Assembly: GCA_015063955.1 (NCBI GenBank)
Contig: SVTD01000002.1
Span: 8,236 to 72,235 of the forward strand
Length of the DNA stretch: 64,000 bases
Reading direction: 5' to 3'
Origin: Oscillospiraceae bacterium
GTDB taxonomy: Bacteria > Bacillota > Clostridia > Oscillospirales > CAG-272
A program made the position numbers and the translations under genes. Positions 1-64,000 of the stretch are shown here, in pieces (positions within the stretch are counted from its first letter, which is position 1; each line of letters opens with the position of its first letter). The notes beneath the pieces are model-generated. The model did no database searches. It saw nothing but the letters and a program-made list of their open reading frames with translations, and was not told where the DNA came from.

Positions 1-357
1 GACTTCTGCACAAAGACGAACGATGTCCTCGCCGGGATCGCTGATTGCGGGCATACCGGCGTCAGTAACGAGGGCGCAGGATTCACCTGCTTTGAGACGG
101 GATACTATGTATTCGCCGCGCTCTCGCTTGTTGTGCTCGAAGTAGCTGACAAAGGGCTTTGAGATGCCGAATCGGGAAAGAAGAAGGCCTGAGTTTCTCG
201 TGTCCTCCGCCGCAACGAAATCTACCTCGGAAAGCACCTTGATAGCTCTCTCCGAGAGGTCTGCAAGATTTCCGATAGGAGTGGCAACAAGATAAAGGGT
301 GCCGCCCTCAACCTTATTCTTTTCGGGGTTCATATCAGTGTGCTTTATGTTTTCCAT
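1..357 (-). CDS. rsmI: 16S rRNA (cytidine1402-2'-O)-methyltransferase RsmI, N-terminal part (gene runs off the window)
   Basis: Not in the ORF track because no stop lies in the window. My minus-strand translation from ATG 355-357 is MENIKHTDMNPEKNKVEGGTLYLVATPIGNLADLSERAIKVLSEVDFVAAEDTRNSGLLLSRFGISKPFVSYFEHNKRERGEYIVSRLKAGESCALVTDAGMPAISDPGEDIVRLCAEV. This is a typical RsmI/YabC N-terminus. It sits directly downstream of a yabB-like gene, as in Bacillus. Confidence 0.85.
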   Translation of the reverse strand, partial: MENIKHTDMNPEKNKVEGGTLYLVATPIGNLADLSERAIKVLSEVDFVAAEDTRNSGLLLSRFGISKPFVSYFEHNKRERGEYIVSRLKAGESCALVTDAGMPAISDPGEDIVRLCAEV

Positions 358-363
358 AGTACC

Positions 364-1128
364 TCAAAATAAATGCTCAAGAGAGCAGGTTTCATAAACT
401 TTTTCCATATCCTCGGTGTATTCGCGGGTGCCTTTTTTGTAAATTATCAAGGGCTTTGACATAGTTACCGCGCCCGATGCGCCTTTTTTTGCCTCACAAA
501 GCACGAGGCAGGGCTTTGATGATTCATCAGGGTAAACGGTAACGAGCTTTTTAGGCTCGAGAGAGGCGCTTCTGAGGGCGCAGATAAGGTCGATAAGTCT
601 GTCGGGGCGGTAGACAGTGTAAAAAAGTCCGCCGTACTTTAAAAGTCTCGAGGCCGAGGCGCAGAAATCCTCGATGGTGCCGTTAAGCTCGCGGCGGGCG
701 ATATTCATTTCCTCGCTCCTTGTGCCGAATCCCCCCTCAGCCTTCATATAAGGAGGATTTGAGATAACGACGTCAAGTGAGCCGAAGGTGTCCTTATCGC
801 CGATGTCCCTTACGTCTCCCGAAAGAACGGTGAGCCTTGCATCGAGATAGTTCAGCTTTGCGTTTCTGCGTATAAGCTCGGCATAGTAGGGCTGTATCTC
901 TGCGGCGTACATATAGCTTGTTTTATTCTTTGTAAGGCAGAGAAGGGAGGCAACTCCCGTGCCGCTGCCGAGGTCTGCTCCGCGACCTGCGCGCTCCTTT
1001 ACGAATGCCGCCAGAAGATAGGCATCCGTGCCGAAGGTCAGCCCTCGCTTGAGCTGGATAAGGGAGAGATCCTCATTTATATAGTCAAGCCTTTCATCAG
1101 GTGAAAGGGTATAATTCTTTTCAGTCAT
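364..1128 (-). CDS. SAM-dependent methyltransferase, YabB/TrmN6-like (tRNA1(Val) adenine-N6 methyltransferase family)
   Basis: 254 aa ORF with a GxGxG SAM-binding stretch (DLGSGTGVASL) and an NPPY catalytic motif (ISNPPYMK). Its position between the ricT cluster and rsmI matches B. subtilis yabB. Confidence 0.75.
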   Translation of the reverse strand: MTEKNYTLSPDERLDYINEDLSLIQLKRGLTFGTDAYLLAAFVKERAGRGADLGSGTGVASLLCLTKNKTSYMYAAEIQPYYAELIRRNAKLNYLDARLTVLSGDVRDIGDKDTFGSLDVVISNPPYMKAEGGFGTRSEEMNIARRELNGTIEDFCASASRLLKYGGLFYTVYRPDRLIDLICALRSASLEPKKLVTVYPDESSKPCLVLCEAKKGASGAVTMSKPLIIYKKGTREYTEDMEKVYETCSLEHLF

Positions 1129-1150
1129 AATGATCCTTTACAAAGTCATA

Positions 1151-1172
1151 AGGCGGAGCTTTGCTCCGCCTT
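1151..1172 (-). terminator. Hairpin downstream of the ferredoxin gene (weak or partial terminator)
   Basis: aggcggagc-tttg-ctccgcct gives a 9-bp GC-rich stem. On the minus strand the trailing U-tract is poor, so read-through into the methyltransferase gene is likely. Confidence 0.35.
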
Positions 1173-1192
1173 TGATGATTGTAATTATTAAA

Positions 1193-1363
1193 TTACTCAG
1201 CAACAGGTGCGTCTACGGGACAAGCATCTGCACATGCTCCGCAATCGAGGCATGCATCAGCGTCGATAACGTAGATGCCGTCGCCCTCGGAGATAGCCTC
1301 AACGGGGCACTCGGAAGCGCAAGCGCCGCAAGCGATGCATGCATCAGTAATCTTGTAAGCCAT
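1193..1363 (-). CDS. 2x[4Fe-4S] ferredoxin (56 aa), missed by the ORF track
   Basis: My minus-strand translation is MAYKITDACIACGACASECPVEAISEGDGIYVIDADACLDCGACADACPVDAPVAE. It has two CxxCxxCxxxCP motifs typical of clostridial ferredoxins. A GGAGG RBS lies upstream (ccgtaaggaggattttacccATG). The 79-aa plus-strand ORF 1130..1369 is its antisense shadow. Confidence 0.88.
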   Translation of the reverse strand: MAYKITDACIACGACASECPVEAISEGDGIYVIDADACLDCGACADACPVDAPVAE

Positions 1364-1428
1364 GGGTAAAATCCTCCGTAAGTATTATATTTGTCTGAAG
1401 CCTGGGCTTCAGACTATGTTACGAGTTG

Positions 1429-1456
1429 ATTATAGCACACATTCCGTCAAATGCAA
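1429..1456 (-). promoter_or_regulatory. Sigma-A-type promoter for the ferredoxin gene
   Basis: The minus strand reads TTGCAT-16 nt-TGcTATAAT (extended -10). It is followed by a 10-bp leader hairpin (plus strand 1394-1415, gtctgaagcc/ggcttcagac). Confidence 0.5.
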
Positions 1457-1483
1457 ATACTTTTTTGAAAAAATTAAAAAAAA

Positions 1484-2419
1484 TTAATTTCCATCATCGG
1501 AAGAGTCTGCAGGCTGAGGGTCCTTTTTCTTCTGATCGTGTTTTTGGATAACGGTGAGGCTGTCGCGGTGATATGATTTGATCATGTCTCCGTTCTTGGA
1601 TGGAATGAGTACTCTGCACATTCCGGAAAGGGGAGAGATCTCCTTAACGAAGCCAACGCCGTCAGGAGTTGATACCTTTGAATCAACGGGAGGAGTACGT
1701 CGGAGCTCTTCCTCGTAGACCTCGCTTTCATATCTGAGACAGCACATAAGTCTTCCGCAGGTGCCGGAGATCTTTGCGGAATTTAAGCTGAGATTCTGCT
1801 CCTTTGCCATCTTTATGGATACCTGAACGAAATCGGAAAGGAAGGATGAACAGCAGAAGGGACGTCCGCAAACGCCGATACCGCCCATCATCTTTGCCTC
1901 GTCGCGGATACCGATCTGACGAAGCTCGATACGGGTGTGGAAAACGGATGCGAGATCCTTGACAAGCTCTCTGAAATCTACGCGACCCTCGGAGGAAAAA
2001 TAGAAAAGGAGCTTTGAGTTGTCAAAGGTATATTCAGCCTCGATAAGCTTCATATCAAGCTTGTGCTTTGCGATCATCCTTATGCAGGTCTCAAAGGCGC
2101 TCTTTTCAAGCTGCTTGTTAGATTCCCAGCGGCGTACGTCGTCCTCGGTAGCGGCTCTTTCAACGCTGCGGAGGGGCTGAACGATATCCTTGCCCAGAAC
2201 CTTTTTGTTGGATGCGGCGATAAAGCCGAACTCAAGACCGCGTGCAGTCTTGACGATAACGTTATCGCCTATCTCGTAATCCTTCTTTTCGGGGGAAAAG
2301 TAGTAAATCTTTCCCGCGTCCTTGAATTTAACGCCGACTACCTCAACGGGCTCATCGGGAAGTATTTCTTTTGTAACTTCGTTTTCTATATTATTGTTCA
2401 TCTGTCGATTTCCTTTCAT
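1484..2419 (-). CDS. ricT: PSP1-domain protein RicT/YaaT (stage 0 sporulation / RNase Y maturation complex component)
   Basis: 311 aa with a PSP1 C-terminal-type region and a Cys cluster (GVCGRPFCCSSFL...GTCGRLMCCLRYE). The start overlaps the holB stop (ATGA at 2416-2419). The holB-yaaT order is as in Bacillus. Confidence 0.85.
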   Translation of the reverse strand: MKGNRQMNNNIENEVTKEILPDEPVEVVGVKFKDAGKIYYFSPEKKDYEIGDNVIVKTARGLEFGFIAASNKKVLGKDIVQPLRSVERAATEDDVRRWESNKQLEKSAFETCIRMIAKHKLDMKLIEAEYTFDNSKLLFYFSSEGRVDFRELVKDLASVFHTRIELRQIGIRDEAKMMGGIGVCGRPFCCSSFLSDFVQVSIKMAKEQNLSLNSAKISGTCGRLMCCLRYESEVYEEELRRTPPVDSKVSTPDGVGFVKEISPLSGMCRVLIPSKNGDMIKSYHRDSLTVIQKHDQKKKDPQPADSSDDGN

Positions 2420-3408
2420 ACCGCAGAAGCGGCGAGGGTGGTCATAACGGCATAGATCTGGGCGTTGTGCTTTGTAATATCGTCCTTTGCGGCAGTAAGA
2501 GCTTCGTATATTTTTGCAAGCTTTGTAAGCTTTGTGCGGCTTGCCAGGTTACGTGCGGTTTCGCTGTCAGCATAATACGTGGTCGTATCGCTGTTGCATT
2601 TTGCGCTTATAAGATCTCTGACGGCAAAGAGAGCGTATTCGAAAAACTCTTCAAATTCGCCCCTTGAATACTTGATGCCGGATGCGAAAATTATAGCATC
2701 TGAAGGCGAGCCCGTGCAAAGCAGCTCGATAAGCCTTGCCGCATCCTTCGAAATAGAGGTGCTATGGGAGTTCTTTTCCGAGAGCGTAGAGAGTGCTTTG
2801 CCGAGAGAGCCCCGTCCGACGGCGCATGCATCGGCGATCTCCTCATCGGATGCATTCTTTGCAAGAGGGTGGCTTCTCAGCCATTTGGCACAGAACTCTG
2901 TGGAAAAGACTTCTGTTTTTAAGCTTTGAGCGCGGCTTCTTACAGTTTCAAGAAGGGATGTGGAGTCGTCTGTGAGAAGGAGAAAAACAACGTAAGAGGG
3001 CGGCTCCTCAAGAGAGAGAAGAAGAGCGTTTTGCGCCTGTGGAGTCATTTTTTCAGCTTCCTCGATGATATAGACTTTGTTGTCACCGTCATCGGGATAG
3101 TATCCGAGGGTGTCTGTCATCCGGCGGACGTCATCAACCGAGATAGAAGCCTTATCTCCCTTGGTAAGGGTGAAGATATCGGTATCGTAGCCGTCTTCTA
3201 TTCTTTTGCAGCTTCTGCAATTGCCGCAGGGGAGACTGTGCGATGGATCCTCACAGGAGAGAGCCTTACATATCTCCTTTGCAACAGTGCGCTTTCCGCT
3301 GCCCTTAGGTCCCTCAATAATATAAGCGTGGGATAAGGTCTTGCTTCTGATATGAGAAGCGATAAGAGACTTCATGCCGTCGTTTCCGATGATTCTGTCA
3401 AAATCCAT
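2416..3408 (-). CDS. holB: DNA polymerase III subunit delta' (HolB)
   Basis: 330 aa. It has an AAA+ clamp-loader N-terminus (HAYIIEGPKGSGKRT), a zinc module (CGNCRSCKRIE) and an SRAQ-type sensor (TVRSRAQ). Confidence 0.85.
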   Translation of the reverse strand: MDFDRIIGNDGMKSLIASHIRSKTLSHAYIIEGPKGSGKRTVAKEICKALSCEDPSHSLPCGNCRSCKRIEDGYDTDIFTLTKGDKASISVDDVRRMTDTLGYYPDDGDNKVYIIEEAEKMTPQAQNALLLSLEEPPSYVVFLLLTDDSTSLLETVRSRAQSLKTEVFSTEFCAKWLRSHPLAKNASDEEIADACAVGRGSLGKALSTLSEKNSHSTSISKDAARLIELLCTGSPSDAIIFASGIKYSRGEFEEFFEYALFAVRDLISAKCNSDTTTYYADSETARNLASRTKLTKLAKIYEALTAAKDDITKHNAQIYAVMTTLAASAV

Positions 3409-3444
3409 AATAGCAGTCTCCTTTCACTTTCACATACGAAATTT

Positions 3445-3473
3445 ATTATACCATCCCGATCATTCTTTGTCAA
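3445..3473 (-). promoter_or_regulatory. Consensus sigma-A promoter for the holB-ricT operon
   Basis: The minus strand reads TTGACA-17 nt-TATAAT with a TGg extension (tttgacaaagaatgatcgggatggtataat). Confidence 0.6.
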
Positions 3474-3569
3474 ACATATTAAAGTGGAAAGTTAAATAAA
3501 TTTCGGTACAAAATACAAATGGGATCTGAATAAAAGCAGGGGACAATAACAGTAGCTTGCCGCAGTGTT

Positions 3570-4211
3570 ATGAATACTACGAAAATATGCATAAAAGCCA
3601 TAGCAGTACTGACGGGTATCGGGATTGCCGTTTCGGCATACGGATGCCACGCTTTATCTGCATTTGCCGAAAATAATCCGCGCGAAAACCGGATTTTAGT
3701 CAAAGGAATAACAGAGGGTGATATTGCCAAACGTGAGGCCGGTAATGTGGTATTTGGCAAAAGCATAAAAGGCAAATATGCCGGAAAATACAAGGAAATG
3801 CCGTTTTTAGTCAAAGGCATAAAATACAATTGCATAGAATCCGAAAGCAGGCTTGTGCTTTATATTTCCAATCAAAAAATGGTCTACAGTACACCTGCCG
3901 AAATCTGTATATATTTTTCCTACAGTTGCCAAATAGGAGAAAAAAGACTGACCTTGGAGATGTGCGAGGAGTCTGCAAGAAAAGGGATATACACTGCCTT
4001 TTCGGGAATGCGCGGTATAAGGATAACGGAATGCATCCTTTCCGAATACGATGAAAAAATTTGCTCGTTCACAGTAAGAACCAATTACACAAAGGATGCC
4101 GAAGTAAAAATATCCGTAAGAAGGGATACCGGCTCGATAATTCTTTTTGATGCTTTGGACTCGGAGACGACTGTTTTAGCATTGTGTACGGAAAAGGGAT
4201 GGCATTATTAA
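3570..4211 (+). CDS. Hypothetical secreted protein
   Basis: 213 aa with an N-terminal signal-like segment (KAIAVLTGIGIAVSAYGCHALSAFA). I recognise no family. Codon usage (AAA over AAG, more A/T) looks slightly atypical for the window. Confidence 0.45.
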   Translation: MNTTKICIKAIAVLTGIGIAVSAYGCHALSAFAENNPRENRILVKGITEGDIAKREAGNVVFGKSIKGKYAGKYKEMPFLVKGIKYNCIESESRLVLYISNQKMVYSTPAEICIYFSYSCQIGEKRLTLEMCEESARKGIYTAFSGMRGIRITECILSEYDEKICSFTVRTNYTKDAEVKISVRRDTGSIILFDALDSETTVLALCTEKGWHY

Positions 4212-4313
4212 TAAAGTTTTTACTTTATATTTATTAATATTCGCAAATTTATGTTGAATATCGGGCGCGTTTGTGGTATATTAAAATGTAAAAGTAAATT
4301 CTTGGAGGCGCTA

Positions 4314-5426
4314 ATGAATATAGGTATCGTAGGATTCGGCGGTATGGGAAAAACTCATGCTTATGCCGTTGAAAATCTTAAATATTTCTATTCTCCTCTC
4401 GATTTTTCTGCTAAGGTTCTCGGCGTATGCTGTGCTCATTTTGAAAAGGCAGAGGCGGCCTGCAAGGTTTTCGGATTTGAAAAGGCCTACAGAGATGAGG
4501 ATGAGCTTATAGCTGATCCCTGTATTGATATCGTTGATATCTGTACGCCTAATCACCTTCATTATGAAACCTTGAAAAAGGCGATCGCCGCAGGAAAGCA
4601 TATCTACTGCGAAAAGCCTCTTTGCATAACCGATGCCCAGGCTCAGGAGATTGCCGCTATGGCAAGGGAGAAGGGAATTATCTGCGCTGTGGTTTTCAAT
4701 ACGAGATTCCTCCTTCCCGTTCTTCGTGCAAAGGAGCTTGTGGAGTCCGGCAGGATAGGAGATGTCCTCAGCTTCTCCGGCAGATTTCTCCATTCCAGCG
4801 CCGCCGATCCAGAACGACGTGCCGGCTGGAAGCAGAACCGTGAGATCTGCGGCGGCGGAGTGCTTTTTGATCTCGGCAGCCATACCATCGATCTTATCCG
4901 CTGGATCTGCGGAGAATTCAGGTCGGTTTCAGGACTTTCACAGATCGCGTATCCCACCCGTCTCGGTATGAACGGTGAGGAGTGGCAGACCAATGCCGAT
5001 GAGGCGTTTTATATGACGGCAACCCTTGAGTGCGGTGCTTGCGGAACCATTGCCGTGGGCAAGATAATGGCAGGCACGAACGACGATCATTCCTTTGAGA
5101 TCTACGGAACGAAGGGAAGCGTAGCCTTTGATCTTATGCAGCCTAACTTTCTCAGATTTTACGATGCAACAGCTCCGGAATCCGAGAGAGGCTACACGAA
5201 TATCGAGTGCTGCGGCAGATACCCCGCGCCCTCCGGAGTTTTCCCCGGGGTAAAGGCTCCCGTGGGCTGGCTTCGCGGTCACGTTGGAAGTATGTATAAT
5301 TTCCTTGACTGCGTTCATCGCGGCGTGCCCTGCGCCCCCTCCTTTGACGACGGTGCGGCAGTACAGAGGATAATGGAGGCAGCGTACCTTTCGGCAGAAA
5401 AGGGCGCAAGGGTTGATATAAAATGA
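4314..5426 (+). CDS. Gfo/Idh/MocA family NAD(P)-dependent oxidoreductase
   Basis: Rossmann N-terminus MNIGIVGFGGMGKTH and an EKPL motif (YCEKPLC). I moved the start to ATG 4314, which is preceded by GGAGG. The ORF-track start 4251 has no RBS. Confidence 0.8.
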   Translation: MNIGIVGFGGMGKTHAYAVENLKYFYSPLDFSAKVLGVCCAHFEKAEAACKVFGFEKAYRDEDELIADPCIDIVDICTPNHLHYETLKKAIAAGKHIYCEKPLCITDAQAQEIAAMAREKGIICAVVFNTRFLLPVLRAKELVESGRIGDVLSFSGRFLHSSAADPERRAGWKQNREICGGGVLFDLGSHTIDLIRWICGEFRSVSGLSQIAYPTRLGMNGEEWQTNADEAFYMTATLECGACGTIAVGKIMAGTNDDHSFEIYGTKGSVAFDLMQPNFLRFYDATAPESERGYTNIECCGRYPAPSGVFPGVKAPVGWLRGHVGSMYNFLDCVHRGVPCAPSFDDGAAVQRIMEAAYLSAEKGARVDIK

Positions 5427-6049
5427 CAAAAGATATTCTTGTTATCGGTCTTTGCGGAAGAAGCGGCAGCGGAAAGGGCTACGTTTGCGAGAGATTCTCT
5501 GCCTTCGGCATCCCCTCCGTCGATACCGATAAGGTCTACAGAGAGATACTTGAAAAAGAGGGAAGTCAGTGCCTTGCAGAGCTTGTAGCTGAGTTTGGAA
5601 AGGATATCCTTTCTGAGGGAAAGCTTGACCGACGCGCCCTCAGCGCTATAGTGTTTGCTCCCGGTAACGAAAATAAGCTTGAAAGGCTTAACGCTATAAC
5701 ACATAAATACATACTGAGTGAAACCAACGAAAGGATAGAGTCCTACAAAAAAAACGGGTGCAGAGCCGTTCTTGTCGATGCTCCCGTGCTTTTTGAAAGC
5801 GGATTTGATTCCATATGTGATTTTACCCTTTGCGTAACCGCGCCCGACAGCGTATGCGTTGAGCGAATATGCGCAAGGGATTCGAGAACGAAAGAGGAGG
5901 CTCTCAGCCGTCTTGCAAATCAGAAAAGTGCAGACGAGCTGAGAAGGCTTTGCTCCTTTGAAATAGTAAATGACGGAGAGGCCGACGTTTTGGCGCAGGT
6001 GCTCGAGGTCATAAATAAGCTTGGGGCAGGAGGAAAAGATGAAGAATAA
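5423..6049 (+). CDS. coaE: Dephospho-CoA kinase
   Basis: 208 aa with P-loop GLCGRSGSGKG, and the length and pattern are typical of CoaE. The start overlaps the upstream stop. Confidence 0.85.
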   Translation: MTKDILVIGLCGRSGSGKGYVCERFSAFGIPSVDTDKVYREILEKEGSQCLAELVAEFGKDILSEGKLDRRALSAIVFAPGNENKLERLNAITHKYILSETNERIESYKKNGCRAVLVDAPVLFESGFDSICDFTLCVTAPDSVCVERICARDSRTKEEALSRLANQKSADELRRLCSFEIVNDGEADVLAQVLEVINKLGAGGKDEE

Positions 6050-6611
6050 AGCGGTAATGCGCAGCATAGTTATTATTTCCATACTCCTTTTGTCAATTCT
6101 TTGCGGTCTTCTTTTCCAGCTTATATGGGATGCTGTGGACCGTGTTAACTACCCTCAGGATTACAGTGATTTCGTTGAGGTATATGCCTACAAATACGGT
6201 GTGCCCGAATACGTCGTTTATTCAGTCATAAAGGTGGAAAGTAATTTTGAATCGGGTGCCGTCTCGGAGGCGGGGGCTGTAGGTCTTATGCAGCTTATGC
6301 CTGAGACCTTCGTGTGGCTCACGACGGAAAACGGAGAGAATCTTAATTCCGCCACCCTCTACGATCCCGAAACGAATATAAAGTACGGCACCTATTATCT
6401 GTCTCAGCTTTATCTGCGCTTCGGCACCTGGGACGAGGTATACGCCGCATATAATGCAGGCCCCACAAAGGTGGATGAATGGCTTGAAAGCAAGGAATAT
6501 TCCGAAAACGGAAAAACTCTTGACGAGATCCCCTATAAGGAAACTGAGAAATACGTCAAGAAATTAAATAAAGCAAACGATATTTATAAAAAATTATATT
6601 ATGAGGACTAA
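6039..6611 (+). CDS. Lytic transglycosylase (SLT domain), membrane-anchored
   Basis: It has an N-terminal TM segment and SLT motifs (VIKVESNF ... AVGLMQLMP ... YNAG). The start is set at ATG 6039 after GGAGGA. Confidence 0.8.
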   Translation: MKNKAVMRSIVIISILLLSILCGLLFQLIWDAVDRVNYPQDYSDFVEVYAYKYGVPEYVVYSVIKVESNFESGAVSEAGAVGLMQLMPETFVWLTTENGENLNSATLYDPETNIKYGTYYLSQLYLRFGTWDEVYAAYNAGPTKVDEWLESKEYSENGKTLDEIPYKETEKYVKKLNKANDIYKKLYYED

Positions 6612-6625
6612 GAAAGGAAAAAATC

Positions 6626-8032
6626 ATGTCTGAGAAAACAAAAGCACAGCTCCTTGCAGATGAGCTCTTTTATAAGAAAAAGTCTGCTTTTGAAACAATG
6701 AGTGAGGAGGATCGCGCAACAGCATACAAGTATGCAGACGAGTATGCCGAGTACCTCTATAATTCCAAGACAGAGCGCGAGGCGGTAGCGGCCTCCATCG
6801 AGATCCTTAAGAATGCGGGATACGTTGAGTATACCCTCGGCGACAGCCTTCAGGTTGGCGGTAAGTACTATCTCAATAACCGTGAAAAGGCACTTTTCGC
6901 CTTCAGAGTAGGTACAGATAATATCGATAACGGCGTTCGTATCTGCGGCGCTCATATCGACTCCCCCCGTCTTGATTTAAAGCCCAATCCCCTTTATGAG
7001 GATAACGGCTTCGGCTACCTCAAGACCCACTATTACGGCGGTATCCGTAAGTATCAGTGGCCCACTATCCCCCTTGCACTTCACGGTGTTGTAACAAAGA
7101 AGGGCGGAGAGACTGTAGAGGTCAATATCGGTGAGGATGCGGGCGATCCCGTATTCATGATCACAGACCTTCTCCCCCACCTTGCACGCGAGCAGGGAAA
7201 GACTCCCCTCGGTCAGGCCTTCGGCGGCGAGATACTCAATATGGTTATCGGATGCAGCCCCTATATGGAGGACGGCAAGGTAGCAGAGGGCGAGGCTATC
7301 AAGCTCAACCTTATGAGAATGCTTAACGAGAAGTACGGCATCGTTGAGGCTGACTTCCTCACAGCAGAGCTTTGCGCAGTTCCCGCAGGTAAGCCTATGG
7401 ATATCGGTCTTGACAGATGCCTTATGGGTGCATACGGTCACGACGATAAGGTTTGTGCATATCCCGCACTTACAGCTCTCCTTAATAACCCCACAGACAA
7501 GAATACCGTTATCTGCGTTCTTGCCGATAAGGAAGAGACAGGAAGCGACGGTGTTTCCGGTATGCAGAGCACGCTTCTTGCAGAGCTTATCGATGAGATA
7601 GCAAAGGCTCTCGGCGGAAACGGCAACCTTTGCCGCAGCCGTTCTATGTGCCTTTCCGCAGACGTTAACGCAGGCTTTGATCCCAGCTACGCAGAGGTAT
7701 TTGAAAAGAGAAATGCCGCTATCGTTAACTGCGGCGTTGTAATGACAAAGTACACAGGCAGCGGCGGTAAGTATTCCACAAACGACGCAGGTGCGGAGTT
7801 CATCGGCAAGATGCGCGATATTTTCGACAGCGAGGGCGTTCTCTGGCAGTCTGCAGAGATGGGTAAGATCGACATCGGCGGCGGCGGAACAATTGCCAAG
7901 TACGTTGCAAACCACAACATTGACACAGTTGACCTCGGTGTTCCCGTTCTTTCCATGCACGCTCCCATCGAGATCATCTCAAAGCTCGACCTTTACGAGA
8001 CATATAAGGCGTTCCTTGCTTTCTGTAAATAA
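6626..8032 (+). CDS. M18-family aminopeptidase
   Basis: 468 aa with GAHIDSPRLDLKPNP, the metal-ligand region HDDKVCAY and EETGS, all typical of M18 (aminopeptidase I / aspartyl aminopeptidase-like) enzymes. Confidence 0.8.
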   Translation: MSEKTKAQLLADELFYKKKSAFETMSEEDRATAYKYADEYAEYLYNSKTEREAVAASIEILKNAGYVEYTLGDSLQVGGKYYLNNREKALFAFRVGTDNIDNGVRICGAHIDSPRLDLKPNPLYEDNGFGYLKTHYYGGIRKYQWPTIPLALHGVVTKKGGETVEVNIGEDAGDPVFMITDLLPHLAREQGKTPLGQAFGGEILNMVIGCSPYMEDGKVAEGEAIKLNLMRMLNEKYGIVEADFLTAELCAVPAGKPMDIGLDRCLMGAYGHDDKVCAYPALTALLNNPTDKNTVICVLADKEETGSDGVSGMQSTLLAELIDEIAKALGGNGNLCRSRSMCLSADVNAGFDPSYAEVFEKRNAAIVNCGVVMTKYTGSGGKYSTNDAGAEFIGKMRDIFDSEGVLWQSAEMGKIDIGGGGTIAKYVANHNIDTVDLGVPVLSMHAPIEIISKLDLYETYKAFLAFCK

Positions 8033-8067
8033 CGCCTTGGGCGATATTTCAGAAAAGAGGAATATAA

Positions 8068-9141
8068 ATGCTGAATAAACTTAAAGAAGTTAAAGAAAGA
8101 TATCTTGAGATAGAGAGGCTTATCTCTCTTCCCGAAACCGTTTCGGATAATAACCTTTATAAAAAGCTTATGAAGGACTATAAGGACCTCACCCCCGTGA
8201 TGGAAAAGTACGGAGAGTATGAAAAAATGCTCTCCGACCTTTCCGGGGCGGAGGAGCTTATGAATCTTGAAACGGACCCCGATATGAAGGAAATGGCTGC
8301 AGAGGAGTACTACGCCATAAAGGACTCACTTCCCGCAGTTGAGGAGGAATTAAAGATCCTCCTTCTTCCGAAGGACCCTAACGACGATAAAAACGTCGTA
8401 GTTGAGATCCGCGCAGGTGCGGGCGGTGATGAGGCGGCGCTTTTTGCAGGCGTGCTTTACAGAATGTACTCAATGTACGCCGAAAGCCACAGGTATAAAC
8501 TGGAGCTTATGTCCGCAAACGAAACCGGTCTCGGAGGCTATAAGGAAATTACCTTTACCTTGTCGGGAGAGGGTGCATATTCAAGACTTAAATACGAATC
8601 GGGAGTTCACCGCGTTCAGCGAGTTCCCGAAACGGAATCCTCAGGCAGGATCCATACATCAACCGCAACGGTAGCAGTTCTTCCCGAGGCGGAGGACGTT
8701 GAGGTTGAGCTTAACATGGGCGACCTTGAGATAGAGACCTGCAAATCAAGCGGCGCAGGCGGACAGCATATCAATAAAACTGAGTCTGCCATCCGCATCC
8801 TCCATAAGCCTACGGGCATCGTCGTTGAGTGCCAGGACGAGAGAAGCCAGCACAAAAATAAGGATAAGGCCCTCAAAATCCTTCGCGCAAAGCTTTACGA
8901 TATGAAGATGCGGGAGCAGGCGGATAAGATAGCAGGCGAAAGAAAAATGCAGGTAGGTACGGGTGACCGCAGTGAACGAATCCGCACCTACAATTTCCCC
9001 CAGGGAAGAATATCAGACCACAGAATACAGCTTACACTTTATACACTTGAGTCATTTGTTAACGGAGAGATCGATGAGGTGATCGATGCTCTCGCTACAG
9101 CAGACGCAGCAGAAAAACTGAAAGGCGGACAGGACACGTGA
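8068..9141 (+). CDS. prfA: Peptide chain release factor 1
   Basis: 357 aa with the GGQ motif (SGAGGQHINKTESA) and the RF1-type PxT tripeptide (PET, in RVPETESSGR). Confidence 0.95.
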   Translation: MLNKLKEVKERYLEIERLISLPETVSDNNLYKKLMKDYKDLTPVMEKYGEYEKMLSDLSGAEELMNLETDPDMKEMAAEEYYAIKDSLPAVEEELKILLLPKDPNDDKNVVVEIRAGAGGDEAALFAGVLYRMYSMYAESHRYKLELMSANETGLGGYKEITFTLSGEGAYSRLKYESGVHRVQRVPETESSGRIHTSTATVAVLPEAEDVEVELNMGDLEIETCKSSGAGGQHINKTESAIRILHKPTGIVVECQDERSQHKNKDKALKILRAKLYDMKMREQADKIAGERKMQVGTGDRSERIRTYNFPQGRISDHRIQLTLYTLESFVNGEIDEVIDALATADAAEKLKGGQDT

Positions 9142-10166
9142 AAACAGAATACTACCTTCTTTCAGAGTGCGAGGATAATGTATTCGAGAGGGCAGGACAG
9201 ATAATCCGTGAGGGAGGCCTTGTTGCTTTCCCAACGGAAACGGTATACGGTCTCGGAGGAGACGCATACGATCCCACGGCGGCAGAGCGTATCTTTGCCG
9301 CCAAGGGACGCCCCTCGGATAATCCCTTGATAGTTCACGTTGCAAGGCCCTCCGATGCAGAAAGCTTTGCCGTGACGAACGATACTTATTATAAGCTTGC
9401 CGAGCATTTTATGCCCGGCCCTTTGACGGTTATCCTTGAGAAAAAGGATAACATCCCAAAATCTGTAACGGGCGGACTTGATACCGTTGCAGTCCGCTGC
9501 CCCTCAAACGTTTACGCGAGAAGGCTTATAGAAGCGGCAGGAGTTCCCATAGCCGCCCCCAGCGCCAATATTTCGGGAAAGCCCTCCCCCACAAACGGAC
9601 GGCACGTCTACGAGGATATGGAAGGGAAGATCGCAATGATCCTTGACGGAGGCGACTGCGCCATCGGCGTTGAATCTACCGTAATCAGACTTGAAGAGGA
9701 CGGATGCACTATCCTTCGCCCCGGTGAGGTTATAGCCCGTGAGCTTGCAAGGGTTGTCGGAAACGTATACGTTGCAGAGGCGGTAACAGATCCTGCGGCG
9801 GCAGGAGAAAACCCCCAATCTCCCGGAATGAAATACCGCCATTATGCCCCGAAGGCAAAGCTTGTTCTGGTAGACGGAACAGACGAAGAGTTTGCCGGAT
9901 TTATCAACGAATATTCAGGACGGTGCGCCGTCCTTTCATACTCCGAAAATCTCGGAGACTATAAAAATGCCCTCGTTCTTGATGCAGGCTCAAGGGAGAG
10001 TGCTCACGAGCAGATGAAAAAGCTTTTCAGCGTTCTTCGAAGCTGTGACGAGATCGACTGCGAGATAATATTCGCACATCTCCCCCCGAAGACAGATGAT
10101 TTTCTGGCGCTCTATAACAGGATCATCCGCGCGGCGGGCAGTGAAGTGATATATCTCGCAAAATAA
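9138..10166 (+). CDS. tsaC: L-threonylcarbamoyladenylate synthase (Sua5/YwlC/TsaC, long form)
   Basis: 342 aa with the YrdC domain (VAFPTETVYGLGGDA, SANISGKPS) plus a Sua5 C-terminal domain. Confidence 0.85.
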   Translation: MKTEYYLLSECEDNVFERAGQIIREGGLVAFPTETVYGLGGDAYDPTAAERIFAAKGRPSDNPLIVHVARPSDAESFAVTNDTYYKLAEHFMPGPLTVILEKKDNIPKSVTGGLDTVAVRCPSNVYARRLIEAAGVPIAAPSANISGKPSPTNGRHVYEDMEGKIAMILDGGDCAIGVESTVIRLEEDGCTILRPGEVIARELARVVGNVYVAEAVTDPAAAGENPQSPGMKYRHYAPKAKLVLVDGTDEEFAGFINEYSGRCAVLSYSENLGDYKNALVLDAGSRESAHEQMKKLFSVLRSCDEIDCEIIFAHLPPKTDDFLALYNRIIRAAGSEVIYLAK

Positions 10167-10185
10167 CAGGAAAGGTAGAACTAAA

Positions 10186-12426
10186 GTGGCCCGTAAAAAG
10201 AAAACAGAGGTTATAGAAGAAGAGATCATCCCTGCCGAAATCGTAAATCAGCCCATAACTGAGACTATAGAAACAAACTATATGCCTTATGCTATGAGCG
10301 TTATCATTTCCCGTGCTATCCCCCAGATAGACGGCTTCAAGCCTTCTCACAGAAAGCTTCTCTATACCATGTATACAATGGGACTTATAAACGGTCAGAA
10401 AACAAAGAGCGCCAATATCGTTGGACAGACGATGAAGCTTAACCCTCACGGCGATGCGTCCATTTATGAAACAATGGTGCGTCTCACCCGCGGTCATGAG
10501 GCGCTCCTTTATCCCTTCGTGGATTCAAAGGGCTCCTTCGGTAAGCATTACAGCCGTGATATGGCTTATGCGGCATCCCGTTATACTGAGGCAAAGCTTG
10601 ATCCTATCTGTAACGAGATATTTGCAGGCATAGACCGCGACGCGGTTGACCTTGTTCCGAACTACGATAATACAACGACGGAGCCTGTGCTTCTTCCCAC
10701 AACGTTCCCAAATATTCTGGTTTCCCCCAATATGGGTATTGCGGTAGGTCTTGCATCAAATATCTGCTCCTTCAACCTTAGCGAAATATGCGACGGTACC
10801 GTTGCGCTTCTCAAAAATCCCCGCATATCCGTTGACAGAATGATGGATATCATCAAGGCCCCCGACTTCTCAACGGGCGGCTACCTTGTTTATGATAAGG
10901 ATCAGATGAAAAAGATCTTTGAAAAGGGAAGCGGATCAGTAAAGCTCCTTTCAAAGTATACCTACGATAAAAAGAATAACTGTATCGATATTCTTGAGAT
11001 CCCTTATTCCACCTCCATCGAGGCCATAATGAAAAAGCTTGTGGACCTTATTAAGGAGGGTAAGCTTAAGGAGGTCACCGATATGCGTGACGAGATCGAC
11101 CTCAAGGGCTTTAAGCTCACCCTCGACCTTCGCCGCGGCACAGACCCCGATAAGCTTATGGCAAAGCTTTATAAGATGACTCCCCTGAGAGACGAGTTCT
11201 CCTGTAACTTCAACGTCCTTATCGATTCCTCACCCCGTCAGCTTGGAGTTGTTGGAATCCTTGAGGAGTGGATAAAATTCCGTCTTGTGTGCCTTGGCCG
11301 CGAGATGCGCTTTAACCTTGCAAAGAAAAAGGATAAACTCCATCTCTTGAAGGCGCTTTCAAAGGTCCTTCTCGATATCGATAAGGCGATCAAGATCATA
11401 CGCGAAACGGAGAAGGAAGTGGACGTGGTTCCGCGCCTTATGGAGGGCTTCTCCATCGACCGTATTCAGGCCGAGTATATTGCAGAGATCAAGCTCCGTC
11501 ATCTTAACCACGAGTATCTTATCAACCGAGTTCACGAGATCGAGGGACTTCGCGCCGAGATCAAGGATATCGAGGATACCCTTGCAGACGAGATCAAGAT
11601 GAAGGCAAAGGTGGCAGAGCAGCTCAAGGATATAAAGAAGAAGTACTCAAAGCCCAGAAAAACTGAGATCATCTATGCGGATGAGGCTCCCGAGGAGCCT
11701 GTTGAGGAGGTAGTGGAGAATTATTCCTGCCGCGTTGTCCTCACCCGTGACGGATATTTCAAGAAGATCACCCATCAGTCCCTCCGCGGAAACGACGAGC
11801 ACCGCCTTAAGGACGGCGACGAGATCGTTTGCTCAGAGGACTGTGAAAACCGTCACGAGATGATCGTGTTCACCGATAAGTGTCAGGTATATAAGGCAAA
11901 GATATCTGCCTTCGAGCCCTGCAAGGCTTCAAGCCTCGGTGACTTCCTCCCATCAAAGCTTGGCTTTGACGAGGGAGAGCGTCCCATTATGATGAAGGTA
12001 ATGAACGAGACCTTCGATCAGAGCGCCCATATGATATTCATATTTGAAAACGGTAAGGGCGTAAGAGTGCCTCTTTCCTCCTACGAAACAAAGTCAAACA
12101 GAAGAAGACTCACAGGCGCATATTCCTCCGCATCCCCCATCGTTGCGGCGATTTACGAAAAGGAAACTACGGAAATACTTATCATTTCCGACGTTGGTAA
12201 GGGAATATTCATCAAGTCAAGCCTCATTCCCGAAAAGGCGACGAGAAGCGCTTCCGGTGTTATTCTTTATAACCTTAAAAAGAAGCAGAAGATCGTTGCG
12301 GCAGTGGCGGGAGATGATCTCAAAAAGTATCCCGATGCACAGAAGTGCAGAAAGATAAAGATCCCCGCAACCGGCTCCCCTCTGATGTTTCCCGATATTC
12401 AGGATATGCAGATCGGAATAGAGTAA
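10186..12426 (+). CDS. parC: Type IIA topoisomerase subunit A (ParC/GyrA family, probably topoisomerase IV subunit A)
   Basis: 746 aa with a GTG start. It carries the catalytic-Tyr region AASRYTEAKL and LPTTFPNILVSPNMGIAVG. It is shorter than a typical GyrA. No B subunit is adjacent in this window. Confidence 0.7.
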   Translation: MARKKKTEVIEEEIIPAEIVNQPITETIETNYMPYAMSVIISRAIPQIDGFKPSHRKLLYTMYTMGLINGQKTKSANIVGQTMKLNPHGDASIYETMVRLTRGHEALLYPFVDSKGSFGKHYSRDMAYAASRYTEAKLDPICNEIFAGIDRDAVDLVPNYDNTTTEPVLLPTTFPNILVSPNMGIAVGLASNICSFNLSEICDGTVALLKNPRISVDRMMDIIKAPDFSTGGYLVYDKDQMKKIFEKGSGSVKLLSKYTYDKKNNCIDILEIPYSTSIEAIMKKLVDLIKEGKLKEVTDMRDEIDLKGFKLTLDLRRGTDPDKLMAKLYKMTPLRDEFSCNFNVLIDSSPRQLGVVGILEEWIKFRLVCLGREMRFNLAKKKDKLHLLKALSKVLLDIDKAIKIIRETEKEVDVVPRLMEGFSIDRIQAEYIAEIKLRHLNHEYLINRVHEIEGLRAEIKDIEDTLADEIKMKAKVAEQLKDIKKKYSKPRKTEIIYADEAPEEPVEEVVENYSCRVVLTRDGYFKKITHQSLRGNDEHRLKDGDEIVCSEDCENRHEMIVFTDKCQVYKAKISAFEPCKASSLGDFLPSKLGFDEGERPIMMKVMNETFDQSAHMIFIFENGKGVRVPLSSYETKSNRRRLTGAYSSASPIVAAIYEKETTEILIISDVGKGIFIKSSLIPEKATRSASGVILYNLKKKQKIVAAVAGDDLKKYPDAQKCRKIKIPATGSPLMFPDIQDMQIGIE

Positions 12427-12443
12427 AGAAAGGAAAAACTATT

Positions 12444-12545
12444 ATGTCAGATAATGCAAGAAAGACGGTAGTTCGCGTTATTGCGATCATACTTGTTGCA
12501 CTTATGGTCGGCGGCTGTGCTTCAGCACTTATTTATGCCCTCTGA
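12444..12545 (+). CDS. Small hypothetical membrane peptide (33 aa)
   Basis: MSDNARKTVVRVIAIILVALMVGGCASALIYAL has a single TM helix and is preceded by AAAGGA. The longer ORF-track version (12345) overlaps parC and is unlikely. Confidence 0.35.
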   Translation: MSDNARKTVVRVIAIILVALMVGGCASALIYAL

Positions 12546-12548
12546 TAA

Positions 12549-13805
12549 ATGAATTATAAAAAAACAAGAATCGCCTGCTATACGGGGTATGTCACGCAGG
12601 CGATCGTTGTTAACTTAGCGCCCCTTTTATTTGTAATTTTTCAAAAGGATTTCGATTTCTCCCTTTCCTTTATTGCGGCAATAACTCTTATTACCTTTCT
12701 TTTGCAGATGGGAATCGATATTGCCGCCATTTATTTCGTTGAGAAGACCAGCTACCGCATCCTTGCGGTGTCCAGCCAGCTTACGGCGTGTATCGGACTC
12801 TGTCTTATGGCTTTTTTGCCGCGGATAATGATGCCCGAGGCGGGAATACTTTTAGCGGTTCTTGTTTATTCAACCGGCAGCGGACTTTGCGAGGTCGTTC
12901 TCAGTCCACTAATTGAGGCGATCCCCAAGGGCGGAGGAGAGAACCGCTCGTCCATGACCCTGATGCATTCCTTTTATGCCTGGGGGCAGGCGGCAGTTAT
13001 CCTTATAACAACGGTACTTCTGCGTTTTATCGGCGACGGACTTTGGTGGGTAATCCCCCTTGTCTGGGCGCTTATCCCCCTTTTCAATACTATAGCATTT
13101 ATGCGTGTTCCCCTTGCTGATATGACGGTACACGAGGAGGGAAGCGGTATTCGCAAAATGCTTCGCCGACCTGAATTTCTCGTAGCCTTTATGCTTATGA
13201 TATGCTCGGGCGCCAGTGAGCAGGCAATGGCTCAGTGGGCTTCGATGTTTTGTGAAACAGGTCTCGGAGTAGCAAAGGTCGTAGGCGATATTCTCGGTCC
13301 GTGTATGTTTGCCGTTATGATGGGAATAGGAAGAACGCTTCACGGTCTTTTCGGCGCAAAGCTGCAAATGCAAAGGCTTTTGCTTTGGCTTTCTGTATTT
13401 TGCGTCGGCTGTTATGCGGTAACGGTGTTTGTTCCCGTCCCCTTCTTATCTCTTCTGAGCTGCGGACTTTGCGGACTCGGTGTTTCCGTTATGTGGCCCG
13501 GTATGCTTGCACTGTGCTCGTCAAAATATCCTCTGGCGGGGGCATCTATGTTTGCCATCCTCGCCCTTGGAGGAGATATCGGCTGCTCCGTAGGCCCCTG
13601 GCTGACGGGAACGGTCTCCGATGCTGTAGTAAAGCTTGTAAATTCATCCGAAAATATATTTAATATTGCGAAAAGAGCAGGACTCACAGCAGATCAGCTG
13701 GGGCTCAGAGCAGGATTTCTTTCTGCAATGATCTTTCCGGCGCTGATGATCTTAGGAGTCGTGCTGCTTTCAATATCCGATAAAAGAACAAATGAAAAAA
13801 AGTGA
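12549..13805 (+). CDS. MFS transporter
   Basis: 418 aa with about 12 predicted hydrophobic helices and a pseudo-symmetric layout typical of MFS. The substrate is unknown. Confidence 0.7.
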   Translation: MNYKKTRIACYTGYVTQAIVVNLAPLLFVIFQKDFDFSLSFIAAITLITFLLQMGIDIAAIYFVEKTSYRILAVSSQLTACIGLCLMAFLPRIMMPEAGILLAVLVYSTGSGLCEVVLSPLIEAIPKGGGENRSSMTLMHSFYAWGQAAVILITTVLLRFIGDGLWWVIPLVWALIPLFNTIAFMRVPLADMTVHEEGSGIRKMLRRPEFLVAFMLMICSGASEQAMAQWASMFCETGLGVAKVVGDILGPCMFAVMMGIGRTLHGLFGAKLQMQRLLLWLSVFCVGCYAVTVFVPVPFLSLLSCGLCGLGVSVMWPGMLALCSSKYPLAGASMFAILALGGDIGCSVGPWLTGTVSDAVVKLVNSSENIFNIAKRAGLTADQLGLRAGFLSAMIFPALMILGVVLLSISDKRTNEKK

Positions 13806-15816
13806 TTTTCTGAAAAAAGCAAAGGAAATATTTCTTAAGATATGGAATATTCCCACACTTTTTTCTTTTATACTTGCCTTCGTTCTCGTAGGCGTAGTGG
13901 AGGCTCTTTCCCGCCACAGCTTTTTCGGCGGATGGGAGTTTTTGTTTGAGGAGCCTCTTTTTTATCTTGTGACGACGGTGTGCATCGCCGCTGTTCTGAC
14001 CCTTACATATTTTGCTCCCAAAAGGGTGTTTAGCCAGTTTTGCGTATGCTTTGTGGTGCTTGCAATGGCGATCGTCAATTTCGTATTGCTGTTCACAAGA
14101 ATAACTCCCTTCGAGGCTGTGGATTTTTCTATACTGAGAACGGGAATCTCCATTGTAAACGTCTATCTCAATACCTTCCAGCTTATCCTTTGTATAGCGG
14201 CAATAGTACTTGCTCTTGCAGGAGTCGTGGTGATTTTCATAAAGTCACCGAAGTCCCCGGTAAATATTAAGGATGCTCTGGTGTCGAGCATAGCGTCTGT
14301 AGTGCTTGCGTCCTTGGTCATAGTAGTATTTACCGCAACGGGAGTCTATCCCTCCTCCTTTAAGGATACCAATAAGGCCTATGATAAATACGGATTTGTT
14401 TATTGCTTCACCCGAAGCATTTTTGACCGCGGTATCGATGAGCCTGAGAATTATAACGAGCATTCCGTAGGGGAGATACTTGATCTCATCGGCGGAGACG
14501 ATACGAATAAGCCAAAGTCAAAGCCCAACGTAATTATCATCCAGCTTGAATCCTTTATGGATCCCTCAGCCCTCGTGGGTGTTGAATACGAATACGATCC
14601 CGTACCCAATTTCACGTCACTGAAGGAAAGCGGCACGAGCGGCATCCTTTACGTCCCCTCCGTGGGCTCGGGAACCGCCAATACGGAGTTTGAGGTGCTG
14701 ACGGGAATGTGCCTTGACTATTTCGGAACGGGAGAGTACCCCTATAAGACCATCCTGCAGTCAAAAAACTGTGAAACGGTGTGCTATAACCTTGCAGAGC
14801 TCGGCTATACCTCACACGCATTCCATAACCATACGGGAACCTTCTATAACAGAAACGTCGTTTATAAGAATCTCGGCTTCAATACCTTTACTCCTCTTGA
14901 ATATATGCATTCCTACAGCACGAATCAGCTTGGATGGGCAAAGGATTACGTTCTCGAGAATGAGATAATGACAGCCCTGCGCTCAACGGAGGAGCAGGAT
15001 TTCGTCTTTGCAGTAAGTGTTCAGGGACACGGTAAGTATCCCGAAAAGCCCGTAGAGGGTGAAAAGCTCATACCCGTCAGCGGAGTAGAGGAGGGACCCT
15101 ATAAGCATCAGCTCGAATACTACGGCTATCAGCTTTGGGAAATGGATGATTTTGTAGGAAAGCTCGTGAAGGCTCTCAGCGAGTACGACGAGGACTGCGT
15201 TCTCGTTCTGTACGGAGATCATCAGCCAAGCCTTGAATATGGCGAGGAGGATATTACATTCGGTGATAAGCACGCCTCCGAGTACGTCATCTGGGCAAAC
15301 TTCAAAATGGAGGAGCGGGACCGTGATCTTGAAGCGTATCAGCTTTCAGCGTATACCCTCGGTCAGATAGGCATAAATAACGGACTTCTCACAAAGCTTC
15401 ATCAGAACTATTCCGAACGGGATGACTACGAAAGCTCCATGCAGGTCCTTGAATACGATATGCTTTACGGAGATATGCTTTCCTACGGTGAAGGATTTGA
15501 ATACGTCTCTCCCGATATGAGTATGGGCATCCGCAAGATAAAGGTAACGGGGGTCAGCTACGTTAACGACAGCTATTACGTTCTCGGTGAAAACTTCACA
15601 AAGAGCAGTAAGATCTACGTAAACGGTAAGGCGCGTGATACTCTGTTTATCTCACCCACGGTATTGATACTGGACGGATACGAGCCCTCTGAGGGCGACA
15701 GCATCACGGTAATGCAGGTCACGAATGACTTCGTTGAGCTTGGTGAAACAGAGCCCTACCTTTTCAGCGGGATCACAAAAGAGAATCCCACAATCCCCGA
15801 TGATTTCGAGGATTGA
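13792..15816 (+). CDS. LTA synthase / sulfatase-family membrane protein (LtaS-like)
   Basis: 674 aa with about 5 N-terminal TM helices followed by an extracellular sulfatase-type domain (IIIQLESF, GSGTANTEFEVLTG, YGDHQPS). Confidence 0.75.
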   Translation: MKKSDFLKKAKEIFLKIWNIPTLFSFILAFVLVGVVEALSRHSFFGGWEFLFEEPLFYLVTTVCIAAVLTLTYFAPKRVFSQFCVCFVVLAMAIVNFVLLFTRITPFEAVDFSILRTGISIVNVYLNTFQLILCIAAIVLALAGVVVIFIKSPKSPVNIKDALVSSIASVVLASLVIVVFTATGVYPSSFKDTNKAYDKYGFVYCFTRSIFDRGIDEPENYNEHSVGEILDLIGGDDTNKPKSKPNVIIIQLESFMDPSALVGVEYEYDPVPNFTSLKESGTSGILYVPSVGSGTANTEFEVLTGMCLDYFGTGEYPYKTILQSKNCETVCYNLAELGYTSHAFHNHTGTFYNRNVVYKNLGFNTFTPLEYMHSYSTNQLGWAKDYVLENEIMTALRSTEEQDFVFAVSVQGHGKYPEKPVEGEKLIPVSGVEEGPYKHQLEYYGYQLWEMDDFVGKLVKALSEYDEDCVLVLYGDHQPSLEYGEEDITFGDKHASEYVIWANFKMEERDRDLEAYQLSAYTLGQIGINNGLLTKLHQNYSERDDYESSMQVLEYDMLYGDMLSYGEGFEYVSPDMSMGIRKIKVTGVSYVNDSYYVLGENFTKSSKIYVNGKARDTLFISPTVLILDGYEPSEGDSITVMQVTNDFVELGETEPYLFSGITKENPTIPDDFED

Positions 15817-15833
15817 TAAAACCGACTTCATAT

Positions 15834-15868
15834 AAAAAACAGCCGTTGCAATAGCAACGGCTGTTTTG
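15834..15868. terminator. Bidirectional rho-independent terminator
   Basis: aaaaaacagccgttgc-aata-gcaacggctgttttg lies between convergent genes. Confidence 0.85.
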
Positions 15869-15880
15869 ACTGTAGGTGAG

Positions 15881-17074
15881 TTATACTATCATACCGAGGA
15901 TCTCGTGCTTTTTCTCGTCTGCGGCGGCGAGAATTTCTGCGAGGGGAGCGCCGTTCTTGAAATATTCGTACATTTCAAGTGTGCAGATGGTGATACTGTC
16001 GTCCTTTTCAAGACCCGTAAGGGAAACGAGAGTATCAGCGGCGGTAGCTGTATCAAGTGCGTTTTCTACCATGTAGCAGTGGAGGGCTGCTGCTGCACCG
16101 GTGCAGATAAATACTGGGAATATTCCCATTTCAACACAGCTCTTTGCCGCACCCGTAAGGCGGTCAGAATTTGCAAGCTTACGGGGAATATCTCCGCCAA
16201 CACGGGCGCAGGTATCGCCAAGCTCACGGTTGTGGAAGCGGCGGATAAGGTCTGCCGCGTGGTCAAGAAGAGGTCTTATGGGAGTTTCGTATCTTGTGGA
16301 AAGTGCATCGCAGGACTCAAGCATCGCGTTGTGAACGAGGAGTCTTACGTTAGGATCAACGATGGAGTCGCAGATATACTCGTGTCCGAGGATGTTTCCG
16401 AGGTACGCGCAGATGGCGTGACCCATATTGTGGATAAAGAGCTTTCTTTCAATGTAGTAATGGAAGGGAGTGAAGGGAACCATGTTCAGGATCTCGGGAA
16501 CAGAGCCCTTGAAGGCTGCGCGGTCAACGGGGAGAACGCCGTATTCCTCAACGGCGATCTTGAGGGGATTGTCGTTTTCGCCTGTGGGCTTAGGCACGGG
16601 AACCATTCTGCCGACGGACGTTTCAACGAGACCTACCGTTGTAAGCTCCTCTTCTGTGAGCTGATCTGCGAGCAGCTCTCTGATGTATTCGTCCGCATCC
16701 ATAAGGTTTTCGCAGATAAGAAGGTTTGTGGAAGCCTTGCCTGCGGCATAGCGAGCCTTAACGCCTGCAACGAAGTTCGGGAGGATATACTTGATAGCCT
16801 TTGCTCCAACGCAGGTCGCACAGATGTCAGCCTCAAGGAGTGCCGCAACTGCCGCCTCGCGGTCGTTACCGTCAACGGCGCAAACGTTCTTTATTTCAAT
16901 GATCTTTTCTTCCTTGCCGCCAACGATGTGGAGGGGATAGCATCTGTCAGCATTCATTCTCTCAACCACGGGCTTTGCAACGTCGATAAAGGTAACGTTG
17001 AGACCTGCCTGAGAGAAGAGCGCGCCGATAAATCCGCGGCCGATATTGCCGGCACCGAAAATTACTGCATTCAT
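15881..17074 (-). CDS. mtlD: Mannitol-1-phosphate 5-dehydrogenase family protein
   Basis: The N-terminus MNAVIFGAGNIGRGFIG and the overall mannitol dehydrogenase pattern fit MtlD. The start is set at ATG 17074 (AAAGGA RBS). The 434-aa plus-strand ORF 15866..17170 is its codon-aligned antisense shadow. Confidence 0.75.
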   Translation of the reverse strand: MNAVIFGAGNIGRGFIGALFSQAGLNVTFIDVAKPVVERMNADRCYPLHIVGGKEEKIIEIKNVCAVDGNDREAAVAALLEADICATCVGAKAIKYILPNFVAGVKARYAAGKASTNLLICENLMDADEYIRELLADQLTEEELTTVGLVETSVGRMVPVPKPTGENDNPLKIAVEEYGVLPVDRAAFKGSVPEILNMVPFTPFHYYIERKLFIHNMGHAICAYLGNILGHEYICDSIVDPNVRLLVHNAMLESCDALSTRYETPIRPLLDHAADLIRRFHNRELGDTCARVGGDIPRKLANSDRLTGAAKSCVEMGIFPVFICTGAAAALHCYMVENALDTATAADTLVSLTGLEKDDSITICTLEMYEYFKNGAPLAEILAAADEKKHEILGMIV

Positions 17075-17195
17075 TATATAGATTCCTTTCAAAGAAATTA
17101 TTATCTTTTTTTATTATACCACCGTGTTATTTTGCGGTCAAGTTTACTTTTGGAAAAATATGTGGTATAATGAAAAAAGAAAGGCGGTGGCAATT

Positions 17196-17753
17196 ATGGG
17201 AATGACTTGGGAAGAGCTTGAATCGGCTTGCTCAGGCTGTCAGGAATGTCCTCTGGGAGGGACGAGAACGAATATAGTTATCGGAACGGGAAACCGTAAC
17301 GCTGATATTATGTTTGTCGGCGAGGCTCCGGGAGCAGACGAGGACAGAACGGGAATCCCCTTCGTTGGTGCCGCAGGCAAGCATCTTGATAAATTTCTCG
17401 CGGCAGTAGGCATTGCAAGAGAGGACGTGTATATTGCAAATATCCTGAAATGCCGCCCGCCCAATAACCGTGATCCTCTCCCCGAGGAACAGGACGTGTG
17501 CATTAAATACCTTCGCTGTCAGGTAAAGCTTATCCGCCCGAAGATAATCGTATGCCTTGGCAGAATCTCCGCAATGCGCCTTATCGATCCGGAATTCCGT
17601 ATTACGAAAATGCACGGACAGTTCTTCAAAAAGGGTGATTTCCATATCTGTGCCGTATATCACCCCTCCGCCCTCCTTCGCGACGCCTCCAAAAACGAGG
17701 ATATGTACCGCGATATGAAGGCGATAAAAAAGAAACTTGATGAATTAGCATAA
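17196..17753 (+). CDS. Uracil-DNA glycosylase, family 4
   Basis: It has Fe-S Cys motifs (CSGCQECPL) and FVGEAPGADED ... GIPFVGAAG ... HPS. The start is set at the MGMTWEEL methionine. Confidence 0.8.
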   Translation: MGMTWEELESACSGCQECPLGGTRTNIVIGTGNRNADIMFVGEAPGADEDRTGIPFVGAAGKHLDKFLAAVGIAREDVYIANILKCRPPNNRDPLPEEQDVCIKYLRCQVKLIRPKIIVCLGRISAMRLIDPEFRITKMHGQFFKKGDFHICAVYHPSALLRDASKNEDMYRDMKAIKKKLDELA

Positions 17754-17757
17754 TAAG

Positions 17758-17790
17758 CAAGGCTGTCGCACCCGCGACAGCCTTGCATTT
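17758..17790. terminator. Bidirectional rho-independent terminator
   Basis: caaggctgtcgc-accc-gcgacagccttg followed by cattttaa lies between convergent genes. Confidence 0.8.
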
Positions 17791-18947
17791 TAATTCAATT
17801 TATCGGAGAAGAACTGGTTTACGTCCTCACGGATGATTGCTTTTTGTACTATCCAGTTCTTTGTATACTGCAGAAGGATCGACTTATGAAGCTCTTCTGC
17901 TCCCATATAATAGATCAGGAAGCTTTCGGCCTCGGTAAAATCTTTGATGTCGAACTGATCTGCCATTGCAAGAACCCGCTCTTCATAAAACTCGTCTGTG
18001 TAGGTAATGTTTTCACGTCGCATTATGTAGTAGTATACCATCTGCTCAAAGCAGACGTTTTCGGCATACTCCTCCATATCCTTGTAGAATGCGTCAAGAT
18101 CTTCAACGCCGAAATACTTCTTTGCGTACTCGAGAAGGGTAAGCTCTTCCTTCTGTGCATCGGCGCGGGCGTTTGCCAGGGTCTCGTCATAGATCTCCTT
18201 GAATTCCTTTTCGGGAACCTTCTTGAGCTTTGAGTTCTCCATGATATACTTCCATGCAAGAACCTCCTTATAGCCCTTGATGTCCTCGTTCTTTTCCTTT
18301 ACAAGCTCCTGGATTATATAGTTATCCATGGACTCGCCGTAGTATCCGTAATGATCGTGATAGAACTGATCGTCAGTTCCGGAAAAATCAACCTCGTCTA
18401 TGTAGTTGAGGTATATCTCCATTTCGATCTCGCGGCCGGAGTTCATATAATCCTTGTAGAAGGGGTCGGGGATCTCCAGCGTAACCGTCTTCGTTTCGCC
18501 CTGCTTCATCCCCACAACGGCATCGTCAATGGCGGGAATACCGAAGTAATTGACACCGAGAAGGAAGGTCTGACCTATATCGTTGCTGTTCTTTTCAAAG
18601 GTAAAGAGGGAATAGAGGTCTCCCGTATCGGTGAATCTGCAGGTTGTAATAATATCAACGTAGTCATACTCACGGCAGGGACGGTCGGGGTCCTCGGTAC
18701 GGTCACAGTAATAGCCCGCAAGCTGCTTGAGCCTGTTGCTGATATCCTCTGCACTGGGGACGTATACAACCTCGGGAAGCTCGATCTCAGTATACTCGCA
18801 AACCTTTACGTATGAGGGAAGATAGTAATCGTAGGGCTCTCCCGTTCTGTCGTAAGCCTCGTAGCGCTCGTCCTTGCAGGCAACGAGCATAGAGGATAGA
18901 AGACATACGGTCAGGATAAGTGATGTGATTCTGGCGATTCTTTTCAT
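17790..18947 (-). CDS. Putative lipoprotein with a trigger-factor/FKBP-like foldase region
   Basis: There is a lipobox signal peptide (MKRIARITSLILTVCLLSSMLVAC). A central segment, GMKQGETKTVTLEIPDPF, resembles the trigger-factor PPIase domain. The function is uncertain. Confidence 0.45.
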   Translation of the reverse strand: MKRIARITSLILTVCLLSSMLVACKDERYEAYDRTGEPYDYYLPSYVKVCEYTEIELPEVVYVPSAEDISNRLKQLAGYYCDRTEDPDRPCREYDYVDIITTCRFTDTGDLYSLFTFEKNSNDIGQTFLLGVNYFGIPAIDDAVVGMKQGETKTVTLEIPDPFYKDYMNSGREIEMEIYLNYIDEVDFSGTDDQFYHDHYGYYGESMDNYIIQELVKEKNEDIKGYKEVLAWKYIMENSKLKKVPEKEFKEIYDETLANARADAQKEELTLLEYAKKYFGVEDLDAFYKDMEEYAENVCFEQMVYYYIMRRENITYTDEFYEERVLAMADQFDIKDFTEAESFLIYYMGAEELHKSILLQYTKNWIVQKAIIREDVNQFFSDKLN

Positions 18948-18963
18948 TTTAAATACCGTGCTT

Positions 18964-19692
18964 TCATTTGCTTTGATAATATTGCTTTGTACGAAGCTTT
19001 CCCGTCACCTTTACTGTCAGGAAAAATCCGAGAAGGATAAGGAGGATGATAAAGGGGAAGGAGAATATGTAATAAAGATAATCGGAAAAAATGCTTTTAA
19101 GCTCAGTTTCGGTAGGGGTGCCGTATTTTACGATGAAGGGAATAACGTTCATAACTGTAAGATCGGCAATAAGGATGAAGCTGTATGCACCTGCCGTGCT
19201 GAAGGCTGCCTTTATGGGGGAATAAAGGAGCTTTGAGTTTTCCTTTCCCGAGCAATCCCGCTTCTTTGCAAAAATATTGCTGAAAATGATGGCAAGGATC
19301 ACAAACAGAGCATCAAAAAGGATCTCAACTGTATAGGAAAGTGCGCCGGAAATAAGCTGTGCTGCCTGCAGCTCGTTTTCGATAAGGTTGTAAATAAACA
19401 TTACAGCCTTGCCGACGAACAGGGATGCAAAGCAAAGGAGTGCGATTTCCGTGCAGGTCTTTCTTCCGAAATATGAATGTGCATAAACTACGGCAGTAAA
19501 CGTAAATGCCACAGCCATAAGATTAAAAAGATCGTAGCCGTAATAGCTTACGTATACAAAGGGAGCGGGAACCGTAACGTCCGAATAAGCCCACATATAC
19601 GTGATATGGAGGAGCTTTGATATAAGCACGGACAACAGAACGGCTCCGACAGAGAATAGCCTGAAAGAGGTCGTTATTTTATTTTTTGCCAT
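18964..19692 (-). CDS. Hypothetical polytopic membrane protein
   Basis: The protein is hydrophobic with about 6-7 helices. The start is moved to MAKNKITT (19692), because the longer version has no RBS or membrane logic. Confidence 0.5.
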   Translation of the reverse strand: MAKNKITTSFRLFSVGAVLLSVLISKLLHITYMWAYSDVTVPAPFVYVSYYGYDLFNLMAVAFTFTAVVYAHSYFGRKTCTEIALLCFASLFVGKAVMFIYNLIENELQAAQLISGALSYTVEILFDALFVILAIIFSNIFAKKRDCSGKENSKLLYSPIKAAFSTAGAYSFILIADLTVMNVIPFIVKYGTPTETELKSIFSDYLYYIFSFPFIILLILLGFFLTVKVTGKLRTKQYYQSK

Positions 19693-19854
19693 AGCATCTC
19701 CGAAGCGGTCTTGATTCAACGGTAAAAACCGATACAAATATTTTACCACACTGAAGGCGACAATACAAGGTTTAAATTTGTAAATTTTCGGTCCTGACAT
19801 ATTGTTTTTTCTTTTTGAATATAATTTCAAAAATCAGAAAGGAAAAATATATGT

Positions 19855-20802
19855 ATGTCAAGCAATTACAGAAAGCCGATCGACCGCGAACGGGCACTTC
19901 TTGATCTTGCCGTCCCCTGCGACTATACGTCTCTGTGCACTTTTATTGAGATAATGGCAGAGCGATACGATTTTTTATCCGTTACGGGAATCGGAGAGTC
20001 GATCCTCTCAAGGAAAATATATATGCTTACCCTCGGCAATGAAAAAGCAGAAAAGAGCGTTCTTTACGTAGGATGCCATCACGGTGCAGAGTGGATAACC
20101 TCCCTCGTTCTTCTAAGACTCGTAAACGAGCTGTGCGAGTATTACAAAGCATCAAAGCAGCCCTTCGGTATAAATATGCAGACTTTATTTTCTCAAAGAT
20201 GCCTGCGTATCGTCCCCTGTCTTAATCCCGACGGTGCCGACCTTGTGATTAACGGGGTATCAAAGGAGAATATCCTCTATGAGAGGCTTATGAAAATGTC
20301 CGGCGGTGATTTTTCAAAATGGCAGGCAAATGCAAGAGGCGTTGACCTTAACCATAATTACGATGGAGGATTTCTTGAGTACAAAAGGCTTGAGAAGGAG
20401 AATAAAATATATCCCGGAGCAACAAGATATTCCGGTGAATGTCCTCTTTCCGAGCCGGAGACTGCGTCTCTTGCAAGCTTCATAAAATACGATTCAACAG
20501 TCAGAATGATCCTCACCCTCCACTCTGCGGGGGAGGAGATATATTATTCATCAGGCGGCGTATATCCGCCCGGAGCAAGGTCTATAGCAGAAAAGCTGTC
20601 AAGGCTTTCCGGCTATAAGCTTTCGGAGCCCTCGGGACTTGCATCCTACGGCGGGCTTACGGATTGGTATATAAAAGAATTCGGGCGTCCCGCATTTACC
20701 GTTGAATGCGGCAAGGGTGAAAACCCTATCGGCGAGAGTAAATACTTTTCAATTTACGCAGCGATACGCGAGATGCTGATGACAGCCCCCCTTTTGATAT
20801 GA
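19855..20802 (+). CDS. M14-family zinc carboxypeptidase (gamma-D-glutamyl-meso-diaminopimelate peptidase-like)
   Basis: 315 aa with HHGAEWITS (Zn ligands HxxE), NPDG and a later LHS histidine, matching the M14 pattern seen in murein peptide peptidases. Confidence 0.7.
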   Translation: MSSNYRKPIDRERALLDLAVPCDYTSLCTFIEIMAERYDFLSVTGIGESILSRKIYMLTLGNEKAEKSVLYVGCHHGAEWITSLVLLRLVNELCEYYKASKQPFGINMQTLFSQRCLRIVPCLNPDGADLVINGVSKENILYERLMKMSGGDFSKWQANARGVDLNHNYDGGFLEYKRLEKENKIYPGATRYSGECPLSEPETASLASFIKYDSTVRMILTLHSAGEEIYYSSGGVYPPGARSIAEKLSRLSGYKLSEPSGLASYGGLTDWYIKEFGRPAFTVECGKGENPIGESKYFSIYAAIREMLMTAPLLI

Positions 20803-20864
20803 TTGTTGACACGGAGCCTTTTTTGGGGTAAAATAATTGTATTATAAAGAAAAGGATAAGAAAA

Positions 20865-23378
20865 ATGACAGAATCCAAAAAGCTTCTGATAGTTGACGGA
20901 AACAGCATATTAAACCGTGCATTTTACGGTATCCGCCCCCTTTCAACGAAGGAGGGGATCCCCACAAATGCGGTGTACGGCTTTATAACTATACTCAAAA
21001 AGCATATAGACAGCCTTTCCCCCGATTATCTTGCCTGTGCCTTTGACCTGAAGGAACCCACGTTCCGACACAAAATGTACGACGGATATAAGGCAAACCG
21101 TCACCCTATGCCGGATGAGCTTGCCGCACAGCTCCCCTGGGCAAAGAGAACGGCAAAGGCTATGGGCTTTACCGTTATCGAGTGTCCGGGCTGGGAGGCA
21201 GACGACGTTCTCGGAACGGTTGCCGGCATGGCAGACAGCGAGGGCGGCATCAAGTCATATATCCTTACGGGAGACCGCGACTCGCTCCAGCTTATAACTG
21301 ATACGACCTCCGTTATCCTCGTTAAAACGAAAGAGGATATCGTTTTTGACAGAGAGAAATTTATTGCCGAATACGGTGTGACCCCCGAGGGATTCATTCA
21401 CGTAAAGGCTCTCATGGGCGACTCCTCCGACAACATCCCCGGTGTTAAGGGTATCGGCGAGAAGACTGCATTCAAGCTGATCGCCGCATCTCAGAGCCTT
21501 GACGGGCTTTATGCAGACGAAGCTCTCGGCGGCGCGGGAAAAAGCGCAAGGGAAAAGCTCCTTTCGGGAAAAGAAGCCGCATATATGTCCTATGAGCTTT
21601 CAAAGATCAGTCGAGAGGCACCTATAGGTCTTTCTCTTGAGGATATCGAAAACGGCGGTGCAGATAAAGGTGATCTGCTGGAGATTTTCACCCGTCTTGA
21701 GTTTTCAGCTCTTGCAAAGCGCTTTGACTTTGAAGATGAGAAATACTCTGCTCAGGCTGAAATTACCGCTCCGGAGGCTGTCGAGGCTTCGGCTGAGGAG
21801 ATACTCGGCGAGACTTCGCCCTCAGCTCTTGCGGTAATTGACGGCTGCCTTTACTGTGCCACTGCAAAAAAAATATATAAAGTTACAGGTGACGCTGCTC
21901 CGGTTTTTGCAAAGGGCTTTATCTGCCACGATTATAAAGAGCTATATAAGTATATGATGAAAAACAATTATATCGGAGAGTGTCTCTTCGATACTATGAG
22001 TGCATCATATCTTCTTTCTCCCGGAGAGAGCGCATATCCCATAGAAAAATCAGTGGTCCGTTATCTCGGAGAGCAGGCGATTCAGAGCGAGGGTGGGGCG
22101 GCATGGTACTGCGCGCGGCTTTATCCCCACCTGAGTGAAGCACTTGAAGAGCAGGGGATGACATCGGTTCTTGAACGGATCGAGATACCTCTTTCACCCG
22201 TTCTTGCCAAGATGGAGAATGTAGGCTTCAGGCTGGATAAGGAGGGGCTTCGCTCTTATATCGGTCAGCTCGTATCCTTGCAGGAGCAGCTTTGTGAGCG
22301 GATCTACGTACAGGCGGGAAGAGAATTTAATATCAATTCTCCGAAGCAGCTTGGTGAGGTGCTTTTTGAGGATCTCGGTCTTCCCGTAAAGAAAAAGACG
22401 AAAACGGGATATGCAACGGATGCGGAAACTCTTTCCTCTCTACGCGCATATCACGGTATAATCGACGATATCCTTGATTTTCGTCAGGTTGCAAAGCTCG
22501 TGGGAACCTACGGCGAGAATATTATTGCTCTTTGCGATGAAGAATCAAGGATCCATACGCGCTTTAATCAGACGGGAACGGCTACGGGTCGCCTTTCCTC
22601 TCTTGACCCCAATTTGCAGAATATCCCAGTCAGAGGCCAGCTCGGACGCGAGCTGAGAAGATATTTTACCGCAACGGACAGCGATCATATCCTTGTGGAC
22701 GCCGACTATTCTCAGATCGAGCTGAGACTCCTTGCTGAGATGTCAGGCGACGATGTGATGCAGAATATCTACCTTGAGGGCGGAGATATCCACGCATCCA
22801 CCGCCGCAAAGGTATTCGGCGTTGCTCCCGAGCTTGTAACGAAGGAGCTTCGTTCAAAAGCAAAGGCTGTAAACTTCGGTATCGTTTACGGCATCGGAGA
22901 TTTCTCCCTTTCTCAGGATCTTCACGTTTCCCGTAAGGCCGCCCGCGAGTATATAGACAGCTATCTCGCAACCTTCCCCGGAGTAGATAAATATCTGAAG
23001 GATACGGTTGAAAAAGCGAAGGAGGACGGCTATACAACGACCCTTCTCGGCCGCCGCCGCCCGATCCCCGAGCTTGCGGCTCAGAATAAGAATCTCCGCG
23101 CCTTCGGCGAGCGAGTTGCAATGAACAGCCCCATTCAGGGCACTGCGGCAGATATAATAAAGATCGCAATGATAAACGTAGATAAGGCGCTGGCAGACTC
23201 GGGTATAGATGCACGCCTTATTCTGCAGGTACACGACGAGCTTATCGTTGAGGCAAGCCTTGACAGCGCAGATGAGGCGGCAGAGATACTCGTCCGTGAA
23301 ATGAAAAACGCATATAAAACAGTCGTTCCCCTTGACGTTGAAGCAAACAAGGGAAGAACGTGGTACGACGCAAAATAA
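20865..23378 (+). CDS. polA: DNA polymerase I
   Basis: 837 aa with a 5'-nuclease domain (LLIVDGNSILNRAFY, GDSSDNIPGVKGIGEKTA) and polymerase motifs A (DYSQIELR), B (RSKAKAVNFGIVYG) and C (QVHDEL). Confidence 0.95.
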   Translation: MTESKKLLIVDGNSILNRAFYGIRPLSTKEGIPTNAVYGFITILKKHIDSLSPDYLACAFDLKEPTFRHKMYDGYKANRHPMPDELAAQLPWAKRTAKAMGFTVIECPGWEADDVLGTVAGMADSEGGIKSYILTGDRDSLQLITDTTSVILVKTKEDIVFDREKFIAEYGVTPEGFIHVKALMGDSSDNIPGVKGIGEKTAFKLIAASQSLDGLYADEALGGAGKSAREKLLSGKEAAYMSYELSKISREAPIGLSLEDIENGGADKGDLLEIFTRLEFSALAKRFDFEDEKYSAQAEITAPEAVEASAEEILGETSPSALAVIDGCLYCATAKKIYKVTGDAAPVFAKGFICHDYKELYKYMMKNNYIGECLFDTMSASYLLSPGESAYPIEKSVVRYLGEQAIQSEGGAAWYCARLYPHLSEALEEQGMTSVLERIEIPLSPVLAKMENVGFRLDKEGLRSYIGQLVSLQEQLCERIYVQAGREFNINSPKQLGEVLFEDLGLPVKKKTKTGYATDAETLSSLRAYHGIIDDILDFRQVAKLVGTYGENIIALCDEESRIHTRFNQTGTATGRLSSLDPNLQNIPVRGQLGRELRRYFTATDSDHILVDADYSQIELRLLAEMSGDDVMQNIYLEGGDIHASTAAKVFGVAPELVTKELRSKAKAVNFGIVYGIGDFSLSQDLHVSRKAAREYIDSYLATFPGVDKYLKDTVEKAKEDGYTTTLLGRRRPIPELAAQNKNLRAFGERVAMNSPIQGTAADIIKIAMINVDKALADSGIDARLILQVHDELIVEASLDSADEAAEILVREMKNAYKTVVPLDVEANKGRTWYDAK

Positions 23379-23422
23379 GAACCTTTAGCTTTTAGAAGAC
23401 CCCGCCAAATTTTTGATTTGTT

Positions 23423-23480
23423 AAGACCTTGCAAAAGCCTGATTCTTTCGTGCTTTTGCAGGGTCTTATTTTTGCTTTTT
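23423..23480 (+). terminator. polA terminator
   Basis: A 16-bp stem (aagaccttgcaaaagc / gcttttgcagggtctt, 1 mismatch) is followed by a T-rich tract. Confidence 0.75.
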
Positions 23481-23542
23481 GGTAATATTGTACAAGGCGA
23501 TCGTGGGTGTTTTGGTGTTGCTCATAAATATGGATAAACCCC

Positions 23543-23571
23543 TTGACTTTAGCGAGTTAAAGTGATAAACT
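23543..23571 (+). promoter_or_regulatory. Promoter of the yerC-his operon
   Basis: TTGACT-17 nt-TAAACT lies about 30 nt upstream of the yerC-like start. The AT-rich region with TTAA-containing partial dyads around it could be an operator; this is unverified. Confidence 0.45.
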
Positions 23572-23601
23572 GTTAAGCAATTAATACATCAGGGGTATAT
23601 T

Positions 23602-23901
23602 ATGACAAACATTCATTCTACGTCCATCGATACGTTGTTTAAAACTATACTCAATCTTGAAACTGTAGACGATTGCTATATGTATTTTGAGGACCTTTGT
23701 ACCGTTAAAGAATTGCAGGATATGGCACAGCGGCTTGAAACGGCAATGCTTCTCGATAACGGGGAAAATTACCAGACGATCTCCGAAAAAGTTGGCATCA
23801 GTACCGCAACCATCGGCAGAGTCAGCAAGTGTCTGAAATACGGAAGCGGCGGCTACCGTAAGGCGATCGATAAACTGAAATCAGAGGAATCAGATAAATG
23901 A
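23602..23901 (+). CDS. YerC/YecD (TrpR-related) DNA-binding protein, probable histidine-operon regulator
   Basis: 99 aa with the YerC-type sequence (CTVKELQDMAQRLE ... ISTATIGRVSKCLKYGSGGY). The stop overlaps the hisZ start (ATGA). Confidence 0.75.
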   Translation: MTNIHSTSIDTLFKTILNLETVDDCYMYFEDLCTVKELQDMAQRLETAMLLDNGENYQTISEKVGISTATIGRVSKCLKYGSGGYRKAIDKLKSEESDK

Positions 23902-25022
23902 ATATAAATGACACAGTTCTTAAGTATGACGAAAAAGCGATCTTTGCTTTAAGAGAGCTTTATTCAAAATACGGCTATACTCAGTATAAAATGAGCAAGT
24001 TCGAGGAATACGATCTTTACGTAAGGAATAAGGATTTCCTCATTTCCGAGGGTGTCATCACCTTCACTGATACCAACGGACGTCTTATGGCGCTGAAGCC
24101 TGACGTGACCCTTTCCATAATCAAAAATTCCAAGGATATTCCGGGATTTGTTCAGAAGCTTTATTATAATGAAAACGTCTACAGAGTATCAGATAAGACT
24201 CATACCTTCAAGGAGATAATGCAGGTGGGTCTTGAGTGCATCGGCGATATTGACGATTACTGCATCGGCGAGGTGCTTTCCCTTGCGGCAAAGAGCCTTG
24301 TCAGTATAGATGAAAACTCAGTTCTTGATATTTCTCATCTCGGAATTCTTTCTTCTGTGTTTGACAGCGCAGGCATTCCGGAGGATGGACGCGACAGCGT
24401 GCTGAAGCTTATAGGAGAAAAGAATACTCACGAGCTTACAAGGCTTTGCGAGACCATGGGTATCGAAAAAGAAAAAACTGAGCTTATTAAAAAGCTTATA
24501 GGAACATACGGTGCTCCCTGCGACGTTCTCCCCGTTCTTCGGGAGATGCTTACCGGCTCTTGTGATGAATCTGCCCTCGATCAACTTGAAACGGTCATTG
24601 CAAATATCAGCGATGAGGATTTTGCAAAAATAATCAGAATAGATTTTTCAGTTGTCAGCGATATAAAATATTATAACGGGATCGTATTCAAGGGCTTCAT
24701 CGACGGCATTCCCCAAAGCGTGCTTTCAGGCGGTCAGTATGACAGACTGATGAAGAAAATGCAGAAAAGATCAGGTGCTGTGGGCTTTGCGGTTTATCTT
24801 GACCTTCTTGAAAGACTTCTTTCAGACGTCCGCAGATACGATGCCGAAACGGTGATCCTTTACGAAGAGGGAACCGATATAAGTTTAATAAAAAATACTG
24901 TTGAGAAGTATTCTCAGAGCGGAAGCGTATCCGTTCAGAGAGCCCTTCCCGAAAAATTCGTATATAAAAAGCTTGTAAAGATCGTAAAAGGAGAGGTGAC
25001 AGAGGTTGAAAACAATGCTTAA
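23898..25022 (+). CDS. hisZ: ATP phosphoribosyltransferase regulatory subunit
   Basis: 374 aa, a HisRS-like paralog lacking the anticodon domain, sitting directly before a short-form hisG. Confidence 0.85.
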   Translation: MNINDTVLKYDEKAIFALRELYSKYGYTQYKMSKFEEYDLYVRNKDFLISEGVITFTDTNGRLMALKPDVTLSIIKNSKDIPGFVQKLYYNENVYRVSDKTHTFKEIMQVGLECIGDIDDYCIGEVLSLAAKSLVSIDENSVLDISHLGILSSVFDSAGIPEDGRDSVLKLIGEKNTHELTRLCETMGIEKEKTELIKKLIGTYGAPCDVLPVLREMLTGSCDESALDQLETVIANISDEDFAKIIRIDFSVVSDIKYYNGIVFKGFIDGIPQSVLSGGQYDRLMKKMQKRSGAVGFAVYLDLLERLLSDVRRYDAETVILYEEGTDISLIKNTVEKYSQSGSVSVQRALPEKFVYKKLVKIVKGEVTEVENNA

Positions 25023-25647
25023 CGTTGCTCTCCCTAAGGGAAGACTTGGCGAAAAGGTTTACGCCATGTTTGAGGCGGCAGGCTTTGAGTGCCCCTCCAT
25101 CAAGGAACAGAACAGAAAGCTCATATTTGAGAACGAAGAGGTGGGTGTCCGTTATTTCTGGGTAAAGCCCTCGGATATTGCCATCTACGTTGAAAGAGGT
25201 GCGGCAGACATCGGCGTTGCGGGTAAGGATATTCTTCTTGAGTACAGCCCCGACGTATACGAGCTTCTCGATCTCGATATCGGAAAATGCAGAATGGCAG
25301 TGGCGGCAAAATCGGATTTCCGCGATGACCCTCAGAGAACTCTCAGAGTTGCAACAAAGTTTTCCAATATCGCAAAGAGCTATTACACCTCCATTGACCG
25401 CGATATAGATATTATACATCTTAACGGCTCAATTGAGATCGCTCCCATTCTCGATCTTTCCGACGTTATCGTAGATATTGTTGAAACGGGAAAGACCCTT
25501 AAAGAAAACGATCTTGAGGTGTTTGAGACCATCGTTCCCATAAGCGCCCGTCTTATTGCAAATAAGTCAAGCTTCAAGTTCAAGAACGAACAGATAGAAA
25601 AGATAGTGCGCGAAATTTCAAATCAGTTAGAGGCAAAAAATGATTAA
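25015..25647 (+). CDS. hisG: ATP phosphoribosyltransferase (short form)
   Basis: MLNVALPKGRL ... ETGKTLKEN. The start is ambiguous: TTG 25006 in the track versus ATG 25015 with an AGAGG RBS. Confidence 0.9.
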   Translation: MLNVALPKGRLGEKVYAMFEAAGFECPSIKEQNRKLIFENEEVGVRYFWVKPSDIAIYVERGAADIGVAGKDILLEYSPDVYELLDLDIGKCRMAVAAKSDFRDDPQRTLRVATKFSNIAKSYYTSIDRDIDIIHLNGSIEIAPILDLSDVIVDIVETGKTLKENDLEVFETIVPISARLIANKSSFKFKNEQIEKIVREISNQLEAKND

Positions 25648-26917
25648 GATATACGAATACGGCAAGGTTGCAAACGAGGATATATTCGCCCGTGTTGAGC
25701 CTGAATTCGACGTTGAAGCCGTAGTTTCAGAAATAATAGAAAACGTTAAGAAAAACGGAGACCGTGCGCTTTTTGAATACTGCGAAAGGTTTGATAAAGC
25801 AACACTTTCAAGCCTTCTCGTAACAGAAGAGGAGATCGCCGAGGCAGTAGAGGCAGTTGAGCCCGAGTTTCTTGATATTCTCAGGAAAGCGGCTGCAAAC
25901 ATCAAAAAGTTCCACGAAAGGCAGGTCAGAAACAGCTTTATCATCAACGATGAAGCGGGTATCGTTATCGGACAGAAGGTGATCCCCGTAGACCGTGCAG
26001 GACTTTACGTGCCCGGCGGTACCGCGGCATATCCTTCAACCGTTCTTATGGACTCCATTCCTGCAAAGATCGCAGGCGTGAAGGAAGTAGTAATGGTGAC
26101 ACCGCCCACGAAAGAGGGAAAGGTAAACCCCGTTATTCTTGCCGCGGCATACGTTGCGGGTGTTGATAAGATATTCAAGGTAGGAGGCGCACAGGCAATT
26201 GCCGCCCTTGCATACGGTACTGAAAGCGTTCCCCGTGTTGATAAGATAGTGGGTCCCGGAAACGCATTCGTTGCAGAGGCAAAGAAGCAGGTCTTCGGCA
26301 AGGTCTCCATTGATATGATAGCAGGTCCCAGCGAAATTCTTATCGTAGCTGACGCAAAGTCAGATGCTTCTCACGTTGCGGCAGACCTTCTTTCTCAGGC
26401 AGAGCACGACAGACTTGCAAGCGCAGTTCTCGTAACTGATTCCATATACCTTGCAAACGCTGTAAGCGCAGAGCTTGAAAAGCAGATACCTAAGCTTTTG
26501 AGAGCGGATATTGCAAGAGCCTCCATAGATAATAACGGCAAGATCATCGTTGCCGACAGCCTTATGCGGGCTATTGACATCGCAAACGAGATCGCCCCCG
26601 AGCATCTTGAGCTTTGCGTTGACAATCCCTTCGATTATCTGGACGCGATCCGTCACGCAGGTTCCATCTTTATGGGCAGAAACTGCCCCGAGGCTCTCGG
26701 TGATTACTTTGCAGGCCCCAACCACACCCTCCCCACAAGCGGAACCGCAAAGTTCTCAAGCCCTCTTTCCGTTGACGATTTTGTAAAGAAGACACAGTAT
26801 ACATATTATACGAGAGAAGCTCTCGAGCGCGTTGCCGACGACGTTGCATATTTTGCAACCAAGGAAGGCCTTACAGCTCACGCAAACAGCGCGATCATCA
26901 GAACCAAAGGAAACTAA
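25640..26917 (+). CDS. hisD: Histidinol dehydrogenase
   Basis: 425 aa with the motifs VGGAQAIAALAYGT, GPGNAFV and QAEHD. Confidence 0.95.
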   Translation: MIKIYEYGKVANEDIFARVEPEFDVEAVVSEIIENVKKNGDRALFEYCERFDKATLSSLLVTEEEIAEAVEAVEPEFLDILRKAAANIKKFHERQVRNSFIINDEAGIVIGQKVIPVDRAGLYVPGGTAAYPSTVLMDSIPAKIAGVKEVVMVTPPTKEGKVNPVILAAAYVAGVDKIFKVGGAQAIAALAYGTESVPRVDKIVGPGNAFVAEAKKQVFGKVSIDMIAGPSEILIVADAKSDASHVAADLLSQAEHDRLASAVLVTDSIYLANAVSAELEKQIPKLLRADIARASIDNNGKIIVADSLMRAIDIANEIAPEHLELCVDNPFDYLDAIRHAGSIFMGRNCPEALGDYFAGPNHTLPTSGTAKFSSPLSVDDFVKKTQYTYYTREALERVADDVAYFATKEGLTAHANSAIIRTKGN

Positions 26918-26918
26918 A

Positions 26919-27977
26919 ATGAGCCGTTTTTTCAGCGAAAAATATAAGAGCCTCGTGCCTTATACCCCGGGCGAGCAGCCGAAGGATATGAAGTACGTAA
27001 AGCTCAATACGAACGAATCTCCCTTTCCCCCCTCAAAAAAGGCTGTAGAATATGCGGCAGCGGAGGCAGGGAAGTATCAGCTCTATTCCGACCCCGAATG
27101 CACGGACCTTGTTGCGATTGCATCACGGCATTTCGGAGTTTGTAAGGACTGCATCCTTTTCACAAACGGATCGGATGAGATACTGAATTTTGCCTTTATG
27201 GCGTTTTGCGACTGTGACCGTCCTGCATATTTTCCGAATATAACCTACGGCTTTTATTCGGTGTTTGCAGAGATAAATAACGTTCCGTACGTTGAGATTC
27301 CCCTTTTGGAGGATTTCACAATCGATATTAACGACTACAAGGGCATAAAGGGAGCGATCTTTATTGCAAACCCCAACGCCCCCACGGGAATCGCACTTAC
27401 TCTCTCTCAGATCGAGGAGATCATAGTGTCAAATCCCGAAAGCGTAGTCGTTATTGACGAAGCATATGTGGATTTCGGAGCCGAGAGCGCGGTGCCGCTC
27501 ACAAAAAAGTACGATAACCTCCTAGTTACTCAGACCTTCTCAAAATCGCGGTCTATGGCAGGTGCCCGTCTCGGCTTCGGTATAGCTTCAAAGGCACTTA
27601 TCCAGGATCTTAATACCATCAAATATTCAACAAATCCCTATAACGTAAACCGCGCAACAATGGCGGCAGGCGTAGGCAGCCTTGAGGATGAGGACTATAC
27701 CGTCGAAAACTGCAAAAAGATCATTGCTACAAGAGAGAGAACGGCAAATGAGCTGAAGGCTCTCGGATTTGAGATGACAAAGTCGATGGCAAACTTCATC
27801 TTTGCCCGCCATCGTGAAATTGACGGCGAAAAATTATATCTTGAGCTTAAAGCTCGCGGAATTTTGGTTCGCCATTTCTCAAAGCCCGACCTATGTCAGT
27901 ATAACCGCATAACCGTGGGTACGGACGGGCAGATGGATACACTAATTTCGGCAATCAAAGAAATTCTTGGAGTTTAA
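26919..27977 (+). CDS. hisC: Histidinol-phosphate aminotransferase
   Basis: MSRFFSEKYKSLVPYTPGEQP, a PLP-Lys region (TFSKSRSMAGARLG). The start is moved to ATG 26919, immediately after the hisD stop. Confidence 0.9.
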   Translation: MSRFFSEKYKSLVPYTPGEQPKDMKYVKLNTNESPFPPSKKAVEYAAAEAGKYQLYSDPECTDLVAIASRHFGVCKDCILFTNGSDEILNFAFMAFCDCDRPAYFPNITYGFYSVFAEINNVPYVEIPLLEDFTIDINDYKGIKGAIFIANPNAPTGIALTLSQIEEIIVSNPESVVVIDEAYVDFGAESAVPLTKKYDNLLVTQTFSKSRSMAGARLGFGIASKALIQDLNTIKYSTNPYNVNRATMAAGVGSLEDEDYTVENCKKIIATRERTANELKALGFEMTKSMANFIFARHREIDGEKLYLELKARGILVRHFSKPDLCQYNRITVGTDGQMDTLISAIKEILGV

Positions 27978-27978
27978 T

Positions 27979-28566
27979 ATGAGAACTACTGAAATAAAAA
28001 GAAAAACTGCGGAAACAGATATTTCCTTAAAGCTGAATATTGACGGAAAGGGAATCAGCACGGTAAAAACAGGATGCGGTTTTCTCGATCATATGATAAC
28101 CCTCTTTGCCTCTCACGGTCGATTTGATATTGCTCTTACCTGCAACGGCGATACAGAGGTGGACTATCACCACACAGCAGAGGATATAGGTATCGTTCTC
28201 GGCGCGGCATTCAAGGAGGCTCTCGGCAATAAAAAGGGTATCGTTCGCTACGGAAACATGATTCTTCCAATGGATGAATCTCTTATTCTCTCCGCTGTCG
28301 ATTTTTCAGGCAGAGCTTATCTTGGCTATGCTCTCGATATCCCAACGGAAAAGGTAGGCGATTTTGATACGGAGCTTTGCGAGGAATTCTGGCTTGCATT
28401 TGTCCGCAACGTTGAGTGCACACTTCACATCCGTCAGCTCGCGGGCTATAATTCTCACCATATCATTGAAGGAGCCTTCAAATCCGTTGCCCGCTCTATC
28501 AGAGCTGCCGTTAAGATCGACTCTGATTTTGCAGATGAGATCCCCTCAACCAAGGGGGTACTTTAA
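27979..28566 (+). CDS. hisB: Imidazoleglycerol-phosphate dehydratase
   Basis: RKTAETDI ... GFLDHM ... HHTAEDIGI ... HHIIEG. Confidence 0.95.
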   Translation: MRTTEIKRKTAETDISLKLNIDGKGISTVKTGCGFLDHMITLFASHGRFDIALTCNGDTEVDYHHTAEDIGIVLGAAFKEALGNKKGIVRYGNMILPMDESLILSAVDFSGRAYLGYALDIPTEKVGDFDTELCEEFWLAFVRNVECTLHIRQLAGYNSHHIIEGAFKSVARSIRAAVKIDSDFADEIPSTKGVL

Positions 28567-29192
28567 TGGTAGCCATAGTAGATTACGGTGTAGGAAATCT
28601 CTTTTCCCTCAAAAGCTCACTTGAGGCTATCGGTGCTGACGTTTGCGTAACTGCCGATATAGAGGCTCTCCGCCGTGCCGATCAGATAATCCTCCCCGGT
28701 GTGGGCGCATTTGAGGATGCGGCAAGAAAGCTTCGCGAGAGCGGAATGTATGATGCGGTTATCGCTCTTGCAAAGGCAGGCAAACCACTTCTCGGTATTT
28801 GCCTCGGTATGCAGATGCTTTTTGAAAAAAGCTATGAGTACGGATGTCACGAGGGACTCGGACTTATTCGGGGATCTGTAAAGCCTATTTCCGACGTTAT
28901 TGCAAAGGATCTGAAGATCCCCCATATCGGCTGGAACGCCCTTGATTTTACAAAGGAAAGCCCTCTTTTCAAGTACATAAAGAACGGAGACTACGTTTAT
29001 TTCGTTCATTCCTACTACGGCGCAGATTGCGAGGATTCTGTGATCGCCAAGAGCGAATACGGTGCGCCCCTTACGGCGGCAGTAGCAGATAAAAACGTGT
29101 TCGGCTGTCAGTTCCATCCCGAAAAAAGCGGCGACGTGGGACTTGCAATTCTCCGCGCATTCGTTGAGATGAAGGAGGGAGAGATATGCTGA
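28566..29192 (+). CDS. hisH: Imidazole glycerol phosphate synthase, glutaminase subunit
   Basis: It is a class-I amidotransferase (LPGVGAF, GICLGMQ, QFHPEKS). Confidence 0.95.
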   Translation: MVAIVDYGVGNLFSLKSSLEAIGADVCVTADIEALRRADQIILPGVGAFEDAARKLRESGMYDAVIALAKAGKPLLGICLGMQMLFEKSYEYGCHEGLGLIRGSVKPISDVIAKDLKIPHIGWNALDFTKESPLFKYIKNGDYVYFVHSYYGADCEDSVIAKSEYGAPLTAAVADKNVFGCQFHPEKSGDVGLAILRAFVEMKEGEIC

Positions 29193-29899
29193 TCTATCCC
29201 GCAATAGACCTTTACGAGGGTAAGGCAGTAAGACTTTATAAGGGCAATTATGCTGAAATGACAGTCTATAGCGATAATCCCATTGAGATCGCCCGCGATT
29301 TTGAAGCCTCGGGTGCAACACACATCCATATGGTAGATCTTGAGGGGGCAAAAAGCGGAACGACTCCCAATTTTGATACTGTTTGCTATATCAAAAATAA
29401 TACCAGTCTCTTTGTAGAGATCGGCGGCGGCGTCCGCTCTATGGATGTCATCGATAAATATATTTCTGCCGGTGTTGACCGGGTCATTCTCGGAACTGCC
29501 GCAGTAACTTCAGATGGCTTCGTTGAGGCGGCTGTTGATAAATACGGCGAAAAGATAGCTGTCGGTATTGATATAAAGGACGGCTTTGTTGCAATCAAGG
29601 GCTGGACTGAAAAGTCGGAGCTGGATGCCTTCGCCTTTGCTGAAAAAATGCAGAAAATAGGTGTTAAAACTCTTATCTGCACCGATATTTCAAAGGACGG
29701 CGCAATGCAGGGAACAAACCACGAGCTGTATCGCGAGCTGAGTGAGAAATTCAGTATGCAGATAATCGCTTCGGGCGGCGTTTCCTCCATCGGGGACGTT
29801 AAAAAGCTCCGAGAGAGAAACCTTTACGGCGCAATCATCGGTAAAGCATACTATACGGGAGCTGTCAATATTAAAGAAGCAGTTGAGGTGGCAAAATGA
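29186..29899 (+). CDS. hisA: 1-(5-phosphoribosyl)-5-[(5-phosphoribosylamino)methylideneamino]imidazole-4-carboxamide isomerase
   Basis: MLIYPAIDLYEGKAVRL ... GGGVRS ... ASGGVSS. Confidence 0.95.
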   Translation: MLIYPAIDLYEGKAVRLYKGNYAEMTVYSDNPIEIARDFEASGATHIHMVDLEGAKSGTTPNFDTVCYIKNNTSLFVEIGGGVRSMDVIDKYISAGVDRVILGTAAVTSDGFVEAAVDKYGEKIAVGIDIKDGFVAIKGWTEKSELDAFAFAEKMQKIGVKTLICTDISKDGAMQGTNHELYRELSEKFSMQIIASGGVSSIGDVKKLRERNLYGAIIGKAYYTGAVNIKEAVEVAK

Positions 29900-30654
29900 T
29901 AACGAAAAGAATCATACCCTGCCTTGACGTGCGCGACGGCAGAGTAGTTAAGGGAACGAATTTCAAGGGACTTCGCGACGTTTCATCCCCCGTTGAGCTT
30001 GCGAAGTTCTATTCCGACGGCGGAGCTGACGAGCTTGTATTTTACGATATAACAGCCTCCAGCGACGGACGTGCGCTATTCACAGATATTCTTTGCGAAA
30101 CTGCAAAGAAGGTGTTTATTCCCCTTACAGTAGGCGGCGGCATCAATACAGTTGCAGACTTTGACCGAGTTCTCAAATGCGGCGCAGATAAGGTCAGCGT
30201 AAACTCGGGAGCAATCCGAAATCCGGATCTTATCTACGAGGCTGCAAAGCTATACGGTGACCAGTGCGTAGTCCTTTCTGTGGACGTTAAACGAGTCTGC
30301 GGAGAGTTTCGCGTATTTGCCAAGGGCGGACGTGAGGACACCGGTATGGAGGCTATAAGCTGGATTAGGCGCTGTGTAGATAACGGTGCAGGTGAGGTAG
30401 TAGTAAACTCCATCGATACAGACGGCGTTAAGGGCGGCTTTGACCTTGAAATGCTGGAGGCGGTCTGTAACGTTGTAAACGTACCCGTAATTGCATCGGG
30501 CGGTGCAGGAAAGATCGACGATTTTATCGAGCTTTTCAATGCGCTTCCCAAGGTCGATGCAGGCCTTGCGGCATCTATCTTCCATTTCGGAGAGGTAGAT
30601 ATCCGCGATCTTAAAAATGAAATGCGAAAAGCAGGAATCCCTGCAAGAGTATGA
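29896..30654 (+). CDS. hisF: Imidazole glycerol phosphate synthase, cyclase subunit
   Basis: [17 protein letters not shown] ... GADKVSVNS ... ASGGAG. Confidence 0.95.
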
Positions 30655-30661
30655 GGTTTAT

Positions 30662-31312
30662 ATGATCAATATCAACGAACTTAAATTTGACGAAAAGGGA
30701 CTTATCCCTGCAATCGTAGTAGATGCAAAAACAAAGAAGGTTCTCACCCTTGCATATATGAACCGCGAGAGCCTTGAGATATCTATGGAAAAGGAGCTCA
30801 CCTGCTTCTGGAGCCGCTCCAGACAGGAGCTTTGGCTCAAGGGCGAAACCAGTAAGAATTATCAGCATATCGTTTCCATTACCGCAGATTGCGATAAGGA
30901 TGCCCTTGTTGTAATGGTAGAGCCCGACGGTCCTGCATGCCACACAGGCACGTATTCCTGCTTCACAGCTCCCGTTTTCGAGAGCGAGGAGAGATGCGAG
31001 TTTTCCTATGATGGTCTTATGAGCCTTATTGCAGGCAGAAAGACCGATAAGAAGGAAGGCTCCTATACAACATATCTTTTCGAGAAGGGAATCGATAAGA
31101 TCCTTAAGAAGGTAGGCGAGGAGTGCACAGAGGTAATCATCGCAGGAAAGGCTGACGATAAGAAGGAAACTATCTACGAGATCGCAGACCTTGCATACCA
31201 CGTAATGGTTCTTATGACCGAGATGGGCATATCCCTTGAGGATATCAGAAGCGAGCTTGCAAGCCGCCACGTTATCGACCACAAGGTAAAACAGGAAAAG
31301 ATGACAAAGTAA
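30662..31312 (+). CDS. hisI: Bifunctional phosphoribosyl-AMP cyclohydrolase / phosphoribosyl-ATP pyrophosphatase
   Basis: The HisI part is [21 protein letters not shown] ... CHTG. The HisE part is [16 protein letters not shown] ... [12 protein letters not shown]. The start is set at MININEL. Confidence 0.9.
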
Positions 31313-31316
31313 ACGA

Positions 31317-31347
31317 AAGCTGTCGCACGAGTTGCGACAGCTTTTTT
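31317..31347 (+). terminator. his operon terminator
   Basis: aagctgtcgca-cgagt-tgcgacagctt is followed by tttttt. Confidence 0.9.
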
Positions 31348-31378
31348 ATGTGAAAATTCTTTTTGTTGAGCTGTTTGA

Positions 31379-31656
31379 ATTTCGGCGAACGTTCCCCCGC
31401 GCGTCATCCTGAGCGGAGTAAACATCATAGTATGATGTTTGCGGAGTCGAACCATCCCATAGGATGGTGCCCTCCCTAAGGAGGGCAGGATCTCGCGGAA
31501 AGCTATCGAAAGCCTTTTCGTAGATCCCGCCCCGCAGGGCGCCACCCTAAGGGGTGGTTCGACTTCGCAAACAACTCACCGGGTTGTTTGCTCCGCTCAG
31601 GATGACGACGAAGGTGGCGTTTGCCGAAATAACAACCCACCGATAAATCCGAATCC
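31379..31656. repeat. Non-coding nested inverted repeat carrying six small hairpins (repeat region A)
   Basis: Outer arms are 31379-31391 / 31618-31630. A 17-bp perfect arm pair is cgtcatcctgagcggag 31402-31418 / 31591-31607. A 12-bp pair is 31441-31452 / 31557-31568. Each arm carries three local hairpins (31420-31440, 31452-31467, 31469-31486; 31528-31541, 31542-31557, 31569-31589). The terminal motif ccgataaatccgaatcc is at 31640-31656. Confidence 0.85.
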
Positions 31657-31685
31657 ACCAGCATCCTTGCAAAAAAAGAGCATAT

Positions 31686-31714
31686 TTGACAATAGTCTTG
31701 ATCTTTGCTATAAT
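31686..31714 (+). promoter_or_regulatory. Perfect-consensus sigma-A promoter
   Basis: TTGACA (31686-31691), exactly 17 nt, then TATAAT (31709-31714). It lies about 55 nt upstream of the ORF starting at 31772. Confidence 0.7.
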
Positions 31715-31771
31715 ACATGCAGTTTACAAAGGTAATTAAATTCTGTTATCATCGTATTTTCCGAGGTTATT

Positions 31772-32308
31772 ATGGATTCTAATAAAAAAAAGACCGCGAT
31801 TATTGTTTTTGCAATAATTATAGTGGTAGCTATATTGATAGCAATAAGCGGTATTGAAATTACAATAACCGGAGTTGTTTCCATTGTTACTAAGTATTAT
31901 AAAACAGCCAACGATGCTTATATGGCTGATAGTGATACTGTTGATGAAATTGAAGACATAGCTGTAATAAACGTTGACGATTATAATGCTTTCTATATTG
32001 CGCGCGTCGGAAAGAATGAGATTATTGTTGCAGAGATGAAAGTGTCGGATTCCAAATACCATTATACGGGATCAAACACTACGTACGATCCTGTTTCCTA
32101 CCATGTTGACGGGGTTGTTGACGGAGAGCTTCATTCAACTTTTACCTTAAAGTTTGACTCAAAGTTTACTTACGGCGGCAAAATAGAATGGGCATTGATG
32201 AAGTCATCCGATTCAGAATTGGTTTCTGAGGATTTCAAAAGGGTTGAAATTGATGCAAAGTCAGATAAAGAGCCTTTGGTATTTGTTTATAGGATCATAG
32301 AGGACTAA
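31772..32308 (+). CDS. Hypothetical membrane-anchored protein (AT-rich orphan)
   Basis: 178 aa with an N-terminal TM helix (TAIIVFAIIIVVAILIAISGI). I recognise no family. It is markedly AT-richer, with different codon choice from its neighbours. Confidence 0.5.
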   Translation: MDSNKKKTAIIVFAIIIVVAILIAISGIEITITGVVSIVTKYYKTANDAYMADSDTVDEIEDIAVINVDDYNAFYIARVGKNEIIVAEMKVSDSKYHYTGSNTTYDPVSYHVDGVVDGELHSTFTLKFDSKFTYGGKIEWALMKSSDSELVSEDFKRVEIDAKSDKEPLVFVYRIIED

Positions 32309-32348
32309 ATACATATGGATAACAAACGTATGTTGTCCCCTACAAAAT

Positions 32349-32379
32349 CAAAAGCGCTCCTTTTAGGAGCGCTTATTTT
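32349..32379. terminator. Bidirectional rho-independent terminator
   Basis: aagcgctcc-tttt-aggagcgctt followed by atttta lies between convergent genes. Confidence 0.85.
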
Positions 32380-35008
32380 AATGCTTGGATTTAATAAGCC
32401 CGAAGAGCTTTGAAAGCTCCATAACAACCGTCGGAACAAGGATAAGGCCGAGGGCTATGAGATAAAGCTGCCAGGAGAGCTTTACGATGCCGAAGGCGAT
32501 ACCTACGGGTGTGAAGAGAAGCACGAGAACAAGAAGGAGAGATGCAAGAACGGACCAGTTCAGAGTTTTGTTTGTGAAAAGGCCGATCTTGAAAATAGAT
32601 TTATCGGAGCGCATATTGAAGGACTGGAGCACCTGAGAAAGAGAAAGGGTCATGAACGCCATTGTCTGTCCTGCCGCCAGAGAATCAATACCTGCAGGTG
32701 TGAATGTCATACCGAGCCGGAAAGCGATGAGGGTCAGTATACCGAACATTATACCCTGGAGCACTATACGTACACCGAGGCCGCCTGCGAAAATGCCTTC
32801 GTTCTTGGGCTTAGGCTTTTTGTCCATAACGTCCTTTTCAACAGGCTCCATACCGAGAGCTATTGCAGGAAGAGAGTCTGTAACGAGGTTGATCCAGAGA
32901 AGCTGCATAGAGAGAAGGGGAGTTTTCTGCCAGATAAGCATTGCAAAGAAAACTGTAACGACCTCACCGATATTAGTACCGAGAAGGAAGCCGATAACCT
33001 TTTTGATGTTGGCGTAGATTCCGCGACCCTCGCGAACAGCTTCAACGATGGTAGCAAAGTTATCGTCGGTAAGGGTCATATCAGCGGCGCCCTTTGCAAC
33101 GTCAGTACCCGTTATACCCATAGCACAGCCGATGTCGGCAGCCTTGAGGGCGGGGGCATCGTTAACGCCGTCACCGGTCATGGAAACTACCTGACCGCGG
33201 CGCTGCCATGCCTTAACGATTCTGATCTTGTTTTCGGGGGAAACACGGGCGTAAACAGAGATCTTTTCAACCTTCTCGTCAAGCTCGCGTTCGCTCATAA
33301 GGTCAAGCTCAGCACCCGTAATTGCAAGGTCGCCATCTTCAAGAATACCAAGCTCCTTTGCGATCGCGGATGCGGTAACAACGTGGTCGCCCGTGATCAT
33401 AACAGGCTTGATTCCGGCCCTTCTGCAGGTTGCAACGGCAACCTTGGCTTCAGGTCTGGGAGGGTCGATCATACCCACGAGACCGACGAAGGTAAGTCCG
33501 TTTTCGAGGCCTTCGCTTGTGATCTCCTGGGGAATAGAGTCAATAGTTTTTATACCTACTGCAAGAACTCGAAGTGCATCGCGGCTCATGCTTTCGGTAA
33601 AATCCTTTGCCTTTGCAAGATCGCCTGCGATACAGCGCTCTGCCATAACGTCAAATGCACCCTTAACGATAACGGTGAGCTTTCCGTCGATGTCGTTAAC
33701 GCTCGTCATAAGCTTTCTGTCGGAGTCGAAGGGAATACCTGCAACTCTGGGGTACTTTGCGAAAAGCTCATCCTTTGGCATACCGCTCTTGTGTGCGGCA
33801 TAAACGATGGAGGTCTCCGTGGGGTCACCGATGTGCTGCTCCTTGCCCTCGCCGAAGATCACGGAGCCGTCACAGCAAAGAGTTCCGAGCATAAGAAGAT
33901 TTTTTACAGGATCGGAGTTGTTTTCGCAAATATCCTCGAGAGAATCAGCTCCGTCAAGGTAAGCCTTAACGAGGGTCATTCTGTTCTGTGTAAGTGTACC
34001 CGTCTTGTCGGAGCAAATGATAGATGCGCTGCCGAGAGTTTCAACGGCGGGGAGGCGGCGGATAAGAGCGTTTCTCTTAACCATTCGCTGTACTCCGATG
34101 GAAAGAACGATGGTAACGATTGCGGGAAGACCCTCGGGAATTGCGGAAACTGCGAGAGAAACGGCAGTCATAAAAATATCGATAGGATCCATTGTTTTGC
34201 TGATAAGTCCTACGATGAAAATAACTGCGCACGCCGCAATGGCAACTATTCCGAGATACTTACCGAGATCTGCAAGCTTTTTCTGGAGAGGAGTCTGAGC
34301 TTCGCCCTCGCCGTCAAGAAGGTTTGCTATCTTACCCATCTCCGTGTCCATACCCGTAGCGGTTACAACTGCAAGGGCTGTTCCGTAGGTGACAGAGCAG
34401 CCGGAGAATACCATATTAGTTCTGTCGCCGATAGGTGCGTTTTCCTTGACCGTTGCCTCTGCATCCTTTTCTGAGGGGACGGACTCACCTGTAAGAGCAG
34501 ATTCCTCGCTTTTAAGGCTGGTGGAGGAGAGAAGTCTTGCGTCTGCTGGAACGAAGTCGCCTGCCTCAAGCTTGATAATATCACCGGGAACGAGAAGGGA
34601 AGCGTCGATGACCTTTTCCTCTCCGTCACGGATAACTCTGGCGTGAGGGGCAGACATATTTTTCAGAGCATCAAGCGCCTTTTCAGCCTTACCCTCCTGA
34701 TATACGCCCATTACTGCGTTCAGAATAACGATGAGAAGAATGAGCATAGGCTCGAAAAGCTCTCCCCAGTTCTTTTCAACGCATACGATGACAAAGGAAA
34801 TAATTGCCGCCGCAATGAGTATGAGGATCATCACGTCCTTAAACTGGTCGATGAATCTTTGGAAAAGGTTTTTCTTTTTCTTTTCCTTCAGCTTGTTCTC
34901 GCCGTATTTTGCCTGAAGCTCGCCGGCTTTTTTTGATGAAAGACCAAGTCTTTCATCCGTTTCAAGGGCAGAAAGAAGTTCGTTTTTGTTTTCTTTGTGA
35001 GGTATCAA
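32378..35008 (-). CDS. P-type (P2-like) cation-transporting ATPase, Ca2+/Mn2+ exporter type
   Basis: 876 aa with a cation-ATPase N domain, TGES, the TM4 motif IPEGLP, the phosphorylation site ICSDKTGTLTQN and the hinge MTGDGVNDAPALK. Ion specificity cannot be read from sequence. See the riboswitch call upstream. Confidence 0.9.
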   Translation of the reverse strand: MIPHKENKNELLSALETDERLGLSSKKAGELQAKYGENKLKEKKKKNLFQRFIDQFKDVMILILIAAAIISFVIVCVEKNWGELFEPMLILLIVILNAVMGVYQEGKAEKALDALKNMSAPHARVIRDGEEKVIDASLLVPGDIIKLEAGDFVPADARLLSSTSLKSEESALTGESVPSEKDAEATVKENAPIGDRTNMVFSGCSVTYGTALAVVTATGMDTEMGKIANLLDGEGEAQTPLQKKLADLGKYLGIVAIAACAVIFIVGLISKTMDPIDIFMTAVSLAVSAIPEGLPAIVTIVLSIGVQRMVKRNALIRRLPAVETLGSASIICSDKTGTLTQNRMTLVKAYLDGADSLEDICENNSDPVKNLLMLGTLCCDGSVIFGEGKEQHIGDPTETSIVYAAHKSGMPKDELFAKYPRVAGIPFDSDRKLMTSVNDIDGKLTVIVKGAFDVMAERCIAGDLAKAKDFTESMSRDALRVLAVGIKTIDSIPQEITSEGLENGLTFVGLVGMIDPPRPEAKVAVATCRRAGIKPVMITGDHVVTASAIAKELGILEDGDLAITGAELDLMSERELDEKVEKISVYARVSPENKIRIVKAWQRRGQVVSMTGDGVNDAPALKAADIGCAMGITGTDVAKGAADMTLTDDNFATIVEAVREGRGIYANIKKVIGFLLGTNIGEVVTVFFAMLIWQKTPLLSMQLLWINLVTDSLPAIALGMEPVEKDVMDKKPKPKNEGIFAGGLGVRIVLQGIMFGILTLIAFRLGMTFTPAGIDSLAAGQTMAFMTLSLSQVLQSFNMRSDKSIFKIGLFTNKTLNWSVLASLLLVLVLLFTPVGIAFGIVKLSWQLYLIALGLILVPTVVMELSKLFGLIKSKH

Positions 35009-35043
35009 AACAATTCCTCCGTTAATGATATAGATTTAGTATA

Positions 35044-35553
35044 TTAAGAAACCGATCTTTCAATTCGCAGAGAAGCGAGCAGCAGCTTTGAAAACTCAGA
35101 ATAATGGGTGCATTTAGGTGCGGTGATCCATTCCTTGATGGAACAGAAGACAGCATCTGCCCAGAATGATCTCGTAAAGGTGGTGCAATAATTCAGGTTT
35201 TCGATAAAGAATCGGCGAAGCTCCTCCTTGAGATACTCGGAGAAGGAGTTTTGACCCTCTACCGAAAGAAGCTTTTTGTAGTACGTACGGTTATCGTAAA
35301 GATAGGAGCAAAGCTCCTTTACGGTTTGAGTTACGTTTGCACGGCCTGTGGACATCTTCAGAAGAGGGAAGTCCATATCGAAGGAGATATTGGCAAGATC
35401 GTACTTGTCCTTGAAGTGATAATAGAAACTCTTTCTGTTCTTATCACACTTCTCGCAAATATCGCCTACGTTGATCTTCTGGAAGGGAACTATACCCATG
35501 AGATCCTTGAATGCTTCACTGAAAGCCATTTTTGTGATTTTTGATTCAGCCAT
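35044..35553 (-). CDS. TetR/AcrR-family transcriptional regulator (DhaS-like subgroup)
   Basis: N-terminal HTH region KITKMAFSEAFKDLMGIVPFQKINVGDICEKCDKNRKSFYYHFKDKYDL. The start is set at ATG 35553; the track used GTG 35568. Confidence 0.8.
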   Translation of the reverse strand: MAESKITKMAFSEAFKDLMGIVPFQKINVGDICEKCDKNRKSFYYHFKDKYDLANISFDMDFPLLKMSTGRANVTQTVKELCSYLYDNRTYYKKLLSVEGQNSFSEYLKEELRRFFIENLNYCTTFTRSFWADAVFCSIKEWITAPKCTHYSEFSKLLLASLRIERSVS

Positions 35554-35630
35554 TTTTTTACCTGACACTTTCTTTTTGCTGTTTTACAGCGTTCTTACAG
35601 TCGATTGCTGCAGTGCCTTCAGGCTGATAA

Positions 35631-35743
35631 CAAAAAAACGAAACCCATCCGTCACTACAGATAAGTCTCGTCGATTAAGATAAAGCCAGGACAAAAGTCC
35701 GGTTGTTGACTTTATCACACGGGGTGCTGACTACTCCCTTACG
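35631..35743 (-). promoter_or_regulatory. Candidate yybP-ykoY (Mn2+) riboswitch with intrinsic-terminator expression platform
   Basis: The minus-strand leader starts at the predicted TSS: GUAAG-GGAGUAG-...-AAAGUCAACAA-[ccggac uuuu guccugg]-GGCUUUAU...GAGAC-UUAUC. The blocks GGGAGUAG, AAAGUCaACA, GGCUUU and GAGAC, plus P1 pairing GUAAG/CUUAU, match the yybP-ykoY aptamer as I remember it (L. lactis yoaB type). The 3' P1 strand (plus 35660-35669) is also the 5' half of a 12-bp terminator stem pairing with 35638-35649, followed by U7. A P-type ATPase downstream is the classic regulated gene class. This is not verified with a covariance model, and the P4 region looks short. Confidence 0.6.
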
Positions 35744-35748
35744 ATGTC

Positions 35749-35777
35749 ATTATAGCATACCCCAAATCATTTTTCAA
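35749..35777 (-). promoter_or_regulatory. Promoter of the riboswitch-TetR-ATPase operon
   Basis: The minus strand reads TTGAAA (plus 35772-35777), 17 nt, then TGcTATAAT (-10 at plus 35749-35754). The predicted TSS is about 35742, at the first base of the proposed P1. Confidence 0.65.
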
Positions 35778-35813
35778 GATGGTTTTAACATTTTTTGTGA
35801 AAATATTATATAT

Positions 35814-36622
35814 AAATTCGGGTTTATCGGGGAGAGGGGGACGCAAAGAACTTTTTTGAAAAAAAGTTCTCTGCACTCTCAAAAAACTTTGAAAAGGGAT
35901 GGGTAAAAATTCGGGTTTGTCGAAATGTTGCCGCTAACCCGTAGGGCGGGCAGACCCTTGCCCGCCGTCCATCAGCACACGAATAAATCCTTTAAATTCG
36001 GGTTTATCGGGGAGATAAAGGTGAACGTTATAAAGCCTTCCCCCATGATTCGGGGGAAGGTGGCTCCTTAGGCTGAGGCTTGATAAGCACATACGATATT
36101 CCCGGCGCTGCAGTTATAGTTTAGATAAACTCCACGGGGGAGACGGAAGAGGGTTGACTGCACAAACTTGAAGTTATAGCTGAATTTTCAAGAGGACAGC
36201 ATTTTTAGTATTGATACTCTCTCTTTTCACACCAAAAGACGTACGTTCAGCGTAGTCAACCCTCTTCCGTCGCTCCCCGTTCGATAGCGATAATTCATAC
36301 TTCAGCTCCGGGAATAAGCTTTACTTTAATTCTAACGCAAGTGCAAAGCGCCACCTTCCCCCGAATCATGGGGGAAGGCTTTGGTGCAAATCCCATCTTT
36401 AGCTTATCAAATTTTTGTTTGAAACACGCCGATAAACCCGAATTTGAAGACCGGTTCGCGTGCAGATGGCGGGAGCAGCAAGCCGCTCCCCTACGATGGG
36501 GTGAGTACGAACATACCGACAATCCTTATATATACCCATCCCTTTTTCAAAGTTTTTTGGAGTGCAGAACCTTTTTTTCAAAAAAGGTTTTGCGTCCCCG
36601 TCTCCCCTACAAACCCGAATAT
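35814..36622. repeat. Non-coding about 810-bp modular nested inverted repeat (repeat region B)
   Basis: The left arm is 35814-36159, the right arm 36254-36622 and the centre about 94 nt. The motif AAATTCGGGTTT(A/G)TCG occurs forward at 35814, 35907 and 35994, and reversed at 36429-36445 and 36607-36622 (a degenerate copy lies near 36517-36525). Arm-to-arm blocks are perfect over 30 nt (36035-36064 / 36350-36379) and 18 nt (36142-36159 / 36254-36271). Details are in the findings. Confidence 0.9.
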
Positions 36623-36652
36623 AAAAACCGTACGGGACTCCGTACGGTTTTT
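36623..36652 (-). terminator. Rho-independent terminator of the 38233-36657 operon
   Basis: aaaaaccgtacgg-gact-ccgtacggttttt has T-tracts on both strands. Confidence 0.85.
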
Positions 36653-36656
36653 GATG

Positions 36657-37373
36657 TCAGTTGAAAAGGTAATAATTGATCGAATCTACAAGAACTGTAC
36701 CGTTTCGGTCCACGAGGGTAAAGCAAAGGGTTTTTGAGCCGTCGCTTCCGATATCGTTTCTGAAGGTTCCGTTATTTCTGTGGATCTTATAAGAAACGTT
36801 ATAGTAGAAGACGTCGTCCCCGTCAATGACGTCCTCGCCGAGACGTTCTATGCGGATGTCGTATATCATTTGCTGTGTGAAGCTGTAATAGGGCTCGTTT
36901 GATTTATAATAGTTTTCTGTGAAAAGCTTATTATATTCATCGTAATTACCGGAGATTGCAAGATCGAAGTACTTGAAAAAGAACTGCATATCTGCATCCA
37001 GCTCCTCCAGGGGGTACTCGTTGAGGGAGAAGGTTTCGGCTCCCTCAGTATAATAAATGCATCTGTCAAGATCGAGGTACTCCTTCTCGGTCATAATATC
37101 AAGATCATAGTCGATGGGATAGTATATGTATGACTGAGTGCTGCCGTACATACCTACGATCTCCTCCTGCTTCTCCTGGCTGAACATGGGGTTCACGTTC
37201 TTTTCAGGCAAGGCGTAAAGAATGATCCAGCTGATTACGCCAAGTAAGAGAAGACCCGCGAATACTGATATAATTACTATCTTCTTTTTCTTTGAGGAAC
37301 GGGGCTTTTCCCGTGCCGGCTCAGTGTCGGGGATAGGCGCCTCGTCTACAATAATTTTCTTATTATCACTCAT
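36657..37373 (-). CDS. Hypothetical single-pass membrane protein
   Basis: 238 aa with a charged N-terminus, one TM helix (IVIISVFAGLLLLGVISWIILYAL) and a Tyr/Asp-rich extracytoplasmic domain. No family recognised. Confidence 0.5.
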   Translation of the reverse strand: MSDNKKIIVDEAPIPDTEPAREKPRSSKKKKIVIISVFAGLLLLGVISWIILYALPEKNVNPMFSQEKQEEIVGMYGSTQSYIYYPIDYDLDIMTEKEYLDLDRCIYYTEGAETFSLNEYPLEELDADMQFFFKYFDLAISGNYDEYNKLFTENYYKSNEPYYSFTQQMIYDIRIERLGEDVIDGDDVFYYNVSYKIHRNNGTFRNDIGSDGSKTLCFTLVDRNGTVLVDSINYYLFN

Positions 37374-37375
37374 AA

Positions 37376-38233
37376 TTAAAGCTCCAAAAATCTTTTAAGG
37401 TTTTTAAGTCCCTGTCCGAGCGCCCAGAAAACATCGTCTCCGCCCTCAAACTCAATGGACATATATCCGTCGTATCCGGAATTTCTAAGTATTCTTATGC
37501 TCTGAGCGGCCTTTGCGCTTCCAAATCCTATAATACTGCCGCGAAGATAGTTTCCGCTTCTTGTACAGAACCAACCGTCACCGGGGGCGATCTCGTTTCC
37601 GCTCTTGAAATAGAAGTCCTTGCAGTGAACGTGGAACGCGTAGGGGGTCATAATTCCTACGCTGTGGGAAGGATCCTCGTCGGCACACATAAAGTTTCCT
37701 ATATCAACGAGAGCTCCGAAATTGGGATGATTTACGGCATTGATAAGCTTTTCAACTCTGAGGGCATCCTGAGAGAAGAAGCCGTGGTTTTCAGTCATCG
37801 TTCTGATTCCCTTTGTGCGGGCATACTCCGTAACCTCTCTTGCGCCCTCTGCTATGTAGGGAAGTGCAGCGTCATAGCCCGTATTGTACGTGCGCCTGAA
37901 GGGACCGTAAGCAACGTCGTGACGCATCATGGAAACTCCCATAAGAGCGGCAATATCAACCATTTCCTTGAGGCGCTCCACCTCTTTTGTAAGGTCATCG
38001 CGGTTTTCAAGTGCAAGATTTCCGCCAACGCAAAGGTTTACGGGCTGTATTCCGATCTCCTCGCACTTTTCGCGAATAAGATGGGCTTTTTCGGGGTTCG
38101 TATATGCGTTCTCCACGAATTCGATCCCGTCAAATCCCATTTCCTTTGCTTTTTCTATAACTCCCAGTGTTCCGAGACGGCTCTCATCTGCCTCGGCGCC
38201 GAAGCTGTAGGAGCTGACACAGGTCTTTATCAT
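37376..38233 (-). CDS. Sugar phosphate isomerase/epimerase (xylose isomerase-like TIM barrel)
   Basis: 286 aa with an AP-endonuclease-2/TIM-barrel-like pattern (GFDGIEF ... ENH ... H.KD). The start is set at MIKTCVSS. Confidence 0.7.
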   Translation of the reverse strand: MIKTCVSSYSFGAEADESRLGTLGVIEKAKEMGFDGIEFVENAYTNPEKAHLIREKCEEIGIQPVNLCVGGNLALENRDDLTKEVERLKEMVDIAALMGVSMMRHDVAYGPFRRTYNTGYDAALPYIAEGAREVTEYARTKGIRTMTENHGFFSQDALRVEKLINAVNHPNFGALVDIGNFMCADEDPSHSVGIMTPYAFHVHCKDFYFKSGNEIAPGDGWFCTRSGNYLRGSIIGFGSAKAAQSIRILRNSGYDGYMSIEFEGGDDVFWALGQGLKNLKRFLEL

Positions 38234-38321
38234 AACGATACCTTCCAAATAAAAACTGTATTCTCATTATAGACGAAAGGAGATGATTATTCAAGAGAAA
38301 GTTTAAAAATGTAATACTTTG

Positions 38322-38350
38322 GTTGACTTGAAACGAAATATTTAGTATAA
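38322..38350 (+). promoter_or_regulatory. Near-consensus sigma-A promoter for the dockerin-phosphatase gene
   Basis: TTGACT (38322-38327), 17 nt, then TATAAT (38345-38350). Confidence 0.6.
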
Positions 38351-38415
38351 TTACTTCAATAAGGGTGGTTCCTGTTCGGCTAAGGAGCCCCATCTGAATA
38401 AAAATGGAGGTCAAT

Positions 38416-39990
38416 ATGAAAAGAACTCTTTCATTTATTATTGCACTTGTAATAATTGTAACGACAATGTTCGCTTTCCCCGTTTCTTCTGCGTCCTATA
38501 AGGTCGGAGATCTTAACGGAGACGGGCAGATCAACGCTCTTGATTCCAATTGCATTCGCAAATATCTTGCGGGCAGTTATGTGCTCAGCGATGAAAGATG
38601 CGCAGACATTAACGGCGACGGTGAGGTCAGCCTTCCCGATGCCGCAATCTTTCTTAAGGCTCTCAGCGGCGTATACAACATCGTTCAGCCTGAGGACGAG
38701 CCTGATGGCGTAAGCATTGCATCCTATACCGTCGTATATCCTGCAGAGGGTACGGTATACGAGCAGTATGCCGCAGAGATCCTTTGCGATTGGGTAGCTG
38801 ATAATTGCGGCGTTGAGCTTACCTGTGTTGACGATACTGCCCCTGAGGTGGAATACGAGATACTTATCGGTAACACAAACAGAGAAGAAAGCGCGACGGG
38901 CGCTGAGTTTGCAGATAACCAGTTCCTTCTTAAGGCGGACGGTTCAAAGCTCGTTCTTCAGGGTAAGGACTATATGGTAGGCGGAGCTGTCGGCGAGCTT
39001 ACTTATTATAATATCAGTGCAGAAACCGTTCTTACCGATCAGATCGCAACTGAAAACGTCATCAGCGATTATGCTCCCGTTGAGGGCGATTCGGTTATTC
39101 TTATGATCGGTGACGGTATGGGCTTTAACCATCTTAAATTCACAGATTTCTACCTCCGCAGAGATCCTACGTATGAGGGCTTTATTGCTGAAGCATTCCC
39201 CAACAGCGGTGATTGCATTACGTACTGCCTCAGCGAGCTTAAGGGTGATTATACCTTTGACAAGATCACAACAGACTCCGCTGCTGCAGGAACTGCTCTT
39301 GCTACAGGCTGGAAGACCCAGAAGGGCTATCTCGGTCAGAACGGCTTTGGCGGAGACGTTGTAAATATCCGGGAGGTTGCTCACGATCTCGGCTATAAGA
39401 CCGGTATCATTTCTACCGAACCCTTGACGGGTGCAACGCCTGCTTCCTTCTCGGTTCATACAGACAGCCGTGCAAACGATCAGGATATTATCAATCAGCA
39501 GGCAGCTCTCCTTGAAAACGGTCTTATCGATTATTTCAAGGGCGACTCCTATGATGATCTTCTTGCAGATACTAAGGAAGCTCTTGACGTTATTTCTACG
39601 GATTCCGAGGGATACTTCATTATGATCGAGGAGGCATACATTGATAAGGCGTGCCATAAGCTCGGTGCAGGCACTTATACCCTTGCCGACCTTGTTTCCT
39701 ACGTTCGCCGCTTCAATACTGCAATTCAGTATGCGGCAACCTTTACGGCAAGCCGCCCCGATTCCGTTCTTATCGTAACTGCTGACCACGAAACAGGCAG
39801 CATTACTCCTACAGGCGGATATGATTCAGGCGGAAACCATTCCAACGTAAACGTACCTGTATTTGCAATGGGCTACGGAACGGAGATGTTTAACGGAACG
39901 ACCGTAGATAATACGGATATCGCTGATTTCATGGCAAGCGCATACGGCCTTGAGACCTTCGGCGGAGACTATACGAACGTTAATGAATAA
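38416..39990 (+). CDS. Secreted alkaline phosphatase with an N-terminal type-I dockerin
   Basis: There is a signal peptide (MKRTLSFIIALVIIVTTMFAFPVSSA). Two dockerin Ca-binding repeats follow (DLNGDGQINALD, DINGDGEVSLPD), then an unassigned domain of about 130 aa. The PhoA-type core has MIGDGMG, the active site TTDSAAAGTALATG and VTADHETG. Confidence 0.85.
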   Translation: MKRTLSFIIALVIIVTTMFAFPVSSASYKVGDLNGDGQINALDSNCIRKYLAGSYVLSDERCADINGDGEVSLPDAAIFLKALSGVYNIVQPEDEPDGVSIASYTVVYPAEGTVYEQYAAEILCDWVADNCGVELTCVDDTAPEVEYEILIGNTNREESATGAEFADNQFLLKADGSKLVLQGKDYMVGGAVGELTYYNISAETVLTDQIATENVISDYAPVEGDSVILMIGDGMGFNHLKFTDFYLRRDPTYEGFIAEAFPNSGDCITYCLSELKGDYTFDKITTDSAAAGTALATGWKTQKGYLGQNGFGGDVVNIREVAHDLGYKTGIISTEPLTGATPASFSVHTDSRANDQDIINQQAALLENGLIDYFKGDSYDDLLADTKEALDVISTDSEGYFIMIEEAYIDKACHKLGAGTYTLADLVSYVRRFNTAIQYAATFTASRPDSVLIVTADHETGSITPTGGYDSGGNHSNVNVPVFAMGYGTEMFNGTTVDNTDIADFMASAYGLETFGGDYTNVNE

Positions 39991-39996
39991 ACCGGA

Positions 39997-40026
39997 TAAA
40001 AAGGGCTGCTTTTGCAGCCCTTTTTC
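39997..40026 (+). terminator. Terminator of the phosphatase gene
   Basis: aaaagggctgc-tttt-gcagccctttttc. Confidence 0.85.
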
Positions 40027-40081
40027 AATTTTTGTTTATATAATTACACTAAATATTTACAATTATTTTTTTCTTCAATTC

Positions 40082-40110
40082 TTGATTTTTTTGTCATAAA
40101 AGCTTATAGT
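40082..40110 (+). promoter_or_regulatory. Putative promoter of the activase operon
   Basis: TTGATT-17 nt-TATAGT in an AT-rich intergenic region. Confidence 0.4.
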
Positions 40111-40146
40111 TTATTTTGAGCAAATATGAACTCAAGCAGGTAGACT

Positions 40147-43128
40147 ATGAAAATTATGAAAGAAAAAGCAACTGCTGTCACATATCTGGGAATCGATATA
40201 GGTTCCACCACTGCGAAGATCGTTGCAGTTCGTGACAGGGTAGTAATATACCAAAAGTATGAGCGCCATATGTCTCAGGTTCGCCAGAAGACTCACGAGA
40301 TGCTCCTTGCAGCACAGAATGAGATCGGCGAGGGAGAGATAAAGGTAGCGGTATCGGGCTCTGCAGGTCTCGGAATGGCAAATGCTGCAAGCCTTCCTTT
40401 CATCCAGGAGGTCTTTGCTACCGGTGAGGTAGTAAAGAAGTACGCACCCGAAACGGATACCGTAATAGAGCTTGGCGGAGAGGATGCTAAGGTCATCTTC
40501 TTCAAGGGCGGTACCGATGAGAGAATGAACGGCACCTGTGCCGGAGGTACGGGCGCGTTTATCGACCAGATGGCAAATCTTCTCAGCGTTACTCCCGACG
40601 AGCTTGACGAGCTTTCTCTGAAGTGTGAAAGAATATATCCCATTGCATCCCGCTGCGGCGTTTTTGCAAAAACCGATATTCAGCCCCTTCTCAATCAGGG
40701 CGCAAGAAAAGAGGATATTGCGGCAAGCATTTATCAGGCCGTAGTAAATCAGACAATTGCAGGACTTGCTCAGGGCAGAAAGATCGAGGGAACGGTTATG
40801 TTCCTCGGCGGGCCGCTTTATTTCTGTAAGGGCCTGAGAGAGCGGTTCGTAAAGACCTTGAAGCTTGACTCCGATCACGCAGTTTTTCCGGATTTTGCCC
40901 TTTATTCCGTTGCTCTCGGTGCATCTCTTTATGCTGAAAAGTCATCCGATCCCATGACGCTTTCGCATCTTTTGTCGGCAATTGAGAACTCAAAGACTCA
41001 GAAGGCAGAGACAAATCATATTCCTCCTCTTTTTGAAAGCGACAGTGAGCTTGAAGCATTCAGAGCGCGTCATTCTAAGGCAAGCGTTCCCGAAGGGGAC
41101 ATCTCCTCCTACGAGGGACCGGCGTGGCTCGGTATCGACTGCGGAAGCACTACCACAAAGCTTGTGCTTATAGATGAAGAATGCAGGCTTCTCTATACAT
41201 ATTACGATTCAAACAAGGGTAATCCCGTAGAGATAGTCAGAGGCCAGCTTGAAAAGATATATTCTCTCATAGGAAATAAAATAAAGATCGCCGGAAGTGC
41301 CGTAACCGGCTACGGCGAGGAGCTTATCTGCGCAGGCTTTTGCGTTGATAAGGGAATAGTTGAAACTATTGCCCACTATACGGCGGCGTCTCATTTTGAC
41401 CCTAAGGTGGACTTTATTCTTGATATCGGAGGACAGGATATCAAGTGCTTCAGAGTAAAAAACAATTCAATCGACAGCATTATGCTGAACGAGGCTTGCT
41501 CGTCCGGCTGCGGCTCCTTCCTTGAGACCTTTGCAAAATCCATGGGCTATCCCGTAGACCGTTTTGCAGAACTTGGACTTAAGGGCAGATCTCCCGTAGA
41601 TCTCGGAAGCCGTTGCACCGTATTTATGAACTCCTCCGTAAAGCAGGCCCAGAAGGACGGTGCGGGAGTTGAGGATATTTCCGCAGGTCTTTCCGTAAGC
41701 GTGGTAAAGAATGCGATCTATAAGGTCATCCGTGCGGGAAGTGCCGATGAGCTTGGAAAAAATATAGTCGTACAGGGCGGAACGTTCTATAACGATGCAG
41801 TTCTTCGAAGCTTTGAAAAGGAGCTTCAGAGAAACGTTACCCGACCTGCAATTGCAGGTCTTATGGGAGCCTTCGGAGCGGCACTTTACGTAAAGCGGCT
41901 GGGACTTGAAAAATCGGGTATCATTTCTCCCGAAAAGCTTTCCTGCTTTGAGCATAAGGCAGTATCGGTGAGATGTAACAAGTGTGAAAACCGTTGTCCT
42001 CTCACCGTCAATACCTTCTCCTCGGGTGCAAAGTTTATTTCAGGTAACCAGTGCGATAAGGGTGCCGGAATCAAGGAAAGCATGCAGGATAAGCTTCCCA
42101 ATCTTCACAGATATAAGAGAGATAAGCTTTACAGTCTTGCGTGTGATACGGGCGAAGGTCAGCGAGGATGCATCGGTCTTCCTCTTTCCCTCGGAATGTA
42201 CGAGCTTGCACCCCTTTGGCATACGGTTTTCAAGGAGCTTGGCTTTAAGGTCGTAATGACGGGACAGTCAAGTAAGGAGGTATACGCAAAGGGACATTTC
42301 TCTATCCCCTCCGATACCGCCTGCTATCCTGCAAAGCTTATGCACGGGCATATACAGCTTCTCATAGAAGAGGGCGTTGATGCCATTTTCTATCCCTGCA
42401 TCACGTATAATATTGACGAGGGTGACAGCGATAACCACTATAACTGCCCCGTTGTTGCATATTATTCCGAGCTTCTGAACGGCAATACTGAGGAGCTCTC
42501 GAGTGTGAAATTCCTTTACCCTTATCTTAACATAAACGATGAAAAGCAGCTTGCAAAGGGACTTTGCAGATACCTCTCAGACTATTTTGAGGGAATCACT
42601 CTCAAAGAAGTGAGAAGGGCAGTAGGCAAGGGAGTGCAGGCATATAAGGACTGGATGGCAGACATCCGCCGCGAGGGAAGTGCGGCTCTCAGCTATGCCC
42701 GAGAGAACGGTATCCCCGTTATGGTCCTTGCAGGACGTCCCTATCACGCAGACCGCGAGATAGGTCACGGTATTGACAGACTTGCAAACTCTCTGGGCTT
42801 TGCAGTAGTCAGTGAGGACAGCATTTCCGATCTTGCTCCCTGTCCCCGCGTCAGTGTCCTTAATCAGTGGACCTATCATTCAAGACTATATAAAGCGGCA
42901 GAATACGTCTCAGAGCACGATGACTGCCAGCTGGTTCAGCTGGTGTCCTTCGGTTGCGGTGTGGATGCCATAACCACCGATGAGGTCAGAGCGATCCTTG
43001 AGTCAAAGGGTAAGCTCTATACCCAGTTGAAGATCGATGAGATAACGAACCTCGGCGCTGTCAAGATAAGACTTCGCAGTCTTATCGGTGCAATGGAGGA
43101 AAGAAAGAAAAGAGAGGAGGCAAAGTGA
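40147..43128 (+). CDS. Fusion protein: two BcrA/BadF/HgdC-type activase ATPase domains plus a 2-hydroxyacyl-CoA-dehydratase-like (DUF2229-type) domain
   Basis: 993 aa. ATPase unit 1 has YLGIDIGSTTAKIV, ELGGEDAKV, NGTCAGGTGAFID and RCGVFAKTD. Unit 2 has WLGIDCGSTTTKLV, DIGGQDIKC, NEACSSGCGSFLE and RCTVFMNSS. A Cys-rich linker (CNKCENRCPL) follows, then a C-terminal dehydratase-like part (TACYPAKLMHGH, YNCPVVAYY, SFGCGVDA). Confidence 0.8.
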   Translation: MKIMKEKATAVTYLGIDIGSTTAKIVAVRDRVVIYQKYERHMSQVRQKTHEMLLAAQNEIGEGEIKVAVSGSAGLGMANAASLPFIQEVFATGEVVKKYAPETDTVIELGGEDAKVIFFKGGTDERMNGTCAGGTGAFIDQMANLLSVTPDELDELSLKCERIYPIASRCGVFAKTDIQPLLNQGARKEDIAASIYQAVVNQTIAGLAQGRKIEGTVMFLGGPLYFCKGLRERFVKTLKLDSDHAVFPDFALYSVALGASLYAEKSSDPMTLSHLLSAIENSKTQKAETNHIPPLFESDSELEAFRARHSKASVPEGDISSYEGPAWLGIDCGSTTTKLVLIDEECRLLYTYYDSNKGNPVEIVRGQLEKIYSLIGNKIKIAGSAVTGYGEELICAGFCVDKGIVETIAHYTAASHFDPKVDFILDIGGQDIKCFRVKNNSIDSIMLNEACSSGCGSFLETFAKSMGYPVDRFAELGLKGRSPVDLGSRCTVFMNSSVKQAQKDGAGVEDISAGLSVSVVKNAIYKVIRAGSADELGKNIVVQGGTFYNDAVLRSFEKELQRNVTRPAIAGLMGAFGAALYVKRLGLEKSGIISPEKLSCFEHKAVSVRCNKCENRCPLTVNTFSSGAKFISGNQCDKGAGIKESMQDKLPNLHRYKRDKLYSLACDTGEGQRGCIGLPLSLGMYELAPLWHTVFKELGFKVVMTGQSSKEVYAKGHFSIPSDTACYPAKLMHGHIQLLIEEGVDAIFYPCITYNIDEGDSDNHYNCPVVAYYSELLNGNTEELSSVKFLYPYLNINDEKQLAKGLCRYLSDYFEGITLKEVRRAVGKGVQAYKDWMADIRREGSAALSYARENGIPVMVLAGRPYHADREIGHGIDRLANSLGFAVVSEDSISDLAPCPRVSVLNQWTYHSRLYKAAEYVSEHDDCQLVQLVSFGCGVDAITTDEVRAILESKGKLYTQLKIDEITNLGAVKIRLRSLIGAMEERKKREEAK

Positions 43129-44420
43129 TGAGCGAAAGAGTAATGTTTACAGAGGAAATGAAAAAAACTCATACGATCCTCATTCCCACAATGCTTCCCG
43201 TACATTTTAAAATGATAGCCCAGACCCTCTGCAGCTACGGCTATAAGGCGGAGGCTCTGGAAAACTCAGGCCAGCAGGTAATTGATTACGGACTCAAATA
43301 CGTACATAACGACGCCTGCTATCCTTCGCTTCTTATTATAGGCCAGTTTATCGATGCCCTGAATTCAGGCAAATACGATCCTCATAAGGTGGCGCTCCTC
43401 TATGCTCAGACGGGAGGCGGATGCCGTGCCTCAAACTATATATCTCTTCTCAGAAAAGCCCTTGTAAAAGCAGGCTTTGAGTACGTTCCCGTAATCTCCC
43501 TTAATATATCGGGCCTCGAGGAAAACCCCGGATTTAAGCTGACTCTACCTCTTCTTCACAGAATGGTATACGCCGTTATGTACGGCGACCTTATTATGCT
43601 TCTTCGCAATCAGTGCATTCCCTATGAAAAGGTAAAGGGCGCAACCGAAAAAAAGTGCGAGGAGTGGACGAACCGCCTCGTTGAGGAGATGGCAAGCTCG
43701 TCCATCAATTACAGGCATATTAAGAAAAACTACGCGGCGATCGTGCGTGACTTTGACTCAATACCCAAAACGGGCGAGAAAAAGATCAAGGTTGGAATCG
43801 TGGGAGAGATATTCGTAAAATTCTCCCCCCTCGGTAATAATAATCTTGAGGAGTTTCTTGTCAGCGAGGGTGCGGAGGTCTATATGGCAGGGCTCGTTGA
43901 TTTCTGTCTGTATTGCCTCCAGAACAGCCTCGTTGATAAGCAGCTTTACGGCGCAGGCTTTGCAAAGACAGCAGTAGCAAGGTTTTTTAAGAAGGTCGTG
44001 GTTGCAAAGCAGAACGATCTTATAAAGGCGATAAAGCAGAACAGTGATTTTACTCCTCCCACTCCCTTTGATCATACGTTTTCTCTCATTAAGGGATATA
44101 TAGGCGCAGGTACTAAGATGGGCGAGGGGTGGCTTCTTCCTGCGGAAATGCTTGAGCTTATCGATTCGGGATTTAAGAATATTATTTGCGTTCAGCCCTT
44201 CGGCTGTCTTCCCAATCACATCGTAGGAAAGGGAATGATGAAGCCCATCAAGGAAAAAAATCCCGGGGTAAATATCGTTGCCGTAGACTACGACCCGGGA
44301 GCAACGAAGATCAATCAGGAAAACCGTATCAAGCTTATGCTTTCCTGTGCAAGAGACATTGAGGATACTGAAGAAATAACAGAGGAAAAAACAGAAAAAA
44401 AGGAGCCGGTACCCGTATGA
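43128..44420 (+). CDS. 2-hydroxyacyl-CoA dehydratase-family / DUF2229-like protein (partner subunit)
   Basis: About 430 aa with conserved Cys motifs (HNDACYPS, GGGCRASNY, QPFGCLPNH). GGAGG lies 7 nt upstream of ATG 43128, which overlaps the upstream TGA. Confidence 0.7.
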   Translation: MSERVMFTEEMKKTHTILIPTMLPVHFKMIAQTLCSYGYKAEALENSGQQVIDYGLKYVHNDACYPSLLIIGQFIDALNSGKYDPHKVALLYAQTGGGCRASNYISLLRKALVKAGFEYVPVISLNISGLEENPGFKLTLPLLHRMVYAVMYGDLIMLLRNQCIPYEKVKGATEKKCEEWTNRLVEEMASSSINYRHIKKNYAAIVRDFDSIPKTGEKKIKVGIVGEIFVKFSPLGNNNLEEFLVSEGAEVYMAGLVDFCLYCLQNSLVDKQLYGAGFAKTAVARFFKKVVVAKQNDLIKAIKQNSDFTPPTPFDHTFSLIKGYIGAGTKMGEGWLLPAEMLELIDSGFKNIICVQPFGCLPNHIVGKGMMKPIKEKNPGVNIVAVDYDPGATKINQENRIKLMLSCARDIEDTEEITEEKTEKKEPVPV

Positions 44421-45133
44421 AAAGAGTACTCGTTTCAGGCGGCAGCCGAGGGATCGGAGCTGCTGTGGCAGAGAAATTTGCATCTCTCGGATATAAGGTG
44501 GCTTTTATCTACAGAAGCGATGACGGTGCTGCCGAATGCCTTTCGAAAAAGTGCGGAGCCTTTCCCATAAAGGCAGATGTTTCCGATGCCGAGGGCGCAA
44601 CGAATGCCGTAGAAAAAGCAGTTGAGCTCCTTTCGGGCATTGATATTCTCGTATCCAATGCAGGAGTATCGTTTATAGCCCAGATATGCGACACCGCCGA
44701 CACAGACTGGAGAAGGATCGTTGATACGAATCTTTCCGGCGCATTTTATCTCGCAAGGGAAGCGTCAAAGCATATGGTGAGAAACCACAGCGGAAGGATC
44801 ATCAACGTGGGAAGCGTATGGGGAAGGTGCGGTGCCTCCTGCGAGGTGGCGTACAGCGCTTCAAAGGCAGGAGTGAGAGGACTTACCATGGCTCTTGCAA
44901 AGGAGCTTGGCCCCTCAAATATCACGGTCAACTGCGTTGAGCCCGGTATCATCAATACCGATATGAATAAGTGCTTTGATAAGGAGACCCTTGACTCGAT
45001 CTGTGAGGAGATCCCCGCAGGAAGACCGGGGGAGGCAGGGGAGGTTGCAGAGCTTATTGCATTCCTTGCGTCTGACAGCGCATCCTATATAAACGGACAG
45101 TGTATCGCCATTGACGGCGGCTGGTGCATCTGA
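44417..45133 (+). CDS. SDR-family oxidoreductase (FabG-like 3-oxoacyl reductase)
   Basis: 238 aa with the NAD(P) motif SGGSRGIG, NAG and the catalytic YSASK. The start overlaps the upstream stop (ATGA). Confidence 0.85.
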   Translation: MKRVLVSGGSRGIGAAVAEKFASLGYKVAFIYRSDDGAAECLSKKCGAFPIKADVSDAEGATNAVEKAVELLSGIDILVSNAGVSFIAQICDTADTDWRRIVDTNLSGAFYLAREASKHMVRNHSGRIINVGSVWGRCGASCEVAYSASKAGVRGLTMALAKELGPSNITVNCVEPGIINTDMNKCFDKETLDSICEEIPAGRPGEAGEVAELIAFLASDSASYINGQCIAIDGGWCI

Positions 45134-45147
45134 AATCATTGACAAAG

Positions 45148-45186
45148 AAACCACCTGCTGATATAATAAGTTCAGCAGGTGGTTTT
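45148..45186 (+). terminator. Terminator of the activase-SDR operon
   Basis: A 13-bp stem, aaaccacctgctg ... cagcaggtggttt, is followed by a trailing t. Confidence 0.75.
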
Positions 45187-45193
45187 ATAAAGC

Positions 45194-45223
45194 AAAAATC
45201 CCGAATGCAAAAGCATTCGGGAT
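45194..45223 (-). terminator. Terminator of tRNA-Lys
   Basis: The minus strand reads atcccgaatgc-tttt-gcattcgggat followed by ttttt. Confidence 0.85.
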
Positions 45224-45225
45224 CT

Positions 45226-45301
45226 TGGTGACCCATCGGAGAATCGAACTCCGGACACCATGATTAAAAGTCATGTGCTCTGCCAGCTGAGCTAATGGGT
45301 C
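45226..45301 (-). tRNA. tRNA-Lys (anticodon UUU), CCA encoded
   Basis: The minus strand reads GACCCAT-TA-GCTC-AGCTGGCA-GAGC-A-CATGA-CTTTTAA-TCATG-GTGTC-CGGAG-TTCGATT-CTCCG-ATGGGTC-A-CCA. This folds as a full 76-nt cloverleaf by hand. Confidence 0.93.
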
Positions 45302-45317
45302 TCAAACGTGCCTAATT

Positions 45318-45346
45318 ATATTACCATAATCATGAACCTTTGTCAA
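45318..45346 (-). promoter_or_regulatory. Promoter of tRNA-Lys
   Basis: The minus strand reads TTGACA (plus 45341-45346), 17 nt, then TAATAT (plus 45318-45323). The tRNA 5' end lies about 17 nt downstream of the -10. Confidence 0.6.
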
Positions 45347-45423
45347 TATTTTTTTTGAATTTATTTTTTGTATTATCAAAGGTTTTTTCGGCAAATATTA
45401 AGTTGTAATAAAGGAGATTAACT

Positions 45424-46029
45424 ATGATCGATAACACCGCAATCTTTAAGCTCAGTTACGGACTTTTCGTGCTGTTTGCAAGAAATAACGATAAGGATAA
45501 TGCCTGCATCATAAATACTGCTCAGCAGGTAACCTCAAATCCTCTCAGAATTTCCGTTACCGTTAATAAGGATAACCTGACCCACGCACTTATATACAGA
45601 ACAAAAAAGCTGAACGTTTCAGTCCTTTCCGAAAGCGTTCCCTTTGACGTTATAAAGCAGTTTGGCTTTGTCAGCGGTTTTCAGGAGGAAAAGGTACCTG
45701 CGGGAAAGTATAAGAGAAGCGAGAACGGGCTTTGCTATCTTTCCGAGTATTCCAATGCATACATTTCTGCCGACGTTATCGATACGGTGGACCTCGGTAC
45801 CCATACCATGTTTATTTGCGACGTGACGGAGGCTGTAAAGCTTTCCGATGAAAGCAGCGTCACCTACGACTATTACTTCAAGCACATCAAGCCAAAGCCT
45901 GAGAGTGCAAAGAAGAAGGGCTACGTATGTAAGATATGCGGATACGTCTACGAGGGAGACGAGCTCCCCGAGGACTATATCTGCCCCATATGCAAGCACC
46001 CCGCATCAGATTTCGAGCCTCTTGAATGA
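45424..46029 (+). CDS. Flavin reductase-like domain fused to a C-terminal rubredoxin
   Basis: 201 aa. The N-terminal domain is FMN-binding split-barrel type. The C-terminus has [10 protein letters not shown] ... CPICKHP (rubredoxin CxxC x2). Confidence 0.8.
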
Positions 46030-46032
46030 CAG

Positions 46033-46062
46033 AAAAGCAGCTGCGATCGCAGCTGCTTTTTT
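46033..46062. terminator. Bidirectional terminator
   Basis: The palindromic stem aaaagcagctgcga/tcgcagctgctttttt lies between convergent genes. Confidence 0.85.
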
Positions 46063-46085
46063 ATAGTCGTGACGGAGTGTGTGCT

Positions 46086-46658
46086 TTATGATCGTTGCCT
46101 CATATATTCTGAGCGAAGGATCGAGCAGACTCCAACGTCGATCTGGCGACCTTTTACGAGCATGAATCTGCGAAGAATTCCCTCAAAGGTCATGCCGCAC
46201 TTTTCCATAACGCGGCGGGAGGCTGTGTTTTCGGGCATATAATGGGCTTCTATCCTTTCGAGCCCCAGTACGTCAAAGCCGTATTCCAGAACTCGGTTTA
46301 CGGCCTCGGTGGCAAAGCCCCTATTCTGATAGTGAGGGGAAATAACGTACCCGATCTCGGCTCTGAGATGCTCCTCGTCAATGGATGTAAAGCCGCAGGT
46401 GCCTATCATTTTTTCACCGCAGACCACTGCCCAGTCAAAAAACTTTCCCGCGCGGTACTGGCTCTGAACGTAGGAAAGATATTTCATCGTATAGTTGCTG
46501 TCAGGGTGTGGCTCCCACGTCAGATACCTCGTAAGACTTCTGTCCTTGGAATATTCGTACATATCAAGCCAGTCGTATCGTTCAAGCTTCCTTAGAACGA
46601 GCCGCTCCGTATAAAGAACGGGAGGGGCGCGGAATATCTGTTTTAAGCTGTTGTTCAT
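46086..46658 (-). CDS. GNAT-family N-acetyltransferase (RimJ/RimL-like)
   Basis: 190 aa with LVLRKLERYD ... IGYVISPHYQNRGFATEA, a typical acetyl-CoA binding motif. Confidence 0.8.
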   Translation of the reverse strand: MNNSLKQIFRAPPVLYTERLVLRKLERYDWLDMYEYSKDRSLTRYLTWEPHPDSNYTMKYLSYVQSQYRAGKFFDWAVVCGEKMIGTCGFTSIDEEHLRAEIGYVISPHYQNRGFATEAVNRVLEYGFDVLGLERIEAHYMPENTASRRVMEKCGMTFEGILRRFMLVKGRQIDVGVCSILRSEYMRQRS

Positions 46659-46798
46659 AAAGTACCTCTCTTTATATAAGATAGTATACTATTTATAATT
46701 TATTTTTGCAATACTCTGAAAAAATTTGCCGTATGTGTTGATGTGTTCATAAAAAAGTGGTAAAATAGTGAGGATAAATATAAAAAGCAGGTGGATAT

Positions 46799-47611
46799 AT
46801 GAGAAAAACTCTTGCCGTTCTCGGTGCAGGCAATATGGGGCTTGCAATAACTGACGGAATAATACGATCAGGAGTTGTTTCACCCTCGGAAATTACTCTT
46901 GTCCGCAGAAATACGGATAAGCTTTCAGCTTATATAAAAAAGGGACTGAGGGTATCATCCGATCTCTTCGAGGCGGCAAAAGGGGCAGACACGGTTCTCC
47001 TTTGCGTAAAGCCTCAGATGATGCAGGAGCTTTTCTCGGTGATAGCACCCGTATGCGAGGGAAAGCTCGTTATATCCATTGCCGCAGGAATAACCTTAAA
47101 AACAGTTAAGGATGCCTTGCCCGGAGCCTTCGTCGTACGTGCAATGCCCAATACTCCTCTCACAGTAGGGGAGGGAGTAACGGAGCTGTGCCGGGCAGAC
47201 GACGTTTGCGACAGCGATTACCTTTTTGCAAAGAGCCTTTTTGAGGGCTCGGGCATCACCTTTGATTGCCGCGAGGAGGAGATCAATGCCCTGACATCGC
47301 TCACCTCAAGTGCCGTTGCATATTTTGCCGCAGTTGAGGACGCAATGTGCAGCTGGGCAGAAAAGAACGGACTTTCCGGCTATGACAGACAGATGATATG
47401 CGATCTCGTATCAAAGACAGCTCTTGGGTCTGCAAAGCTTCTTTATGAAAAGAAAATAGAGCCTAAGGAGCTTATCAGATCTGTTGCATCTCCGAAGGGA
47501 ACTACGGAGCAGGCGCTTCGTGTCTTTGAGGAAAGGGATCTTTCGGGCGTATTTGACAGCGCAATGACTGCGTGTCTTAACAGAGCAATTGAGCTTTCAA
47601 ATATAAAGTGA
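46799..47611 (+). CDS. proC: Pyrroline-5-carboxylate reductase
   Basis: 270 aa with LGAGNMG, VRAMPNTP and SPKGTTEQAL. Confidence 0.9.
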   Translation: MRKTLAVLGAGNMGLAITDGIIRSGVVSPSEITLVRRNTDKLSAYIKKGLRVSSDLFEAAKGADTVLLCVKPQMMQELFSVIAPVCEGKLVISIAAGITLKTVKDALPGAFVVRAMPNTPLTVGEGVTELCRADDVCDSDYLFAKSLFEGSGITFDCREEEINALTSLTSSAVAYFAAVEDAMCSWAEKNGLSGYDRQMICDLVSKTALGSAKLLYEKKIEPKELIRSVASPKGTTEQALRVFEERDLSGVFDSAMTACLNRAIELSNIK

Positions 47612-47617
47612 TAAGTT

Positions 47618-48166
47618 ATGCTCTCCGTGCATAGAGTATATAAAAAACGGAGAGTAATGATGACTGATATTAAGATATATTCGAGAGAAAGCATAAGGTT
47701 TCGCAGCGTTTTTGCAGCCTGCATTTTCTTTGCCGTGACCCTTTCGGTATTTGCAGGTCTCAGCCTTGAGACCTATGAAAACTGCATCATCCTTCCAAGA
47801 TCCCCCTTTCGTGAGGGCGACTTTTTCGGAGGGGTCATAAGGATCTGCTTTTGGGATTTTGCCGCATTCTGGATACTTAGCCTTCCTCTGACAAAGACGT
47901 TGACGGTCACGGTATCGTCACTGGTGTTCTTTTTCAGAGGAATGGTCATCGGAAACGGCTGTCGGGTGTTTTTCGAAAACTCCGTAACGGCAGCTGCGGC
48001 AGTTATACTTCTTTCCTATATTGCAGTAACGCTTTTTCTCGTGATATACGATGCATTCCTGAATACAAACGGCGAGCGAGGAAGGCTTTGCAGACTCCTT
48101 TCGTGTCTTATTGCAACGGGAGCCTGCTGTCTTGTAAGGATATTACCGATGCTGCTTATTAAATAA
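47618..48166 (+). CDS. Hypothetical membrane protein
   Basis: The ORF is hydrophobic with about 4-5 helices. The start is uncertain (47618 or 47657). No family recognised. Confidence 0.4.
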   Translation: MLSVHRVYKKRRVMMTDIKIYSRESIRFRSVFAACIFFAVTLSVFAGLSLETYENCIILPRSPFREGDFFGGVIRICFWDFAAFWILSLPLTKTLTVTVSSLVFFFRGMVIGNGCRVFFENSVTAAAAVILLSYIAVTLFLVIYDAFLNTNGERGRLCRLLSCLIATGACCLVRILPMLLIK

Positions 48167-48197
48167 TACAGAATATAAAATAAAGGAACGGTCAAAA

Positions 48198-49223
48198 ATG
48201 GCAAATAAATACCAGAATATGAACGACTATAACGAGGAGTCGGAAAAGAAAAAAAAGAAAAGGATGACCCTTAACCCCTTTGAAAATATGTTCAATAAGG
48301 ACGGAAAGGGCGTAGAAAAGGACGAGATCAAGGTCATTGATAACCCCACCCTCGGCAATTTCTTCAAGCTTTTCAGAAGAAAGCTCAATCATATATTCTC
48401 CGTCAATATTTTGTTGATACTGGGAAACTTCCCGATCTTTTTTGCACTTCTTGCATACGCTTATACGATGACGGAGATAATTGCCCCCTCGTCTCAGATA
48501 TATCCTCTTATCAGAGGCGTATCCTATTTCGATAACTCTCCCACGGTCATGACCCTTCTCGGAATTTTCGGAAAACAGGATTCTCTGGCAATACCTACCA
48601 CCTTGTCCTACGTGCTGTTCGGTATGACGCTTCTCGTTATCGTAACCTTTGGACTTGTCAACGTCGGAACGACATACATAAACAGAAATCTCCTGCGCGG
48701 TGAGCCCGTGTTTATAATGAGCGACTTCTGGTATGCCATCAAGCGCAACTGGAAGCAGGGACTTATCTTCGGTATTATTGACGTTCTTCTTATCGTTATC
48801 CTCGTTTACGATATTATCTATTACAGAGCGTGCCTCGCTGCCGGCGGAATATTCCTTACGATGTACGTCGTTGGATACGGTCTTGCCATCGTTTACAGCT
48901 TCATGCGTACATACGTATATCTTATGATAGTTACGTTTGATATGAAGCTTATTAAGATAATGAAAAACGGCCTGTATTTTGCAATACTCGGTATCAAGAG
49001 AAACGCAATGGCCCTTCTCGGAACCATTATCGTTGTGGTTCTCAATTATCTGATACTGAAGGCATTCCTCCCCATAGGACTTATCCTTCCGTTCATTATT
49101 CTTTTCGGTCTTATCCAGTTTATGTTCATTTATGCGGCGTTCCCCAAGATCAAGCAGATCATGATCGATCCCTACTACAGAGAGATCGAAAAGCAGAACA
49201 CCGAAGAAACAGCAGAAGAATAA
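48198..49223 (+). CDS. Polytopic membrane protein, YesL/DUF624-like
   Basis: 341 aa. After a charged N-terminus the segment LGNFFKLFRRKLNHIFSVNILLILGNFPIFF resembles the DUF624 signature. An RBS lies upstream and a terminator on the plus strand. The mirror ORF on the minus strand is rejected. Confidence 0.6.
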   Translation: MANKYQNMNDYNEESEKKKKKRMTLNPFENMFNKDGKGVEKDEIKVIDNPTLGNFFKLFRRKLNHIFSVNILLILGNFPIFFALLAYAYTMTEIIAPSSQIYPLIRGVSYFDNSPTVMTLLGIFGKQDSLAIPTTLSYVLFGMTLLVIVTFGLVNVGTTYINRNLLRGEPVFIMSDFWYAIKRNWKQGLIFGIIDVLLIVILVYDIIYYRACLAAGGIFLTMYVVGYGLAIVYSFMRTYVYLMIVTFDMKLIKIMKNGLYFAILGIKRNAMALLGTIIVVVLNYLILKAFLPIGLILPFIILFGLIQFMFIYAAFPKIKQIMIDPYYREIEKQNTEETAEE

Positions 49224-49224
49224 C

Positions 49225-49254
49225 AAAAAGGTCTGTCGCGAGACAGACCTTTTT
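49225..49254. terminator. Bidirectional terminator
   Basis: aaaaaggtctgtc-gcga-gacagaccttttt. Confidence 0.85.
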
Positions 49255-49257
49255 GAA

Positions 49258-50118
49258 TTATACAGTTTCGCAGATAAACGCTCTGGCGCCGAATTTCCTG
49301 ATGGCGCTTGCCGCCGCGTTTGCCGAGGCTGTGTTTTTGAAAAAGCCGAAAACTGCGGGGCCGCTTCCGCTCATCATCGCAAGATCGGCACCGTGTTCAA
49401 GAAGAATATCCTTCTGAGCCTTTGCGGTGGAGTGAACGGGAAGAATAACCTCTTCAAATATATTGTAAGCGCCGGAGAAAAGAGCTCCGATGCTGTTTTC
49501 CTTTATGGCGTTGACGGTGCTGTCAAAATCGGCGTGGCGGCAATTTACCCCTTCACCGTAAAGCTCGTCGATCATTCCGTATGCCCGCGGCGTGGAAACT
49601 CCCTCACCGCCTCTTGTAATAAGAACGGTCATACCCTTTAGAGGGGGCAGGGGAGTCATGACCTCACCGAGACCCTCGCAGATAGCACAGCCTCCGAGAA
49701 TACAGAAGGGAACGTCAGCTCCAAGCCCTCCGCCGACTCTCAGAAGCTCCTCCTCGCTGAGAGGATAACCGCAAAGCTCGTTGAGAGCCTTAAGCGTTGC
49801 CGCCGCATCGGTGCTTCCGCCGGCAAGACCGCTTGCTACGGGAATATGCTTTTCTATATGGATAGAAGCTCCTCCCTCAATATTTGCCGCTTCGAAAAAG
49901 GCTTTTGCAGCCTTGTAGGCAATGTTCTTCTCATCCGTGGGCACGTGAGGGAAGTTTGATGAAAGGGTTATATCCTTGTCTGTAAGCTCAACTGTAACGG
50001 TGTCTGAAAGAGAGACTGTATGCATTATGCTTTCAATATCGTGATACCCGTTTTCGCGTCTTTTGACAACGTCAAGATAAAGATTGATCTTTGCAGGTGC
50101 CTGTACGGTCAGTTTCAT
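49258..50118 (-). CDS. ispE: 4-(cytidine 5'-diphospho)-2-C-methyl-D-erythritol kinase
   Basis: 286 aa with APAKINLYLDV ... the GHMP kinase motif PVASGLAGGSTDAAA. Confidence 0.9.
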   Translation of the reverse strand: MKLTVQAPAKINLYLDVVKRRENGYHDIESIMHTVSLSDTVTVELTDKDITLSSNFPHVPTDEKNIAYKAAKAFFEAANIEGGASIHIEKHIPVASGLAGGSTDAAATLKALNELCGYPLSEEELLRVGGGLGADVPFCILGGCAICEGLGEVMTPLPPLKGMTVLITRGGEGVSTPRAYGMIDELYGEGVNCRHADFDSTVNAIKENSIGALFSGAYNIFEEVILPVHSTAKAQKDILLEHGADLAMMSGSGPAVFGFFKNTASANAAASAIRKFGARAFICETV

Positions 50119-50130
50119 AGTAAACTTCCT

Positions 50131-51282
50131 TTAATGAATGATTTTAATAAGAATATTCTGCTTGATCTTTACCGAATTTATGGGGCAAAGCTCCTGACAG
50201 CAGTAGCATTTGATGCATTTTTTATAGTCGATGACTGCTTTATTGTTTTTTACGGTTATGGTATGCTGAGGGCAGGATCTTGCGCAAACACCGCAGCCTA
50301 TGCAGGTCCTTTTGTTGATCGCAGGCTTCGGCTCAAAGAGCTTTGCAAATTTTCCGCCGAAGATGTTGGGAAGCTCTCTGAGAACGTTGAATTTCTGCGT
50401 ATCGGGAAGAATAACGTCTGTGGTGGCAGATTCGCTGACGCTGGCGCCGATTATAGTAAACTCCCTTACGCTCTCGGGGCAGAGACCTCGCTTTTTTGCA
50501 CAGTCAAGCATAGGAACGGTCCCCTCAAAGCCGAGAAGAGCTTCAGCACAAAGGTCAAGACAGAATGGAGACCGTGAGGTAAGAAGAACGCCGTAATTCT
50601 TTGGGGTTCCTCCCGTGGGGCCGTTGCCCTCCATTCCGATAATACCGTCGCAGACGGTGATCATTTCCTTTTGCGTGCAAAGCATCTCGCAGAGATCGCA
50701 GATCATCTGAACGAAATCCTCCTGACGGGGAAAACGGGCGTGCATTTCAAATTTTTCAACGCCGGGTACGGTGCCGAACAGATTCTTAACTCCGCAGCTC
50801 AGCTTTGTGAGAGAATGGGTCTTGAGCTTTGCGATATTAACGATAACGTCAGCCTCAATAATGGGGTCTATAATATTGAAGGTCTTGCACTTTACTCCGT
50901 TTTTGTGATGCATCGTGCCAAAGCCGTTATTTGTGTTCAGATCGATGCCTTCCTCTTTTGCCATATCAGCAATTCCGCAGCCCTTGTAGTGAGCCTTGAT
51001 AAGTGCCTCCGTATAGGGACCTCCGGAGCTTTCCGCAACGGTTACGGATGCGGCGCCCATTCGCTTCAGTATCCTTGCGACGGCGGCAATAACTGCAGGA
51101 TGGGTGGTAGCCGCAAATTCCGGTGGCTTGTTCATAACGAGATTTGGCTTGATTACGATATTTTTTCCCTTTATAAGAGAACCGTCGATCTGTGCCGCCG
51201 AAAACTGCTTTTCAAGCAAGGCATAGATCTCGTCTTTATCATAGCTTGTACATCTGTCAAGGGCAACCGGTCTGTTTGTCAT
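50131..51282 (-). CDS. DUF362-domain protein with a C-terminal 2x[4Fe-4S] ferredoxin domain
   Basis: It has CIGCGVCARSCP and CIKCYCCQELCP at the C-terminus and a DUF362-like body. The start is set at MTNRPV (GGAGG RBS). Confidence 0.7.
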   Translation of the reverse strand: MTNRPVALDRCTSYDKDEIYALLEKQFSAAQIDGSLIKGKNIVIKPNLVMNKPPEFAATTHPAVIAAVARILKRMGAASVTVAESSGGPYTEALIKAHYKGCGIADMAKEEGIDLNTNNGFGTMHHKNGVKCKTFNIIDPIIEADVIVNIAKLKTHSLTKLSCGVKNLFGTVPGVEKFEMHARFPRQEDFVQMICDLCEMLCTQKEMITVCDGIIGMEGNGPTGGTPKNYGVLLTSRSPFCLDLCAEALLGFEGTVPMLDCAKKRGLCPESVREFTIIGASVSESATTDVILPDTQKFNVLRELPNIFGGKFAKLFEPKPAINKRTCIGCGVCARSCPQHTITVKNNKAVIDYKKCIKCYCCQELCPINSVKIKQNILIKIIH

Positions 51283-51451
51283 TTTTGCCTCCAGGTAGTC
51301 TTTTCCTATAAATTCTACCATAATAACGAAAGGAATGCAAGGATAAAGTAACAATATACGTTGTAGTAAGAGCCGTTCATAAAATGTTACTTGACTTTAT
51401 TCGGTAAAAATAATATAATCAATTAAGCTTTGAGGTGAAAGGGGTATTTTT

Positions 51452-52333
51452 ATGAAAAATATGCTTTTTATTATTAACTCCGTATCCGGAAAGATTGCTC
51501 TTGAGGATACGTTGATGAGCGTAATAGAAATTTTTTCAAATGCTGATTATGATATACACATCCATCTCACCCGCGGAGAAGGAGATATCGAAAATCTTAT
51601 AAAGGAAACGAAGGGTAAATACGATCTGATCGTATGCTGCGGCGGCGACGGTACTCTTAATATCGTTGCAGGTACGGTTTTCCAGGAGGGTATCGACGTT
51701 CGTATCGGCTATATCCCCGGAGGAACTACCAACGATTTTGCGGCATCCCACCGCATCGATACGGTAACCACCGTTGCGGCAACACAGATAGCAGAGGGTA
51801 TCGACCGTGAGGTTGACCTGGGAATCCTTAACGGAAAGCCCTTTATATACGTTGCGGCATTCGGTATGTTTTCCGACGTTTCCTATCAGACTGACAGAGA
51901 AATGAAAAAGGCTATGGGCCACGCGGCATACGTATTTGAGGGAATCAAATCCTTTGCCAAGGCAAAGGCGTATCCCCTTACCGTTGAATACGACGGAAAG
52001 ACCATCGAGGGCGATTTCATCTACGGAATGGTAAGTAACTCGAGAAGGATCGGCGGCTTCGAGCTTCCCATTCTCAAGAATATCCTTTACGATGACGGCG
52101 AGATGGAGGTGACCCTTATCCGTAAGCCCAAAACGGCGTCGGAAACGCAGAAGCTTATCAACAGCTTCCTTAATTCTACTGCAGATGATGAAACCGTATA
52201 TATGTTCAAAACCTCTGCCTTGAAGATCAAGTCCGAGATAGAGATCCCTTGGTCACTTGACGGCGAATACGGCGGATCCTTTGCAGAGTCCGACATCAAG
52301 GTAGAATGCGCCGCAATCAAAATGAGATTCTGA
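51452..52333 (+). CDS. Diacylglycerol/lipid kinase family protein (YegS/DagK-like)
   Basis: 293 aa with CGGDGTLN and IPGGTTNDFA. Confidence 0.85.
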   Translation: MKNMLFIINSVSGKIALEDTLMSVIEIFSNADYDIHIHLTRGEGDIENLIKETKGKYDLIVCCGGDGTLNIVAGTVFQEGIDVRIGYIPGGTTNDFAASHRIDTVTTVAATQIAEGIDREVDLGILNGKPFIYVAAFGMFSDVSYQTDREMKKAMGHAAYVFEGIKSFAKAKAYPLTVEYDGKTIEGDFIYGMVSNSRRIGGFELPILKNILYDDGEMEVTLIRKPKTASETQKLINSFLNSTADDETVYMFKTSALKIKSEIEIPWSLDGEYGGSFAESDIKVECAAIKMRF

Positions 52334-52369
52334 AAAAGACTGTTGCGCCGGCCTTTGATTTATTATTTG

Positions 52370-52403
52370 AAAAATCCCCTATGCTTTTGCATAGGGGATT
52401 TTT
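52370..52403. terminator. Bidirectional terminator
   Basis: aaaaatcccctatgc-tttt-gcataggggattttt. Confidence 0.85.
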
Positions 52404-52404
52404 A

Positions 52405-53970
52405 CTATTCTGCTTTTGCCGTGCGTACGGCCTCGAAATCCTCCTCTATCTCCTTTGAGGGAGCCTTTGTGAGGAGAGATACGCAAATGATGAGAATTGA
52501 AGAGAAGATAAACGCGGGGAGAAGCTCATAGATGGCGAATACACCGCCCAGCTTTGAAATAAGCAGCTTCCAGATAAATACCATTGCCGCGCCGCCAACC
52601 ATTCCGGCGATGGCGCCGGGCTTGTTCGTTCTTTTCCAGAAAAGGGAGAAGAGCATAATGGGGCCGAAGGTAGCGCCAAAGCCTGCCCAGGCAAAGGAAA
52701 CTATGCTGAATATGATGCTCTTTTCATCAAGGGCAAGAAGTATTCCCACAAGGGCAAGAACGAGAAGAGTAATTCTTGTAACGGTCATTACCTGCTTATC
52801 GGTTGCATCCTTCTTGACGATTCCGTGAAAGATGTTCTTTGCAAAAGCACTTGCGGCAATGAGAAGATATGAGTCAGAGGAGCTGATGGTAGCCGCGAGG
52901 ATACCCGCCATAACAAAGCCTGCAAGAATGGGAGGCAGGGAGCTTCTTGAAAGGGTGATGAAAATGTTTTCCGCTGCGGATTTTGTAAGGTGCTCAACAG
53001 GGAATAGCTGTCGGCCCACGATTCCGATAAATACTGCAACTCCAAGGGAGATAACTACCCAGATCATTGCAATACGGCGGGAGCGGGCAAGCTCCTTTTC
53101 CTTGCGGATCGCCATAAAGCGAAGGAGCACCTGGGGCATACCGAAGTAGCCGAGACCCCATGCAAGCATTGAGAAGATTGTAAGAAGTCCGTAGGGGGCA
53201 GCCTCTCCGAATACGGGCTTGCCTGCTTCAACTATCTGTGTTCCCGTCTCATCGAGGGCGGGAGATGCAAGACCGAAGAATTCCAGGAATCCGGGGATAT
53301 TGTTCGCATTTTCAATAACAGCACCGATACCGCCTGCATTGACGGTGCTTATGATAACGATAACGGTGAGAGCAACTATCATAACGATAGCCTGCATAAA
53401 ATCGGATGCGCTTTCGGCAAGGAATCCGCCGAGTATCGTATAAAGAAGAACGAAGGCGGCGCCGATAAGCATCATTACCTTGTAATCAAGACCGAAGAGA
53501 GTGGAGAAGAGCTTACCGCAGGTTACGAAGCAGCTTGCCGCGTATACAGTAAAGAAAATGAGAATGAAAACTGCACAAAGGAGCATTATCGTTTTCTTTT
53601 TCTCTCTGAATCGGTTTGAGAAAAATTCCGGAAGGGTAATTGAATTGTTTGCACGGATACTGTAGCGGCGAAGTCTCTTTGAAACTATGAGCCAGTTAAG
53701 ATAAGTACCGATTGCAAGACCGATGGCAGTCCAGGCAGCATCTGCAAGACCGCACCAATAAGCAACGCCGGGAAGGCCCATAAGGAGCCAGCCGCTCATA
53801 TCGGAAGCCTCCGCGCTCATTGCTGTGACCCAGGGGCCGAGAGAGCGTCCGCCGAGGAAATACTCCTCAGAGCTTTTGTTTGCACGTTTAGCGTAAAGAA
53901 CACCGATCAGAATGACAGCGGTCATATATATGACCATTGCCAGAAGGATCTGTATAGTCTTTCCATCCAT
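52405..53970 (-). CDS. putP: Sodium:proline symporter (SSS family)
   Basis: About 521 aa with EEYFLGGRSLGPWVTAMSAEASDMSGWLLMGLPG, typical of PutP. The start is set at MDGKTIQ (AGGAGG RBS). Confidence 0.85.
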   Translation of the reverse strand: MDGKTIQILLAMVIYMTAVILIGVLYAKRANKSSEEYFLGGRSLGPWVTAMSAEASDMSGWLLMGLPGVAYWCGLADAAWTAIGLAIGTYLNWLIVSKRLRRYSIRANNSITLPEFFSNRFREKKKTIMLLCAVFILIFFTVYAASCFVTCGKLFSTLFGLDYKVMMLIGAAFVLLYTILGGFLAESASDFMQAIVMIVALTVIVIISTVNAGGIGAVIENANNIPGFLEFFGLASPALDETGTQIVEAGKPVFGEAAPYGLLTIFSMLAWGLGYFGMPQVLLRFMAIRKEKELARSRRIAMIWVVISLGVAVFIGIVGRQLFPVEHLTKSAAENIFITLSRSSLPPILAGFVMAGILAATISSSDSYLLIAASAFAKNIFHGIVKKDATDKQVMTVTRITLLVLALVGILLALDEKSIIFSIVSFAWAGFGATFGPIMLFSLFWKRTNKPGAIAGMVGGAAMVFIWKLLISKLGGVFAIYELLPAFIFSSILIICVSLLTKAPSKEIEEDFEAVRTAKAE

Positions 53971-54081
53971 ATTTAGTCCTCCTTGTATTATGTATGGAAT
54001 AAATTGCAAAAGCATAGTGATATATTAGCAGATATTAAACAAAAATGCAATAACATATTCACATTTTATGCAAAAATAAAT

Positions 54082-54109
54082 AAAAAAGCACGCAAAGCGT
54101 GCTTTTTTT
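54082..54109 (-). terminator. Terminator downstream of panE
   Basis: aaaaaagcacgc-aaa-gcgtgctttttt. Confidence 0.8.
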
Positions 54110-54118
54110 GAATTATTA

Positions 54119-55135
54119 TCAAAGGAGTTCATCAAAGAAGCGGATGTTTGAGGTCTGAGCCTCAAGCTCTCCAGCCTGTATTTTTTTGATGATCGCAACT
54201 ATTCTGTCATTGATCGGTGTGGGTACGTTATATTTTCTGCCGAATCTGCAAACGATTCCGTTGATGGCGTCGACCTCGCAGGGCTTTGAGTTTTTAAGAT
54301 CCTGGAGCATTGAGGGCTCGATATCGCGGTGCTTCTTCATTGCAATGGGGAGAAGGGCGGTGGCAAAGGCCTTTTTGATTGCCGTCTTGTAATAGAAGAG
54401 GCTTACGATGTTCTTTCCCTGAACGGGAGCGAACACGGCACCTGCGGCGTGACCTACGTCAATGCATTCCTTCATACAGCGAATAGCCACCCTTCTTGCA
54501 TCCCGGCTCTCGGAAACGTCTCCGAAAAGACCGCCTACGACCGTACCGAGACCTGAGAAGGTGGCGTTTATAAGAAGCTTTGACCAGCGCGCACCGATAA
54601 GGTTCTTTTCCTCGTGAACGGGGCACATAAGCTCAAGCAGATCCTTAACTTTTTGAAACTGCGCTTCGGAAATGCCCTTCATTCTTCCCATGTGGAAGGA
54701 GAGGCTGTCGGGCTCGCTTGTAAGAGAGCAAACACCGGGAGCAGTAAGGGTAGCACCCCATTCAACAACGCATCCCATAGTATGCTCGGGGCCTACTATC
54801 TCAGCAATTCCGGGCTCCGGGAGACCGTTCTGGAGAGTAACGATAACGCCGTCCTCAGAAAGATAGTCGCTGAGCATGGTGACGACCTCTCGGTTCTGAA
54901 GCTGCTTTGTGAGAAGGAGGATTACCTCATATTTCCCCTCCATCTGATCGGGAGTGATCGCACGGACGGGAACCGTCATATCAACGGTGCCGGTAATACG
55001 GGCGCCCTTTTCATTAAGCGCTGCCACGTGATCGCGGTTGCGGTTGATAAGGTCTATCTCTCCGCCGTTTTTAGTAATGTAAGCGCCGAGGATCGTACCG
55101 AGGGATCCTGCGCCGTATATCGCATATCTTGCCAT
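54119..55135 (-). CDS. panE: 2-dehydropantoate 2-reductase family protein (ApbA/PanE)
   Basis: 338 aa with N-terminus YAIYGAGSLGTILGAYI and the ketopantoate reductase family layout. Confidence 0.7.
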   Translation of the reverse strand: MARYAIYGAGSLGTILGAYITKNGGEIDLINRNRDHVAALNEKGARITGTVDMTVPVRAITPDQMEGKYEVILLLTKQLQNREVVTMLSDYLSEDGVIVTLQNGLPEPGIAEIVGPEHTMGCVVEWGATLTAPGVCSLTSEPDSLSFHMGRMKGISEAQFQKVKDLLELMCPVHEEKNLIGARWSKLLINATFSGLGTVVGGLFGDVSESRDARRVAIRCMKECIDVGHAAGAVFAPVQGKNIVSLFYYKTAIKKAFATALLPIAMKKHRDIEPSMLQDLKNSKPCEVDAINGIVCRFGRKYNVPTPINDRIVAIIKKIQAGELEAQTSNIRFFDELL

Positions 55136-55301
55136 TATTTACCTCAATCTGTACATTTTTAATATCATTCGTTTTTTTTACTCTTTGATTATACCATATT
55201 ATCCACCGTTTGTAAATACGGCAAAATGTACGAAGAATTCGCGCAAAGTTCTTGAAGGCAAGGGGCGAAGGTGGTATAATTAAGCATATTTGGAGGTGCT
55301 T

Positions 55302-56243
55302 ATGCCGATACTTATTGCTTTTTGCGCTTTGCTTGTTATTGCTGCACTGATACTTATAACTGCTTATATTTGTTTCAGAAGAGTATTCTATTTCAAGAAT
55401 CCCGGACCCATAAGGGACGGTGAATACGATTATCCTGTGGGCAGAATATACGAGCCCTACCGTGAGGAGATGAAGGATTGGCAGCTTCGCTTGGGTAAGC
55501 TTGCGTACAGAGCTTTTGAAATCAAGTCCTTTGACGGACTCAGGCTTTGTGCAAGATATTATGAATGTAAGCCCGGGGCGCCCATAGAGCTTATGTTCCA
55601 CGGATATCAGGGAAATTCCATAAGAGATCTCAGCGGCGGCGTTTTCCGTGCATTTAAGCTTCAGCACAACGTGCTCCTTATCGATCACAGAGCAGGCGGC
55701 GCAAGCGAGGGAAGGGTTATAACCTTCGGCATAAACGAGCATCGCGACTGCCTTCTTTGGATCGATCTTGCAAGAAAGACCTTCGGTGAGGACGTAAAGC
55801 TTATCCTTACGGGAGTTTCCATGGGCGCGGCAACGGTGATGATCGCATCAGGCTGCGACCTTCCCGAAAACGTTCGGTATATCCTTGCCGATTGCGGATA
55901 TTCCACGGCAAAGGACATCATCAAAAAGGTTATAAAGGAAATGAAGCTTCCCGCAAATATCCTGTATCCCTTTGTAAGACTGGGAGCTCTGATCTTCGGT
56001 AAATTCGATCTTGAGGAAACGTCTCCCCTCGAAGCTGTGAAAAGAAGCCGCACGCCGATCCTTTTCATCCACGGAGACGACGATGATTACGTTCCATGCG
56101 AAATGAGCCGAGAGCTTTACGAGGTATGCGTATCGGAAAAGAGATTCGTAATAAGCCCCGGAGCAGGACACGGTCTTGCATACTCCAAAAACAAAGAGCC
56201 CTATCTTGAGGCACTCAGAGAATTTGATGAAAAGTACGTATAA
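55302..56243 (+). CDS. Alpha/beta hydrolase (membrane-anchored)
   Basis: It has an N-terminal TM helix, the nucleophile elbow GVSMGA and a C-terminal HG.D/GH pattern. The start is set at ATG 55302 after GGAGG. Confidence 0.75.
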   Translation: MPILIAFCALLVIAALILITAYICFRRVFYFKNPGPIRDGEYDYPVGRIYEPYREEMKDWQLRLGKLAYRAFEIKSFDGLRLCARYYECKPGAPIELMFHGYQGNSIRDLSGGVFRAFKLQHNVLLIDHRAGGASEGRVITFGINEHRDCLLWIDLARKTFGEDVKLILTGVSMGAATVMIASGCDLPENVRYILADCGYSTAKDIIKKVIKEMKLPANILYPFVRLGALIFGKFDLEETSPLEAVKRSRTPILFIHGDDDDYVPCEMSRELYEVCVSEKRFVISPGAGHGLAYSKNKEPYLEALREFDEKYV

Positions 56244-56278
56244 AAATTGCCGTTGCATGATTTGCAACGGCAATTTTT
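56242..56278. terminator. Bidirectional terminator
   Basis: aaaaattgccgttgca-tgat-ttgcaacggcaattttt. Confidence 0.85.
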
Positions 56279-56693
56279 ATACGTTTTCTTTATTGAATTT
56301 ACAGGGGGAGGCGAAGAACAGGTCGAGGTCAACGAAGTACTGTCCGTCCTTTTTGGGAAGACCTGAGCGGCTGAGCACTTCGTCAGGGCCTGCCGACTCC
56401 TTCATTATCATATTTTTCATACCGTTTCGCCACATGAAGCTCATACAGGTACGCTCCATTATTATCATAGCCTCATCTTCCTCCTTGCCGGGGAAGGGCA
56501 TAAGTGTGAGGATCTCTCCCGTTTCTTCTGTCATTTTAAACTGGAGCACGCCGATCATACCCTTGATCGCTGTGCCGTCGTCCTCAAGGTCTGCGGCAAA
56601 ATAAGCAAGGGAATCGGGGATAAATTCAGCTCCCGTAAGAAGGCAAAGCTGATTCTGTACTTCTTTATCTATAAGGGGTTTAACTGCAAACAT
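56277..56693 (-). CDS. Hypothetical protein
   Basis: 138-aa ORF in an operon position upstream of nothing recognisable. No family recognised. Confidence 0.45.
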   Translation of the reverse strand: MFAVKPLIDKEVQNQLCLLTGAEFIPDSLAYFAADLEDDGTAIKGMIGVLQFKMTEETGEILTLMPFPGKEEDEAMIIMERTCMSFMWRNGMKNMIMKESAGPDEVLSRSGLPKKDGQYFVDLDLFFASPCKFNKENV

Positions 56694-56702
56694 ATTACAC
56701 CT

Positions 56703-57437
56703 TTAACTGTTCTTTAAGTATTCAATTTCTTCCTTTGTGAGGTAACGCCATTTTCCGAGCGGAAGATCGGAAAGCTTGATCTCTCCGACGGAAACGCGGC
56801 GCAGACGCATGACAACAAGGCCGCATTTTTCGCACATTCTTCTGATCTGGCGGTTCCTGCCCTCAAAAAGCGTGATGGCAAGGGTGGAATAAACGTTTCC
56901 CTCGCGGTCGCAATCTCCTGCCTTTACTATCCGCGCCTTGATGGGGCGAAGCTGATATCCGTCAAGCTCCATGGGAGACAGAAGCCTTTTGATATCCTCG
57001 TCCGTGCAGGTGCCCTTGACCTTTACCAGATATTTTTTTGAAAAATCGTGTGAGGGATGGGTCAGCTTGTTCGCAAGCTCGCCGTCATCGGTAAACAGGA
57101 GAAGCCCCTCGGAGTACATATCCAGTCTTCCGATGGGATAGACTCTGTGGTTTGCGTCACTCACAAGCTCGGCGGCGGTTTTTCTGCCCTTTTCGTCTGC
57201 CATGGTGGTAACGTATCCCAAGGGCTTATTGAGTGCAATATATGTATTCCCCTCGCTTTCGGGGGAAATGACCTTGCCGTTCCAGCGGACGGTGTCGCAT
57301 TCGGGATCGATCCTTTCGCCTATGGCGGCGACGGCGCCGTTAACGGTAACGTTGCCTGCCTCGATCTCACGCTCAGCCGCTCTTCGGGACATTACGCCGC
57401 AGTCGGTAAAGTATTTTTGAAGCTTGATTCTTTCCAT
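56703..57437 (-). CDS. rluB: Pseudouridine synthase, RsuA/RluB family
   Basis: 244 aa with an S4 domain (LQKYFTDCGVMSRRAAE) and the catalytic region VYPIGRLDMYSEGLLL. Confidence 0.85.
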   Translation of the reverse strand: MERIKLQKYFTDCGVMSRRAAEREIEAGNVTVNGAVAAIGERIDPECDTVRWNGKVISPESEGNTYIALNKPLGYVTTMADEKGRKTAAELVSDANHRVYPIGRLDMYSEGLLLFTDDGELANKLTHPSHDFSKKYLVKVKGTCTDEDIKRLLSPMELDGYQLRPIKARIVKAGDCDREGNVYSTLAITLFEGRNRQIRRMCEKCGLVVMRLRRVSVGEIKLSDLPLGKWRYLTKEEIEYLKNS

Positions 57438-57440
57438 ATT

Positions 57441-58499
57441 TTATAAAACTTTCGATATTGCTAAAAGTGGAGTTCGCCATATCTCTTTTTCATCTGCATA
57501 GAAAACAGCCGTGCCCAAAGCCGCCCCTTTTTTCACGGGGGCAGTTATCAGGCTTGGAGCTTCTATCTTTACGGATATTTTTTTGCCGTAGGGAAGGGTG
57601 ATCTTCTTTTCGCCCTCAGGTGAGACGGTCACAGAGCTGTCACATCCTGCTACGGGAAGCTCAAACAGAAGACTGTTTTTCGAATAAAGAGTATAGGAGC
57701 GATACTTTTCAAAGCCGTAGTCAAGCATTGCCGAGTGGCATTTCCAGTCGTTGCTTGCCGAAAGGGTGACCGTAACGAGGCGAACGCCGTTACGCTCGGC
57801 GGCGCCCACAAGGCATCTGCCGCTTTCCTTTGTAAATCCGGTCTTAACACCGATAGCACCTTCGTATAGTGTAAGCAGCTTGTTATGATTTACAAATGTT
57901 CGGTCCTTATCGCTTATTTTCACCGTTTTGCTTTTCGTTGATACGATATTCAGAAAATCCTCGTTTTCAAGGCAAGCTGCCCCAAGAAAAGCAAGATCCC
58001 TCGCCGTTGTACAGTGACCCTCCTCGGGAAGACCGCTGGGATTTTTGAATGAGGTATCACAAAGCCCAAGCTCCCGTGCCTTTTCGTTCATAAGCGCGGC
58101 AAAGCCCTCGATGCTTTCGCCGACCTCGTAGGCGAGGGCGTTGGCAACGTCGTTTGCACTCTGCAAAAGCAGGGCAAAAAGAGCCGCTTCTACGGTAAGA
58201 GTGTCTCCCTTTTGCAGGTAAGCGCTCGTCCCCTCGGTGCCGACGGCCCTTTCGTCTACACGAAAGGTGTGGGAGAGGTCAAGGCTTTCAAGCACCACGA
58301 GTGCCGTCATGATCTTTGTAGTGCTCGCCATGGGCAGCCTTTCGCCTGAGTTCTTTTCATAAAGTATCTCTTTTGAATTGCCGTCCATAAGAACTGCACT
58401 TTTGGCGCTTACGGAGAGAGCTTCAGCAGCAGACGCTTTTATGACAGTGCCGCAGAGCACGGCAGAAATCAATAACAGTGAAAGTATTCTTTTTAGCAT
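57441..58499 (-). CDS. D-alanyl-D-alanine carboxypeptidase (serine-type, PBP5 family)
   Basis: 352 aa with a signal peptide, the SxxK motif (ASTTKIMT), SAN and KTG (GVKTGFT). Confidence 0.9.
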   Translation of the reverse strand: MLKRILSLLLISAVLCGTVIKASAAEALSVSAKSAVLMDGNSKEILYEKNSGERLPMASTTKIMTALVVLESLDLSHTFRVDERAVGTEGTSAYLQKGDTLTVEAALFALLLQSANDVANALAYEVGESIEGFAALMNEKARELGLCDTSFKNPSGLPEEGHCTTARDLAFLGAACLENEDFLNIVSTKSKTVKISDKDRTFVNHNKLLTLYEGAIGVKTGFTKESGRCLVGAAERNGVRLVTVTLSASNDWKCHSAMLDYGFEKYRSYTLYSKNSLLFELPVAGCDSSVTVSPEGEKKITLPYGKKISVKIEAPSLITAPVKKGAALGTAVFYADEKEIWRTPLLAISKVL

Positions 58500-58552
58500 A
58501 TACAGATCCTTCTTCGGTTGATACTTATATATCTTTCCGAAGAGGACTTATA

Positions 58553-58990
58553 TTATTCGTTATCAGCCTTTTTTGCGGGAGCCTCTTCCTTCTTCTTTGC
58601 GAAAAGCGTTTTGAACTTTTCGATAAGCTCGGGGGAACGCTCGATAGCTCCGATGATCTGGGAAACGGTATCCTGAGGCTCGCGTACGGGATTTTCGATG
58701 CTGAGCATCTCAACGCTTCCTGTGGGAGAAACTACGAGGAAAGCAACGGGAGTAACGGAAACGCCGGTTCCGCCACCGCCGCCGAAGTTGTTCTTTGAAG
58801 AGGCGGGTGCGTTCTTTCCGAGAAAGTCAACGCCGCCTGTTGCAAAACCTACGCTGAGCTTGGAAACGGGAATAATAACTGTACCGTTTGCAGTAGTAAT
58901 GGGATCTCCGGTAACGGTGTTTGCATCGAAGGAGGATTTGATGCTGTCGATTGAAGCGCGTATGATCTCAGTCATTTTGTTGTCGCTCAT
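58553..58990 (-). CDS. ytfJ: Sporulation protein YtfJ (GerW family)
   Basis: 145 aa with VIIPVSKLSVGFATGG and GGGGGTGVSVTPVAFLVV, typical of YtfJ. Confidence 0.8.
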   Translation of the reverse strand: MSDNKMTEIIRASIDSIKSSFDANTVTGDPITTANGTVIIPVSKLSVGFATGGVDFLGKNAPASSKNNFGGGGGTGVSVTPVAFLVVSPTGSVEMLSIENPVREPQDTVSQIIGAIERSPELIEKFKTLFAKKKEEAPAKKADNE

Positions 58991-59700
58991 TGTTTTTTGT
59001 CCTTTCGTATCTGAATGTTAATATTTTCTTTTGAAGCTGCAGTCATACTCTTGAACGCTGCAGAAATAAACGTGGTAGCAAGGCTTCCGACTGTTATACG
59101 AAAGCCCCCGTCGATATAGAAATCGTAGCCGCTGTTGTCAAAGCAGGGAACGATGGCGACGGTGTCCGGTTTTTGTGGCTTCATGTTTGTGAATATGTTT
59201 AAAAACTCAAGAAGGTAAGCGGCTGCCTGGCTGAGAACACCCACGCGAATGCAGGTGTCGGCGGCATCCTTTTCATCAACCTTGATTATCAGGTGTCTGA
59301 CCGTGGTGTGAAGCTTCGTTCTGAATTTTAAAACGAATTCTTTAATTGTAAGGAGAAGTATCTTGACAAGCTCGGGATTCTTTGTGCTCCGCGATATCTC
59401 ATCGATCATTTTATCAAGCCGAAGATCGCTGAAGAGCGCTTTCAGGTCAAGCTCGCCGCCTTTTTGTTTTTCCTTTGCGGTAAATCTAATATCGCTGATC
59501 CTTCTGCCACGAAGCCTTTTTGCCAGCTTTTTATAATTGAACCTTTTTCTTTTCTTTGGGAGAAGCTTTATTTTTACGGGTCCGACGGTTACGTAAAGTG
59601 TAAATACCCCGTTCTTGTATTTGTATCCTATCCCAACGGAGATGCTGAGGAGAAGACCGATAATAAGTACAAGACCAAGGATAATGTATAGAGCGATCAA
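58987..59700 (-). CDS. DUF2953-like membrane protein (YtfI-like)
   Basis: 237 aa with an N-terminal TM helix. It is overlap-coupled upstream of ytfJ, as in other Firmicutes. Confidence 0.55.
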   Translation of the reverse strand: MIALYIILGLVLIIGLLLSISVGIGYKYKNGVFTLYVTVGPVKIKLLPKKRKRFNYKKLAKRLRGRRISDIRFTAKEKQKGGELDLKALFSDLRLDKMIDEISRSTKNPELVKILLLTIKEFVLKFRTKLHTTVRHLIIKVDEKDAADTCIRVGVLSQAAAYLLEFLNIFTNMKPQKPDTVAIVPCFDNSGYDFYIDGGFRITVGSLATTFISAAFKSMTAASKENINIQIRKDKKQ

Positions 59701-59730
59701 TTCCTCACATCCTTTCTGAAATAATCGGGA

Positions 59731-60420
59731 TCACTCAGCGCCTTCGTCTTCCGAGGTGTCTATTGAGAGCTGAGTGATATCGGAGGTGGGAACGGGAACC
59801 TCGGGAAGGTCCTCAAGAGAGGTAAGGCCGAAAACTCTGAGAAAATTACTTGTAGTTCTGTAAAGTCTGGGTCTGCCGGGAACGTCAAGCCTTCCGCAGG
59901 GCTCGATGAGCTCCTTTTCGCGAAGGTTCGTTACGGCGTAGCTTGAGTCAACACCGCGCACCGTGTCAACAAAGGCACGGGTGACGGGCTCGTTGTAGGC
60001 AATAACAGCCAGGGTCTCGATGGATGACTGAGAAAGGTTTCCTCCGCGTCTGATACCGAGAGCACTTCTGACGTACTGACCGAACTGCTCCTTTGTGCAT
60101 AGCTGACAGGCGCTGTCAAAGGGAATGAGCATTATTCCTCTGGGAATGAGACCGTCCTCCCTGTTATAATCCTCGGCATAGTCACGAACGATCTTTTTTG
60201 CGGCGCCTGCACTTATTTCAAGAACCTTTGCAAGAGTATTGTAGCCGACAGGGTAGCCTGCAGCAAAAAGCACGGCCTCTATTATCTTGCAGGCGTGAGG
60301 AACGTCAAGATCCTCGGGGGGATCCTCTTCCTCAATATTAAGAGTCACTATCTCCTCGCAATCAGTCTCCCTTTCGGCTGATTCTTCAGAGGAGATATCT
60401 TCTATGATTTCTGTTTCCAT
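59731..60420 (-). CDS. scpB: Segregation and condensation protein B
   Basis: 229 aa with IIEAVLFAAG ... SQSSIETLAVIAYNEPVTRAFVDTVRGV ... PGRPRLYRTT. Confidence 0.9.
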   Translation of the reverse strand: METEIIEDISSEESAERETDCEEIVTLNIEEEDPPEDLDVPHACKIIEAVLFAAGYPVGYNTLAKVLEISAGAAKKIVRDYAEDYNREDGLIPRGIMLIPFDSACQLCTKEQFGQYVRSALGIRRGGNLSQSSIETLAVIAYNEPVTRAFVDTVRGVDSSYAVTNLREKELIEPCGRLDVPGRPRLYRTTSNFLRVFGLTSLEDLPEVPVPTSDITQLSIDTSEDEGAE

Positions 60421-60439
60421 ATGTTACTGTGATTCCTTA

Positions 60440-61225
60440 TCATTCATCTTTTATAATTTCGGTAAGGCTTGAGATATCCGCGCCCTCGCTGAGAGAAACA
60501 AGAACGCCCGATACGGCATCTATAACACCCTCACTGTTGGCTTCAGTTCCGGATTCGTCAAGCACGAGAACTCCGGATTTCAGAAGCTCAAGCATTGCGA
60601 GAAACATTGATACGAGCTCGGCTCTTGATTCTGCGCTTCGGAAGAAGCCCTCAAGATTAACCTTTTTTCCGCCTTCAAGACGTTTTGCAAGGTTTTCAAC
60701 GATGGAGGCAACTGATACCTGCTTCTTTGCAATAAGGGGAGTGAAGCGCTCACGGGCCTCGCTGTCGGACACTCTCACCTGGGTCATAACTCTTATGAGA
60801 GCTGTAGCAAGAACGTCTGCCTTATGATCGGCAACGTATTTTTTATCAGGCGCTATCTCATCCGTATCCTTGACCATACGAAGACCGTATTCCTCAAACA
60901 TATCCTTGAGATAGGTGGATGCTTCCTTTGCGCGCTGATATTCAAGCACGGCGGCAGCAAGAGCCGCACGGGGGTCCTCCTCGTCCTCGTCGTTTCTGGG
61001 GAGGAGCATTTTGCTTTTAATGAGCATAAGCTCGCTTGCCATCAGGAGAAAATCGCTGGAAAGCTCGATATCGGCATTTTCCATAGTGTTGATGTACTCC
61101 ATATACTGGTCGCAGAGAACGGATATCTGAATATCCTCGATGCTCATCTTGTTTTTCTTGATAAGCGTGAGACACAGATCAAGAGGGCCCTCAAATTTTT
61201 CAAGCTTATAGTTGATCGCTTCCAT
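60440..61225 (-). CDS. scpA: Segregation and condensation protein A
   Basis: 261 aa with FEGPLDLCLTLIKKNKMSIEDIQISVLCDQY. Confidence 0.9.
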   Translation of the reverse strand: MEAINYKLEKFEGPLDLCLTLIKKNKMSIEDIQISVLCDQYMEYINTMENADIELSSDFLLMASELMLIKSKMLLPRNDEDEEDPRAALAAAVLEYQRAKEASTYLKDMFEEYGLRMVKDTDEIAPDKKYVADHKADVLATALIRVMTQVRVSDSEARERFTPLIAKKQVSVASIVENLAKRLEGGKKVNLEGFFRSAESRAELVSMFLAMLELLKSGVLVLDESGTEANSEGVIDAVSGVLVSLSEGADISSLTEIIKDE

Positions 61226-61226
61226 A

Positions 61227-61937
61227 TCAGATACCCGGTATAAGTGTAATGAGGAATATCATTCCGTTGCTTATAAGGCTTGAAATAAGGGTGATAACTC
61301 CGGAGAATGCACCCATAAACAGAAGGAAAAAGAGGGCCATTCTGATGATATGCTCATTGTTGTGAATAAACATAAGAGCCTTTGAGGGAAGGAACATGAA
61401 AAGTATCTTCGATCCGTCAAGGGGCGGGATAGGCAGAAGATTGAATACTGCAAGATAAAGATTCAGAATGTGGAAATACTCCAAAAGCATTGCAAGGAAA
61501 AAGAGTATCTTTTCGCCGAAGGAAAGTCCGGGAACGATGGCTGCGGGGATTGGGACAAATCTTATCAGCAGTACCCATAAAAGAATGGATACGAAGGAAA
61601 GAATGAGATTTGAAAGGGGACCCGCAATGGCGGTAAGAGCCATTCCTGAGCGGGGATTTTTAAAATTGCGGGAGTTTACGGGAACGGGCTTTGCCCAGCC
61701 GAAGCCGAAAAGCATCATACATACAGTACCCATAGGGTCAAGGTGCTTTGCGGGATTCAGAGAGATCCTTCCCATATTACGGGCCGTGTGGTCGCCAAGC
61801 TTGTATGCGGCAAAGGCGTGGCTCGTTTCATGGAGAGAAAGGGAAAAGATAACAACTATCACGGTAAAAAGAATACCGGGAAGTATGTCTTTGATAGACT
61901 GTCCTCTTGAGAGGGAGGTTATAAGATTATATATCAT
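61227..61937 (-). CDS. Site-2 protease family (M50) membrane metalloprotease
   Basis: 236 aa, polytopic, with HExxH (LHETSHAF) and the later NLLPIPPLDG motif. Confidence 0.8.
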   Translation of the reverse strand: MIYNLITSLSRGQSIKDILPGILFTVIVVIFSLSLHETSHAFAAYKLGDHTARNMGRISLNPAKHLDPMGTVCMMLFGFGWAKPVPVNSRNFKNPRSGMALTAIAGPLSNLILSFVSILLWVLLIRFVPIPAAIVPGLSFGEKILFFLAMLLEYFHILNLYLAVFNLLPIPPLDGSKILFMFLPSKALMFIHNNEHIIRMALFFLLFMGAFSGVITLISSLISNGMIFLITLIPGI

Positions 61938-61966
61938 TTTGGTGATACACCTTCTTTAGATGATTA

Positions 61967-62557
61967 TTATTCGCACATTTTGAGGATAGTGCTCCAGACC
62001 TCCTCGCGTCCTTCCTTCGTTTCGGAGGAATAGAGGATTTCAGCGCTGGCGGCGCCGTACTGACCGAGAGAAGCCTTCAGGGCGTTTTTCTGGGTTGCGT
62101 TGAGCTTATCTACCTTCGTGTAAACGATGATGAAGGGAAGACCGGCCTCTGTAAGATAGTCAAGCATCTGGCGGTCGTCGGCTGTGGGGCCCACCTTGCC
62201 GTCAATGAGCTGAACCACGCAGCGAAGAAGGTCTATATTATTATTGCCTGTAAAATAAGCGTCAGTTAAAGCAGACCACTTTTTCTTTTCCTCAAAGGTC
62301 CTTTTTGCAAAGCCGTAGCCGGGGAGGTCGACAAGGAGAAGCTTCTGGTCAACGGAATAGAAGTTGACCGTTACAGTCTTTCCCGGTGTTCCGCTGACGC
62401 GGGCAAGAGATTTCCTTTGAAGAAGAGTATTTATAAGGGAGCTTTTTCCAACGTTTGAGCGTCCGGAAAAGGCAACCTGAGGAACGGCCAGAGCAGGAAA
62501 CTGCTTGGGGAGACCTGCGGAAATGAGCAGGGATGAATTGTTAAGATTGATTTTCAT
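61967..62557 (-). CDS. engB: Ribosome biogenesis GTPase YihA/YsxC (EngB)
   Basis: 196 aa with G1 GRSNVGKSS, G3 DLPGYG and G4 TKVDK. The start overlaps the lon stop. Confidence 0.9.
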   Translation of the reverse strand: MKINLNNSSLLISAGLPKQFPALAVPQVAFSGRSNVGKSSLINTLLQRKSLARVSGTPGKTVTVNFYSVDQKLLLVDLPGYGFAKRTFEEKKKWSALTDAYFTGNNNIDLLRCVVQLIDGKVGPTADDRQMLDYLTEAGLPFIIVYTKVDKLNATQKNALKASLGQYGAASAEILYSSETKEGREEVWSTILKMCE

Positions 62558-64000
62558 TAGTTGTTATTCTCTTTCATATTCACGCAAGCGTTGCTTTTGT
62601 GGCAGGGTGAATCGGTGGGGATGGTAGGTACGGTATTATCGACTCTTGCTTCGGGAGTCATACGGGGAGATGCGCCTGTATCCTTAACGAGGATCTCGGA
62701 AAGCACCTGCTCACATCTCTTGCAGGGGATAAACAGGAGATTCTGGCGAACGATAGGATCGATCTCGTCAAGATCGCGGACGTTATCGTTTGGTATGATA
62801 ACGCGCTTGATGCCTGCGTTCCACGCGGCGGTGGTCTTTTCCTTTAGACCGCCGATAGGGAGAACTCTTCCTGTAAGAGTAAGCTCTCCTGTCATCGCCG
62901 TATCACAGCGAACGGGGGTGCCGGAAAGAGTGCTGACAAGGCTTGAAAGCATCGTAACGCCGGCAGAGGGGCCGTCCTTGGGGGTCGCTCCCTCGGGGAC
63001 GTGGATATGTATATCCTTCGTCTTGTAGAAATCTGAGGGGATGCCAAGCTCCTCGGCGTGGGCTCTTATGTAGCTGACGGCGATCTTTGCGGATTCCTTC
63101 ATAACGTCGCCGAGAGTGCCGGTAAGCTCAAGCTTTCCCGTGCCGTCCATAACGTTAGATTCCACCTTGAGAACGTCACCGCCGACGGAGGTGTAGGCAA
63201 GACCGTTAACTACGCCGATCTCATTCTGTGTTGCTCTTTCCTCATCGAGAAACTTGCGTGGGCCGAGGAAAGTATGAAGATTCTGAGCCGTAACGGAAAC
63301 ACTCTTTTTGCCGGTTTCGATCATGGTTCTCGCAACCTTTCTGCAAAGGGATGCGATCTCGCGCTCAAGATTACGGACACCGGATTCTCTCGTATAGCCG
63401 TCGATGATCTCCTCGATTACCTGTCTTGAGATGCGGAGAGCTCTCTTTGTAAGACCGTGGCGCTTGAGCTGCTTTGGGATAAGATGATTTTCTGCGATAG
63501 CCGCCTTCTCGTTCTTTGTGTAGGAGGAAAGCTCGATTATCTCCATACGGTCAAGAAGGGGACGGGGAATAGTATCAAGGGTATTCGCAGTAGCTATAAA
63601 CATTACCTTGGAAAGGTCGCAGGGCATTTCAACGAAGTGATCGCGGAAGGTCTTGTTCTGCTCTCCGTCAAGAACCTCAAGAAGAGCTGAGGAGGGGTCA
63701 CCCTTCATATCGGAGCAAAGCTTGTCGACCTCGTCGAGAAGCATAACGGGATTCATGCTGCCTGCCTGAGTAAGGGCAGTAACGATTCGACCGGGCATAG
63801 CCGCAACGTATGTTTTTCTGTGGCCGCGAATCTCAGCCTCGTCACGGATACCGCCTAGGGAAACGCGAACGAATTTGCGGTTCATAGCCCTTGCAACAGA
63901 AGCTCCGAGGGAGGTCTTACCTGTTCCGGGAGGGCCGACGAGGCAGATGATCTGGTTTCCGAGATCGGGATTGAGTTGCTTTACTGCAAGATATTCAAGA
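62557..64000 (-). CDS. lon: ATP-dependent Lon protease (LonA), C-terminal about 480 aa; gene continues beyond the window
   Basis: The reading frame stays open upstream of the track's Met. My translation of 63886-63999 gives [19 protein letters not shown] (Walker A). The protease domain has [11 protein letters not shown] (catalytic Ser). There is an unusual non-conserved C-terminal tail of about 70 aa. Confidence 0.92.

Follow-up and report, generated by a model that had tools for sequence, protein, structure and literature searches.

Positions 35814-36622 of the window (the whole 64-kb stretch of Oscillospiraceae DNA that was analysed) hold some 810 bp without a credible coding sequence, built of hairpins within one larger palindrome. 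The question raised by this locus is whether the hairpins persist because they serve in an RNA, or because they belong to a piece of DNA that is itself copied from place to place. The original prediction offered both readings and could assign the stretch to no class of element.

Architecture of the element

The region 35814-36622 is indeed one giant imperfect inverted repeat. Its left arm (35814-36159) and right arm (36254-36622) are 77% identical across 338 aligned nucleotides, with an alignment score of 364 compared to 79 ± 12 for shuffled sequence, and they enclose a centre of 94 nt (36160-36253). The arms consist of colinear modules, and the composite as a whole reads A-B-C-core-C'-B'-A'. 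Folding as a single strand gives -433 kcal/mol for the plus strand (z -27) and -432 kcal/mol for the minus strand (z -24). A motif, AAATTCGGGTTTRTCG, is present in five copies in the window, every one of them within the element; 0.11 copies would be expected by chance, and five were reached in none of 100 shuffles. The forward copies start at 35814, 35907 and 35994 and the reverse copies lie at approximately 36429-36445 and 36606-36622, as had been described, the last of these with two mismatches; a sixth, degenerate copy was placed at 36510-36531, where the reverse complement reads ...ATATAAGGATTGTCGGTATGTT. The outermost copies delimit the composite, with AAATTCGGGTTTATCGG at its left end (35814-35830, plus strand) and ATATTCGGGTTTGTAGG at its right end (36606-36622, minus strand), the latter directly adjoining the terminator of the upstream gene.

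Module A (35814-35906, plus strand) consists of the motif, an A/T-rich hairpin (35847-35870) and the tail CTCAAAAAACTTTGAAAAGGGAT. It is 93% identical to its inverted partner A' (36531-36622, minus strand; hairpin at 36568-36589), and the changes between the two hairpins are symmetric and leave the pairing intact. Module B (35907-35993, plus strand) has the motif at 35907-35923, a REP-type hairpin with a GTAG foot at 35941-35966 (GTAG GGCGGGCA GACCCT TGCCCGCC) and the tail CATCAGCACACGAA. Its counterpart B' (36446-36530, minus strand) has the degenerate motif, a REP-type hairpin at 36471-36494 (on the minus strand GTAG GGGAGC GGCTTGCT GCTCCC) and the tail CATCTGCACGCGAAC; the two modules are 62% identical and the hairpin is wholly replaced. 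Module C (35994-36069, plus strand) carries the motif at 35994-36010 and a 9-bp hairpin at 36035-36064 (CCTTCCCCC/GGGGGAAGG), and is 86% identical to C' (36345-36445, minus strand), which has the motif at 36429-36445, the identical hairpin block at 36350-36379 and a 25-nt insertion relative to C. The core (36070-36344), 69% identical between the arms, contains inner inverted repeats (36097-36114/36299-36316 and 36136-36159/36254-36277) around the 94-nt centre; no relative of it was found at any other locus examined.

The finer detail of the original prediction held on re-examination, with one small correction. The 23-nt direct repeat at 35813 and 35993 is perfect. The two blocks said to be identical between the arms are exact reverse complements, 36035-36064 of 36350-36379 and 36142-36159 of 36254-36271; the second is 18 nt long, and the first, given as 30 nt, is in fact 31 nt and is itself the 9-bp hairpin. 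All four of the local hairpins that were quoted are present, with the sequence differing between the arms and the pairing kept. The open reading frames within 35814-36622 are short and mechanical, and none of the window ORFs of this region has a Pfam match at E <= 0.1.

Genomic context

Both of the flanking signals that had been reported are there, and both are boundaries lying outside the element. On one side is a perfect 13-bp-stem bidirectional terminator belonging to a 238-aa gene (36623-36652), and on the other, found in a consensus scan, is a sigma-70-type promoter (35749-35777, minus strand) of an operon comprising a leader, TetR and a P-type ATPase; this promoter has 11 of 12 consensus matches, is TG-extended and is 37 bp from the element. 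No consensus promoter was found by scanning inside 35814-36622.

Syntenic loci without the insert were found in four Candidatus Avispirillum relatives (L133-L136), in which the gene order AP_endonuc_2, 238-aa gene, TetR, P-type ATPase is kept and the composite is missing; the orthologous spacer there is 253-290 bp, compared to approximately 1100 bp in the window. Since four relatives of the same gene order have the shorter spacer, the region is an insertion between the terminator of one gene and the promoter of the next operon. The spacers of these sister species are too diverged for the alignment to fix the junctions of the element. Exact-protein look-ups of three flanking genes gave no strain-level empty allele, returning instead the identical filled allele or contigs broken in the element; the contigs of this strain mostly end inside element units. 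In two further loci (L126 and L129) the upstream region is replaced rather than being an empty site.

A second, decayed member of the same repeat superfamily, also palindromic, lies at 31375-31656 (arms 31379-31473 and 31536-31630; right-end motif GGATTCGGATTTATCGG). It sits between the hisIE terminator and the next promoter, is homologous to the interiors of L082, L006 and L234, and is missing from the orthologous spacers of L133 and L134. The window holds these two family elements and two GTAG hairpins.

A dispersed repeat family in Clostridia

It is clear from the comparison with relatives that the element is not unique, being a member of a multi-copy dispersed family. The motif AAATTCGGGTTTRTCGG forms the inverted ends of palindromic, extragenic elements of 87-410 bp in other genomes (18 bounded elements), 12 of which have no overlapping ORF of at least 120 aa while the other six overlap only mechanical or edge ORFs. 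The hosts are many Candidatus Avispirillum, Acutalibacteraceae and other Clostridia MAGs from gut and rumen; Clostridia MAGs account for approximately 40 of 113 among the genome-scan loci listed, with the motif often at a contig end, and related MAGs have at least 4-5 exact-motif loci each. A metagenome scan with an 18-mer returned 120 loci, mostly chance matches in conserved genes repeated across samples, among which some 15 family members were recognised. The 51 loci of a viral scan included 2-4 family members, one beside prophage genes, and no transposase; the element itself had no BLASTN match in phage or plasmid collections.

Copies within the same genome are 92-98% identical (by group, L022/L080, 93%; L015/L053, 98%; L013/L042/L082, 90-95%) and have unrelated flanks, and similarity between loci begins or ends at the outer edge of the motif. 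This recurrence amid unrelated flanks indicates that the motif-delimited unit is what gets copied. The interior between the conserved ends is completely different among copies. The ends themselves co-vary: 73% of cells pair, a level reached in only one of 500 shuffles, and the end position 13:52, for example, is GC in eight cases, AU in five and GU in three.

Modules like those of the window are found in other combinations. A-type modules stand alone or next to other units in seven loci (L022, L094, L042, L157, L162, L064 and L305), and positions 66-129 of L064, a different locus, are 92% identical to A'. The frame of module B occurs with other hairpins (L013, L037, L043, L094, L113, L186 and L234), and module C is homologous to the L080 and L002 elements. 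A unit found after module A in L022 is also present in L080, where it has no A module before it. Units of the A, B and C types are found independently of one another at other loci.

These observations bear on whether the palindrome could be a purely local product, in which a template switch during replication produced an inverted duplicate of A-B-C and the hairpins were kept by intra-palindrome correction, with no mobile family involved. The perfectly colinear modules, the identical 31-nt and 18-nt blocks in otherwise diverged arms and the symmetric differences between the A and A' hairpins are all consistent with such an event. However, the A, B and C types and the terminal motif are present at many unrelated loci and genomes; furthermore, the identity between the arms varies from 62 to 93% by module, with the B hairpin wholly replaced, and such unevenness is not the uniform divergence that would follow a single duplication. 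The local template-switch reading is largely refuted by the dispersed family and we hold it to be highly improbable; inverted duplication may have contributed to the final symmetry.

It is also barely conceivable that the motif acts as an operator or other binding site, for example for the adjacent TetR, in an array that regulates the TetR/P-type ATPase operon. The 810 bp immediately upstream of the operon promoter do contain five to six copies of the 17-nt motif, but the motif flanks unrelated genes in many genomes, and sister species have the operon and a near-invariant leader without the array altogether. Moreover, 37 bp separate the -35 box from the nearest motif copy upstream of it, and for the other copies the distance rises to as much as 850 bp. 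A TetR operator array was rejected because the motif is genome-wide and is missing in the sister species. Two other candidates were also rejected: a CRISPR array, since the "spacers" are conserved hairpin modules common to several loci, and integron attC or dif sites, since the core motifs do not fit their consensus.

A literature search for the motif in both orientations matched only unrelated primer strings, and the family itself appears to be undescribed. The kind of element, which the original prediction could not name, is a familiar one, as the element fits both the REP/BIME and the MITE classes; it is a BIME/MITE-like mosaic of REP-type units, in which the family is new and the kind is known.

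REP-type hairpins and a candidate enzyme

The canonical REP has a GT[AG]G foot and three G-C pairs at the base of the stem, has "double-foot" forms, and is found inside tnpAREP genes (PMC6006769). In the window a short imperfect palindrome (about 20-40 nt in REPs), a GT[AG]G foot and a G-C stem base come together in the B and B' hairpins; the GTAG foot is missing from modules A and C and from the core. Throughout the family, GTAGGG followed by a perfect stem of at least 6 bp was seen at 45 of 104 sites, compared to 14 of 2080 in shuffled sequence, and the stems are of 30 distinct sequences. They are almost all Watson-Crick (254 such pairs and 12 others); on the GTAG strand the remaining pairs, which are few and from related cases, are G-T or T-G ten times and A-C once. 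This enrichment test replaced a first hairpin finder that was too permissive, scoring 44% positives in shuffled controls. It was also relied on in place of covariation counts on the B and C modules, which were weak because MAFFT misaligned the length-variable hairpins.

The enzyme that acts on REPs in other bacteria was looked for by tblastn with approximate IS200 TnpA and E. coli RAYT queries, which gave one real match, in L179. L179 and P0099 match the NCBIfam model REP_Tyr_transpos with E ~3e-20, and E. coli TnpAREP (4ER8) is the only PDB match of either. Genes for RAYT-like HUH tyrosine transposases are found on contigs that also carry the motif family (L179 and L308), and they score below the curated NCBIfam cut-off (72.5 bits, compared to 80). 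They contain GTAGGGCGGGGGCTTGCTCCCGCC and its reverse complement in frame, and the loop GGCTTGCT of the B' hairpin is common to the hairpin inside these genes. In L308, a 224-aa gene is next after the RAYT-like gene, and approximately 25 bp downstream of it lie the motif and an array of GTAG hairpins (5221-5620) that alternate in orientation and are 20-25 nt apart; five of these hairpins have a GTAG/CTAC foot. The B and B' hairpins of the window are inverted relative to each other but are approximately 500 bp apart, with other modules between them. The RAYT-like genes examined lie in conserved synteny and have no motif copies at their flanks, so that only circumstantial evidence links the enzyme to the motif. 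Neither a RAYT nor any other transposase gene was found in the 64-kb window or in the Avispirillum loci examined. On such repeat families in Clostridia, our literature search gave only one article's mention of Group 1 RAYTs in that class (PMC5581495).

Structured RNA or DNA element

Read as a structured RNA, the locus would encode either two convergent or divergent paralogous genes for RNAs of approximately 350 nt or one hairpin RNA of approximately 800 nt, with the stems under selection; such an RNA might serve as a substrate for RNase III, as a scaffold or in antisense regulation. The very stable predicted fold agrees with this, as do the local hairpins, in which pairing is preserved despite sequence differences from arm to arm and from locus to locus, and the ten G-T or T-G pairs compared to a single A-C on the GTAG strand hint that one strand folds. 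However, recognition of single-stranded DNA by an HUH enzyme would be expected to give a G-T excess too; the ten cases are, besides, not independent of one another, and folding is equally good on both strands. No Rfam family was found on the region, where even at E <= 10 there were only sub-threshold matches at chance level, and no Rfam match overlaps family elements in 18 related loci; the single match of Rfam 15 in the whole window is one tRNA. Both window copies, furthermore, follow an intrinsic terminator and precede the next promoter, with no consensus promoter inside. Variable interiors, multiple copies, unrelated flanks and absence from sister species are the behaviour of mobile DNA and not of a conserved RNA gene. 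An RNA gene is in our view very unlikely, and selfish repeats spreading at the DNA level are far more likely.

Of the two readings first offered, that of a BOX/BIME/MITE-like DNA element is supported by the insertion, the dispersed units and the GTAG hairpins, while that of a structured RNA found no backing in the Rfam searches, the promoter scan or the folding of the two strands. The observation that structure is kept while sequence drifts is true, but across the family the hairpins look like interchangeable alleles set in constant frames rather than the products of slow compensatory drift.

Classical MITEs

The elements could instead be classical MITEs, that is, deletion derivatives of an IS that are mobilised in trans by a DDE transposase through recognition of the inverted ends CGGGTTTRTCGG. 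They would then have inserted at AATT-like targets with duplication of AATT, the GTAG hairpins would be passengers, and the composite would be a Russian doll of three nested insertions, C-core-C' within B/B' within A/A'. Inverted termini are the hallmark of MITEs moved by DDE transposases, and the unit of dispersal here is bounded by inverted terminal motifs; the 18 elements of 87-410 bp are short, non-coding, multi-copy units between terminal inverted repeats. The flank consensus Y|AAATTCGGG...CCCGAATTT|R fits a palindromic AATT target, and comparison of the empty site of L134, TTTTTATGAATTTATAAAAATAC, with the junctions in the window, TTTTTATATT|CGGG...CCCG|AATTTATATATAAT, leaves room for duplication of AATT. 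The same ends are also found on a 1846-bp Agathobacter element (L046), the terminal sequence of which recurs at Lachnobacterium contig ends (L024 and L109), which suggests that these ends are used by unrelated cargos.

Against this, no element with the same ends encodes a transposase among the approximately 190 motif-scan loci examined, and so no parent IS is apparent there. A search for autonomous elements, as inverted motif pairs 0.7-3 kb apart, yielded only L046, which is non-coding (no ORF above 81 aa; a 52-bp x10 tandem array) and has no match in the plasmid collection. The supposed AATT duplication is inseparable from an extension of the inverted repeat, and its two copies differ in L004 and L053; the flanks of the 18 elements contain no direct repeat outside the motif that would mark a target-site duplication, and the diverged sister-species spacers do not place the junctions. 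Finally, the divergence of the arms is not ordered from an oldest outer to a youngest inner module, as simple nesting would require. We therefore consider a classical MITE origin unlikely, though deserving of serious attention.

A model of selfish REP-type DNA

The explanation that we think probable is that the element is a cluster of small, non-coding, hairpin-rich units from one dispersed Clostridia family, stacked as A-B-C/C'-B'-A'. The units would spread at the DNA level, most likely by the action of a RAYT-type enzyme on hairpins of single-stranded DNA at replication forks, a mode of action that has been proposed for REP, REPIN and BIME elements. New units would land beside or inside existing ones, probably at hairpin tips and at the centres of palindromes, and the nested, symmetric order would arise in this way. 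Paired hairpins may persist with changed sequence if the hairpin is the substrate for copying, and palindromes may correct themselves by intrastrand templating or by conversion from other copies; selection on an RNA fold would then not be needed. The window copy is probably neutral or selfish DNA, the effect of which is at most to keep the TetR/ATPase promoter at a distance from the upstream gene or to insulate it. The RAYT model does not itself explain the 17-nt inverted terminal motif that delimits the units.

A bolder form of this model, which we put forward as a doubtful conjecture, is that Clostridia have an undescribed manner of REP propagation, in which a domesticated RAYT with an in-frame REP pair swaps GTAG hairpin cassettes within constant frames and inserts units preferentially at palindrome tips, so building nested "Russian-doll" cruciforms of up to 800 bp. 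The constant frame would here be motif ... hairpin ... CATCTGCACACGAAC. The long hairpins could also be transcribed and act as double-stranded RNA.

If the selfish-DNA model is correct, the Clostridia of gut and rumen (Oscillospirales-type MAGs) have a mosaic repeat family of REP/BIME-like character and a candidate enzyme, and Clostridia RAYT-like genes would carry an in-frame pair of inverted REPs; to our knowledge, the biology of REPs and RAYTs has been worked out almost entirely in Proteobacteria. Neither a new mechanism nor the settlement of an open question follows. In practice, such units break short-read assemblies, generate spurious ORF calls and create strain- and species-level differences directly upstream of promoters, and they should be masked or modelled when MAGs are annotated or regulatory regions compared.

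Comparison with known systems

The pneumococcal BOX elements (boxA-boxB(n)-boxC) are, like the units described here, modular intergenic repeats of Firmicutes, with few types of module in variable number and the capacity for stable secondary structure. Their modules, however, run in direct order between constant A and C ends and form no nested palindromes, and they have neither GTAG hairpins nor common sequence with our element, which has no Rfam match. The Correia elements of Neisseria, the pneumococcal RUP and the enterobacterial ERIC/IRU are likewise small, non-coding, multi-copy and intergenic. They too have terminal inverted repeats at their ends, can form long hairpins and show polymorphism among related strains. 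Their target duplication is defined, being TA in Correia and RUP, and they have a parent IS in the cases where one is known; neither was found here. They share no sequence similarity with the family, and their interiors are not mosaics of interchangeable GTAG hairpins.

The family is set apart from the REP, BIME and REPIN elements and their RAYT (TnpAREP) of E. coli, Pseudomonas and Stenotrophomonas by its Clostridia host, a group for which we know of no description of REP-type families. Its hairpins are highly diverse within a genome, in place of one or a few REP types, and each unit is bounded by a conserved inverted terminal motif of 17 nt. In the window the two GTAG hairpins are approximately 500 bp apart and form no tight doublet, modules A and C and the core are without the GTAG foot, and the cognate enzyme is a candidate only. 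The likenesses are these: extragenic GC-rich hairpins with a 5' GTAG foot and a G-C stem base, units that occur singly, as inverted pairs or as mosaic clusters with conserved non-hairpin linkers, "double-foot" GTAG...CTAC forms, and a patchy distribution between close relatives. A single-copy, syntenic RAYT-like gene with in-frame REPs, as found here, has also been reported in TnpAREP subclass 2.4 of Cyanobacteria and Bacteroidetes (PMC6006769).

TIRtrons are families of terminal inverted repeats associated with RAYT-like "TIRYT" genes (Di Nocera et al. 2013, PMC3733652). They are reported from Proteobacteria and Acidobacteria, with the TIRs flanking the transposase gene, whereas the RAYT-like genes examined here have no flanking motif. 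Some known TIRs have GGGGWSAS in common, and the ends of the window element are ...TCGGGGAGAG and ...TAGGGGAGAC, a resemblance that is a short match. TIRtrons are moderately abundant, long inverted-repeat units occurring as dimers or clusters, and some are composites of degenerate GTAG units and unrelated stem-loops (PMC3733652); in both respects they resemble the element described here.

A palindromic insertion upstream of the TetR operon

The composite element (35814-36622; modules A-B-C-core-C'-B'-A') is flanked on one side by a bidirectional terminator with a perfect 13-bp stem (36623-36652), which ends a minus-strand gene for a 238-aa protein. On the other side is a strong minus-strand promoter (35777-35749) for an operon made up of a conserved leader followed by genes for a TetR-family protein and a P-type ATPase. 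Every sequence feature of the original prediction was found where it had been placed; the 23-nt direct repeat and the 18-nt block shared between the arms are exact, as is the block described as 30 nt, whose true length is 31 nt. The arms (35814-36159 and 36254-36622), separated by a centre of 94 nt, share 77% identity across a 338-nt alignment that scores 364, compared to 79 +/- 12 for shuffles, and each strand is predicted to fold into one long hairpin (approximately -433 kcal/mol, z -24 to -27). Open reading frames within the element are mechanical and gave no Pfam matches; it is clear that this is a real, non-coding palindrome. Five copies of the motif AAATTCGGGTTTRTCG are present in the 64-kb window (three forward, two reverse), where 0.11 would be expected by chance, and every one is within 35814-36622; there is also a degenerate sixth copy at 36510-36531.

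The 238-aa protein has relatives of 63-81% identity, and four of the loci encoding them are from Candidatus Avispirillum MAGs. The gene order AP_endonuc_2, 238-aa gene, TetR, P-type ATPase is kept in all four (L133 JAZUAR, L134 JAZRRC, L135 JAZTDG and L136 JAZTXZ), yet the spacer from the 238-aa gene to TetR is 253-290 bp there as compared to around 1100 bp in the window. When aligned, these relatives have 40-60 nt between terminator and promoter, a near-invariant leader, and no counterpart of the 810-bp stretch. Comparison of syntenic loci thus shows the 810-bp element to be an insertion.

A dozen metagenomes hold contigs of the same strain that show 100% identity, and most of these break inside the composite element, an expected outcome when a repeat or palindrome is assembled from short reads. 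None of them supplied an empty allele. In most samples the strain-level contigs (L117-L132 and L313-L321) stop within or at the border of both this element and a second one, described below; repeats of the family fragment short-read assemblies of the window organism. Gene callers have also placed hypothetical genes in the repeats, such as one of 98 aa in L114. One close strain (L126 1-294 and L129 1-163, compared with the window from 35747 onward) is 99.5% identical through the TetR gene and leader, but the similarity stops exactly at the -10 box. Upstream of this it has another promoter, a pair of terminators and a hairpin of 13 bp; the sequence upstream of the promoter has been replaced between close strains. 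The start of the L126 contig, ...TAATCCCCCCAAATTT, resembles the right end of the family. The leader itself (35630-35746, minus strand, around 115 nt from promoter to TetR gene) ends in an intrinsic terminator (35672-35637) and is almost invariant across five species despite diverged flanks. Its similarity to the Streptococcus sRNA SSRC10 of Rfam is below threshold (33.7 bits, gathering score 56, E 3.7e-4). Possibly the leader acts on the operon as an uncharacterised riboswitch or attenuator.

A dispersed family delimited by the terminal motif

A 16-mer scan of one genome per species returned at least 113 loci; around 40 of the 113 listed are, in our judgement, from Clostridia MAGs (Avispirillum, Acutalibacteraceae, "Eubacteriales" and others), with several sharing one genome and, in many cases, no more than 150 nt between the motif and the end of a contig. 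In the Clostridia loci the motif forms both inverted ends of elements of 87-410 bp. Each of the 18 such elements tabulated is a long imperfect palindrome with GC-rich sub-hairpins; 12 overlap no ORF of at least 120 aa and the other six touch only mechanical or edge ORFs. The interior differs wholly from element to element and, in an all-against-all comparison, similarity between loci begins or ends at the outer edge of the motif. Within one genome, copies have 92-98% identity and their flanks are unrelated (L022/L080, L015/L053 and L013/L042/L082). Furthermore, the ends co-vary: 73% of cells pair compared to 69.7% in shuffles (1 in 500 as high), falling to 28-49% when the partner is slid, and position 13:52 is G:C in 8, A:U in 5 and G:U in 3. 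Taken together, the edge-limited similarity, the same-genome copies and the co-variation indicate that the motif-delimited unit is what gets copied, and the composite element is a member of this dispersed, multi-copy, extragenic family. A purely local palindrome is largely refuted by the dispersed family. An array of TetR operators was also rejected: the motif is genome-wide, and sister species have the same operon without the array.

A second, decayed family member lies at 31375-31656, between the hisIE terminator (31316-31344) and the promoter of the next gene. It is also palindromic (arms 31379-31473 and 31536-31630, 77% complementary), with a right end of GGATTCGGATTTATCGG and a partly deleted left end, and shows homology to the interiors of L082, L006 and L234. 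The orthologous spacers of L133 and L134 lack this element; every strain-level contig has it.

The original prediction had also allowed for a structured RNA, which is not supported. The strong predicted fold is equally good on both strands, both window copies are downstream of a terminator and ahead of a promoter with no internal consensus promoter, and the family behaves as mobile DNA. Neither the composite element nor the family elements in 18 related loci matched Rfam. Elsewhere in three of the family-bearing loci, Gut-1 RNAs score above the gathering threshold at L079 3937-4013, L094 4157-4232 and L113 3478-3553, that in L079 adjoining a tRNA around 200 nt from a family element, and none of the three was seen to overlap one.

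A 7244-bp IMG/VR contig labelled viral, L305, starts and ends inside family units with A-type modules (1-219 and 7120-7244). Its interior holds phage-like structural genes and a bacterial RumA-like methyltransferase gene, with no transposase; the contig probably represents the edge of a prophage or a circularly permuted sequence.

Modular construction

The three module types are found at other loci alone or in other combinations. Module A consists of the motif, an A/T-rich hairpin and the tail AAAAAACTTTGAAAAGGGAT (also in L022, L094, L042, L157, L162, L064 and L305); module B of the motif, a GTAG hairpin and the tail CATCTGCACACGAAC (also in L013, L037, L043, L094, L113, L186 and L234); and module C of the motif and the hairpin CCTTCCCCC/GGGGGAAGG (also in L080 and L002). 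No relatives of the core (36070-36344) were found among the other loci collected. In L022 an A module immediately precedes a unit; the 93%-identical copy of that unit in the same genome (L080) has none, and therefore adjacency arises by juxtaposition. Identity between the arms is uneven (A/A' 93%; B/B' 62%, the hairpins being entirely different; C/C' 86%, with an indel of 25 nt; core 69%), which argues against a single inverted duplication followed by uniform drift. Judged from these sequence comparisons, we favour the 810 bp being a mosaic of units with separate histories, to whose symmetry local inverted duplication may have contributed.

GTAG hairpins and RAYT-like genes

The B hairpin is GTAG-GGCGGGCA...TGCCCGCC and that of B' is GTAG-GGGAGC...GCTCCC. 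Canonical REPs have a GT[AG]G foot, three G-C pairs at the stem base and "double-foot" GTAG...CTAC forms (PMC6006769); by this definition the GTAG hairpins of both modules are canonical. In the Clostridial loci, 45 of 104 GTAGGG sites lead into a perfect Watson-Crick stem of 6 bp or more, compared to 14 of 2080 shuffled tails, and the stems comprise 30 distinct sequences. Stem pairs are Watson-Crick in 254 cases and otherwise in 12; the exceptions on the GTAG strand (G-T or T-G 10, A-C 1), which are few and related cases, fit folding of one DNA strand, or of an RNA. The insertion, the dispersed family and these hairpins bear out the earlier suggestion of a BIME/MITE-like mosaic.

RAYT-like genes exist in contigs bearing the family. 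A tblastn search with an approximate E. coli RAYT sequence matched one of the contigs collected, L179, whose product and relatives (P0099 and others) match NCBIfam REP_Tyr_transpos (E ~3e-20) at 72.5 bits, below the curated cut-off of 80; in the PDB such proteins match E. coli TnpAREP 4ER8 alone (E 2.5e-4), in an alignment that pairs the HUH and FxEH motifs. The synteny GH35, RAYT-like gene, 224-aa gene is conserved in three genomes, as is expected of domesticated single-copy RAYTs (PMC5581495). The genes (L308 4001-4504, L310 4001-4516 and L311 4001-4492; proteins P0099-P0218) carry GTAGGGCGGGGGCTTGCTCCCGCC and its reverse complement in frame, encoding the invariant peptides VGRGLAPA and AGASPRPT, one each side of the HUH motif; at the DNA level, three genomes share the hairpin without a change. 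REPs inside the transposase gene have been reported for TnpAREP subclass 2.4 (PMC6006769). In the longer variants P0112 and P0105 a 26-residue segment beginning at the second hairpin is tandemly duplicated once or twice. The loop GGCTTGCT recurs in the window B' hairpin, L019 and L041. Around 25 bp after the 224-aa gene downstream of the RAYT-like gene in L308, the terminal motif is followed by an array of GTAG hairpins in alternating orientation (5221-5620), five with a GTAG/CTAC foot.

Discussion

We propose that a RAYT-type HUH enzyme would act on single-stranded hairpin DNA, moving or copying units, and that new units would tend to insert next to or within existing ones, giving the nested order. 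Perfect pairing despite differing sequence could then reflect the hairpin as substrate together with self-correction of the palindrome or conversion between copies. Several points weaken this proposal. Such an enzyme leaves the 17-nt inverted terminal motif unexplained as the unit boundary, a feature typical of DDE-type MITEs, and a transposase of any kind was found neither in the window nor in the Avispirillum loci collected. The same ends also occur on a non-coding 1.85-kb Agathobacter MAG element (L046 1674-3519, 1846 bp; longest ORF at most 81 aa), with inverted repeats of around 50 bp starting with AAATTCGGGTTTGTCG, a 52-bp tandem array of 10 copies (2494-3011) and no match in Rfam or plasmids; its terminal sequence recurs at the contig ends of L024 and L109 (Lachnobacterium). 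A target duplication is neither demonstrable nor excludable from the element flanks and the sister-spacer alignment. For these reasons mobilisation as a classical MITE is kept as the main rival, although we consider it unlikely.

No sequence match to the family was found in Rfam, phage and plasmid collections or the searchable literature; we rate the repeat family as new and the kind of element as already known. The result should be useful for annotating and assembling Clostridia MAGs with these repeats. In the literature consulted, REP families are described mainly outside Firmicutes, and the REP-RAYT picture is extended here in a way that would not surprise a specialist. The closest known systems include REP/BIME/REPIN elements with their RAYTs, the TIR repeat families tied to RAYT-like genes (Di Nocera et al., PMC3733652) and MITEs such as Correia or RUP, while BOX elements are alike in modularity only.
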